Shown here in pieces: positions 1 through 64,000 of a stretch of DNA of 64,000 nt. How positions within the stretch are numbered: the first letter of the stretch is position 1; each line of letters opens with the position of its first letter. The notes beneath the pieces are model-generated. The model saw only the letters and a list, made by a program, of their open reading frames with translations. It had not been told where the DNA came from and made no database searches. Origin of the DNA: Eledone cirrhosa (lineage: Eukaryota); NCBI GenBank assembly GCA_964016885.1, contig OZ024740.1, positions 216,504,001-216,568,000 on the forward strand. The letters run 5' to 3'. Made by a program: the position numbers and the translations under genes.

Positions 1-660
1 ACCACTACTACTACCACCACCACTACAACTGTTACTACTACCACTCTACCACTCCTACTACTACCACTACTACTACCACCACTTATACTACCACCTACAC
101 CACTACTACCACCAATACCACTACTACAACTGCTACTACCACCACCACTACAACTGTTACTACTACCACTCTACCACTACTACCACTACTACTACCACCA
201 CTTATACTACCACCTACACCATTACTACCACCAATACCACTACTACAACTGCTACTACCACCACCACTACAACTGTTACTACTACCACTCTACCACTCCT
301 CCTACTACCACCACTTATACTACAACCTACACCATTACTACCACCAATACCACTACTACTACCACCACCACCACTACAACTGTTACTACTACCACTCTAC
401 CACTCCTACCACTACTACTACCACCACTTATACTACCACCTACACCATTACTACCACCAATACCACTACGACAACTGCTACTACCACCACCACTACAACT
501 GTTACTACTACCACTCTACCACTCCTACTACCACCACTACTACTACCACCACTTATACTACAACCTACACCATTACTACCACCAATACCACTACTACAAC
601 TGCTACTACCACAACTACTCCTACCACCACCACTACTACTACTACCACTCCTACCACCAC
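1..660. repeat. (ACT/ACC)n low-complexity trinucleotide array with higher-order units
   Basis: Continuous cac/tac triplets with recurring blocks such as accactacaactgttactactaccactctacc. Confidence 0.9.
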
Positions 661-757
661 CCCTACAGTATCCCCTTATCCACCCCTGTTGAGGTAGGAA
701 ATATAAGAAATATAAATTGACATTCATCATTTATCATGGTAGATTCAGCTGTTTACT

Positions 758-1020
758 CCCTCTTCCTACCTCTCTCTCTCTCTCTCTTCCTACCTCTCTC
801 TCTCTCTTTTCCTACCTCTCTCTCTCTCTCTTCCTACCTCTCTCTCTCTCTCTTCCTACCTCTCTCTCTCTCTCTCTTCCTACCTCTCTCTCTTCCATTT
901 TCCCACTTCTCTCTCTCCCTTTCCTCTCTTTCTCTCTCTCTTTCTCTCTTCCCTTCATACTCCCCCCCCTTTCTCTTCCGCCTCTCTCTCTCTTCCCTCC
1001 ATATCTCACCCTCTCTCTCT
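758..1020. repeat. (CT)n-cttcctac compound microsatellite
   Basis: Repeated ctctctctcttcctac units. Confidence 0.85.
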
Positions 1021-1117
1021 TCCATCCTTTCTATATTATCTTCACTCCTCCCATCATCTCACATTTATTTTTATTGTATGTTATATACATTGTTTATCAG
1101 TTTTTTTTCCTTTGATA

Positions 1118-2050
1118 AGTGTTGTTGTTTTGTTGTGTTGTGGTGGTGTGTTGTTGTGGTGGTGTGTTGTTGTAGTGGTGTGTTGTTGTTTTGTTGTGTT
1201 GTTGTGGTGGTGTGTTGTTGTTTTGTTGTGGTGGTGTGTTGTTGTGTTGTAATGTTTTGTTGTGTTGTTTTGTTGTGATGTGTTGTTGTTTTGTTGTGTT
1301 GTTTTGTTGTGATGTGTTGTTGTTTTGTTGTGTTGTTTTCTTGTGATGTTGCATTGTATTGTTTTGTTGTGATGTTGTGTTGTATTGTTTTGTTGTGTTG
1401 TTTTGTTGTGATGTTGTGTTGTTTTCTTGTGATGTTGTGTTGTATTTTTTTGTTGTGATGTTTTGTTGTGTTGTTTTGTTGTGTTGTGTTGTTGTGTTGT
1501 TTTGTTGTGTTGTTTTGTTGTGATGTTGTGTTGTTTTGTTGTGATGTTGTGTTGTATTTTTTTGTTGTGATGTTTTGTTGTGATGTGTTGTGATGTTGTG
1601 TTGTTGTTTTGTTGAGATGTTGTGGTGTTGTTGTTGTGATGGTGTTGTGTTGTTGTTTTGTTGTGATGTGGTGTTGTTGTTGTGATGTTGGTGATGTTGT
1701 CATAGGTGGATGGTGTTTATTGATGGTTATGAAGTTGATGTTGTTGCTGGTTGTGGTGATATAGTAGTGGGAGGGGGGAGGGTGTAGTGTTTTTTGTGTT
1801 AATTTAATGTTGGCAATGTGTTAATATTGGTAGTGGTGTTGTGTTATTTATGTTGTTAGTGGTGTAGTGCTTGTGTTGTTGATGGTCATGATGTCTGTGT
1901 TGTAGTGGGTGTGTTGGTGTTGTGTTGTTGTTGTTGGTTGTGTTGTTAATGATACTGTTACCACTGGTTGTGGTGTTAGTGTGTTGGTGTTGGTAGTAGT
2001 GGTAGTGGTGGTGTTAGTGGTAGTAGTGTTGATGTTATTGATGTTGTAGG
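1118..2050. repeat. TTG/GTG low-complexity repeat
   Basis: Degenerate ttgttgtg array. Confidence 0.85.
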
Positions 2051-2299
2051 AGGAGGAAGTCAGGGTTTGTTTGTTTTTTTACTATTTTTTCCTTATTTTC
2101 CTTTTTTGAGGAAAAAAAAAAATTCTTGTTCAATTCTTTCATTCATTCTCCTCCCTCTTGTCTACCTCCTCCTTCTACTCCCTCTTGTCTACCTCCTCTT
2201 CCTCACACTCCACACACCCACACCACTCCCCCTTCTGTCTTTTAATTTGTTGATCAGTAAATAAATATAGTTCTGGCTCTTGTTTGTCCTGTGTGTGTA

Positions 2300-2359
<60 letters not shown>

Positions 2360-2920
2360 TTAGATACTGTTATGTATCGCAGTGCAGTGTTGGTTGTGTG
2401 TGTGTTTGTGTGTCTGTGTGTGTGTTTGTGTGTCTATGTGTGTGTGTGTGTGTCTGTGTGTGTGTTTGTTTGTCCTATTTTTATGGAGTGTTGGCTGGGA
2501 AGTTCAGAAAACGACCAAGTTAAACTTGTACTCACTAGCATTTTCACACACACACACACATGTATATACCCAATTACACACACACACACACATATAAATA
2601 TACACACATTATATATGTGTATATATATATATATATATACACATACACACACACACATGTACACACAAATGTATACAGAATTTTATTTACACAGAAATAT
2701 AGATAAACATTAACACACCCCAAAAACACGTTTCTATGGTTACTGCAATATTTATTTCTATTTACTTGTATTTACAATTTTCCCTGCTTTTTTTTTTATA
2801 ACTGGTGAAAGGTATTGGTATTATTATCAGTAGTAGTAGTAGTATTGGTGGTAGTAGTAGGGTTGTGGTGGTGGTGGTGGTGATAATAGTAGTCTTAATA
2901 ACAAATGAATTTTAATTATG

Positions 2921-2954
<34 letters not shown>

Positions 2955-2970
2955 ATACATATATATATAA

Positions 2971-3044
<74 letters not shown>

Positions 3045-3181
3045 GTACATCACACAGTTGTTATATGTGTAGTTAATAGTGGTGGTTGCACAGTGGATGT
3101 GAACCTAGCCAAATTCTGACATATATATCATCATCATCATCTACACACATACACACCTGCACTTTCTTATGAAGTATCTAA

Positions 3182-3245
<64 letters not shown>

Positions 3246-3660
3246 TCACCTCTTTGAATCTCCCCCCCCCCCCCTCTCTCTTCCTCTCCCCCTCTCTCTT
3301 CCTCTCTCTATAGTATATCTATCTACACTTGTGTTACATCTTAGATTTGTTATTCTTCAAGACAATAGTTCTTACAATATAATAGCAGGAGATTTTGGTG
3401 AATATTTTCTTTTGTGATGAGAGGGTGTATATATTTATTTGTTGTTTACTTGCTGAATACTGTGTTGTTTGGACTATGATGCCGATGTTGTCTCTCTCCC
3501 AGTCTCTCTCTCTCAGCTCTCTCTCTCAATGTATTTATCATTAAATCTCTAAACCTTTGAGCAGTCCACTCTATCAAAGCACATTCATTGCTCAGGCATC
3601 CATTATTTGCTAATGCATTTATCTTTGGACAAGATAAACTGTGTTTCTTCTCAATTGGTC

Positions 3661-3700
<40 letters not shown>

Positions 3701-4694
3701 GTATATGTGTCTTTTCTGTTGTTTCTGTTATTGTCTGTGTTGTTGTCTATACAAGGTGTAAGTATTTTTCTCTATATGTCTGTGTTGTGTGTATACAAGG
3801 TGCGAGTGTATATCTGTCTGTCTGTGTGTGTGTCTGTTTGTAAAGTTAAGCTCTTCAAACATTCCAGATATTTAGATAGATATAGAAGCATGTCATAGGT
3901 TGTAGTAGCTAGAACAATAGATATTATCTGACATGGAAACATAGATATTGATGAAATTTAATGAGATGTGGTTGCATTCATGCTTCTACCAATGACATTG
4001 CAGCCAATAAGTAAACCCTTCAAAACAGGATGTTAAGGGTTTTATTTAGTTACATCTGTGCTCTGGTGGTGGTTGTAGGGTTTTTTTTTTATTATTTCTA
4101 TTTTTTTTTTTAAATGCTGTTTAGAAAGTTTGTGTATTTCCGAAGCACTGCTTTAGGTATATCAAACATTATTGTAATGGGTAACATTTCTACTTTATAC
4201 AGGAGCAACAACTGATATGATTCTTGACTGATTTCTCTTGACTAACTATATGCTATAATAAACCACTTCATTCTAGAGTGTACAATATGGACCACAATTA
4301 GATGGAGACACAGCATATTTTGAGTTGTGGATCTCTGGATAAAATTAGTTGTTCAACAGATGACCTAGGCTAAACACCATGCAATATGTAAAATAGCAAG
4401 ACCATCACCACTATCATTGTCATCACTGTATTTATGTCACCATCAAGTGTGGTTTGTTAAGGCAGTATTCTATAATCAGATGCTCTTCATGACACCAACC
4501 ATTACTCAAGTAAGAAACTTAGTATAGTGAACTCAACACATTGAATATGTTAAGGAATATATTGTTCATGGGAGACATAAACTAAAACCAGTGTTCCCTA
4601 AGCAGTGTCATTGTAAAAACACTTACACAACTCACGCAGACACACGCACACTTACACATGCACACTCACGCACACACACACACTCACTCGTACA

Positions 4695-4853
4695 TGACAG
4701 GCTTCTGTACAATTTCTGTTAACCAAATTCCATCACAAGGTAGTGGACATCCTAAAATCTTAGTAGAACTTGTTTAAGATGCCTCACAGTGAGATTGAAC
4801 ACGAAAGCCACATGACTGTGAAGCAAGCTTTAACCACACGGCCATGCCTGCAC
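4695..4853 (-). mobile_element. Degenerate tRNA-derived SINE, family 3 (related copies ~5220-5340 +, ~15778-15915 -)
   Basis: Minus strand gtgcaggcatggccgtgtggttaaagc...gtgttcaatctc gives Pol III A/B-box-like head. Confidence 0.55.
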
Positions 4854-6290
4854 TTACATATAAAACATATCATTCCCTGTCAAGTACAATTTTGTGTAAG
4901 CAACAGCTATGGCAGAGAAAACAATAATAAAAAATGGAACTGTTTTTCAGTGTCATATGAAATAGAGTTGGTTAAAAGACTTGTTTCAGGTTGAGAAATA
5001 TTGTGGCTTCTATTTCTTCAGATCCACAGCAATAACTGATTCCTGTCCTGTAAGTTAATGAGGCAATTATTATTAGTTTTATAGTGTTTCTTATTGTTTA
5101 CAGCAGAGCATGTTATTCCTACCTTGCAGCACTGCATCTTAACTGAAAGAAATACTAGCAACTATTGAAGAAAATCTAATTGAAAACTGGGACACAATCA
5201 AAACTATATATAATTGTGGATGCAACATAGCTGAATGGTTAAGAAGTTCGCTTTACACTCATAGGGTTTTGAGTTCAATCCCACTATATGGTATATTGGT
5301 ATACCACTGTCTTGGGTAAATGGAAAACTGGAAGCACAACTTTCTATTCCTGAATCACACCTACTCTTCTTGTTAATAAACAATAAATGCATGTGGCTGA
5401 GTGGTTAGAGAATTGGATTCACAGTCATTAAGTTGCAATTTCAATTCTCAGACCAGGTGATGCAAGATACTTTTTTCATGTCGCTCTCTCTCTGCCAGGA
5501 GTTACAATAAGTAGATAGTGTCAGCAATAGAATGACCAATGGAAACATTGTTCCCTTGGTTTGATTTGACAAGGTCCACCCCACTTGGTAAGTGAAGGAG
5601 GTTTGGTATCTTGTCAATCGACTTCCTTCCTTTTTTCAGTCTGCTAGGAACGTGAGGCAGCCAGCAGTGGGCCCCCCATTTGCTCATAATAATGAGAGGT
5701 TGGTTCCTTTGTATTTGGACCTGGTGTTTATATATTTATTTTCCTTGTTAATATGGCATGAAGAGGAAGTTGTCATGGTCTGGGTTGTTGGAGTTATGGT
5801 GGCATTACCAAAGAAAGGAGCCTCAACAAGTGATGCAGAATAACTCTGTTCTCTATCACTGGAAAAGTGTTTTTACAATGTCCTCCTTAACCTACCAACC
5901 ATTATAAGGAAAGTAAATACTTGATAATGTAGGGCTAGACATATATCTAAAATAATGGGATAGTCGTGGCTGGAATGTTTTTGATTAAAAGCTAGCTTAA
6001 TCAGGATTGACTTAGGACAAAACATAAAGAACAACTCATGACACATCTAACTAGACTAGATGTGTCATGAGACTGGCATGAGATACCTTAGACAAGAAAG
6101 ATTAAAGAATATAATTTCATTTGGTCCTAAACTAATTGATGTCAACAAGTCATATCTCCATTGAGGACTCAATGCCATAGACTCAGGTTAAGAAGGGCAT
6201 CCAGCCATAGAAAACAAACCAAAACAAATAATATGAGGTGAGTCTACTCACCTGACCAGTCTGGCCTCAGCATGTGACAGCCATCTAATT

Positions 6291-6462
6291 CAGTGTTTCT
6301 CAATCCATGTTCCCCCAGAATCGTAAGGTTCCATAAGAGGTTAATAGGGGTTCTGCGAGAAACAGAAAAATAGATAGATATTAATGATGGTATATGATAA
6401 TTTTTGTGCAGAGTTTCCTGAAACAAGAGTTCCAGAAGGGTTAAAAATATTGCGAAACGCTG
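6291..6462. mobile_element. hAT/Charlie-type MITE
   Basis: TIRs cagtgtttctcaa / ttgcgaaacgctg; 8-bp flanks atctaatt / gtataatc only partly matching. Confidence 0.6.
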
Positions 6463-7474
6463 GTATAATCCATGCAAACATGGAAAATAGATATCAAACA
6501 ATGATGATGATTACATTTATTTTTTCAATACTTCCATGGGTTGACATGTTCTACTTGTTTCTTCCATTTGTCATTTCTTTTGTAAGGTTCATTATCTTAA
6601 CATTAGTTTTCACTACTTCTTCTCAAGTCCTCCTTGAATTACCTCTACCATATCTTTCTTCCACCTGAAACTCCTGTCGCTTCTTTACTCAATGATCATT
6701 GTCCACTGGCATTACATATCTGCATAAATACAGTTTTCTCTCTTGCTCACTCTGATTCCTCTGAGGCCCAGTTTTTCTCTCAACTCATCTATATTTCATC
6801 ATTCATGCATACTCGTCATATTCATTGTCCTTGTCTCATTATTATGTAGCATTACACTATATACACAGGCATCATACATTCTACCCTTTAACTTGGAAAG
6901 AGAATCCCTTTCTTACTAACAGAGGTAGAGTAGCTCCATGGATGAAATTTTAAATAGAAAAACACTGGAAAATCCTTCATTTAATGACATAAATGTAATA
7001 TTGGTTTGGTGGAGAATCTGCCTTTATTATCATTTTTACATTTTGCTTTTCTACACTTACATGGGTCGTATAGTTACTCTCTGAAACAGTGTTTTGTCAT
7101 TTCCTTTGTGAGGTTTAACATCCTGACATCACCTTTCACCACTTCTTCCTTGGTTTTTCCCCTTTCATGGCTTCCTTTCACTTAAAACTCCTGGCAACTT
7201 CTTTATCCAGATGTCATCATTCATACACATTACATGTCTGTACCAGCAGTTTCTCTCCTCTATACAACAGCTAACTCTTCATATATAGAAGTTTAGTGTT
7301 GACTATAACTTTATACTAGATAAGTGTTGTTATTGATAGACCATAGAAACCCACATTATACCTTTAAAATAATTGTTGAACAGTCAATATAAGGACATTT
7401 TGGAAAATTGTGTTACAATCTCTTTGGAACTACAATGAATCTGTAATTTTTAGGGGGAAAAGCAATAAAAATTA

Positions 7475-7509
<35 letters not shown>

Positions 7510-7734
7510 GTGTGAGACACGTTGGCTGAGAGCTTCTGACAGGAACGAAACGATTGATTCTTTTTAGCTTCCCGTCCCCACGTAAAATTTGTAAATCAGT
7601 GGCTAGTTGAGAGATAGAGTCCTATCGGGTGCCAGTTGCTAATAGCTTTACCGTGTCAGTCGTCACAAACAGTCATGGCCGGCATAGACTGGTCTTAGGA
7701 TTCTGTTGATCGATTGGTTATTGATTAGGCGATA

Positions 7735-7844
7735 CCCGCTGATGAAGCTGCATAAGCCGATTGTGCATTGTGGCATAATATATGCAGACAGATGGTGCAG
7801 TGCACCTTACTGCTGCATTAGTGCAGCAGAAACTCGAGTCCGGG
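7735..7844 (+). ncRNA. Type I hammerhead ribozyme with extended stem II
   Basis: CCCG-CUGAUGA-A-GCUGCA...UGCAGC-A-GAAA-CUCGAG-UC^CGGG; canonical core, palindromic stem III, predicted cleavage after C7840. Confidence 0.85.
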
Positions 7845-8330
7845 AACCTTATAGGCACGTGTGTTGTGTTGAAGCAAATAACTTTGTGCATATTCTGGTA
7901 ATGTATCATACATTGCCCATGGAGTGCACTGAGATACAACCGGTACTGGCATTAACAAATATGCTGGGTCTGTCAACCCTTATTATTATATATATATATA
8001 TCATCATCATCATCATTTATATGTCCGTTTTTCCACACTTGCATGGGTTGGATGGATCTTTCTCAGCACAGCATCTCTCCACTCGTCATATTCCTTCGTC
8101 ATCACTTCTGTGAGTCTCTGCAATTTGATGTCAGCTCTCACCACCTCTGCCCAGGTCTTTCTTGGTCTACCTCTACTGTGGCTCCTTCTACTGGGATTTA
8201 TGTGTGTTTAACAATGAAAGCAAAAGACAAAGTTTACTGCTTAATCAGTTCAATGTTTTACGATCGTTTCAGAAAGTTGATTGATCAATATAGGGACTAA
8301 TTGATAGTTGTTATGTAGGTCTATATTATT

Positions 8331-8515
8331 GAATTGGCAGTATCGGTAGAGGGTCGGACGCCATGCTTTGCAGCACAGTTACGTCCCTTTACGGTCTGAG
8401 TTCAAATCCCGCCGAGGTGACTTTGCCTTTCATCCTTACGGGGTCAATAAAATAAAGTACCAGTAATACACTGGGATAATTGCTGGCCTTGTGCCAAAAA
8501 GTAGAAACAATTATT
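8331..8515 (+). mobile_element. tRNA-derived SINE, family 2 (gcctttcatccttacggggtc central domain)
   Basis: A box tggcagtatcggtagag, B box gagttcaaatcc, (att)n-type tail; many copies, e.g. 16648, 16934, 28290, 29075-29755, 39562, 45722, 49510, 50397, 63440, 63862. Confidence 0.8.
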
Positions 8516-9179
8516 AGTCACAATACTCCATCTCAGTTTTCCTCAGAAACAATGAATTATAATCTTTATTTGTAAGATATATAAAGAGGTTGAAATGCAT
8601 TAATTGGATACTGGGACTGAGAAAAAAATATAAATGATAAATAATAAGCCCTCTCCCCCACTCTCTCTGTATATAGCATCATCATTATCATTATCGTTTA
8701 ACGTCTATCTTCCACACTACCATGGGTTAGACGGGTTTGTCACATTTGAGGCAAGTTGGGTTGGGTGGCCGTGTCTCGCTCATGTAGGACTATTTCATAT
8801 AATATATATGTATGTGTTTGTGTGTGGTGTGTGTGTATATATATATATATATATAGAGAGAGAGATTTAAATAGATGTAAGTATGCACACAAACACACAC
8901 ACATATACACACACACACACACGCACACACACACAAACTGTTTAAGAATAAACAAAACAAACACTGATATGCATAATCACAGAGTTAGGCTCATTCTTGG
9001 GAAGAAGTAAATGAGGATTACAACGTATCGGACATAAGTCCTTCTTCAGGAAATAGCAGAGTTCCGAGAGAGAAGGTTAGAACAATGGAGGTTAGAAGGT
9101 TAATGTGTGTGTATGTGTGTGTGGGTAGGGGGTGTCTGTGTGATCTCATTCTCATATAACTTATAACACATATACACAC

Positions 9180-9710
9180 TGGCATATATGTAGACACTGA
9201 CACACACGTACACACTGACATCTATGTAGACACAATAGTGTACACTCACGCACACATACACACTGACATCTATGTAGACATAAGAGTGTACACACACATA
9301 CTGACATCTATGTAGACACAATAGTGTACACACACACTGACACACATACACACTGACATCTATGTAGACACAAGAGTGTACACACACACACACACTGACA
9401 TCTATGTAGACACAAGAGTGTACACACACACACACACACTGACATCTATGTAGAGACAATAGTGTACACACACACTGACACACATACACACTGACATCTA
9501 TGTAGACACAAGAGTGTACACACACACACACACACACACTGACATCTATGTAGACAATAGTGTACACACACACTGACACACATACACACTGACATCTATG
9601 TAGACACAAGAGTGTACACACATACACACACACATACACACTGACATCTATGTAGACACATGAGTGTACACACACACATACACACTGACATCTATGTAGA
9701 CACATGAGTG

Positions 9711-9741
<31 letters not shown>

Positions 9742-9818
9742 ACTGACATCTATGTAGACACATGAGTGCACACACACACACACACACTGACATCTATGTA
9801 GACACAAGAGTGTACACA
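9180..9818. repeat. Minisatellite: ctgacatctatgtagacacaagagtgta core with variable (CA)n linkers
   Basis: About 14 copies of the core separated by CA runs. Confidence 0.9.
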
Positions 9819-11899
9819 TGTTTTTGTCACATCTCATTTCTGGATTTCTCTCTGATGTATTGTATCTCCTGTTTTTGTTGATCTTGTGGCAAATAATGTT
9901 ATTTTTGCTGTAGTCATCATCACCACACCACCACCACCACCACCACCCATCACCATCACCACCATCACCACCCATCATCACTATCATCATCATCACCACC
10001 ACCACTATCACCATCATCATCATCACTATCACCACCCACCATCATCATCATCACCACCACCACTACCACCACTCACCATCACCATCGTCATCATCACCGC
10101 CACCATCACCATCACCACCCACCTTCATCACCACCATCATCACCACCATTGTTATTGTTATTGCAAATGTTATTGTTATTTGTTATTATAGATGTTATTG
10201 TTATTTCTGTTTTCATGAAATCATGTTTGTTGTAACCAATTCATATTTTTCATCATCACCACCACCACCACCACTAGTGTTTTTCTCACTCACTCTCTGT
10301 CTCACTCACTCTCTGTCTCACTCACTCTCTGTCTCACTCACTCGCTGTCTCTCTCACTCTCTGTCTCTGTCTCCTTGCCTGTCTCTCTCTCTCTTGGTCT
10401 AAGATGACCTTGTCAGTTATTTAAACCCTGCCATAACCAATATTTCTTTAGGCTGTCATCATTCTCAATGTTGTTGTTTCCAGTTCTACTGTTATAGTTA
10501 TTAACAATAATCGTTTGTTTATCTTCTACCAGCTGCAAAACAACTGGCATTGGCTCTTACCAAACAAACATAGAAATTATGGACAATCAATATGTAGAGA
10601 GAGAGAGTGAGAGGGAGTGAGAGATAAAAATAGAGAGAAAGAGGGAGAGAGAGGAGAGAGACTGTAGTGTGCAAAACAAGAGAAATGAAATCAACTTGTC
10701 ACAAATTTCTAGTCTGTTGTTGTGTCAGCCAGTGTAGTAGTCTATTAGGATTTTAGTTGTTTCAATGGAAGGAATGTTAGAAAAAGGAAACTGGAGGATA
10801 GGAGGAGTAGGAGGAAGTGGATTAAAGATACATAGGAAAACTTTTAGTAAGCAAATGAAAAAAAAAAACCTGCATTCTGACACAAATCTCATATTTGTAT
10901 GTCACCATAATCATCATTTAAATTTTCTTGAGGAACATAATTCTCTATGCTGACATAGGTTGGATAGGTTTATAAAATTGCTTTTCAATAACTGTCTTCT
11001 ATGTTCTTCAGGTCAGTTCCACATCCAAGTTGACTTCCTTATACTCAGCTATTGTTTACTGCCACCTAACAATAAGATTTCATAAATTTCTCAATATTAG
11101 TTTATCACAATACTATTCCCCCCCCCCCCCCAAAAAAAAACATTTCCTTCTTCTGGCTGTATAAATATAAGAGAATATTTTGTCTTCTTTATCTGTTCAT
11201 AATATATAATATCTAAAATCTTATAAAGATAATACTTGTCTTTACCAACGATTTTTGTTTTATTGAATTAAATGTCTTTTGGCCAATTCTCTTAAGATGA
11301 TTTCAAAAGATCCTATTTATTTTTAACCCATCACATTTATCTATGTACACTAGTCAGTTAAAGTAATTTGCTTGCAATATCTTCATATTTTGGAACACAA
11401 AACAAAAAGAATAAAAAGACCCCCCCCCCCCCCACACACACACACACAACTCTGTTCTCATTTGAACTTAATTATGTGTAAATGAAAGCTTGGAAGGTAA
11501 TTAACACATTTTATTAATAGCAATATGCATGCATGGTCCCATAACTTTTGAAGAAGTTGTAGAGGCATCATATTGACGTACAGTGTTTCCAGGGCATTTT
11601 TAAACCTGGGGGAACCCAATCCTCTCCAGGTTTGAATACAACAGATTTCTTCCAGAGAAAGATAGAGAGAGAGTGAAAGGAAGTGAGGAGATATAGAGGA
11701 AGAATCAACCCCAGTACTAGACTGGGGCTTTATTTTTATTGACCTCAGCAGAATTTGACTGAGAGACCAGAGAGTCAAAACAAATACTATAAAGCATTTT
11801 ATCTGGCATACTAATGACTCAGTAGCAATATGTTACCTGTAAATCCCAAAATCTAATATCATGTAGATTTAAAATTATGGTAATATATATATATAATGG

Positions 11900-12228
11900 A
11901 GGCACATGGCTTAGTGGTTAGAGCATTGGCCTTGCAATCAAAAAGTCGTGAGTTCAATTCTCAGACCGGGTGATGCGTTGTTTCCTTGAGCAAGACACTT
12001 TATTTCACATTGCTCCAGTTTACTCAGCTGTAGAAATGAGATGGTAGGACTGGAGTCCCTATCAATCCACTGTAAAGTGGTCGTGGAGGAGCCACGGCAA
12101 AAAAGCACCCAGCACTCACTGTAAATGAGGTTGGTGTTAGGAAGGGCATCCAGCTGTAGAAATCAAGCCAGAATCAGTTCCCGTCTCACCCTTGCAAGCA
12201 GGGAAAAGTGGACGTAAAAAATGATGAT
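11900..12228 (+). mobile_element. tRNA-derived CORE-like SINE, family 1, with RTE-derived 3' tail
   Basis: A box tggcttagtggttagag, B box gagttcaattc, CORE-like ccttgagcaagacacttt...cagctgtagaaatg, tail ggttggtgttaggaagggcatccagctgtagaa shared with RTE 3' UTR, (gat)n end. Confidence 0.8.
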
Positions 12229-12537
12229 ATATATATATATTAATATATATATATATATATATATTAATATATATATATATATATATATTAATATATATAT
12301 CTTGGCTTTCAGAATAGACTCACTGTCTCCCTCCATCTTCTAAGAGGGGACTAAAAGAGTTGACGTGGGGAAGAGCATCCAGACATAAAATACTTCTGCA
12401 AAAAGTCCTGTCTGACCTATGCTTGCATCTGAGGCATACAAAAATAATGATTATTATCCCTCTGTCTGTGTGTGTGTGTATATATGTATATATATACATA
12501 TATATATATATGTATATATATACATACATACATACAT

Positions 12538-12796
12538 ACATCATCAACGTTTAACGTCCGTGTTCCACGCTTGCATGGGTTTGGACGGGGGTTTTCCCAC
12601 TTGAGGCAAGAGTGGTTGTCTTGCTCGCATAGGACTGTCTGGCAGGTTTTCTACAGCTGGATGCCCTTCCTAACACCAACCACATTTACAGTGTGGGTCT
12701 GGGAGGTTTTTACCGTGTTGCCTACACGGCCACATTACAGCGTGGACTGTGTGTTTTTTTGTCGTGACACCTACACGATCTCATTTGTTTCGGCCT
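12538..12796 (-). mobile_element. RTE LINE subfamily B 3' UTR fragment
   Basis: Near-identical reverse complement of ~61525-61785. Confidence 0.9.
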
Positions 12797-12848
12797 GGAT
12801 ACATACATGCATATACATACATATATTTCGGCTATTTAATATTACTCA

Positions 12849-12898
<50 letters not shown>

Positions 12899-12902
<4 letters not shown>

Positions 12903-13400
12903 ATAATAATAAATTTGAAGACTAAAATCCAAAGAGGGCTCGCTAAGGATAAATATATATCAAATATATAAGAACCGTAGAGCAAATGTTTATTAAAATA
13001 ACAGACTAAAGTTTAAGCAAAGAATCGCTTATATATATATATCGCTTATATATATAAGTAGAAGGGATATTTAATTTGTTGGAAATTCCACAAATATAAA
13101 TGTTTATAACTGATTCAGGGCACTTGACAGATTTCTGGAGTAAATATTCAAGGATATTAAATAAATGGAAACTATATTTATAAAAGGAAAATTCAACTGA
13201 TAAGGTATGGTCCTTGGCTATGTCAAAATTTATAAAACACACTTTGTATTTTATCTGATGAAAGTGTACCAAGGTTTTGGTACCCTTGAAATATATATAA
13301 TAGAATAAATATGGTTTTATAAATATAGTTTCCATTTATTTAATATCGTTAAGGGTGAAAGCAGCGATTCTTTGCTTAAACTTTAATCTGTTATTTAAAT
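12899..13400. mobile_element. Nested PLE-type terminal fragments: family-3 HHR unit inside a family-2 foldback
   Basis: 12899-13028 matches 26507-26648 and 33192-33318; 13347-13400 is the inverted partial arm; inner ~13040-13347 resembles 37339-37780. Confidence 0.7.
13247..13307 (+). ncRNA. Type I hammerhead ribozyme (family 3)
   Basis: UAUUUUAU-CUGAUGA-AAGUGUACCA...UGGUACCCUU-GAAA-UAUAUA-UA^AUAGAAUA. Confidence 0.85.
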
Positions 13401-13441
13401 ATATATATATATATCTACTTATATATACATGTATACATATA

Positions 13442-13541
13442 CAGAGTGTCCTCAGAAAATGTATACACACTTTGATTACCTGAAGAGGCAATATTTATTA
13501 GAATGCTGTTGAAGTGTGTATACATATTTTAGGGACATCCC
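13442..13541. mobile_element. Tc1/mariner-type MITE remnant
   Basis: TA-cagagtgtcctcagaaaatgtatacacactt ... aagtgtgtatacatattttagggacatcc imperfect TIRs. Confidence 0.55.
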
Positions 13542-13545
13542 CCCC

Positions 13546-13646
<101 letters not shown>

Positions 13647-13724
13647 CATTTTATTACGGCTAAATAGTGATTCTTGTTACTCTGGAGTTTCACATGTTTA
13701 TCACAGGGTCATCATCATCATGTG

Positions 13725-13762
<38 letters not shown>

Positions 13763-14067
13763 TACAGTTATAATAATGTGTTCAACATTTTTTTAATATA
13801 ATTCTAGAATTAAAATTGTTATAATATATATCCATTGTTTACAACATGTGAGTTATCTAAATAATATATAATCCATTTTTTGTTTGTTTTACGTAATATT
13901 TCTAATATATGTCTTCCAGATTAACTTTAAAAGAACAACAACTCTACAAGCTACAAAAAACTAAAAGATTTTCTTGATACTATTATAGAATAAAGAACAT
14001 GTAATTCCTTTATCAAGAGAATTTACTTATTGACTACAAAAATATTGATTTTTCAACTTGATACAGT

Positions 14068-14250
14068 TCATGCCGTAAAAAGTGGCAATGGGCCTATGAC
14101 CAGTCTTGGGAGGCATGGGATGGACACACTAAGGTTGCATATCCTGAGACCCCAAAGAGAGATCCTTCCTGATCAGTTGGAAACAGTTGCTTCTGGTAGG
14201 ACCTGCTTGCTTGAGACAGATTTAGACTTAGAGCTCCATTCAAGGCTAGA
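14068..14250 (+). pseudogene. Degenerate RTE LINE ORF2 C-terminal remnant
   Basis: Frame reading RKKWQWA... resembles the RTE KWxWAGH motif; stops follow. Confidence 0.35.
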
Positions 14251-15372
14251 TTTAGTTGTATCAGTGTTTGCATGTAAAACAAGGCTTAACTGTATCCAAA
14301 GGAATGTTTAGCTATAATTAAAGCAAATAGCAATTTTGTTGAACAACAAATTAGAGAACTGATGAAAAATGATAATTTTGGAAAACAGTATTTCTAAAGT
14401 TTAGTTAAAGGCCTGGCAAATATTTAAATGTGTTGTTGATAAACTCTGTTGAAAATGTAAAAACCTTCAGTTAGAAAATCAACAAGTTGAGAACATAATT
14501 GATAGCTTTCATCAACAGGGATGTTGGATGAGTGTGAAAATATTTCACCGAGAAATATGTTGTGTTAATGGAAGATATTGAAGCTAGAGAGGTGGAGTCA
14601 TTAGTATGATGGCTAATTATATTTGGGTATTTGAAAATGAGACAACACCTATGTTAAACATGCAGGAACATATAAAGACACAGCTTATTGTTTTGTTTTC
14701 ATGGCTTTGCTGTAAATATATTTTTGTAGTTAACATTTATTTTTATCTGATATGATAAAACACAGTTTAAAACAAACAATGACAAAACTGACTTTATGAA
14801 TAGATTTTCCTTCAAAACCCTAAAGATAAAAAATATCAAAATTTTCCCAACTGTTTGTTGTTATTGCCATCATTTTCATCATCATCATCACCATCATCAT
14901 CATTTTAATGACTGATTTTTTCCATGTTGGGATGAGCTGGTTGAAACTTTTCTGGAGGCAGCATTCTATGGCAAAATGCCCTTCCTGATGCTAACACCTT
15001 TTTATTTTCAAGTATGAACTTATTCCACTAGTCTTTGTCTGTTCAAACAGTTTGGTATGAAAAGGGTTAAGATTGGTTTATAAATGTTTTAAAACAAATT
15101 TATTGCTTTTCTTTCTTCCTGGTTTTGAATTTCATGCTTTTTCTATGGGTGTGCTGGGAGAAGAGATTCTGTGTCTGTGTCTTTCACAGGCTATAAATAA
15201 AATGGAACATTTAGTTTGCATCTGTTTTGCACTCAATTACTGAGCATTGATGTTTACATAATTGAAGTAATATAGAAATAAACGGACGTTTGTCAGTTTT
15301 TATGATATGAGTTCCAGTTGTTTTGGTCAATGTTGTTTTGAGGAATTGCTAGGTAGATGCTAGCAGGCTCAT

Positions 15373-15632
15373 ATATCAGAAATTCTTCTCAGAAGATGGA
15401 AGAGGATAAGGCATGTTCTCAGAAGAAAGCAAGAAAGCATCCCAAGAACAGCTCTTCGCTGGACACCAGAAGGCAATTGAGAATGAGGAAGGTCAAAGAA
15501 CACCTGGCACAGAACAGTTGAGGGAGAGAAGACGACCTAGCTACACATATGGGGTACCATCAAGAAACTGGCCCAGGACAGACAGGAGTAAGGACCTCTG
15601 CTGCTGCCCTACATGCCTGTGGGAATAATGAG
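15373..15632 (+). pseudogene. Degenerate RTE LINE ORF2 C-terminus
   Basis: RRWKRIRHVLRRKQESIPRTALRWTPEGN*E*GRSKNTWHRTVE...KLAQDR matches RTE C-terminal motifs. Confidence 0.7.
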
Positions 15633-15960
15633 CAGTAGATAGATAGGAGACTCATTAAATTAATGTCTAAATGGCTGAATATTTCACACTTGTATCTTTA
15701 ATATAAAATTCTTATGAGATATTCAATGCAGTGTGACATTGTTTGACAAAGCTGGAGTATAGGTATAGTCCATCTGGCAGGCTTCAAAATAGTCTGTCTT
15801 CCTAGCTTCACTCACAGGCTTGGATCAACAGAAAGCTATAATAAAGTGACATTTGCCCAAGATGTTATATATTGAGACTGAACCTGGTACCTTGTGATTG
15901 TGAAGCAAATTTCTCAAGAATTCATTGAAGCTGCATCCTGAGATTTAAGAAATATAATAT

Positions 15961-16146
15961 ACCGTATATACTTAAATATAAACTGTGGAATACGGGACCA
16001 AAATATCGATGGTAAATTGAGGGGGGTCAGGGTCGGCCTACATACACCATGTTGATTAGGTGCCTTGACTTATAAATTGGGTTAGGATTTTTGTTCCCTT
16101 TTCAGACATAAAATAAGAGTGTTGGCATATATTCGAGTATATACAG
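15961..16146. mobile_element. pogo/Tc2-type MITE (related copy ~62653-62866)
   Basis: TA-ccgtatatacttaaatata ... tatattcgagtatatacag-TA TIRs. Confidence 0.65.
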
Positions 16147-16187
16147 TATATGAATGCACTACGTAAGATTCCTGTAGATTTAAATAT

Positions 16188-16356
16188 CATATTTCCCAGT
16201 GTAGAAGAAGCTTCGTGCTCGAGGATGCATCCTAATTTTGACAACCAAAAATTTGAAAAAAAAATAATGAACAATCTTCGGCCTCCAGTACGCATGGTAG
16301 ATTTTTGAGACTTATTTTAGGAAAAAAAGTAGCATCTTCGACACTGGGAAATACAG
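16188..16356. mobile_element. pogo/Tc2-type MITE (second copy ~57080-57368)
   Basis: TIRs tatttcccagtgtagaaga / tcttcgacactgggaaatacag; body shared with 57080-57368. Confidence 0.65.
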
Positions 16357-16807
16357 TATATATTATCTTTGACATTTTGTTTAGGGCTTACTGACCTCCA
16401 GGATGGGTCAGAGGACTATGTCCTGTTCGAATATACCATATTTGGATGGTTACTATGACTGGATTCCCTTCCTAAAGACAATCCCTTTATATAGTGTATT
16501 GGATGTATTTTATTGTGACACTAACATTAAAGATGTTATCAGTTCCTTGGCAAGACTGAAGAGTTTTCACTATACATTATCATCATTCAATTGTCAGTAA
16601 CTTAGCTGAGTATATGTGTGTGTTGTTGTTGTTATTATTGTTAGGGTAATGGATTGGCAGTGTCGGTAGAGCATTGGACATGCTTTGCAGCATAGATTTC
16701 AAATCCCGTTGAAGTTTTCTTTGTCTTTCGTTCTTACGGGGTCCATAAAATAAAATACCAGTAATGCACTGAGGTCAATTTAATCGACTTTCCCCTAAAT
16801 CAGAAAC

Positions 16808-16844
<37 letters not shown>

Positions 16845-17399
16845 GTTGTTGCCAAATAGGAATTAATATTAGAGGTGACTGTTGCTAATGGGTGTGTATC
16901 TTTGTATCATAACAGAATGGTTTTTATTATTTCTTTGCCTTTCATCCTTACGGGGTCGATAAAATAAAGTACCAGTAATGAACTCTGGGTAATTGCTGGC
17001 CTTGTGCCTAAAGTAGAAACAATTATTTCTATAGGATTATCTTTTTTTAATCTATTATAAGATAGATATCAATAATATTATATTATCCCTGAGTGATATG
17101 GACCATTTGTCTTTGTAGTATTTGAATTGAAAATAATCTTGTATCTAACTTAACAGCTATGATATGAAATAATGGTGACAAAATGAAACTGTGGTGTAAA
17201 ATGTACACTAAGATGTAGAGTAATTAATGATTATTTTCAATCAGTATAAAAAGAGGTAGGGGCATGGGATTAGAAACATTATTGGTGAGGGAGAGTCTAT
17301 GAACTACATCCATCTCTCATCTCTTGAGTCAAACACAAGCTTCCTTCCTGATCTTACCACTCTTTACACAGCCATTACTACCCATAAACAAAGGTGTCA

Positions 17400-18015
17400 T
17401 CAACATGCCATCTAGACACTCATGTAACACCAGCTTTGACACCATTGACAGAGACTTAGTAAAGCTGCAATGGAGACACAGCAGTCATGTCTCCCTCAAC
17501 AGAACAACCATACAATCACTACATACCACAGAAACAATAGTGTGAACCTCTTTCTCTTTAGCCTTTAATTGCAGGAAATTAAAACATTTGGTATTATTAC
17601 AAATCTTAGGCCTCACCATTATTGATGATCTTTCTCAGCAATCTCACATCCATAAAATAGCAATAACTCCATCCCACCTTCTCTATTCTGTCTGCCGTGG
17701 CTGTGGCGTGGTCAGCACATGGGCTCCCATTTGCTCATAATAGTGAGAGATGGGGAAAGCGAGTGTGACGCAGTGACATAGGAATTTCATTCTATTATGT
17801 TCGGTCCTTGTTAAGAATTTTTTTGTTTCAGTGTGCATAACATATATTAACTTGCTCTATAAGGAATAAACTCTTTTACAACGTATAATTTTAAATAACT
17901 CCATCCCCCAAACTAACCATCCTCTTAAAGGACAGTTACTGACCCTCTTGAAAGCTTGAGACCCACAATATAATACTTCTCTCACATGATATAATGTTGC
18001 TGCTACTCACACTAG
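17400..18015 (+). pseudogene. Degenerate CR1/Jockey-like RT C-terminal remnant, interrupted by an insertion
   Basis: IDRDLVKLQW..., ILGLTIIDDLSQQSHIHKIA and RPTI*YFSH pieces resemble CR1-like thumb motifs. Confidence 0.5.
17676..17893 (+). mobile_element. 218-bp unclassified insertion with 14-bp TSD
   Basis: aataactccatccc at 17662-17675 and 17894-17907; AATAAA near the right end. Confidence 0.7.
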
Positions 18016-18863
18016 TGTATGTGCATGTACACATGCAGAGAGAGTATATGTAAATAAAACATTTGGTTGAAATAATCAGCATTGAAAAGCCACCAGTTTC
18101 AGATTTTAAAATGCTAGGTTTCCTGCTTTAGCTTTGTTTCTCCAACACTACTTTTGACAAAGGGATTTTATTGCCAAAATATTATGGGCTAATTAAACAC
18201 TGCCAAGGTAACATTCCAACAGCTTTGTTATTGTAATTTTAAACATTTAATGCCCTATTTTCATTGCTGTAGCTCTCTAAAACAAAACGTTATTTTGTAT
18301 ATATCTATGTATCTCGTATTCATGTTTCTGAAATGTTTTACTTTCTTCTATATTTTACAGATTTGGATTGTTGTTCAACTGTCTCATTCGTTTGTTTGAA
18401 TTAACCATTGGTCTTATCCTGATGTCAACCTGATTTCACATCATGTTCCAGGTAGACACATTTTATTCATCGTATCATCTTTTTATCTATTTATATTTTC
18501 TGATTATTAAAATGTTACTTTTTGTGTTGTAAAGTGCAAATTATTCCATTGATATAATCCAGATATTAAAGACCAATATGTAAGATTGACCATATATACT
18601 CACTTATAAGTCAAAGTGGGAAATAAATTTTGTCCACCTTGTTTTTTGAGACTTCAGCCTTTGACATGTACACCTGTACAAGTCATATGTCGATTTTTGT
18701 AAATGCTGTGTAAATTTGTGGTTGAATTTTAATATAACATTTAGTTAAAATAATTACAGCCATTTCCAGTATAGTCTATCAAATTACCGTAACGAGAAAT
18801 ATCCTAGCAATGAGTGTTTATGGCAGAAAGCAGCAGATTAACCAGTGCATATAAATTGCCACT

Positions 18864-18917
<54 letters not shown>

Positions 18918-18918
18918 T

Positions 18919-18980
<62 letters not shown>

Positions 18981-19039
18981 TTATATATATATATATATAT
19001 TGCAAGCAGGGAAATGAGGATGGTGATGATATATATATC

Positions 19040-19172
19040 AATTAGGTTGTAGCGTGCTTATGCTGTATTTAACTAAATAAAATTAGTCTGTTAGTTAGGA
19101 TTTTAAAAATCCCAACTATGAGACTAATTCTATTTAGTCAAATACGGTGTAAGCACATGTTACTACCTAATT
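19040..19172. repeat. Spacerless imperfect palindrome, ~65-bp arms
   Basis: aattaggttgtagcgtgcttatgctgtattt... pairs with ...aaatacggtgtaagcacatgttactacctaatt. Confidence 0.8.
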
Positions 19173-19297
19173 TTCAAATTCGCTAGTTGTTTGTAAACAA
19201 AGCCTGCTTTGTGTCTCCCTATACAAAACTATGGATTAACAAGACTCAGTACTTAGCCATAATAAATAAATATATATATATATATATATATTTATTT

Positions 19298-19469
19298 ATT
19301 TGTTTGACGAATTAATAAATAAATAACTAGTAATAAAGATAAAGTGAAAATGTGAAAATCATATGGTCATGTTGCCAATATTGCCAATAAAAAGAAACAC
19401 AAGCACCATATGATTTTTCACATTTTCACTTTATCTTTATTACTAGTTATTTATTCATTAATTTGTTAA

Positions 19470-19475
<6 letters not shown>
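19298..19475. repeat. Inverted repeat, ~70-bp arms, between TA tracts
   Basis: ctagtaataaagataaagtgaaaatgtgaaaa / ttttcacattttcactttatctttattactag. Confidence 0.85.
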
Positions 19476-19505
<30 letters not shown>

Positions 19506-19644
19506 TTAGGTTTGTTGGTTCACCACTGGATAGAATTGGTCATTCCGTATGGTCAATCCTGGTGTAATATTGTGAAGAGTACTCAACGCAGTGCAGTTCA
19601 CCCATCTTCGTGTGTGTAGTTGGTGGTGCGAATACGGAGTTAAT

Positions 19645-21315
19645 TATAAATGAAATAACATAACAGGAGGCTGGACTGGTGTAAATCCTTGAAAGGTTTA
19701 TTATACTATGATCATTTCAATGACTGGGTTCCATATGAATCCGGTGATATCATCAGGTATTGGAATATAACAAAGGAATATGTAAAAAACCATGGGTCCG
19801 AAAAATCAGAGACAGAGAGGATGACTGACCAACTAGCTTCTCGGCCAGTCGCCCTCAAAGTGTTGGCAACTGAATCTACTAATGAATATCTGGTGAGGAG
19901 GTGAAGGCTTATAATGCACTACCACCACTCCATCAAAGAAGAAAGGGAAGAAAGGGAGAAAGAAGTGTAGTGTAAGAGTCGTACTACATTCATGCTAGAA
20001 AATGCAGCGAAAAAATGCTACCCCAAAGAATCTATAATGGGTGTCTGTATGGTCTAATGTGTGAACCGAAGATTGGAACGTTAAACTTATGTTGCGAGTT
20101 ATAGGATGAAATTAAATTAAATTAAAAATATTAAATTGCAAAATGATAAATTGAAAAATAAGTTATTAGAGAATTAAAGATTAAGGTAGCGAGATTTATT
20201 TATTTAATGAACTTACGGAGAGAGTATTATATGAAAAAATTTATCTCGATAAGATATTAGGATGGGATATAGAGTAAAGATTTCGATTGGGAGTCCTAGC
20301 CAGCACACACCCCCACCATGAGTCAGCCAGTCTTGAGTGGTATCGTCCAGCGAAAGAAATGGAAATTAATTTTTCCGAGTACTTTAGGAACGTAGCTACC
20401 TTAGGCTCCGGGAGCACTAGCGGGAACTCCACAATTTCGACAGGCCATCCTCTATACCAAACGAATATTGTTAAATCCCACATGAGGGGTTTATTTACGT
20501 GCCAGTAGAGGCATGATACAGCTAATAGTTATGCCCAAACCTGGAGTTTGTAGGTACAAGTATAATGTGGCGGCCAAAACAGGCGGCACGGTGGGACCGG
20601 GGCAAAGCAAACCACTCCGAGTAATTTCGTTTACCGAAAGAGGAGAAATTTATTTTTCCGAGCACTCAAGGAAGGCTGAACTTTCCGAGTGCCCAGCGCG
20701 CAGCCGGGAAAAAGCCACCACACAAGTCGAAGGTAGCAACCCAATGAAAAGTGCAAATAGACCAAAATTACTTTAAAGTCCCAGTTAGTCCGGGTTATAA
20801 GTAGTGTGGTTCTTAGGTGGGTAGGGGGCTATGAAAGGTGCATAATGACCTGAGTGAGGAAAAGTTACAAAAAAATAATAAATAGTAGCAGAATACAAAG
20901 ATAAAATACCAATATAAAGATAGAATACATTGATAAAAATACATTAATAAAATAATAAAATAATAAAATAATAAAAAAATATACATTAATGAAATAATAA
21001 AAAAATTAATAAAGGTAAATAAGAATCAATATAGATCAAGTTGTAGTAAGATAATACAAGTTGTACATATAGATATAGATATAGAGGATGGAGGAGATGG
21101 AATGGTAACAGGTTGAACCTAGTGTAAAGTTCGGGTCTCCGAATTCAGTGTGAGTCACAAAAAGTCCTGAGGTATAGAGTCGAGACTTCAGTCAATACAA
21201 TACATGTTTTAGTATAATACGTAGAGTTTTGTCGGAATCGGAATCATCCCGACAAGGAAGTAGTAATAAACTTTTCAAGGATTTACACCAGTCCAGCCTC
21301 CTGTTATTTTATTTC

Positions 21316-21322
<7 letters not shown>
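19645..21322 (-). mobile_element. Non-coding PLE-like element with 59-bp inverted ends and HHR
   Basis: 19645-19703 inverted to 21264-21322; HHR then AATAAA on minus strand; same terminus at ~25898 and ~30838. Confidence 0.65.
19703..19760 (-). ncRNA. Type I hammerhead ribozyme (family 4)
   Basis: AUAC-CUGAUGA-stem II (several mismatches)-GAAA-UGAUCA-UA^GUAU. Confidence 0.75.
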
Positions 21323-21381
<59 letters not shown>

Positions 21382-21650
21382 ATTTATTATGGCTAAGTAC
21401 TGAGTCTTGTTAATCCATATTTTCACCTGCAACTGCACAGGTGAAACTTACTACTTAATAAATGAATATTTAAAGTCTACTCTTTTCTCTCATCTGTCAA
21501 CTATATATATATATTAAAAAATAAAAAAATAATATATAATTCTCTGGCTTGCACCATTTAAACAGGTCGTTGAGCGCTTCTTTTTGTCTGCTTCATAGCT
21601 GACTGAACATTATGTGGTCCACACATCCCGGATCGGTTAACCCCATATTT

Positions 21651-21730
<80 letters not shown>

Positions 21731-23478
21731 TGACTGACTGACCATGGACTATGTCCTTGATGAAAAGTTTTAATACTTTTACATATCATTTAGGATTAGT
21801 GTTGTTTATGGCTAAGAAGAGGTAAGAGTGACAATCTCTGTTGCTGAGGTCACATTTATGTATCCTCATTAGTTTGTTGGTATGTTGCTACTGCTCTGCT
21901 CCTTCCTATATGCCTGGTTTTGTGTTGCAATGTACAACAGCTTCTCTTCTTTATTTATGTACCAATTCAGAATAATCTCTGTCCATTTCAATCATCTTAA
22001 AGGCCTGATACTGTCTTATTATGGATGGACACACACACACGTGTGTGTATGTCTTCATAGTCTATTATCAATTTTTATGTTCATATTATCCATATCAGAT
22101 TTTAATTTTGTCTTTCTACAATAAAACCTGAATCTCCAGTACAGATTATTCTTCCAATAAATGATGCAGTACTATTTCAACTTCCCGGAAGACACTGATC
22201 AAAGATGATATAAGATCTATACAAATCAAAGCAGATTGTACTTTTATAGCTTGCCTCAAACTATGGCCTTTTTAAGAACCAGAAGTTGATATCTTTTGTT
22301 TTTGTATATTAAGTACACCTTCATTGAATTTACCATTCTTTCAACTAGATAAAGTTGGTGGAATCACTTATAACATTCCATATTTTAAACTTTGGGTTTT
22401 TAGTTCATCTATTCTCTGTACTAGCATCTATCTTTACTAGCATCTGTTGGATGTTCTTTTTAATATTTGCAAATGTGTTTATTGTGAGATTGTGTGTGTG
22501 TGTGTGTGTGTCCGTTCCATATTTCTAATGAAAGTCACTGTCTATGATTTTCAATTAATTCTTGATATAATAAGAAATTTGAAGGAATTAGTAGTACAAC
22601 TTTATTGTTATTTAGTTGGTGTTTTAGAACACAACTTAAAGGGCTCTTGTAAAAGATTATAATGGAAGGTTTCGATTTAAACATGAACATTTTAAAACAA
22701 AAGGTTTTCATGTCCATCTGAAACTAGTAGGAGAGATGGAAATAAGGAAGGGTTAAAGTATCCTCAAACCAGAGACTTGGCTTAAATGTTTGCAACAAAG
22801 GAATGTTTAATTTACACTTATGTGTTCAATTATATAAAGGAAGGCAATGGAGGCTTGGAAAGTATCATTGGTCACTAAGAATTGGTCGTAATCAGATGTG
22901 ACTTCATGTTCATAACATGTTGCACACACCTGTGCTGATCAATAACCTACCTGCACAAGGTAGAAGTACATATATTTAAAGGGAAGTCTAGATATTAAGC
23001 CCCAACCTCAAATACTCTACAACTACATGTCCAACCATTTGCAAATGTCTGGATTTATTAACAACACACAGGAAGCCACAGGGCAGAGGTGATGAGAGTT
23101 GAACTCAGATTGCTTAGACTCACTGTGGAGATGACAAAGGAATGTAGCAAGTGGAGAGATGTTGTGCTAGGAAGGACCTATCCAACCCATGCAAGCACAT
23201 AAAAATGGATGCAAAAATGCTTGTGAAGCATTTTCCTAATTTCAATATCAGATCCAGAAAATTTCAAGACAAACATAGAAACCATGATAGATATCTCATC
23301 AATTTCTAGTCTAAATACTTTCAAGTCCCCCCCTTCATTGTTGATGCTCAATATTGCACCATGATAAATAGAGAGTACCTTATACTGATGGAATGCTCTT
23401 TGCTCTATAACTATTGCAACCGTCTTTAAAACCTCCAGGTATATCAAAATATGTTGAATCTGAAACCAGATGGAACAT

Positions 23479-23590
23479 ATGGAGCAATCCACAGATTTCT
23501 CCCCATTCAACCCCAGATGGAACAATCCACAGATTTCTCCCCTTTCAACCCCAGATGGAATAATCCACAGACTTCTCCCCATCCAACCAA
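23479..23590. repeat. 38-bp tandem repeat x3
   Basis: atggaacaatccacagatttctccccattcaaccccag units. Confidence 0.8.
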
Positions 23591-23733
23591 ACTCCGTAAA
23601 CTTTTGTTTTGTTTCCAAATGTTCAGCCAATGATTTCTATAACAGAGAACAGATAATATTTTATCAATTTAGAAATAGGTTTCACTAGTTTATTTATTGT
23701 ATCTAAATCAATAAATTTTTTAATTCATCTTAA

Positions 23734-23965
23734 CCCTTTTGTTACCAACCTGGACTAAACCAGCTCCGGTTCTATGAAATAAAGTCACCCATTTTAAAGG
23801 TTTCTAATTTAAGTTAAAATCTTCCAACATAATTTTATAGAAGAACCCTTCATTAAGTTACTATTTAGTAATGTAATAATTACTAATTTTTGTAAATCCC
23901 TCAAAATTCTTCATTAATTAATTGAAATAGAGTATATTTCATTAGAAATTTGTTCATGAGAGGGT
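23734..23965. mobile_element. TTAA-flanked (piggyBac/Kolobok-like) MITE; relatives ~59356-59592 and ~55930-56125
   Basis: TTAA-ccctttt...gagggg-TTAA; internal ttctatgaaataaagtcacccattttaaaggtttc shared with ~59392. Confidence 0.6.
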
Positions 23966-25704
23966 TAAATCTAGTGAAGAACTCAAATATTGGTGAAATC
24001 TTTTAATTGTTTTCTCAATAAGCTGCTGTAGAGTCTATTGAACAACTATTACAGGACACACACACACAGTAGTTGATAGCTTCTGTTACTTATATGATCT
24101 AATTAGCAGTGGAACAAGGTCCGTGGAATTCATAGGAGCTAGAATAAGAACAGGAAGCTATTCATTCTGTTGGCAGTAATGGGAATCCCCTCCAAGTAAA
24201 GTGTTAAATTGTATTTGTTTGTGTATGAAGTGGGATATTGTATGGTAGTAAGATTGGGCACTGAGAGGCAGCATGGAGACTAGAATGAACTGAACTGGAC
24301 TGTGTATGAACTAGAATGAACTGAACTGGGTGTATATATAATGATAGTGTGTATAATGACTGTGTATAATGACTGAATATAATCCATAAGATGTATATAT
24401 AATGACAGTGTACTTATAGAGTGAACTTACATTGAAATTGTCTAGGTTTTCTATCTCTTGATTAAATATTGAAAGATAGGTGTGCCATAACACTGCATCT
24501 TGTAACAATGTTTACACAATAACTTATGAATTCAACATCTCAGCAGATTTCCAGCCATTGCTTATTATAAATTGTTGAACTCTATTGACTTGAAGAAATG
24601 TGTTTTTCTTCATTGCTAACTGCCCCATCCCAACAATTCTTTCATATGTTATTTTTCTTCTAAATTATTTTTCTAAATAGCAAGATCCAAATTGTTTGTG
24701 ATGAGTAAACAGAGGAACATTTAAACCTTGAGGAAATGAAATCTTTGGATAAAAGAGGGGGTGATAGAGAAGCAAAGGAGAGGGGAGATAGAAGGGGGGG
24801 AGTGATAGAGAGAGGCGAGGCAGGTGGGAGAGGGGAGAGAGGAGAAGTGATAGAGAGGTGAGGGAGGGGAGAGAGAGGGGGGAAGTGATAGAGAAGCAAG
24901 AGAGAGGAGGGGGGAGTGATAGAGAGAGGCGAGGGAGATGGGAGAGAGGAGGGGGAAGTGATAGAGAGAGGCGGGGGTGGGGGTGAGAGAGAGGTGGATG
25001 GAGGTGGGGGTGTAAACAACTTATGAAAGCATGTTTGTGTAATAGAGACAGAAAGATAATGTTAAAGAGGGAGGAAGATGTGTGTGTGTGTGTGTGTGAG
25101 AGATAGATAGAGTGAGTGAGTGACAGGGGGGGGGGGCACAGATATATATATATATAGAGAGAGAGCGAGAGAAAGATACAGTATATATATATGTAGGAGT
25201 GATTACTGGAAGTTATGAGAGGGAATAAGAAAGAACATGTGAATGTGTGTGTGTGTGTTAGAGACAGACAGATTATATGAAAGAGAGAGGAATATGTGTG
25301 TATGTGAGAGAGAGAGAGAGATAGAGAGAGTTTATATGTCTGACTGATAAAAAAGATGGTGTTATGTGAGTAAAAAAAGAACTTTTAAAATGCTATAATT
25401 CTGTTCTCAACTAGAACATTTGATCTTAAAATCCTCTATCATGTCTTTGGGTGATCTTCTGTACGTGGAGGTGGGTAAAGCGTTCTTTCATGTGAAACTT
25501 CTCGTAGTCTTGTATATTTTCTATATATGTGTGTGTGTGTATCAATACATTGATGTGTATCATTGAAAAATCTGAATGTCTTTACACATTGTTAGTAAAC
25601 AATATATTTTGTTATAGTTATGACATTCTACAATTAGAATTGAAATGGGTTTCTGTTCATTTCTGGATCATCTCATTTCAGTTTAGGTTTATTTATATAT
25701 ATAT

Positions 25705-25852
25705 CATCATCATCGTTTTACGTCCGTTCTTCCATGCTAGCATGGGTTAGACGGGTTGTCCTGTTGTGGGCAGTGTCCAGTCGGCTGACCTTGTCTTGCT
25801 CATACAGGAATTGATTCTGGCTTGATTTTTACAGCTGGATGCCTTTCCTAAC
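25705..25852 (-). mobile_element. RTE-A/SINE 3' tail fragment (also ~57375-57562)
   Basis: Reverse complement of the 54415-54567 tail. Confidence 0.8.
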
Positions 25853-25952
25853 AATATATATATATATATATATATATATGTGTATATAAGTTTGATTAAA
25901 ATAACAGGAGGGCGGACTGGTGAAGGTCCTTTCAAGGTTTATTGTTGCAAAA

Positions 25953-26010
25953 ACACTATATATATTTCAATAGCCAGGTTATGTAAGACCCTGGCGATAT
26001 CATCAGGTGT
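25953..26010 (-). ncRNA. Type I hammerhead ribozyme (family 4)
   Basis: ACAC-CUGAUGA-UAUCGCCAGG...CCUGGCUAUU-GAAA-UAUAUA-UA^GUGU. Confidence 0.85.
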
Positions 26011-26103
26011 GTATTGCATAATTAATTAAACAATAAAGCAGAGAAAATATTTGATTTAGAGATGGCTTGTAAAGTAGGTGTTATTGTTGCTACAGACCAT
26101 CTC

Positions 26104-26139
<36 letters not shown>

Positions 26140-26629
26140 AAATGAAATCCTTATTGCTCCAATCAGTCCACAAACACTCGGCAAACATCCTAAACCAAAT
26201 GCCAACCTCTACTCATGGCTCCTGCCAAACCATACCCACCAAATTCGGCAAATCAAATGTGGACCACCCATCTTCCCAAACTTGGCATATGTAACCAGAC
26301 TGCAACAGCCAATAAATGGGGAAGACAGACTTTATCAAGATGCAGCTGTCAAATTATGCAGTTACTATATAATAAAACCAAAAAAGCTGTTATTATCTTA
26401 TCTATCCATCATATATATATATATGTATATATATATATGTGTGTGTGTATGTGTGTGTGTGTATATATGTGTGTGTCTGTGTATATGTGTGTGTATATAT
26501 ATATATAGTAATAATAATAGTAATAATAATAAATTTGAAGACTAAAATCCAAAGAGGGCTTGATAAGGATAAACATATATCAGATATATAAGAACCATAG
26601 AGCAAATATTTATTAAAATAACAGATTAA

Positions 26630-26680
26630 AGTTTAAGCAAAGAATCGCTGCTTTCACCCTTAACGGGATCTTCTGAAACT
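26630..26680 (-). ncRNA. Variant hammerhead ribozyme (U4A core, family 2)
   Basis: AGUUU-CAGAAGA-UCCCGUUAAGGGU-GAAAGCA-GCGAUUCUU-UGCU-U^AAACU. Confidence 0.65.
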
Positions 26681-27097
26681 AAAAAAGTCAATCTGTGAAC
26701 GCAGAAGTAAATACTTCAAAAAAACGTTGCAACCGAAGGAAGACAGGAAGACGATACTTTGGCTCGTGGAAACGTTCCCTGGCAAAGAACGGAAAAAATC
26801 GAAGATAATACGTCATTATTTGGTGCGGTGAAAACAATTACATGCAAAGACAAAACCACATTTATGGTATAAATGAAGTCGTAGACTAATATTTGAGTAG
26901 GTGGTTCATGGAGACTTCTCTGGCAATATCTTTGCGTGTAATTGTTTGCACCACACCAAATAATGACGTATTATCTTCGTTTTTTTCCGTTCTTTGCCAG
27001 GGAACGTTTCCACGATTCAAAGTATGGTCTTCCTGTCTTCCTTCGGTTGCAACGTTTTTTGAAGTATTTACTTCTGCGTTCACAGATTGACTTTTTT

Positions 27098-27148
27098 AGT
27101 TTCAGAAGATCCCGTTAAGGGTGAACGCAGCGATTCTTTGCTTAAACT
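27098..27148 (+). ncRNA. Variant hammerhead (family 2), additional GAAA>GAAC change
   Basis: Inverted twin of 26630-26680; probably inactive. Confidence 0.5.
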
Positions 27149-27686
27149 TTAATCTGTTATTTTAATAAATATATATATGTGTGTGTGTGTATATATATAT
27201 GCGTGTGTGTGTGTGTATATATATACGTGTGTGTGTGTATATATATGTGTGTGTGTATATATATATATGTGTGTATATATATATGTGTGTATATATATAT
27301 ATGTGTATATATATATATGTGTGTGTATATATATATGTGTATATATATATGTGTGTGTATATATATATATGTGTGTATATATATGTGTGTATATATATAT
27401 GTGTATAAATATATGTGTATATATATGTGTGTATATATATATATGTGTGTGTATATATATATATGCGTATATATATGTGTATATATGTATATATATATGT
27501 GTGTATATGTATATATATATATGTGTATATGTATATATATATGTGTGTATATATATATATGTATATATATGTATGTGTGTGTGTATATACATACACACAC
27601 ATACATATATACATATATACACATATATATACACATATATATATATATACACACACATATATATATATACACACACATATATATAA

Positions 27687-28068
27687 TAATAAAAATGAAA
27701 AAATGTTAGATCTTCATTACGTTTATTGAAGTGTTACACGTGTTTCATGATTGATCAGCTCAAGGTTCGATCTGTATCAATAGAGGTGTATATAACTCTG
27801 GAATCAAAAGCTCGTTGAATTTCTTTCATTACCATAACAGAAGTCCAACGAGCTTTTGAGTCCAGAGTCAGGCCAGATTGATACAGATCAAACCATGAGC
27901 TGATCAATCAGGAAATGCACGTAACACCTTAAACGTAATGAAAATCTAACACTTTGTCCTTTTTATTACACTCTGCTTAGTATAACACCAATATACCTAC
28001 TGGAAACTACGCATCAAGTGCTCTCTCAGGTGAACCTACAGTAACTGGACGTTACAATCCCTAAACTA
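27687..28068. mobile_element. Foldback (27687-27968) plus tail; arms carry half-hammerhead remnants
   Basis: Long hairpin; arms contain stem II-GAAA-CACGUG/UGCACG-UA but no CUGANGA. Confidence 0.65.
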
Positions 28069-28526
28069 TATATAAAACACTAAATGTTTTATTACAGTGA
28101 AAACATGTTCTCATTAAGTCATCTAATAGTACCACATGTACTACATGTTCTTATTGTGTTCCTCCATCAGTGATTGAAGACTGGCTACACAAATGTTGAC
28201 ATTTATGTGTCTTCAGGTGGTTGATGACATGAATTCTTGCACCGAAATAATGCTTTCTGATTTAGGCACAAGGCTAACAATTTTTTGGAGCAGTCTATTA
28301 AATCGACCCTGTGCATTACTGGTATTTTATTTTATCGACTTCATAAGAATGAAAGGCGAAGCCAACCAGAACGTAAAGGGGCGTAACTCTGTGCTTCAAG
28401 GCATGTCTGATCCTCTACTTATACTGCCAATCCTCCACCCTTAACCAATGATGATAATTTTTTATTTCAACACAAAGATAGCAATTTGAGTAAATGGTGA
28501 AAGTCGATCACACTGGCCCCACCGCT

Positions 28527-28875
28527 GGTGCTTTTGTTTCTACCAACCCTAGTGCTGCTTTGTTTCTACCAACCCTAGTGCTGCTTTGTTTCTACCAACC
28601 CTAGTGCTGTTTTGTTTCTACCAACCCTAGTGCTGTTTTGTTTCTACCAACCCTAGTGCTGCTTTGTTTCTACCAACCCTAGTGCTGCTTTGTTTCTACC
28701 AATCCTAGTGCTGTTTTGTTTCTACCAACCCTAGTGCTGCTTTGTTTCTACCAACCCTAGTGCTGCTTTGTTTCTACCAACCCTAGAGCTGCTTTGTTTC
28801 TACCAACCCTAGTGCTGTTTTGTTTCTACCAACCCTAGTGCTGTTTTGATTCTACCAATCCTAGTGCTGTTTTGT
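28527..28875. repeat. 26-bp minisatellite, ~13 copies
   Basis: tagtgctg(c/t)tttgtttctaccaaccc. Confidence 0.95.
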
Positions 28876-30835
28876 TATTATTCACCCCAGAGTGGTGAAG
28901 AGCGAAACTGATATCAACAGGATTTGAACAAACGTTGCATTTCATTTTGTCCAACAGTCAAACAATTCTGCCAGTCTGAGGCCTTAATTTCTTTCATCTG
29001 CCACAAGGGCTGAACATGCTGACAATAATACATGTAAAGTATTGTTCAACAGTAACAATGAAGAACAATAATAATGGTTTCTTATATAGGCACAATGCCA
29101 GCAATTTTTTGGGGGAAGGGAAAGTCGATTAAATTGACCCCAGTGCATTACTGGTACTTTATTTTATTGACCCCGTAAGGATGAAAGGCAAAGTTAACCT
29201 CAACAACAACAACAGCAACTATAGATACTGAGCAGTAACAACAACAACAACTATAGATACTGAGCAGTAAGTGTACAACAACAACAACAACAACGTTCAG
29301 AGTTCAAATCCTGCTGGAGTTAGCCTTGCCTTTCATCCTTACGGTGTTGATAATATAAAATACCAGTAACACGCTGGGGTCAATTTAATCGACCCCCCCC
29401 CCCCCCCCAATGCCTTGTGCCAAAGGTAGAAACAATTATAATTGGTTAAAGTGTTGGCAGAATCAGTAGAGCATTGGACAAAATACTTTGTGGTATTTGT
29501 TTGGACATTTTCTGAGTTCAAATCCTGCTGAGGTCAGTTTTATCTTTTGTCCTTCCTTGACCAATAATAATTCCTCCTTTCGTCTCAATTGCTGGCCTTG
29601 TGCCTAAATTACAAACATTGGATTGGCAGTATCGGGTTCAAATCTCGCCGAGGTTAACTTTGCCTTTCATCCTTACGGGGTTGATAAAATAAAGTACCAG
29701 TAATGTACTCTGGGTAATTGCTGGCCTTGTGCCAAAAGTAGAAACAATTATTATTAACAACATTCGGCATCTTTTCTTTATATTATCTCCTTGTCTCGCT
29801 CTCTCACTCTCTTTCTCTCTCTCTCTTTCTTTCTCTCTCTCTCTTTCTTTCTCTCTCTCTCTTTCTCACTCTCTTTCTTTCTCTCTTTCTCACTCTCTTT
29901 CTTTCTCTCTTTCTCACTCTCTTTCTTTCTCTCTTTCTCACTCACTTTTTCTCTCTCTCACTCTCTTTCTCTCTCCCTCTCTCTTCTCACTCTTTCTCTC
30001 TTCCTCACTTTCTTTCTCTCTCCCTTTCTCATTGTCTCTTTCTCTTTTCCCTTTCTCATTCTCTCTTTCTCTTTTCCCTTTCTCTTTTTCACTTTCTCTT
30101 TCTTTATCACTCACTCTCATTCTCTCTCTCTCACTCTCAGTTTAGTACCTTCTTTCTTAAACTCTCCTGTTTTACTTTCTTTTCGTCCCCTCTCTCTATC
30201 TTCCTCTGTCTTTCATCCCCCTCATTTCACTCCCCCTGTCATATTATTTCTCTGCCTCTCCACTTTTCTATTCCCATCTTTCATATTTTATATTTCTTCT
30301 TTTTATTTATCATTTTATTTTCTTTATCTTTACACACACATGCTTATACATACATATCGATATATATATATGTAAGTGTGCATATATATATATATGGTGG
30401 CTGCCAACTCGTTTTCGAGTACGGCCACTACTTTATATCCATGTAGGAGAACTCGTACCGATGCACTGAACGTGTGTGACTTTTTAGTCCAGCCAGCGAC
30501 TTGAAAACTCTGGTACAAACACTACACTTGTGACAATTATTGACACATAGTGCTGGGCCCATGGTACCATGTGATGACAAGTGCAGAGATATCTCCAGAT
30601 ATAAAGCAATGCCTGTGCCGTGAAGCTTTTATAGTGAGCAAAGGCACTGCACAAAGCCAGTCCCACTCTCTTAACCAAGATGATATTTACCAAAAAGACG
30701 AACAAGTCAACATCATTGGATACCATCAGGGTTGCAGGTGTTATATCAGAGTTTTCCTTCTCCTAGAATTCTGCCTTGACAAAGGCTAAGGCGCCATCTC
30801 TCTATCTATATATATATATGCATATATATATATAT

Positions 30836-30924
30836 AAATAAAAATAACAGGAGGCTGGACTGGTGTAAATCCTTGATAGGTTTATTATACTATGATCATT
30901 TCAATGACTGGGTTCCATATGAAT
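30836..30924 (-). mobile_element. Truncated family-4 PLE terminus (half HHR)
   Basis: Matches ~19650-19740; stops within stem II. Confidence 0.8.
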
Positions 30925-30984
30925 GGAAGGCAACTGGTGCGTGTATTTCTTATTGGCAACATGACCTTCCCAAAGCATAACAAC

Positions 30985-31033
<49 letters not shown>

Positions 31034-31267
31034 AATATATATATATATATACAAATATATATATATACAAATATATATATATATATATATACAAATATAT
31101 ATATATATATATACAATTTTATATATATATATATATATATATACCAATATATATATATATATACAAATATATATATATATATATATACAAATATATATAT
31201 ATATATACAAATATATATATCTATATATTTGTATATATATATATATATACAAATATATATATATATT

Positions 31268-31307
<40 letters not shown>

Positions 31308-31537
31308 AATATATATATATATATATATTTGTATATATATATATATATATATATACAAATATATATATATACAAATATATATATATATATACAAATATAT
31401 ATATATATATATATTTGTATATATATATATATATATATATACAAATATATATATATACAAATATATATATATATACAAATATATATATATATATATACAA
31501 ATATAAACATATATACAAATATATATATATATATTTG

Positions 31538-31568
<31 letters not shown>

Positions 31569-31856
31569 ATATATATATATACAAATATAAATATATATAC
31601 AAATATATATATATATATTTGTATATATATATATTTATATATATATATATATATATATATACAAATATAAATATATATACAAATATATATATATATATTT
31701 GTATATATATATATATATACAAATATAAATATATATACAAATATATATATATATATATTTGTATATATATATATATATATTTGTATATATATATATATAT
31801 TTGTATATATATATATATATATTTGTATATATATATATATATTTGTATATATATAT
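30985..31856. repeat. (TA)n array with ACAAAT and ATTTGT interruptions
   Basis: Both orientations of the same hexamer are interspersed. Confidence 0.9.
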
Positions 31857-31964
31857 AATGTAGGAGGTGAGTTTTATTGTAGTACAATAAAGCAATGCAG
31901 ATATCGGATAAGTTTGATATAATATGATATGAAGGTTAAAAACATGAGACATGATATGAGACAT

Positions 31965-32078
31965 GAGACATGATATGAAGGTTAAAAAACACTTGTGAAT
32001 AGTGCAGTTTTAAATCAACATATGTTGATTTAAAACTGCACTATTCACAAGTGTTTTTTAACCTTCATATCATGTCTC
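31965..32078. repeat. Perfect 114-bp spacerless palindrome
   Basis: Centred on caacat|atgttg (32021/32022). Confidence 0.9.
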
Positions 32079-32080
32079 CC

Positions 32081-32151
32081 TATTTTATCTGACGAAAAAG
32101 CAAATGTCATTGCATGATGATATTTGTTTTTGAAATGCGCATAATAAAATA
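32081..32151 (+). ncRNA. Type I hammerhead ribozyme, 16-bp stem II
   Basis: UAUUUUAU-CUGACGA-AAAAGCAAAUGUCAUU-GCAU-GAUGAUAUUUGUUUUU-GAAA-UGCGCA-UA^AUAAAAUA. Confidence 0.9.
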
Positions 32152-32201
32152 CATGGAACTCTTTTAACCATCTTTTGATCTTATATATATATATACATAT
32201 T

Positions 32202-32254
<53 letters not shown>

Positions 32255-32420
32255 ATATATATATATATATATGCATGCATATATATATGCATATATATAT
32301 GTATATATATATATATATGCATATATATATATGTATCTATATATATGCATATATATATATATACGTGGGAAAGTAAAAAATCGGAGAATAGACCGTTAAA
32401 ACATGTTTATTTAAAATATC

Positions 32421-32457
32421 ACCTACGTACGTTTCGCCCAGTTGGGCTTCTCAAGGG
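32421..32457 (-). ncRNA. Minimal hammerhead, U3-A8 variant, weak stem I
   Basis: CC-UUGAGAA-GCCC-AACU-GGGC-GAAA-CGUACG-UA^GG; followed by AATAAA and a TA tract. Confidence 0.65.
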
Positions 32458-32562
32458 CATAAATAATCACAAGTGTTCCTTATATTGCTCGGAAAGAGTT
32501 TTTGGGGTTAAACCCACATTAAATTCAGAAACGATATATATATATGCATATATATATATATA

Positions 32563-32706
<144 letters not shown>

Positions 32707-33118
32707 TATATATATATATATGCATATATATATATGTGGATATATATATATATGTTGATATATATATATATATATGCATATATATATATATATATATATG
32801 CATATATATATATGCATATATATATATATGCATATATAGATATATAAATATATATATATATGCATATATATATATATATATGCATATATATATATATATA
32901 TATGCATATATATATATCTATATATATATGCATATATATATGCATATATATATATATATATATGCATATATATATATCTATATATGCATATATATATATA
33001 TATATATGCATATATATATATATATATATATGCATATATATATATATGCATATATATATATTTATATATCTATATATGCATATATATATATATGCATATA
33101 TATGTATATATATATATG

Positions 33119-33191
<73 letters not shown>

Positions 33192-33195
<4 letters not shown>

Positions 33196-33428
33196 ATAAT
33201 AATAAATTTGAAGACTAAAATCCAAAGAGGGCTTGATAAGGATAAATATATATCAAATATATAAGAACCGTAGAGCAAATATTTATTAAAATAACAGATT
33301 AAAGTTTAAGCAAAGAATCTCGTTTTTCACTCTTAACGGGATCTTCTGAAACTAGTTTCGGAAGATCCCGCTAAGGGTGAAAGCAGCGATTCTTTGCTTA
33401 AACTTTAACCTGTTATTTTGATAAATAT
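33192..33428. mobile_element. Family-2 foldback with two abutting head-to-head hammerheads (33303-33353 -, 33354-33404 +)
   Basis: Spacerless palindrome 33279-33428 centred on aaact|agttt; + copy core CGGAAGA, - copy has a damaged stem III. Confidence 0.75.
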
Positions 33429-33553
33429 ATATATATATATAGTAATAATAATAAAATTGAAGACTAAAATCCGATTCTTTGCTTAAACTTTAATCTGTTA
33501 TTTTAATAAATATATATATATATCTATATCATATATATATATATATATATATC

Positions 33554-33586
<33 letters not shown>

Positions 33587-33600
33587 AGGAACCAGTAAGA

Positions 33601-33692
33601 CCCCGACAGCTGAGCTCAAGCCGTTTCGACGGCTAATTCTGGACTAAATGAACATTTATCCTGGTATTTAAATAGCCGATCTTCTCAAGGGG
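33601..33692 (-). ncRNA. Hammerhead ribozyme, U3-A8 variant (inverted pLTR copy)
   Basis: Reverse complement of 36076-36167. Confidence 0.8.
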
Positions 33693-34049
33693 TAATTCCA
33701 TATATGGTCAAAGTGATTGTCAAAAATCAGTAGTAATTCTGTGGTTGCAGATTAGTAGGGGAGATGGTGGCTAAACCTGCCAGTAGGAGAAAGAGGGGAG
33801 GGGGTGGAGTAGACCCAATCAAGCGTTGGTAGTGCCAGCTACAGCTGGGCATGAGGTCAAAGAAGATACAGGGGAGGGGGAGGGGGAGGAAGTCGGAACG
33901 GTAGGTAGAACAATGGGGGGTAAAAATAGGAAAGAAAAAATACTGAGAGTGAAGAAAAGCAAATAAGTGTAAAGAAAAAATTAAATTCTACGACCTAGGT
34001 GTCAGGCTATTGTTAGGCGAGAATAAAATAAAGAAAGAAAGAAAGAAGT

Positions 34050-34976
34050 AAACCTAATGACAATCTGCACTACATCCACCGCCGATCAAACCATCCTAGG
34101 AACATCACAAACAACCTGGTCAAAAACATCTCCCTCCGCATATCCCGTTTGTCAGCTAATGAGCGGATATTCGATGAACATGCGCCTTATTACAACCAGG
34201 CCCTCAAGCGGAGTGGTTTCCGGGAGGAAATATCCTACTGTCCAGATCCCATTAGCGGAACCAGCAGGAGACACCGCCGCTCACGCAATGTAACATGGTT
34301 CAATCCTCCCCACAACGCAGAGGTGACTACTCCCATCGGGAAACTATTCTTTAGGCTCATTGAAAAACACTTCCCATTACAACACCGCTACCACAACATA
34401 ATTAACAAAAATACCATCAAACTCTCTTACAGCACTACACCAAACTTCGCACAAAACATCGTCTCCTCTAACAACAAAAAACTCAACCCCGATGGCAGAA
34501 ATAACCTAAATAGCAGTGGAGAACCGACCAGGAGGTGTAACTGCCCGGATAGATCTATTTGCCCACTCGACAATAGATGCAGAGACCGTAATGTGATCTA
34601 CCAGTGCAACGTGAGGACGGATACCTCCAACAAAGCCTATATAGGACTTACCGCATGTGACTTCAAGACCCGGCTATACCAACATAGACATACCTTCCGA
34701 AACCCGGCCCGGCGTCACGCCACTACACTTTCGGGCCACATATGGGACCTCAAGGACAACAACATTACCTATGATCTCACTTGGAGATTACTGTCCAGAG
34801 CCAATTCTTACACGGGAGGACGCCGTCCGTGCAATTTATGCTCGGAGGAAACTTTACAAATGCTGTTTTCGACGGACCAACTCCTAAACAAGAAAGATGA
34901 ACTGGTTACTGCATGTAAACATAGATTGCGTAGGACTTACCTCGCCCTCAAACCCCATAATGACCCGGGGGGGTAG
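34050..34976 (+). CDS. PLE RT thumb, CxCx5Cx5C linker and GIY-YIG endonuclease (5'-truncated, uninterrupted)
   Basis: KPNDNLHYIHRRSNHP, WFNPP, CNCPDRSICPLDNRC, VIY...YIGLT..FKTR...H, CNLC..E, LLNK..EL...CKH. Confidence 0.9.
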   Translation, partial: KPNDNLHYIHRRSNHPRNITNNLVKNISLRISRLSANERIFDEHAPYYNQALKRSGFREEISYCPDPISGTSRRHRRSRNVTWFNPPHNAEVTTPIGKLFFRLIEKHFPLQHRYHNIINKNTIKLSYSTTPNFAQNIVSSNNKKLNPDGRNNLNSSGEPTRRCNCPDRSICPLDNRCRDRNVIYQCNVRTDTSNKAYIGLTACDFKTRLYQHRHTFRNPARRHATTLSGHIWDLKDNNITYDLTWRLLSRANSYTGGRRPCNLCSEETLQMLFSTDQLLNKKDELVTACKHRLRRTYLALKPHNDPGG

Positions 34977-36075
34977 ACTAGGGCTATAACACCCCAGTTG
35001 CCGATTTTGCAATGGGTAACCCCTGCTTGCCAAGGAAGACGTAAGATCTTCTTTGTATTCTTTTATCGCATCCTTTATTTCCTTCCCCCCTCTCTCCTTT
35101 GTCCTTCTACCCCAGCTCTTCTCCTTTGTCGGCGTCTTTTCTCGCCCACCCGAGGATGCCCTTTGGCCCCATGTAGCCTTAGTACCCCCACTCCCCCCTC
35201 CCCTAGTCTTTGATAGATTTGGCGGACTCCGCCCTTTATAGCAGTTGGCTTAGACCCCGGATACTTGCCCCCCTTTTCCGACCGCTCCCACTATTCTCTG
35301 TGCCCTCTATATTTCTTAGTGGCACTTATGCCTTATTTTTTCGTTTCAGTATTTCTTGCTTCGCTTTTCTTTTGGGCGGGGTGGATTCTGAACTTATTTC
35401 TCCGTATTCTACCTTTATTTCGTACGAACTTTCTTGTAGCTTGTTTTAGATCTTTTAGAGTTAGCATTAGTATATATTTTTCCCGGGACTCAGAATTATT
35501 ATGTCGTACAAGTTCACTTTGCTGCACTGGGTCGTTGCTGGCCCGGGATGGAAACCTTTATTGTTTATTTCGTGGTAGTCTCTTTAGTATTTTGGCCCCT
35601 TTTGTTGACCAGTCACCGTATCATTTACGTACTTATACCTCTTAAAAGGGTCCTTGCCTAATTCGTCCCACCTAGTTCTTTTACTTATTTCCTTATTTAT
35701 TTATTTATTTATTTATTTACTTCTTTCTTTCTTTCTTTATTTTATTCTCGCCTAACAATAGCCTGACACCTAGGTCGTAGAATTTAATTTTTTCTTTACA
35801 CTTATTTGCTTTTCTTCACTCTCAGTATTTTTTCTTTCCTATTTTTACCCCCCATTGTTCTACCTACCGTTCCGACTTCCTCCCCCTCCCCCTCCCCTGT
35901 ATCTTCTTTGACCTCATGCCCAGCTGTAGCTGGCACTACCAACGCTTGATTGGGTCTACTCCACCCCCTCCCCTCTTTCTCCTACTGGCAGGTTTAGCCA
36001 CCATCTCCCCTACTAATCTGCAACCACAGAATTACTACTGATTTTTGACAATCACTTTGACCATATATGGAATTA

Positions 36076-36167
36076 CCCCTTGAGAAGATCGGCTATTTAA
36101 ATACCAGGATAAATGTTCATTTAGTCCAGAATTAGCCGTCGAAACGGCTTGAGCTCAGCTGTCGGGG
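36076..36167 (+). ncRNA. Hammerhead ribozyme, U3-A8 variant, in PLE pLTR
   Basis: CCCC-UUGAGAA-GAUCGGCUA...UAGCCGUC-GAAACGGCU-UGAGCUC-AGCUGUC^GGGG. Confidence 0.8.
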
Positions 36168-36319
36168 TCTTACTGGTTCCTATTACCCACTCTACTACCT
36201 CAAGTATTGAGTACTTTGGTGCGTTATGGTCCACCTGGTTCCTTACCACATTTCCTTCGTTATTATATATATATATATATATATCATATATATATATATA
36301 TATATATCATATATATATC

Positions 36320-36352
<33 letters not shown>

Positions 36353-36413
36353 GATATATATATATATATATCATATATATATATATATATATATCATATA
36401 TATATATATATAT

Positions 36414-36845
36414 ATGACTTGGGATGAGGTGATAAAAGCCGACCTTACCCAACTACACCTCTCAAAGTCAATGACACACGACCGTGACTTCTGGCGTCAC
36501 GCAGTAATACAGGGTACCCGACCTCCCATGGGTACATGCTGAAGCATATAAACAACATCCCCCCCCCCCCCACCGCAAGGTGGTCGTGGAGGTGCCACGG
36601 CAAAAAAGCACCCAGCCCACACTGTAAAGTGGACGTGTAGGCGCCACGAAAAAGCACCCAGCACTCACTGTAAATGAGGTTGGTGTTAGGAAGGGCATCC
36701 AGCTGTAGAAATCAAGCCAGATCAGTTCCTGTATGAGCAAGGCATGGTCAGCCGACCAGACACTGCCCACAACAGGACAACCCGTCTAACCCATGCTAGC
36801 GTGGAAGAACGGACGTAAAACGGTGATGATGATGATGATGATGAT
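36414..36845 (+). mobile_element. RTE LINE subfamily A, 3' fragment
   Basis: MTWDEVIKADLTQLHLSK; near-identical to ~54139-54567; (gat)n tail. Confidence 0.9.
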
Positions 36846-36874
36846 ATATCATATATATATATATATATATATAT

Positions 36875-36949
<75 letters not shown>

Positions 36950-36963
36950 TATATATATATATA

Positions 36964-37036
<73 letters not shown>

Positions 37037-37057
37037 TATATATATATATATATATAT

Positions 37058-37092
<35 letters not shown>

Positions 37093-37146
37093 TATATATA
37101 TATATATATATATATTGGTAAACGGAATAGATATATATATATATAT

Positions 37147-37218
<72 letters not shown>

Positions 37219-37234
37219 TATATATATATATATA

Positions 37235-37321
<87 letters not shown>

Positions 37322-37383
37322 TATATATATATATATACATACGATATATTAACAAATGGAAACTATATTTATAAAACCATATT

Positions 37384-37448
37384 TATTTCATTATACATAT
37401 TTCAAGGACACCAAATTAAATTATGGTGTGCTTTCATCAGATAAAATA
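37384..37448 (-). ncRNA. Type I hammerhead ribozyme (family 3)
   Basis: UAUUUUAU-CUGAUGA-AAGCACACCA...UGGUGUCCUU-GAAA-UAUGUA-UA^AUGAAAUA. Confidence 0.8.
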
Positions 37449-37577
37449 TAATATAGATCAGTTTTATAAATAAATATTGACATACCCTTAAAGAATTCGA
37501 CCATTTTTGTTGGATGCTCCCGGATAGTCATTCTTTAAGGGTATGTCAATATTTATTTATAAAACTGATCTATATTA

Positions 37578-37642
37578 TATTTTATCTGATGAAAGCACAC
37601 CATAATTTAACTTGGTGTTCTTGAAATATGTATAATTAAATA
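37578..37642 (+). ncRNA. Type I hammerhead ribozyme (family 3)
   Basis: Inverted twin of 37384-37448; one stem I mismatch. Confidence 0.75.
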
Positions 37643-38141
37643 AATATCGTTTTATAAATATAGTTTCCATTTGTTAATATATCGTATTTTTACTTCAATA
37701 ATTTATTGAGTGCTTTATATCAGTTATAAAAATATTTGATTGTTGTATCCCAACAATTTAAATAGAACTTCTACATATATATGCATATATATTTATATGT
37801 AATAAATATAGACAGCTACTGACCTGGTTCCCACCTGACTGTAAAATACAAAATAGTTAGTTACTATATTCTTTAGATCCATTAATTAATTAAATTCATT
37901 TTCTATATCATTTATTCATATTTTCTTTTGTGGTCTGTTCACTTCCTCCCCCCTTCTCCTCAATTTACATTCCAACTAAGTACATACATGCACACATATA
38001 CACCTCTATATGTACATATATAATTATCTATCTATGCATCTGTATGTATTGCCATATATATAATAGGAAAATGTCTAACTCCGACAGCAGAGCTCATATA
38101 CATATATATATTCATGTGTATATATATATATATATATATTC

Positions 38142-38212
<71 letters not shown>

Positions 38213-38347
38213 TGTATGTATATATATATACATGTATGTATATATATATATTCATGTATATATATTTATTCATGTATATATCTCTATATATATATTCATG
38301 TATATATGTATATAGATATTTATTCATGTATATATATATATATATTC

Positions 38348-38392
<45 letters not shown>

Positions 38393-38652
38393 TGTATGTA
38401 TATATATATACATGTATGTATATATATATATTCATGTATATATATATATTCATGTATATATGTATATAGATATTTATTCATGTATATATCTCTATATATA
38501 TATATTCATGTATATATGTATATAGATATTTATTCATGTATATATGTATATAGATATTTATTCATGTATATATCTCTATATATATATATTCATGTATATA
38601 TGTATATAGATATTTATTTATGTATATACTATATATATATATGTTCACGTAT

Positions 38653-38687
<35 letters not shown>

Positions 38688-38690
38688 CGT

Positions 38691-39104
38691 ACATCCTCCA
38701 CCCGGCTTTCATTCTTGTTCCCATTCCCGCTGCAACACTTGTCCCTTCATTTCCACCCTCACCACTTTTATAGACTCTAACAGGTCTTTCCGTATCTGCC
38801 ACTCTTTCACCTGCACATCTATGCCCTCCGGTGTTCCCTTTGCGGGTCTTTATACATTGGACAAACGGCCCGCTGTATGGCGGACCGTTTTGCTGAGCAT
38901 TTGAGGGACTCATGACTCAGTTTGGATACTCCTGTCGCCCATAATTTTTGTTCTCCTGGTCATTCTTAACAACATATTTCAGTCCTGGGTGTCCTATTAC
39001 ATCATGGATCACAGGCTTCGCGCACCAGGGCTAAACAAAGTCTGATTCACCGCCTTGGGTCCTATTCCCCTCATGGATTCAACTCACCGCCCCAATTTGT
39101 GTAA
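38691..39104 (+). pseudogene. Neptune-like PLE Zn-finger linker and GIY-YIG endonuclease remnant
   Basis: [11 protein letters not shown]...SFTCTS, frameshift, then YALRCSLCGSLYIGQTARCMADRFAEHLRD...PVAHNF...GH...LIHRLGSYSPHGFN, with stops. Confidence 0.85.
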
Positions 39105-40274
39105 TACCCCATCCATTATCACACGCGCTTGTATATTCAACCCTGGATTCCTATTGCTCTCTCTTGATTATTAACAGCTTCTCTTACAACTGATACATGC
39201 CGACTATATATGCTCACTCCCTTCACTGCTCTGTATACACACATACACACCCTTACATTAACATACTTTTGCTCGTACCTTCGTACTTACATGCACACAC
39301 ACTCTTTTACTTACATATACACATATTTCCTGTTAGCTTCATACAGACGTATAACACATAAACACACACATGCTTACGCACGTGCACAGGTATAGCTCTT
39401 TTTACAAAACGTTTTTTTTTTCCGTTTCAGGTAGACACGCTCCATCATCCACTTATATATATATATATATATTTATATATATTCACGTTTATATTTATAT
39501 ATATATTCCCATATATATATAGTATATATATAATGTATAATATATATATAGTATATATATAATTGTTTCTACTTTAGGCACAAGGCCAGCAATTACCCAG
39601 TGCATTACTGGTACTTTATTTTATCAATATATAGTATATATATAATGTATAATATATATATAGTATATATATAATGTATAGTATATATATATAATGTATA
39701 ATATATATAATATATAATTATGTATATATTTATTTATATATATATATATATATAATGTATATAATGTATAAAATATATATATATAATGTATATGGATGTA
39801 TATAATGTATAAAATATATATATATAATGTATATGTATGTATATAATGTATATAATATATATATATAATGTATATGTATGTATATAATGTATATAATATA
39901 TATATATATATAATGTATATGTATATATAATGTATAATATATATATATATAATGTATATGTATATATATAATGTATATGTATATACATAATGTATATGTA
40001 TATATATAATGTATATGTATATATATAATGTATATGTATATATATAATGTATATCTATATACATAATGTATATATATATAATGTATAATATATATATATA
40101 TAATGTATACAATATACAATCATCATCGTTTATCATCTATCTTCCACGCTAGCATGGGTTAGATGTATATAATATATATATTATATACATTATTATAGTT
40201 TAGATTCATCATCATCATCTTCGTTTAACATCCATTTTCCACGCTAGCATGGGTTAGACTATATATATATATAT

Positions 40275-40461
40275 AATTGTTTCTTCTTTAGGCACAAGGC
40301 CAGCAATTACCCAGTACATTACTGGTACTTTATTTTATGGACCCCGTAAGGATGAAAAGCAAAGTTAACCTCAGCGGGATTTGAACTCAGACCGTAAAGG
40401 GACGTGACTATGCTGGAAAGCATGGCGTCCAACCCTCTACTTATACTGCCAATTCACCGCC
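40275..40461 (-). mobile_element. Full-length family-2 tRNA SINE
   Basis: ggcggtgaattggcagtataagtagag head, B box gagttcaaatcc, same body as 8331-8515. Confidence 0.85.
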
Positions 40462-40541
40462 ATATATATATATATATATATAATGTATATTATATATATA
40501 TATAATGTATATAATATATATATATATATTGTATAATGTAT

Positions 40542-40579
<38 letters not shown>

Positions 40580-40683
40580 GTATACAATATATATATATAT
40601 ATATATGTAGCGGTTGTCTCCCTTGTTTTGATTAGGATCTAGACGGGAAGTGGAACCCTTTCTGCAACTTCCGGTCAGAGCCC

Positions 40684-40690
40684 TATAAAA
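40684..40690 (+). promoter_or_regulatory. Putative LTR TATA box
   Basis: tataaaa, present at the same position in both LTRs. Confidence 0.5.
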
Positions 40691-40972
40691 CTAACAACTT
40701 TGGGCTTCCTCTCTCTCTTTGCCTTTTCGGCACCAGGTCAAGAGTCTTCTCATTTGGCTCTGCCATTAATTTGGCCAACAGGCGCCTGGCCTTAGCCAGG
40801 CGCCCTCTGCCAGCCGCGTTTGCCTGGCAATCAAAACGGTAACTACTAACTTTGTTTCATTCTAACATCTATCTTTGACATGTCAAGTATTCTATCTACC
40901 GTTAATTAAATATTATATACACAAACAATGTCTCGTTTTGTTACATTCATGCAACCAGTACCCTCGCTATAT

Positions 40973-40990
40973 TGGTAACCCTGACGTGAT
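40973..40990 (+). other. Primer-binding site for tRNA-Trp
   Basis: tggtaaccctgacgtgat vs canonical TGGTGACCCCGACGTGAT (16/18), 1 nt after the 5' LTR. Confidence 0.85.
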
Positions 40991-41314
40991 ACGAACACGC
41001 AGCCGTTCATCGCTATAAGTGGTCACCCCCAAAAAAAGAAAAAAATAGCACATCTGGTTTTGTGAGTAACATTACGAATACACAGCAAATTTAGCGACAA
41101 ACTATGAAAATACTCAAGGACACGCACACACGCACATGTGGAATTCGCACAGACATACTTTTTCTCTCACGCATCAATTAACTGTCGCATTTCACCAATA
41201 TATATATATATGTTTCTCGTTTCTTACAACGAACACTTTCAAAACAAAAGAAAACATTTCACGATATATATATATATATGTTTCTCGTTTCTTACAACGA
41301 ACTCTTTCAAAACA

Positions 41315-41389
<75 letters not shown>

Positions 41390-42301
41390 CTAGTTTTTTG
41401 TTTTTTTCCAAAGTTCACACCTATAATTATGCTGATTGAAGCCTTTCTTTTTCATCATTGTCACTTTCAAAATTGCACTATCATTTTCTCGCGCGTTAGA
41501 AATATTTTTTTTTTCAACCTTGTATTGGCACGTGTAGGCAGCATAAATTCTCGATTCACTGAGATGTCTTTACTCACAGACAGCCGCACGCCATTTATCA
41601 CCAGGGATTCTTCAGCCTTAAGCTATATTCTTCTATTTGCCGGTTTATAAATTTACAATGTAAATTTACCGTTGATAACCGCGCATTTATTAAGAATGCT
41701 TATTTCTCTGGTCGCTGGCCTCTTGACCCTTCCAGGTCAACGCATTCTCAACATCGACCATCAACTTCGGCTGCTATTTCTAGCACTTTGCGCAACTCAT
41801 TTTTTCTAAAAAAAAAATTTTTTACTGTGAATTTAAACACCGAATACGCTCACTCAGCGAGACAACAGCAGCAGCAACAGCAATATAACAGCAACAGCAA
41901 TACATCAATACAGCTTCACCAAAGCCAGAGAATTCATTTTTGCAGCACTCTTCCTGTGAGAAAATCCATTCGGAGGTTGGAAATTTCACGATGTACCACA
42001 GAACAGAAACCACCTGCATTCATTCTCTGGAACACACTTTCTTTCCAGCTGTCATGTGATTGCACACCTGTGAACTATATTTTGAACTTTGAGCTCTTCT
42101 ATTACTTTTACTTTATTACATTGTATCTTTGGGTGATGGATAGATGGATGTCCAGTCGTTCTCTGGCCAAGAGCGGTTGGCTACCTTGATATCTATCATT
42201 GATTTTTCCAAACATTCTTTTGTCGTAATTTTCATGCCTGTTACAACATTCTCGCCAACTTGCTACATATTTTCATTTCGATTTTTATACACTAAAATTC
42301 T

Positions 42302-42310
42302 GGCGGGAGG
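42302..42310 (+). other. Polypurine tract
   Basis: ggcgggagg 3 nt upstream of the 3' LTR. Confidence 0.6.
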
Positions 42311-42936
42311 TTATGTAGCGGTTGTCTCCCTTGTTTTGATTAGGATCTAGACGGGAAGTGGAACCCTTTCTGCAACTTCCGGTCAGAGCCCTATAAAACT
42401 AACAACTTTGGGCTTCCTCTCTCTCTTTGCCTTTTCGGCACCAGGTCAAGAGTCTTCTCATTTGGCTCTGCCATTAATTTGGCCAACAGGCGCCTGGCCT
42501 TAGCCAGGCGCCCTCTGCCAGCCGCGTTTGCCTGGCAATCAAAACGGTAACTACTAACTTTGTTTCATTCTAACATCTATCTTTGACATGTCAAGTATTC
42601 TATCTACCGTTAATTAAATATTATATACACAAACAATGTCTCGTTTTGTTACATTCATGCAACCAGTAATGTCGCTATATATATAATGTATACAATATAT
42701 ATATATATATATAATGTATACAATATATATATATATATATATATAATGTATACAATATATATATATATATATAATGTATACAATATATATATATATATTA
42801 GAATTGGTGCTCTGAAATAGCGATATATATATGAATGTATATATAGTGTATTTTTCATTTTTTGCTGGACCGGCAACTGCTCTGTATAATCAGTTCCTGA
42901 TTATTACTGGAATTCTATAAGAATCCAACATTCATA

Positions 42937-43030
42937 ATTTTCAGCAAACAGGAGGAGTGCTGAGCATTGATAAGTACCAACAGTACGAAACAGAGCTCTG
43001 TCATCTTATCTCCCCTTGTTTGCTGAAAAT
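42937..43030 (+). ncRNA. Hammerhead ribozyme, U3-A8-like core, extended stem I
   Basis: AUUUUCAGCAAACAGG...UUGAUAA-GUAC-CAACA-GUAC-GAAA-CAGAGCUCUG-UC^...CUUGUUUGCUGAAAAU; pairing next to the core is imperfect. Confidence 0.7.
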
Positions 43031-43256
43031 AGAAGTAAGTGACATAGTCACTACTTTGAAACAATAGCATAAGGTCTTCAAAATGCTTTTAATTAAGCAT
43101 ACAGTGTATTGCAAAATACACTATATATACATTGATATATATATATATATATAAAGTATACAATATATATATGTATAATATACACCCTAAGTATTGAGTA
43201 CTCTGGTGCGTTATGGTCCATCTGGTTCCTTACCACAATTCCTTTGATATATATAT

Positions 43257-44068
43257 ATGAAAGGCAGATTGTATGATGCTTGTATACGAACAGCAATGCT
43301 ACATGGCAGTGAGACATGGGCATTACGTGCAGAGGACCTGCGTAGACTGGAAGGGAACGAAGCATGCATGCTTCGTTGGATGTGTAATAGTAATATACGT
43401 GAACGGCAAAGCATAAATGAACTAAGTGAGAAATTAGGAATAAGAGGGATCAGATGCTGTTTACTTGAGAGAAGACTACGTTGTTATGGTCACATGATGC
43501 ACATGAAAGACACAGCTGTATAAAAAAGTGCAGGGCGATCAAAATTGATGGTAATTATGGAGTAGGTAGACCCAGAAAAACCTGGGGTAATCTGATAAAT
43601 TCCGACCTTACACACTTACATCTCTCTAAGACAATGTCTCTGAACTGAGATCTTTGGCGCTACGCAGTAATACAGAAGACCCACCTTGCCTATGTACAAA
43701 GCGAAACCTACAGTCAGTAGGCACCTCTTAACCAAATATACACCCCAATCCACTACCCCTACCCTATCCTCCCACTCCCACCAACAGCACGAGATAATGA
43801 GATCGAGATCGTGTAGGTGTCACAACAAAAAACATACACAGTCCACGCTGTAATGTGGCCGTGTAGGTAACACGGTAAAAAGTTCCCAGTTCCAGACTGT
43901 AAATGTGGTTGGTGTTAGAAGGGCATCCAGCCGTAGAAAACCTGCCAGATAGTCCTATATGAGCGAGACACAGTCACCCGACCAGCCTTGCCTCAAGTGG
44001 GACAACTCCCGTCTAACCCATGCTAACGTGGAAAATGGACGTTAAACGAAGATGATGATGATGATGAT
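43257..44068 (+). mobile_element. RTE LINE (B-like), 5'-truncated and degenerate
   Basis: MKGRLYDACIRTAMLHGSETWAL...; frameshift and stops; (gat)n tail. Confidence 0.9.
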
Positions 44069-44080
44069 ATATATATATAT

Positions 44081-44513
44081 CATCATCATCATCGTTTTAC
44101 GTCCCTTCTTCCACGCTAGCATGGCTTAGACGAGTTGTCTTGTTGTGGGCAGTGTCCAGTTGGCTGACCTTGTCTTGCTCATACAGGAACTGATTATGGC
44201 TTGATTTCTACAGCTGGATGCCCTTCCTAACACCAACCTCATTTACAGTGAGTACTGGGTGCTTTTTTTCCATGGTGCCTACACGGGCACTTTACAGTGT
44301 GAGCTGGGTGCTTTTTTGCCGTGGCACCTCCACGACCACTTTGCAGTGAAATGATGGGGACCCCAGTCCCTATCATCTCATTTTTACAGCTGAGTAAACT
44401 GGAGCAATGTGAAATTTAGTGTCTTGCTCAAGTAAACAACACATCACCCGGTCCGAGAATTGAACTCGCAACCTTTCTATTGCAAGCCCAATGCTCTAAC
44501 CACTAAGCCATGT
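44081..44513 (-). mobile_element. Family-1 CORE-like SINE with long RTE-A 3' UTR tail
   Basis: tRNA head at ~44440-44513, CORE-like domain, ~250 nt matching 54305-54567. Confidence 0.85.
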
Positions 44514-46329
44514 ATATATATATATATATTTTACTAGCGTGGAAAATGGACATTAAACGATGATGATGATTATATATGTGCACACTGATATATGTGTGTG
44601 TTGTATGCATTAATGCATTGCTAAGTTTAAATTATGTCATATATAATTACAGTGTCTACATATATCAGCTCACACACACATATTTACTAACCCACACACA
44701 CATATATTTCCTAACACACACATACACATACATAAGTGTATACTTTACTACATACACACAAACACGTGCAGACATGCAATCAATCAGGAAAGAGATGTTA
44801 CTGAGCTATTTGTGTGTATGTGTGTGTGTGTTTGTATGTGCGTGTGTCTGTATGTGTGGAGACAGACAAAGGGAGAAGGAGCTGTAGAAGGAAGATAAGT
44901 GAAATTGGTAGAACATTTCTTTTTGCAATAATGTGGGTGTCTGTGCGTATGGGTGTGACTGTGTGTATTATATGTGAATGCATATGTGTATATATATGTG
45001 TGTATGTATATATATATGTGTGTGTATGTGTATGTAGGTGTGTGTCTATGTATATATATGTGTGTGTGTGTGCGTGTATATATATATATATATATATGTG
45101 TATGTAGGTGTGTCTGTGTGTATATATATATATATGTGTGTGGCTGTGTGTGTGTATATATGTATGTGTGTATGCATGTGTGTGTGTTTGTGTGTGCCAG
45201 TGTGTGTGTGTATATATATATATATGTGTGTGTATGTGTGTCTGTGTGCAAGTTTAGGTGTGTATATATGTATATGTGTGTCAGCTACGTGCACCCGTTA
45301 ACATCACTTTTGTTATACTAACTGCTTTATTGACATTTTCTATCTCTTATAAAAGACACAGCCTATGATGATGAAATAATTTTTGAAAATAATCAAAAAT
45401 TAAGAAGGACAATAATATAATATAACTTTCTGATTATTAAGCTGGTGTTTACAACTTCATTTCTGGTTCTTGTATAAAAGTACAGTGGAAGGTTTTGAGA
45501 TAAATATAAACACTTTAAGATAAACAGCTTTGTATTAAAGAAGAATTAGTTCCAGGCATTTAAGTATGAAAAGTGTTGGATAATTCTTTTTTATTATCTA
45601 AAATAAAACAAAAAGAATTGTTAGATGTCTCAAGTGTTCTGCTTCAAATTAATCATTGTTAGTTAATTCTCATTAAAACACCTGACATGATAAGTTAGTG
45701 TTAATTATTATACAGGCAAGAAGGGTGGTGGATTGGTAGTAATCGGTAGAGCATCGGTCAACATGCATTATGGCATAGAGTTACGCCCCTTTACGATCTG
45801 AGTTCAAATCCTGTCATGGTTAGCTTTGCTTTTCATGATTATGAGGTCGATAAAATAAAGTACCAGTAATGCACTGGGGTCGATTTAATTGACCTCCTAC
45901 CCCCAAAATTGTTAGTCTTGTGCCTAAATCAGAAACCAATTATTATACAGGCAAGAATCAACTAAATGTAAAACTGCTGAAGTGTTGTCTTTTAAATGGT
46001 TGGAGTAAATTGTTTTATTTTAAAACTTAAGTGGTGAGATTTTTCACATTATTGTTTCAACCTTTTTTTTTGGCATATAAGGTAAAAAATTGGCCGAATA
46101 GTTAGAACATTGGATAGACTGCTTTGTGGTATTCATTCCAGCTCTCTGCTCTCTGAGTTTAGACCCTGTCGAGGTCAACTTTGCCTTTCATCTGTCTAGT
46201 AATCGGGTTGATTCTTCCTGTATATCTCTTTCTCACTTTTTCTCTCTATTACTCTCTATCCTTCTCTGGAAGAGATTTACTGTTTTCAGACTTGGAGAGG
46301 TGATGGGCCCTACCAGGTTTTAAAATGTT

Positions 46330-47636
46330 CTGATAAAAGTACTAACTTGATCTCTGATACATCTAGGAGAGCTGTAGCTCTGATAAAGTACTGATTTGAC
46401 CTGTGATCTATAACACACCTAGAAGAGCTGTAGCTCTGATAAAGTACTGACTTGATCTGTGATATATCTAGGAGCGATGTAGCTCTCATAAAGTACTGAC
46501 TTGATCTGTGAGGTATCTAGGAGAGCTGTAGCTCTCATAAAGTACTGGCTTGATCTGTGGTATATCTAGGAGAGCTGTAGCTCTGATAAAGTACTGGCTT
46601 GATCTGTGGTATATCTAGGAGAGCTGTAGCTCTGATAAAGTACTGGCTTGATCTGTGGTATATCTAGGAGGTATGTAGCTCTGATAAAGTACTGACTTGA
46701 TCTGCGGTATATCTAGGAGGGATGTAGCTCTGATAAAGTACTGACTTGATCTGTGGTATATCTAGGAGGGATGTAGCTCTGATAAAGTACTGACTTGATC
46801 TGTGATATATCTAGGAGGGATGTAGCTCTTATAAAGTACTGACTTGATCTGTGATATATCTAGGAGAGCTGTAGCTCTGATAAAGTACTGGCTTGATCTG
46901 TGGTATATCTAGGAGAGCTGTAGCTCTGATAAAGTACTGGCTTGATCTGTGATATATCTAGGAGGGATGTAGCTCTGATAAAGTACTGGCTTGATCTGTG
47001 ATATATCTAGGAGGGATGTAACTCTGATAAAGTACTGGCTTGATCTGTGGTATATCTAGGAGGGGTGTAACTCTGATAAAGTACTGGCTTGATCTGTGGT
47101 ATATCTAGGAGGGATGTGGCTCTGATAAAGTACTGACTTGATCTGTGATATATCTAGGAGGGATGTGGCTCTGATAAAGTACTGACTTGATCTGTGGTAT
47201 ATCTAGGAGAGCTGTAGCTCTGATAAAGTACTGACTTGATCTGTGATATATCTAGGAGGGATGTGGCTCTGATAAAGTACTGACTTGATCTGTGGTATAT
47301 CTAGGAGGGATGTAGCTCTGATAAAGTACTGACTTGATCTGTGGTATATCTAGGAGAGCTGTAGCTCTGATAAAGTACTGACTTGATCTGTGGTATATCT
47401 AGGAGAGCTGTAGCTCTGATAAAGTACTGACTTGATCTGTGGTATATCTAGGAGAGCTGTAGCTCTGATAAAGTACTGACTTGATCTGTGGTATATCTAG
47501 GAGAGCTGTAGCTCTGATAAAGTACTGACTTGATCTGTGGTATATCTAGGAGGGATGTAGCTCTTATAAAGTACTGACTTGATCTGTGATATATCTAGGG
47601 GGGATGTAGCTCTGATAAAGTACTGACTTGATCTGT
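46330..47636. repeat. 49-bp minisatellite, ~26 copies
   Basis: ctctgataaagtactg(a/g)cttgatctgtg(g/a)tatatctaggag(agc/gga)tgtag; period 49 (46581 to 46630). Confidence 0.95.
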
Positions 47637-48603
47637 ATGTTCTACTCAACCAACATCACTGTGGATAAAATGACATAAAATGATGCTGATGGTTATAAAT
47701 GTAAAATGGAAGGATAATATATCTATCTACCAATGCAACATCTACACATGTATATATACACAAGTAAATACACAAATATGTACACAAGTATATAGAGCAG
47801 TCTTAAATTTCTCATGAGATATTGACTTTAGGTCCTTTCTTACATGCTATGAATTAAATATAAAATACATACACCCACACATACATGTATGTATACAAAC
47901 AAGTGGAGGAGGATATATAGTGTTAACATGTAAGATATTTGTGATGATGATGATGATCTACTGCTTAGTTATGGTGTGTTGGGATTAATGGTGAAGTGTG
48001 CAGGGTGTTGAGTGGTGTGAATGAGTGTTTTCCTGTCATCAAAGTGAATGACAGATTTGTAATTCTGACATTTCACACCAAATCCTAAACTAATATGACA
48101 CACTGTCTCTCTATTTTGGTGAAATACATGCAATGAAATCTAGGTTGCACTGGTCTATTCTAATTAATGTGATGCTGTATAAAAGTAAATTAACCATACA
48201 TAGAAATATAGGTGAACTTGCATGTTTATTGGCTGTTTGTATAGTTCTACTAGGCTGTATATAATTGTTCATATTATTATTGAGTAGACTTCTAGTATGA
48301 AACAACCCTGGTGGTCCTGTATATGTATATATATGAGGTAGTCCTGTATATAAGATGTCCAGTTTGTAGTTTCCTGTCAAACTTCATCACTGATCAATAG
48401 ATAGTCTAACTGTATAGCCATCATGTCTTTATTGATGGTTTGTTGCACTGCTAAAATATACAGTATATACAGTCTGCATCATTTTATCACATAGAGTACA
48501 AATGACTCCTATGCTAATTCCTATGCATTTTTCTTGTTGATATTGTTACTGCTCTTACATGAACCTTTTTCTATATTTATAAAGTTTGTTCTTAGCAAAT
48601 TTC

Positions 48604-48792
48604 ACCATCAGCTCTTCTCAACAGAAGGTTAACACCTTCAGCTCTTCTCAGCAGAAGGCTGATGTCCTTAGCTCTTCTTAACAGAAGGCTGACACCATCA
48701 GTTCTTATCAACGGAAGGCTGACACCATCAGCTCTTCTTAACAGAAAGCTGATGTCCTCAGCTCTTCTCAACAGAAGGCTGATGTCATCAGC
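48604..48792. repeat. 30-bp tandem repeat x6
   Basis: catcagctcttctcaacagaaggctgacac variants. Confidence 0.85.
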
Positions 48793-51026
48793 AATCCTAT
48801 TATCTTTTATCTGTGTTTGTATCTTTTCATTCTTTTCTCCTTGCTACATACACATAGAAATACATTAAAAACTAGAATATAAACACATAAACACACAGAC
48901 TCAGACACGAACACACACCAAACAGAATAAACACACACAAATGTTTGTGCAAACAGACACAACCAAAAAATCCTTATAGAAACACAATGGGAGGAAACAA
49001 CATTAATCACTGAAGAAATCACAGAAATGTGTGATGAAAGAACTTTGAGAAATTATATTTACATTTATATTTTTAATTGTTGGTCAATCAATAATAAACA
49101 TTGATTGCCAGGTAAATTATTTATAGTTACTAAAGTGAAAACCAAAGCAAACAGTGAGTGTGTTTTACTATTTTTTTGGCAATATTAGGACAACATGACC
49201 CTCCCCAAATATAACAATATATTCAGTTTCTTTAAGAAACAAGCAGTCAAGAGACAACATATCAGAAAAGGCAGTCAAATTTGCCTCAAAGTCTTATAAA
49301 AATGGTGGGGAAAGATGACGACTGGAACTTCCTGAATCATAGGTCTCTTGTATCATAGCTAACATCAACATCAACACATTTCTACAAGATCAATTTTACT
49401 CCATCTATTTTGTCTTTTACCTGGTAATAATTCTTATCTCTGTCTGCCTGACGGGTAACAGTACTGTATCATTCTAACAATTGACAGGAGGGGCATCTCT
49501 ATCATAATAGTTTAGGCACAAGGTCAGCTGTTTTGTGGGGAGGAGAAACTCAGTTAAGTTGACCCTAGTACATTACTGGTACTTTATTTTATCGACCTCT
49601 TATGGATGAAAGACAAAGCTAACCTTGGCATCCCTATCATAATCCCTATCTAAACAATGGACAAGAGGGGGAAAAACAAAGACATTCTATCAATGACATA
49701 TTTGTTTCTTATGTCCCTGATTTTTCTTAATAGTCACCATACTAATCCTCAACTTTATTGAGGGCCTTTATCTGGCTAAACCATGTGCTGGAGCTGGCAC
49801 CTGAATTTACCTCAAATTACAGCATGCTGTCTTAAAAACAGAAATGTCACTGCTACATTGTACTGCCTGAGCTCAGAATCAAACCTATGACCTTGCCATT
49901 GTAAACTTAACACCCTAACCGCTAGACTGTGTACCTGTTAGAACACTAATATAGAATTTTATTTGCATGAAGTGTTATGCACCTGGTAGGGGTTAATAAA
50001 CACTTATAAGTTCAGTGTTCTTTCCATATACTACAGTTGAAGTTAAATTCGATATTACACAATAACCATAAAACAACCCTATCCCATATTTTTGTTTAGT
50101 TAATTAGTTTAATTAATTAATTCATTACACTTGAATTATTTCATATTGTCATTTAGTATTCCTATTATATAATGACTTCTAATTAGTTTTAAATATTTAT
50201 AATTCTGTGAACCTACATTGAAAATTTGAGTTCAATCCATTGACCTAGATATTACAAACAGTGTTAACCGTTTTATGAGCATATCTTTAAAGAAATGTAT
50301 GTTTTAGTTTCAATTAATCTTGGAAATATCAGAATTTTTGAGGAATTTGGTAAAATACCGTTTTTTATTAGTATGTTGATAACATAGTTTAATACTTTCA
50401 AATCCTGCCGAGGTTAACTTTGCCTTTCATCCTTACAGGGTTGATAAAATAAAGTACCAGTAATGAACTGGGTAATTGCTGGCCTTGTGCCAAAAGTAGA
50501 AACAATTATTTAAAGTCAGCTTTCCCTGCTAGCTAGTGTTGGACAATCTACACATCAGTACTGAAGTGGGGTTACTGAACACCCAGACAGGGTCTGTAAC
50601 CTGCTTATGTTTGGTCATGTTAAGTGCAGAGGAGAAGTTGTCATGTCTTTTGACACAAACTTAAGTGTCCTCCTAGCCCCTTTATACGTATTTATAAAAA
50701 AAAACCATCACATCATAATTTTATCTAAGAACATTTAAGTTATAAGCACCAACATAACGAGAAATTTTAGTATACTTCCAAATCCCTCTAAAGTCTTGAT
50801 TATTTTCAAAATCATTTGAAAATTTTAGGGAGTGTCTTTTTATTAATTATATACCATAGTAAAGGGCTAAAATATTTTAATACATAACTTTAAATAATAG
50901 AATTCGAGGCAGGAGAGGTCTCAGGCCAGTTTGTGCTAAAAATATTGAACCTATTTTATTATGTTTTAGGGAATTATTGTAAAGGATGAAGAACAATTGC
51001 AGTTTACACTGTTATGTGTTCTAACT

Positions 51027-51215
51027 CAGGTATGTAAAACTGAGGGTCTCCCGAGGGCCACATGGGTCAAATATGCATTGTCTGAGGGCCACACACGACA
51101 ACTAATTACAACTATTTTTAAAATTTTTTATTACGAAGATAAAACACCCACGCTGTAAAAACCTTTGTGCGGGCTGCAAATGTGCTTGTAAAGGGCCGCA
51201 TGTTTGACATGCCTG
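51027..51215. mobile_element. hAT/Charlie MITE with 8-bp TSD
   Basis: TIRs caggtatgtaaaac / gtttgacatgcctg; TSD ttctaact / ttctagct; gggcc(a/g)ca subterminal motifs. Confidence 0.8.
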
Positions 51216-51599
51216 TTCTAGCTGACAAGCTGAGGCCATGCTGGAACAGAATTTCTTTCAACAGTTTCATTTTTGTTTTTAGTGTTGTTTATTTACAATC
51301 CTCTTCTATGGCATTTTTTTTTTTTGTTACTACTAAAGTTAGAGTTACATGACAATACACTGTCGCTCTGAATGGACATCCACTTTACACTGTTATCAAT
51401 GTATGTAGCAACAAAAACTACTACTACTACTAGCCTGGAAAAGGGACATTAAATGATGATGATGATGATAGCATCTCTGAAAGCTACTTACAAAAAAATA
51501 TTGGAATAGGTTAAAAAAAAAAAAAGCAAGACTACAATAACAACAACAACAAAAGAACAGAATCCTTGGAGACTATTGAGGATGATGATGATGATAATC

Positions 51600-51815
51600 T
51601 TCTTCTTTTTGAGAGGGTCATGGGGGAGAAGTCCTCAAACACTCCTTCCAACGAGTCATGTTTGAAGCAACTGATCTCCAAGTGGGACCAGTCAAGCTCA
51701 TGGATGTTTATCCAACCATCTTGCTCAGGGTCTACTCCTGTCAGTTGGTTTTGCCTGTAAAATCTGTCCAGTGATTCTTTCCTGAGACATTCTAACCACA
51801 GGCCCTCCATAGTCA
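51600..51815 (-). pseudogene. Degenerate RTE-like LINE 3' end
   Basis: AKPTDRSRP*ARWLD, then IHELDWSHLEI after a frameshift; resembles the GRP..RW motif. Confidence 0.45.
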
Positions 51816-52162
51816 AAAATTGTATTTATTGGTATATTGTAAAGTTTCTTAAGTTTGGATATCATTGGGAAGAAAAGTGTTTCTTCATCTTTAGAAGATA
51901 TGAGATATAATAGGAAATAGCAGGAAATAGGTTGTTGTGCATGTGGGAAATAGGAAGCTGGGAAAGAGAAAGACAGAGTCAGAGATGGAAAGAATTTGTG
52001 AGGGTGTGATGGGTCGGAGGGTGTAGAGAGAATAAGAACTAGAAGAGGAACATTAGAAATAAAACCATTAATGGTCAGTTTCAAGTATAAAAGGTTTTTG
52101 TTTGTTTTTCTTAGCCAGGTCAGTGACCATGGCAAACATCCCAATAACATAACTCACATATG

Positions 52163-52194
<32 letters not shown>

Positions 52195-52514
52195 TATATA
52201 TATATATGTATATATGATGTATATATATATAATGTATATCTGTATATGTAAACGGAAAAAATGAAACGAAATTTCATTTCTCACTCTTAGTACAGCTGTT
52301 ACTTAAATATAAGTATGTATACGTACATACATATATGTATACAGATGTATAGTAGTATGTATATATATATACATACATGCACACATATATATATGTACGT
52401 ATGGATTCACCGAACATTTATTATAATGCTCGGTGTGTTTGTAAACAAACATCCCATATTAAGCCGTAGTGTCTAACAACCATCGTTGCTCGTTTGTTCA
52501 ACACTGACAAAGGA

Positions 52515-52557
52515 ACACTGTACTAGTTTCAAGCTTATTAGCTATCGTCAGCAACAT
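52515..52557 (-). ncRNA. Minimal type I hammerhead ribozyme
   Basis: AUGUUG-CUGACGA-UAGCUAAUAAGCUU-GAAA-CUAG-UA^CAGUGU. Confidence 0.8.
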
Positions 52558-52865
52558 ATACCTTCCTGCCAGATGGTTGAACGTCTGAAAGTATATACTT
52601 TCCTTATGCATATTAACGGCTGAGCAGCCTAATTTGCATATCGAGTGAGTTAATCGGCCGGGGTACCGAAAACGTATACATACTTATATTTAAGTAACAG
52701 CCGTACTAAGAGTGAGAAATGAAATTTTGTTTCATTTTTTCCGTTTATCATTTTCGGTACCCCGGCCGATTAACTCACTTGATATGCAAATTAGGCTGCT
52801 CAGCCGTTAATATGCATAAGGAAAGTATATACTTTCAGACGTTCAATCATCTGGCAGGAAGGCGT

Positions 52866-52908
52866 ACGTTGCTGACGATAGCTAATAAGCTTGAAACTAG
52901 TACAGCGT
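52866..52908 (+). ncRNA. Minimal type I hammerhead ribozyme
   Basis: ACGUUG-CUGACGA-UAGCU-AAUA-AGCUU-GAAA-CUAG-UA^CAGCGU. Confidence 0.85.
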
Positions 52909-53040
52909 TCCTTTGTCAGTGTTGAACAAATGAGCAACGATGGTTGCTAGACACTACGGCTTAATTCGGGATGTTTGTTTACAAACACACCAAGCATTAT
53001 AATAAATGTTCGGTGAATCCATACATATATATATGTGTGC

Positions 53041-54567
53041 ATGTATTTGTCAACCTTGAGAAAGCCTTTGACAGAGTTCCACGTGCTGTAATCTGGTGGG
53101 CTCTTAGAAAACTAGGAGTAGATGAATGGCTTGTGAAAGCGGTACAAGCCATGTATAGGGGAGCAGTCAGCAAAGTTAGGATTAGCAATGAGTATAGCGA
53201 GGAATTTAGCGTACAGGTTGGGGTCCACCAGGGCTCTGTTCTTAGCCCTCTCCTGTTCATCATAGTCCTGCAGGCAATAACGGAGGAGTTTAAGACCGGA
53301 TGCCCATGGGAACTCCTGTATGCTGATGACCTCGCACTCATAGCTGAATCTATGGTAGAACTAGAGAATAAATTCCAAACCTGGAAGCAGGGACTAGAAA
53401 GAAAGGGCCTCAAAGTCAACATGACAAAGTAGACGAGAAAACAGAACCCAGATCCCCTCAGGGAAATGGCCTTGTTCAGTATGTAGGAAAGGTGTAGGTA
53501 GGAACTCCATTCTCTGCCCCAAATGCAAACAATGGGTACACAAGAGATGTAGCGGGATCTCAGGAAGCTTAATTAAGAATATAGGATTCACATGCAGCAG
53601 CTGTGCTGAGACAGCAAACAGCAAACAGCCACAGGAAACAAGTACCACCAATCTCTGGGAGGGCCCTGTAGAAACAGTAGACAGCTTCTGCTACCTAGGT
53701 GACCGAATTAGCAACAGAGGTGGGTGTTCAGAAAGTGCATTAACTAGGGTAAGAACGGGATGGAAGAAGTTTAGGGAACTACTACCACTGCTAGCTGCAA
53801 AAGGCTTCTCCCTCAGAATGAAAGGCAGACTGTATGATGCGTGTATCCGAACAGCGATGTTGCATGGTAGTGAGACCTGGGCGCTGAAGGTGGAAGACTT
53901 ACGTAGATTAGAGAGAAACGAAGCCTGCATGCTCCAATGGATGTGTAACAATAATACACGTGAACGACAAAGCATAAATGAATTGAGAGAGAGACTGAGC
54001 ATAAGAGGAATCAAATGCTATGTGCAGGAGAGGCGGTTGTGCTGGTATGGACATGTGATGCGTATGAAGGATGACAGCTGCATAAAAAGGTGCAGAGCAC
54101 TAGAAGTTGATGGAAACCGCGGAGTGGGGAGACCCAAGATGACCTGGGATGAGGTGATAAAAACCGACCTTACCCAATTACACCTCTCAAAGATAATGAC
54201 ACATGACCGTGACTTCTGGCGTCACGCAGTAATACAGAGTACCCGACCTCCCATGGGTACAAGCTGAAGCATATAGACAATATGCCCCCACACCCCCCAC
54301 CGCAAGGTGGTCGTGGAGGTGCCACGGCAAAAAAGCACCCAGCCCACACTGTAAAGTGGACGTGTAGGCGCCACGAAAAAGCACCCAGCACTCACTGTAA
54401 ATGAGGTTGGTGTTAGGAAGGGCATCCAGCTGTAGAAATCAAGCCAAATCAGTTCCTGTATGAGCAAGGCATGGTCAGCCGACCAGACACTGCCCACAAC
54501 AGGACAACCTGCCTAACCCATGCTAGCGTGGAAGAACGGACGTAAAACGGTGATGATGATGATGATA
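53041..54567 (+). mobile_element. RTE LINE subfamily A, 5'-truncated; RT plus PHD finger; frameshift at ~53430
   Basis: FVNLEKAFDRVPR, GVHQGSVLSPLLF, LLYADDLAL, C4HC3 motif, GSETW, GRPKMTW; (gat)n tail. Confidence 0.95.
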
Positions 54568-54694
54568 CTACTGTACGTCTGTATACATATATGTATGTAT
54601 GTATACATACTTGTATATGTATATATATGTATATGTATATATATATATATGTGTCTGTGTGTGTGTGTATATGTATATATATATATATATATAT

Positions 54695-55030
54695 GGAGGC
54701 ACATGGCTTAGTGGTTAGAGCATTGGCCTTGCAATCAAAAGGTTGTGAGTTCAATTCTCAGACCGGGTCATGTGTTGTTTACTTGAGCAAGACACTTTAT
54801 TTCACATTGCTCCAGTTTACTCAGCTGTAGAAATGAGATGATAGGGACTGGGGTCCATATCACTCCACTGCAAAGTGGTCGTGGAGGTGCCATGGCAAAA
54901 TAGCACCCAGCACTCACTGTAAATGAGGTTGGTGTTAGGAAGGGCATCCAGCTGTAGAAATCAAGCCAGAAACAGTTCCTGTCCCACCCTTGCAAGCAGG
55001 GAAAAAGCGGACGTAAAATGAAATGATGAT
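54695..55030 (+). mobile_element. Family-1 CORE-like SINE
   Basis: Near-identical to 11900-12228. Confidence 0.85.
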
Positions 55031-56422
55031 ATATATGTTTGTGTATGTGTGTATATATATATATATATGTGTATTTATATATATATATACATATCATCAT
55101 CACCATCAACACTGTTTAACGTCCATTTTTCCACACTATATATATATATGAATAATGTTATTGACAAGTTGCTTATTGGAGTCACTGACCTGGTCAGAGA
55201 TAATACCAAAAAAATCCTTGCTCACCTTTAACAGACCAAGAATTATTCTCTTCTTCTCCCTCTCTCTTTAACTTCCAGTGTCACCTTCTACAACATTCTC
55301 TCTCTCTCTAAATACTTTCCTCTTATTTATACACATCTAATATTTTAATACACTGCTCACCATATTTATAATGTGAATGGCACAGCATATAATTTCCGAA
55401 CGATTTTGAAAATAATCAAGAATTTTGAGTTGATTAATAAAATAGCTTATTTACATATTATTAATTTGGTGTATGGAACATAATTTAAAGGTTCTTATAT
55501 AAAATTATGATGGAAAGTTTTTAGATAAATATAAACGCTTTAAAATGTTCAATATATTATCATAGAACCAAGAATGGTTTCAGATGGTTAGCTATCAAAA
55601 GAGTTGATATGGGTGGGATGGCGGCATTCATTACTCATTTTCAGAATGTCTGACACTAACAAGATGAACTTATCCTCAGACCAGAGCCGTCTGCCCAAAT
55701 GCTCACAAAATATGGTCTACAGTAAAGTCCTCCAAGAGCCAGGTAGTAGTGGTAGTTGAAATCCATAGAACACAGTATGCCTCTTGCCTAAACATCTAGG
55801 AGTATGGACAAAGTAAAGCTTTTCTTACTCCATAGATGACTTCGTTGAAAATGCTGGAATGGTAGCCTGCTGAAAACTCAGCCCTTTCGTTATCACATTT
55901 CTCATGAAATATGCTATATTTCATTGAATTAACAAAGAATTTATTTGGGGTTATTTACTAAAATTATTTCTTTAATATGGAGGTATTTGTAAGATAATTT
56001 AATGCAAGGTTCATTTATAATATTATGTTGGTAGCTATAAATTTAAATAGGAATACCTTTCAATGGGCAGTTTTGTTTCATAGAACTAGAGTCAGTTTTG
56101 GACAAGCTGATATTAAAAGGGTTAAGAATCTTTACACCTTACCAATAATTACTGAAATGTTAGATTTAATTATTATCAGATATAATGGTAATATTAATTA
56201 ATTAAATTACATCAGATATATATCATAATTAACAAACATTATCAGATATGATATACTCATATTAAATAATTAACTAATATGTTAGTTGATGTATGATATT
56301 TGAAAAACATTAATTATGAAAGAAAGATTTTCAAATATAATAATAATAATTCTTGTAATATGTAATTTTGATTGGTATGTATGTACACCTCATACACATG
56401 CACTCATGTGTATGTAAGGATG

Positions 56423-56898
<476 letters not shown>

Positions 56899-57011
56899 TA
56901 TATGTAAATGTAATATATATATATATAGGATCCGTCCCACCTTTGCAAGCTGGGAAAAGTGGACGTGAAATGATGATGATGATATATATTATATATACAT
57001 TATATATATTA

Positions 57012-57084
<73 letters not shown>

Positions 57085-57153
57085 ATTTTCTAGTGCCAAA
57101 GACACTTCGTCCTCGAGGGCACACCCTAATTTTAACAATCAAAAATTTGAAAA

Positions 57154-57273
57154 AGATAATTGTTTCTACTTTTGGCACAAGGCCAGCAAATACCCAGTGC
57201 ATTACTGGTACTTTACTTTATCGACCTCGTAAGGATGAAAGGCAAAGTTAACCTCGGCGGGATTTGAACTCAG
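57154..57273 (-). mobile_element. Family-2 SINE inserted in a pogo-type MITE
   Basis: Flanked by aatttgaaaa duplication (~57144-57153, 57274-57283). Confidence 0.75.
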
Positions 57274-60200
57274 AATTTGAAAACAAATAATAAACAACCT
57301 TCAGCCTCCAGGACGCATGGTAGATATTTTAGGAAAATAGTAGCGTCTTCGATGCCAGGAAATACAGTATATTATATCATCATCATCACCGTTTTATGTC
57401 CATTCTTCCACGCTAGCATGGGTTAGATGGGTTGTCCTGTTGTGGGCAGTGTCCAGTCGGCTGACCTTGTCTTGCTCATATGGGAACTGATTCTAGCTTG
57501 ATTTCTACAGCTGGATGCCCTTCCTAACACCAACCTCATCTACAGTGAGTGCTGGATGCTTTTTTTTTTCATATGTATATATATTATGTTTATATTATAT
57601 TTTATACATATAATGTATATACTATATATATTATTTATATATTCTGTATATATTATATGTATTATATATATAATGTGTGTGTGTGTATCTTAACATATGG
57701 GTATGTATATTTGAATGTATAGAAAGAAATTTACTTGTCGTCTCTTCTCTCTAATTTATTATATTTTATAAACAACTTATATTTTCTGAGGCTTCTTATA
57801 AAAAAGTATTGATTGCTATCAGAGGTTGGGTGCTTTCCCTGGTAATCAATGATATTATAAATAATAACAACTATAATAATAATAATAATGCACACTCTCT
57901 TCTCTCTCTCACATATAAAAATTATTAATTAAAAAAAAAAAAATCTATTACAGATATTTTGTGCTTGGTTTTATACTCCTGTTGCTATATTTTCAAAGGA
58001 ATGCTCTTTTAGTGTTACCATTTACAGCCGAATACCCTACTGGATATTAATATATCTGTTTTAAGGTTTCACCTTATTATTGGTTCATATGGCATGTCTA
58101 GGGAGAGATTTATTACATCAAAACTATTTCTAATATAACAGTACTTCTACTCTATACTGTTGTATACTTGGCTATATATTAAAGTAAATATTACTTATTG
58201 TACTTAAGTACGTTTTTGATTCAGTATTTAAGTTTCACATTTATTATTATTATTATTGTTGTTGTTATTATTTTTATTATTTATTTTTTGTTTACCAAAT
58301 TCCTTGTGGAATTAAGTTCAAAGGTTCTGCAGTATTTATAATTTACCATTAGTATTGAGTAGTGCAGGGGTAAATACGATTTAGTAGAGTTGTCACTATT
58401 TCATTTCCCTTTTGTTACTAATGTTCTTGTGAACAGTATGGACATGAAACCTCCACCATCATTAATAAAACAACCACCACCACCACCAACACTATCATTA
58501 CTAAAACAACCACCACTACCACCATCATTACTAAAACAGCCACCACTACTACTAACACTATCATTACTAAAACCTCCACTACGACCATCATTACTAAAAC
58601 AGCCACTACCACAACTACCACCACCTTCTGAACCTACCACCAGCAGCAGCGCCACCACCATTACCACTACCATTGCCGCCACCACCATTGCCACCACCAC
58701 CATTACCACCACGTACTCCATTACCCTCACCTACTCCATCACCACCACTACCACCACCACCCGCCCTACATTATTTCCCCATTAACTCTACCTAACACTG
58801 ATTTACGACAAAAGTTAAATTGACTCATTTTTTCGATTTAATAATAAAATACACAAGATTACAATCCTTATCAAGCTGCTGTTGTTGTTGTTGTTGTTGT
58901 CTCAGGTGTAACAGACTAGATTATGTTGTTGTTGTCTCAGGTGTAACAGACTAGTTTATGTTATTGTTGTTGTCTCTGTCGCCTTTATGTATTTTATTAA
59001 ATACTCTCAGTAAATAGTAAATCTTTCAGAGAAAGGATACTCAGCTGTTGCTAAAAACCTGCTACTAGGCCCCAACTCATTTTATTGAACATTCTTATAT
59101 CATTAGTCATTACAAAACATTCACCTTTAAAATAAATGACATAGTTATTGTGCGTTTATTGATCATATTTCACTACATAAACTCTGGTTCTATTCAAAGG
59201 AGACAATCTTGTCCCACACAATGTTATGTTAGATATGCTGGAACATTATATTAGTCCTTTCATTACCATATTTAGAACTAAATACATTGATTATTACTTT
59301 TGGAGAATTTTGAATATAATTGAGAGTTTGAAGAGATTTAGTTACCAACCTGGTTACCCTTTAGTTACCAACCTGGCCAAAACTGGCTCCAATTCTATGA
59401 AATAAAGTCACCCATTTTAAAGGTTTCCAATTTAAATTAAAATATTCTAACATCATTTTATATAAAAACCTTACATTAAGTTATTGTCTTAGTAAGGAAA
59501 TAATTGATAATTTTTGTAAATCACTCAAAATTCTTCATTAATTAATTAAAATAGAGTGTATTTCATTAGACATGTGGTAATGAAATGGTTAAATAAACTG
59601 TTTTGTATTTTAGAACCAGGGGTGGTTGGGGCAGTTTGGTATTAATCTGGAACAACATGAAATAAAGTGTTTTGCTCAAGAACACAAAGCAGTCTGGCCA
59701 GAAATCTATGGGAAGAGATTAGTCAATTAACCCCCCCCCCCCCCCTACTTGATGATATTGTTGTTATTGTTTTCACATCCACTTTACCTGCTAGCAAGGG
59801 TTGGACAGATTTACATAGACCAAGTCAGTACTTAAGCAGAGCCACTTATTTCCAAGCCAAGCAGGCCAGAGTTCTGTGTATCTTGCTTATGTACGGTTGA
59901 TACTCCACCGAATGCACAAGTCATGATTGATTTTGTGATAGGATTTGAACTCAGAAAATAAATACCAGAACAATTATGACAATGTATTTTGTTCTGCACT
60001 GTAGTTCACTAGAAATGATGCCAAAGTGAATAATAGCCATTATATTTAAACATCTATTCAACCAAACCTTCCTTAGCTTACTTTTGGAGTCCAATAGGAA
60101 TTGACTTTAGCTATTTCATCTTCACATTTTCTTACTACACGAATTATTGCTTGTGTTAAATTTCATTCTGCTGAAAAGTTTAGGAAGACCTTTTTCTGCA

Positions 60201-60489
60201 ATTCTGCATGTTCTGACTTCTTTCATTTCATGTACTTTTATTTTTTATTTTTCTATTTGATGATAGATGTGTAACTGAATATTTCCGTGTGAGAGATAAT
60301 GGTGGTTTAATTGTCTGTGAATAAATATTCTTGCCAATCACCAGGAGTGACACATAAATGTCTGGCTGTCTGTGTGTATCTGAACACACACAAATATGCA
60401 TGCACACTCATATATGCACATGAATATATATATGTGTGTGTATATATGTATATATATATGCACAAACACATGCATATATAGATATGTAT

Positions 60490-61799
60490 ATAGAGAAGAA
60501 ATTCCAAACATGGAAGCACGGCCTAGAGTCAAAAGGACTTAAAATTAACCTGGCTAAGACCAAAGTACTAGTTTGTAGGAAAGAAAACAAGGCGGCGGTC
60601 CCTTCTGGGAAATGGTCGTGCTCGGTGTGTAGGAAAGGCGTAGGTAGAAACTCCATTTTATGTCCTAAATGCAAAGTATGGGTGCATAAAAGATGTAGTG
60701 GGATCACAGGTAGGCTAACTAAGAACATAGATTTTACATGTGGCCGGTGCTCTGGTGCAATAAGTAGCAGCAAGTGCCCACAAACTACTAGCTCTTTCAA
60801 TTGCGCAGAGGGTTCTATAGAAATAGTGGACAGCTTCCGTTACCTGGGCGATAAAATCAGCAGTGGGGGAGGGTGCTCTGAAAGTACTGTAGCTAGAGTC
60901 AGAACTGGTTGGAAAAAGTTCAGAGAGCTTATACCACTATTAGCTGCTAAAGGGTTCTCACTAAAAATGAAAGGCAGGTTGTACGATGCCTGCATACGAA
61001 CAGCAATGCTGCATGGCAGTGAGACCTGGGCATTGTGTGCAGAGGATATACGCAGACTAGAGAGGAACGAAGCTTGCATGCTCCGCTGGATGTGTAACAG
61101 TAATATACGTGAACGGCAAAGCATAAACGAACTAAGGAATAAATTAGAGATAAGAGGGATCAGATGTTGTTTACTCGAGAGAAGGCTACGTTGGTATGGA
61201 CACGTGATGCGCATGAAAGTCGATAGCTGTATAACAAAGTGCAGGGCAATAAAGATAGACGGTAGTCACGGAATAGGCAGACCTAGAAAAACCTGGGACG
61301 AGCTGATAAACTCCGACATCACACACTTACACCTCTCCAAGACAATGTCACTGGACCGAGACCTTTGGCGGTACTCAGTAACAGAGAAGACCCGCCTTAC
61401 CTAAATATATAGTAAAACCTACTCCAGCCAGTAGGCATCTCTAACAAATACACCCCGTCCCACCACCCCCACCCGATCCACACCACCCCGTTCTATGTAA
61501 AGTTATGTTGGTGCCGCGCCATCGAGGCCGAAACAAATGAGATCGTGTAGGTGTCACGACAAAAAAACACACAGTCCACGCTGTAATGTGGCCGTGTAGG
61601 CAACACGGTAAAAACCTCCCAGACCCACACTGTAAATGTGGTTGGTGTTAGGAAGGGCATCCAACTGTAGAAAACCTGCCAGACAGTCCTATGCGAGCAA
61701 GACAATCACTCTTGCCTCAAGTGGGACTACCCCCGTCCAAACCCATGCAAGCGTGGAACACGGACGTTAAACGCTGATGATGATGATGATGATGATGAT
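60490..61799 (+). mobile_element. RTE LINE subfamily B, 5'-truncated; open frame to 61404 (PHD finger plus RT C-terminal region)
   Basis: GLKINLAKTK, CSVC...CPKC....HKRC...CGRC, FRYLG, GSETW, RLRWYGHV, GRPRKTW; (gat)n tail. Confidence 0.95.
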
Positions 61800-62010
61800 A
61801 TGTGTGTATGTATGTATATTATGTGTGTACATCTATATCATATTTATGGGATTGTATTTTAGAAGTATGTAGCTGCATGGTACAGTGTGTATTTATACAG
61901 TAATTAATGAATGCCCTTCAAATTATATTTGTACAGAAGCTATCTTTTTGTCCCTTTTTTTCTTTATCCATCCACCTCTCTCACTATCTTACTATATCTA
62001 TATATCTTAC

Positions 62011-62050
<40 letters not shown>

Positions 62051-63354
62051 AATACAGAGGGAGAGAGAGATTTTATTTTATATAGAAATGAATTCTACAA
62101 AAATGCTTATACTCTACTAATATATTGCATACCTTTTTAATCTGTGATGCCCCTCCTCCCATCCCCGACACAAATCAGGAATATATATATATTCACTCAC
62201 TCACATATTTATGTGTGAGTGAATATGTATGTGCATATCTTATCCTGATTTTTAGAATGGGTATACCACATCCATGTGTGTCAAAAGACATGACTAAAAG
62301 TGGAAGGGTATCTCGCAGTGTAACTGTGTAACGTTACCTTAAAACATCCTTCCCAATCCTTGCCAGCATAGAAAGCATATTCAATATTGATGATGTCATA
62401 TATATATATATAGACACATGTAGCAGTTTTATACACACATATGTGTGTGTCTGTGTGTGGTGTAGACCTGTATCTGTATGTCTGTCAGCGTGTGTATGTG
62501 TGTACATATTTACGAGTATATACGGTATATCATATTGAAATATTCTGCTTATAGTATAATCGTATATACTTGTGTTGTATTGTTAAAATATTCTACATAT
62601 AACATAAGTATACATGTATAACATAGATAACATAAGTATACATGTTCATACTACTGTATATACTTGACAAGAAATATGTGACCAAAAAATTCAATGGTAG
62701 AAGTGGGGGTCGGGATTGACTTATTTTGAAGTCAATATTTTGACGATTTTCACCAATGTCAAATTCTATGTAAATATGGTTTGGATTTTTGCCCCCATTT
62801 CTCAGACATGAAATAGTGGGGTATGCTTATATTTGGATAGGTCAGTTTATATTTGAGTATATACAGTAAGTTGGTGGAATGGTCTGCTTATATCATATAT
62901 AATACATAATATATAACTTATACCATGTTAGTTAAATCATCAACTTATAACATTCATCATACATAACTCCTCTCACACGTATGTTATTCCTAATTCAGCC
63001 ATTTGCCAATTACTTCACCGTGTCTTATTAAGTGCTCACCTTTCTTCACTGTTATCAATGATAAGTAGTCTTAGAACATTTGATTTCACGCTGTGAAATC
63101 TTTTTATCTTGTCATACCTATAATTAATTCTTGACGACTCCAGTGGTGCTCCAATTCAAATTGTTCTTTTCCATAATAATTATTAAAGCTAGCCATTTGA
63201 TTAGTTTATCCTCAAGTGTCAATTTCAGCTGATTTCTTCATATTTCATGAAATTTTGTAGAATTTACACTGTTGAAATTTTATTTCAAAAACTTTATCCC
63301 ATTCTGATTACAATCAAAAGTTGAAAACAATAGTGCAAGTTCTTATCATCATCA

Positions 63355-63394
<40 letters not shown>

Positions 63395-64000
63395 GGGTGG
63401 TGGTTTAGTAGTATTAGTAGTGCGTCAGTAGTACCAGTTATGGCCCTTTACGTTCTGAGTTTAAATCTGCCGAGGTTAACTTTGTCTTTCATCCTTACGG
63501 GGTTGATAAAATAAAGTACCAGTATTGCTCTTGGGTCGAATAATCGACTTCCCCTCCCCTTCAAATTGCTGGCCTTGTGCCTAAAGTAGAATTCATCATC
63601 ATTATTATTAATATTATTTAGTTATTTCTGCTAAATGGCCAAATGAAAAAAAGTCAATATTATTATTATTATTATCATTATTGACATAAAATGATGATGA
63701 TGACTTTATTGAAGTAATTTGTATTAATGGTAATTATTATATTAATGAGAGATAAGAATGATAACACCAATAATTATAGTAATTAGATGTGTAAGCTAAC
63801 GATATCAGATTTATAACAGAAAAACTACTATATTCTTCTTTATTATTAGCTCTTGATATGGCTGTGGATTTGCAGTAATCGGTAGAGTGTGGACAACATG
63901 CTTTGTAGCATATAGTTATGTTCTTTATGTTCAGACTTCAAATCCCATTGAGGTTAGCTTTGCCTTTCATCCTTAAAATACCAGTAACACACTGGCGTTC

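What the first reader, a model, noticed from the sequence alone, without database searches (positions are those of the whole stretch)
52249..53024. Non-coding foldback unit with an intact hammerhead on each strand
Seen: 274-bp inverted arms, each with a minimal HHR pointing outward, and a second inverted copy of the spacer outside the left arm. The same head-to-head design recurs in unrelated families (26606-27172, 33279-33428, 37339-37687). Inference: either a recurring product of PLE inverted/twin priming that keeps only the pLTR, or a class of self-cleaving, hairpin-forming non-autonomous retroelements that could also supply dsRNA for siRNA production or ADAR editing.
Basis: partly seen in the sequence, partly recalled or inferred. 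Interest (0 to 1): 0.8.

Follow-up and report, generated by a model that had tools for sequence, protein, structure and literature searches.

The report
Two-armed insertion of a hammerhead retrozyme
The foldback is one landing site of a 428-base non-coding ribozyme repeat with thousands of copies, and its mirror arms join at a different point in almost every copy while one arm nearly always stops at a fixed short end and the other at a fixed long end, which is likely the mark of two Penelope-type reverse transcriptases copying one, probably circular, RNA from both sides of a single cut.

Summary
The foldback and both type I hammerheads are real, but the foldback is not amplified as a unit. It is a copy of a 428-nt tandem, non-coding hammerhead repeat (a non-LTR retrozyme; 5,281 exact ribozyme matches in the genome). 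Half of unbiased sites (25 of 50) are inverted head-to-head, with 61 different junctions in 63. The 'second spacer' is the Penelope-type tail. The right arm resumes behind a LINE at 54565, and a 9-10 bp target duplication frames the whole unit.

Arm ends fall at two fixed sites about 60 nt apart and pair short+long: 18 of 18, and 15 of 15 in a sister family. The arms share subfamily alleles (91% against 60% shuffled), and arm lengths are independent. One sister-family insertion is a 9.3-kb palindrome of 7+13 near-identical units.

Best reading (inferred): two-ended target-primed reverse transcription on one, probably circular, RNA. Inverted arms with a one-sided tail are known for Penelope elements, and this scan noted similar foldbacks in other genomes. 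My paper searches found neither this signature in retrozymes nor the strict pairing. No coding partner was found and no RNA holder was listed.

The parts
52241..52250 (+). Left copy of the target-site duplication (9-10 bp; the last base may belong to the element)
   Evidence: exact 10-nt match to 54612-54621
52250..52674 (-). Left arm: one full 428-nt-type monomer read outward; ends at the long (L) site, unit position about 424
   Evidence: locus L001
52250..52311 (-).
52515..52557 (-). Type I hammerhead, left arm (core 52551-52521)
52672..52674 (.). Head-to-head junction, 3-nt overlap between the two 5'-truncated arm ends (unit positions 427 and 350); not seen in any other copy examined
52672..53046 (+). 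Right arm, first part (unit positions 350-428, then 1-302)
52866..52908 (+). Type I hammerhead, right arm (core 52872-52902; predicted cut after GUA at 52902)
53047..54564 (+). Later insertion: 5'-truncated LINE with a (GAT)n tail (RTE-type by recall); about 14 nt of the arm are missing at the site
54565..54611 (+). Right arm, resumed; ends at the short (S) site, unit position about 362
   Evidence: (I12, 92% complementary to the left arm)
54612..54621 (+). Right copy of the target-site duplication
37339..37782 (.). Family C foldback: terminal-repeat ends of a coding Penelope-type element, S arm left, L arm right
13049..13349 (.). Family C-like foldback, L left and S right, nested inside a family B insertion
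26482..27172 (.). Family B foldback: 3' end of another element with open frames upstream in other copies, L left and S right; no hammerhead by my descriptor
33190..33513 (.). Two adjoining short family B foldbacks (33190-33428 and about 33440-33513), each L left and S right by eye

Best explanation
The stretch is a single insertion of a 428-nt non-coding hammerhead repeat (a non-LTR retrozyme) whose two arms were likely made at the moment of insertion by two Penelope-type reverse transcriptases copying the same, probably circular, RNA from the two strands of one staggered cut. Shown in sequence: tandem monomer, ribozyme motif, (TA)n targets, two sharp 3' ends about 60 nt apart (S and L), head-to-head inversions with individual junctions, one S arm and one L arm per inversion, shared alleles between arms, and one target duplication around both arms where the target is informative. 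Inferred: a borrowed Penelope RT/GIY-YIG protein, probably a dimer, binds the tail region, nicks both strands about 10-12 bp apart, and primes one cDNA at L and the other at S. Each cDNA runs an independent distance, through the ribozyme site and round the unit if the template is a circle. The two cDNA 3' ends are then joined by end joining with 0-5 nt of overlap or short fillers, and the gaps are filled. The foldback is a by-product and would not be re-copied as such; the hammerhead would act in tandem transcripts (as a dimer) to release monomers.
For: Pairing: 18 of 18 outward-facing end pairs within 2 kb on C1:1-67.8 Mb are S+L, none L+L or S+S (2.7e-6 if ends paired at random; two of the 18 are a local duplicate). 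Unbiased loci: 19 S+L, 1 S+partial tail, 1 L+partial tail and 7 unclassifiable of 28. Sister family: 15 of 15 classifiable of 17 inversions (read). Coding family C: 10 S+L, 1 L+L and 1 unclear of 12. One template: 575 of 629 diagnostic sites agree between arms (91%) against 60% +/- 3 in 2,000 shuffles; rare variants shared 47, private 402, so the arms are not being homogenised. Independent arms: length correlation rho 0.09; junction spacing uniform (KS p 0.59, n 44; sister family p 0.85, n 17); in 20 of 40 the S arm runs further by less than one unit, which a DNA copy-back cannot give; overlap of 2 nt or more in 21 of 37 filler-free junctions against 17% at random. One event: informative duplications of 10-17 bp in 5 of 43 events, including 4 of the 5 whose L flank is not pure TA; cross-pair control 7 of 1,802. 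Circle: a palindrome of 6.83 + 12.94 units with 0 and 1 mismatch at lag one unit and 0 of 2,696 between arms; a 31-unit arm with flat 99.5% identity at all lags. In vitro, a Penelope protein cuts and extends both strands, starts at two internal sites bounding the tail, and is predicted to be a dimer (PMC11167929).
Against: No coding partner was found, so the protein is inferred. In vitro, PMC11167929 saw no difference in start site between the two strands, and uncleaved RNA was the main template; this fits a linear multimer as well as a circle. L+L inversions exist: L012 (arms of different subfamilies, 7 of 16 alleles shared), L007 (14 of 14 shared, degenerate L end) and L140 in family C. 5' ends are not clearly enriched at the ribozyme cut (7 of 88 in unit positions 150-170 against 4.3 expected, p 0.14). 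Some arrays have higher-order periods made after insertion (L079: lag-2 identity 100% but only 96-98% to its own inverted arm), so array uniformity can arise later. Neither cleavage nor expression was observed. The test for locally templated fillers was inconclusive.
Confidence: 0.72

Rival explanations
1. Self-priming: an antisense RNA or a cDNA folds back and primes its own copy, giving a hairpin whose ends the endonuclease then trims at S and L before insertion (self-priming on an antisense template is the model of Arkhipova 2013; trimming is suggested in Craig 2021).
For: Explains shared alleles, head-to-head polarity and short inverted overlaps; proposed in PMC3846280.
Against: Spacers between the arm starts are uniform over the unit, not short loops; arm lengths are uncorrelated; 23 of 63 junctions have fillers; simple DNA copy-back is excluded for 20 of 40 events. 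In vitro data show target-primed starts on both strands. The version with RNA self-priming and trimming is not strictly excluded.
Confidence: 0.13
2. Two separate RNA molecules, or two successive insertions, fill the two sides of one break or one TA tract.
For: L012 has two L ends and arms of different subfamilies; TA tracts are hit repeatedly (L091, L124, flanks of L231).
Against: 91% allele agreement against 60%, 12-fold more shared rare variants than shuffled pairs, S+L pairing and one duplication around both arms. Two transcripts from one active source locus would also share alleles, but would not explain the S+L rule.
Confidence: 0.07
3. The family is only the truncated terminal repeat of a coding Penelope element that I did not find, as families B and C appear to be.
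For: True for family C (635-aa frame between the repeats) and probably B. Only five kinds of coding element were compared.
Against: In the tandem copies examined the tail runs straight into the next monomer; arrays of 10 to more than 40 units; unpaired 5' flanks share no upstream sequence except inverted tails and unrelated repeats.
Confidence: 0.05
4. A new class of self-cleaving hairpin retroelements amplified as a foldback unit.
For: Thousands of foldbacks probably exist, and a read-through RNA would be a long duplex.
Against: 61 of 63 junctions differ; two further repeats with identical junctions were local duplicates (L083, L086) and were dropped before the count; half of the sites have no inversion; the duplex hides the ribozyme.
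Confidence: 0.02

Closest known systems
Animal non-LTR retrozymes (Cervera and de la Pena 2020, PMC7229834; Li, Clavereau and Pollet, bioRxiv 10.64898/2026.07.22.740005)
   Same: Non-coding tandem unit of 150-450 bp (428), type I hammerhead in each unit, GC 37%, monomers to long arrays, duplication longer than 4 bp, coding Penelope elements in the same genome. A U-U pair at the base of stem II is also described for the axolotl HHR_Amex2.
   Different: Word searches of both papers found no inverted arrangement, and the preprint has no 'tail' or 'initiation'. Here half of the sites are head-to-head palindromes with fixed S and L ends. Circular RNA was shown there and could not be tested here.
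Insertion structure of endonuclease-bearing Penelope-like elements (Arkhipova 2013, PMC3846280; Craig 2021, PMC8557442)
   Same: Partial tandems, an adjacent inverted 5'-truncated copy, head-to-head polarity, a tail often at one end only, 8-10 bp duplications, and (for Naiads) (TA)n targets.
   Different: No ORF; tail about 60 nt rather than 30-40; both arms can be multimeric. The passages I saw describe the tail as optional and give no count of S+L pairing or of allele sharing, and Arkhipova 2013 explains the inversion by self-priming.
PAc (Poseidon of Anolis) in vitro (Frangieh 2024, PMC11167929)
   Same: Two internal start sites bounding the tail, AT-rich targets, both strands cut and extended, dimer predicted.
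   Different: No strand difference in start site was seen in the pooled assay, and pairing within one event was not reported in the parts I read. There the start sites lie within about 90 nt of the ribozyme cut; here they are 210-270 nt downstream.
L1 twin priming (recalled, no paper read)
   Same: Second target strand primes on the same RNA; head-to-head junction with microhomology.
   Different: In L1 the two cDNAs copy adjacent, non-overlapping parts and the second start is variable. Here both start at fixed neighbouring sites and copy the same sequence, giving a true palindrome.

Membership tests
non-LTR retrozyme | Tandem unit of 150-450 bp | tested here: met
   428 nt, arrays of 2 to more than 40 units
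non-LTR retrozyme | Type I hammerhead in each unit | tested here: met
   descriptor; present in every unit listed, a few with core changes; compensatory changes in stems I and II against the sister family; not among the Rfam matches shown
non-LTR retrozyme | No protein coding, no LTR structure, low GC | tested here: met
   no long frame other than microsatellite read-through; GC 37%; PBS and PPT were not searched for separately
non-LTR retrozyme | Target duplication longer than 4 bp when present | tested here: met
   10-17 bp in 5 of 43 events; control 7 of 1,802
non-LTR retrozyme | Expressed as linear and circular monomer RNA; self-cleavage | not testable with these tools
   no RNA holder listed
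Penelope-type insertion | Partial tandem with 5' truncation; inverted 5'-truncated copy head-to-head | tested here: met
   65 head-to-head against 1 tail-to-tail adjacency
Penelope-type insertion | Tail: two alternative sharp 3' ends | tested here: met
   5,433 L and 3,826 S exact ends, controls 0
Penelope-type insertion | Shared terminal sequence with an identified coding element | tested here: inconclusive
   none among five kinds of coding element compared; the search was partial
autonomous Penelope-like element | ORF with RT and GIY-YIG | tested here: not met
   no ORF in the unit; coding elements elsewhere in the genome do have both domains (L197)
foldback or MITE-like element amplified as a unit | Same internal junction in dispersed copies | tested here: not met
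   61 of 63 distinct

The most novel reading that the evidence does not exclude
Penelope-type retrotransposition runs as an asymmetric twin reaction. One dimeric enzyme on one circular ribozyme-processed RNA primes both strands of a single staggered cut, one subunit always at the S site and the other at L, and both can roll round the circle, writing multi-kilobase perfect palindromes in one step. This one mechanism would explain tandems, pseudo-LTRs, inverted copies and the one-sided tail, and retrozymes would be shown to be direct passengers of it.
Probability: 0.45. Interest if true: 0.78.

Novelty: new variant of a known kind. Interest (0 to 1): 0.52.

Why it matters
How Penelope elements make their tandem and inverted structures is named as unresolved in Craig 2021, and the link between retrozymes and Penelope proteins rests on co-occurrence and phylogeny. 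Here a very large retrozyme group (36,366 ribozyme matches for the wider pattern) carries the full Penelope insertion signature. The S+L rule gives a sharp prediction for the existing in vitro system. It also means that thousands of long inverted repeats in this genome would be by-products of insertion, with possible but untested effects on double-stranded RNA and genome stability.

Tried and rejected
Rfam scan: only microsatellite-driven miRNA matches below the gathering scores, discarded.

Coding partner: flanks of 5' ends, ORFs in all loci, two protein searches and six long stretches and a tail comparison gave none.

Expression: no RNA holder listed. Contigs of four runs of unknown kind only showed the family and many different joints; not used as evidence.

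Higher-order dimer periods in L079 and L046 as a sign of dimeric circles: rejected for L079, whose inverted arm is only 96-98% like the units, so the period arose after insertion.

Conservation of the ribozyme core (1.3% against 2.2% divergence): not used, because most loci were chosen by an exact core match.

Tandem neighbours share alleles as arms do (408 of 437): fits a circle or a uniform multimer, so not decisive.

Templated fillers: the control was badly matched, inconclusive. The first duplication test was too loose (control 12.6%) and was replaced.

An 'S+S' pair in L091 was reclassified as unclassifiable: its left end lies in the microsatellite next to a TA run. A family B 'L+L' in the window is a script merge of two adjoining events. 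A mirror-assembly artefact for L231/L232 was considered: its flanks hold another foldback family at 95%, not a mirror image.

Rows dropped before counts: opposite-strand duplicates among L013-L028; L004 (same site as L075); second copies in L083 and L086; L116 (same structure as L112); L125 and L130 (covered by L142). L082-L092 were picked for being S+L and are not independent support for the rule.

Full report
1. Observation. The arms and the extra inverted spacer copy are present as described (296 nt at 94%; 76 nt at 97%). A type I hammerhead descriptor finds one motif on each strand, pointing outward, among 5 hits in the window against a mean of 0.07 in 30 shuffles. Rfam shows no hammerhead among the 150 of 188 matches listed. 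The motif is CUGACGA, a 4-bp stem II with a U-U base, GAAA, a palindromic 2-bp stem III, a GUA cut site and a 6-bp stem I. The right arm is broken at 53047 by a truncated LINE (PF00078) and resumes at 54565, so the unit runs from 52250 to 54611.

2. What the unit is. The window lies in a 3.0-Gb assembly; that it is an animal genome is my inference from its repeats. The element is a 428-nt monomer found singly, in partial tandems and in arrays. The 37-nt ribozyme core has 5,281 exact matches, control 0. A sister family of about 468 nt has 9,439 and the wider pattern 36,366. The two families are 72% alike, with compensating changes in hammerhead stems I and II and in a tail hairpin. The unit has no coding frame and 37% GC. 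This meets the sequence criteria of non-LTR retrozymes as given in PMC7229834 (passages read).

3. Is the foldback a unit? I fetched the 50 sites behind the first 100 ribozyme matches on contig 1. 25 of 50 carry an inversion (very short inverted arms can be missed). Over all family A loci there are 65 head-to-head joints and 1 tail-to-tail adjacency. After dropping two local duplicates, 61 of 63 junctions differ in 5-nt bins. The distance between the two arm starts is uniform over the unit. The foldback therefore forms anew at each insertion.

4. Two ends, always paired. 3' ends fall at unit position about 362-368 (S) or about 424 (L), each followed by TA-rich target. Exact end patterns give 5,433 L and 3,826 S ends, controls 0. 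Among the 176 ends listed in C1:1-67.8 Mb, all 18 outward-facing pairs within 2 kb are S+L (chance 2.7e-6; two are a local duplicate). The unbiased loci give 19 S+L, 1 S+partial tail, 1 L+partial tail and 7 unclassifiable of 28. The best-hit set gives 8 S+L, 1 S+partial, 3 L+partial, 1 L+L and 3 unclassifiable of 16. In the sister family I fetched 25 of the 26 sites listed; 17 are inverted and all 15 classifiable ones are S+L (read). Family C gives 10 S+L, 1 L+L and 1 unclear; family B gives 5 S+L, 1 unclear and 1 script merge of two S+L events (those queries contained the tail, so only L+S against L+L is tested). The window copy obeys the rule: L on the left, S at 54611.

5. One event, one template. 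Where the target is informative, an exact duplication frames both arms: 5 of 43 events (10, 12, 12, 12 and 17 bp; the window copy is the 10), including 4 of 5 whose L flank is not pure TA, against 7 of 1,802 cross pairs. At 20 polymorphic positions the two arms agree at 575 of 629 comparisons against 60% in shuffles (maximum 72%). They share 47 rare variants against 402 private ones (10.5%; shuffles 0.9%), so they began alike and decayed separately. The clearest L+L case, L012, agrees at only 7 of 16, as two templates would; L007 is L+L with agreeing arms and stands against the rule. The window arms differ from the commonest letters at 7 of 321 and 9 of 322 positions.

6. How the arms were made. 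Arm lengths are uncorrelated (rho 0.09). The L arm reaches further in 15 of 40, the S arm by a unit or more in 5, and by less than a unit in 20; the last group cannot come from a cDNA copying back on itself. Junctions have 1-8 nt overlap in 29, fillers in 23, blunt joints in 8 and fall in the microsatellite in 3 of 63. Exact overlap of 2 nt or more occurs in 21 of 37 filler-free joints against 17% at random. This is what two independent cDNAs joined end to end would leave. PMC11167929 (parts 1-2 of 4 read, covering the results) shows a Penelope protein cutting and extending both strands and starting at two internal sites that bound the tail. It also reports no strand difference in start site and uncleaved RNA as the main template, which tempers my model. 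Arms often pass through the ribozyme site, so the template was a circle or an uncut multimer. A sister-family palindrome of 6.83 + 12.94 units with a single mismatch and a 31-unit arm with flat identity favour a monomer circle (my estimate 0.6), as proposed for Penelope tandems in PMC4209133 (passages). Later expansion does occur (L079), so uniform arrays alone do not prove it.

7. The ribozymes in the foldback. Hammerheads with such a short palindromic stem III cleave poorly alone and better as tandem dimers (PMC4209133). The foldback has one sense copy per strand, and a read-through RNA is predicted to pair almost fully, so self-cleaving hairpin function is unlikely (inference). Double-stranded RNA effects are possible but untested; no RNA holder was listed.

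8. The other window units. 37339-37782 is the terminal repeat of a coding element: a copy elsewhere has a 635-aa frame between direct repeats plus an inverted arm, related to an ORF with RT and GIY-YIG hits (E 3e-10). 26482-27172 and 33190-33513 belong to a family with open frames upstream in other copies (Penelope-like by recalled motifs, no Pfam support) and no hammerhead by my descriptor. The shared design is thus the common Penelope insertion signature. No coding partner for family A was found among five kinds compared.

9. What is known. Inverted 5'-truncated copies, head-to-head polarity, duplications of 8-10 bp and a tail at one end are described in PMC3846280 and PMC8557442 (passages); the former explains them by self-priming. 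The retrozyme preprint 10.64898/2026.07.22.740005 (part 1 of 5 and word searches) links retrozymes to Penelope elements by distribution and phylogeny and has no mention of inversion or tail. Searches for retrozyme + head-to-head (0 papers), Penelope-like + twin priming + inverted + tail (one review, listing only), and searches turned up no count of the pairing. Subscription papers and supplements were not seen and may hold one. This scan's earlier notes report similar foldbacks as ordinary Penelope insertions in other genomes; I took two paper leads (PMC3846280, PMC4209133) and the idea of checking 5' ends at the ribozyme from them.

10. Verdict. A real feature, and a member of a known class (non-LTR retrozyme) showing a known Penelope architecture. 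What lifts it above routine is the strict short+long pairing of same-template arms and the multimeric palindromes, which point to a specific and testable two-ended mechanism. Confidence: identity as a retrozyme about 0.9, formation at insertion about 0.97, two-ended priming about 0.72, circular template about 0.6. Interest 0.52.

Noticed in passing
L231:1610-9901 + L232:1-968 (G000:C1:30,831,609-30,840,868): Sister family (468-nt unit, 72% alike, 9,439 ribozyme matches): a 9.3-kb palindrome of 6.83 + 12.94 units with one mismatch in all, S end left and L end right, in a TA tract; apparently a very young insertion.
   Followed up: partly
family A unit positions 118-125: 5' ends pile up at the 5' strand of ribozyme stem I: 8 of 116 against 2.2 expected (p 0.002, window chosen after the fact). 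Could be a transcription start or an RT stall.
   Followed up: partly
family A unit positions 35-42 (window about 52784-52791): An octamer ATGCAAAT about 80 nt upstream of that pile. By recall, newt satellite 2 retrozymes use an snRNA-type promoter with an octamer; one paper search did not confirm it. One sister-family variant lacks the motif.
   Followed up: partly
L197:300-800 and 9380-9560: A two-ORF coding Penelope-type family (RT and GIY-YIG hits) with no hammerhead by my descriptor also shows an S end and an inverted L end. Its S end faintly resembles family A's L end (low-complexity, weak lead for a partner).
   Followed up: no
G000:C1:51,772,400-51,793,800 (L080, L081): A family A array of more than 40 units with a four-unit period near one end, one unit of which has two changes in the catalytic core: satellite-like expansion after insertion.
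   Followed up: partly
window 32078-32151 (+) and 31960-32080: A further hammerhead with a long (about 17 bp) stem II next to an inverted repeat; family not studied.
   Followed up: no
window 33585-34052 and 35716-36183: 468-nt perfect inverted repeats around a Penelope-like open frame (34032-34973): a young insertion of a coding element.
   Followed up: no
window 46329-47636: Tandem array with a period of about 98 nt; smaller arrays at 28519-28892 and 48603-48792.
   Followed up: no
window 40604-40972 and 42312-42680: 369-nt direct repeat, 99% identical, 1.7 kb apart.
   Followed up: no
   Followed up: no
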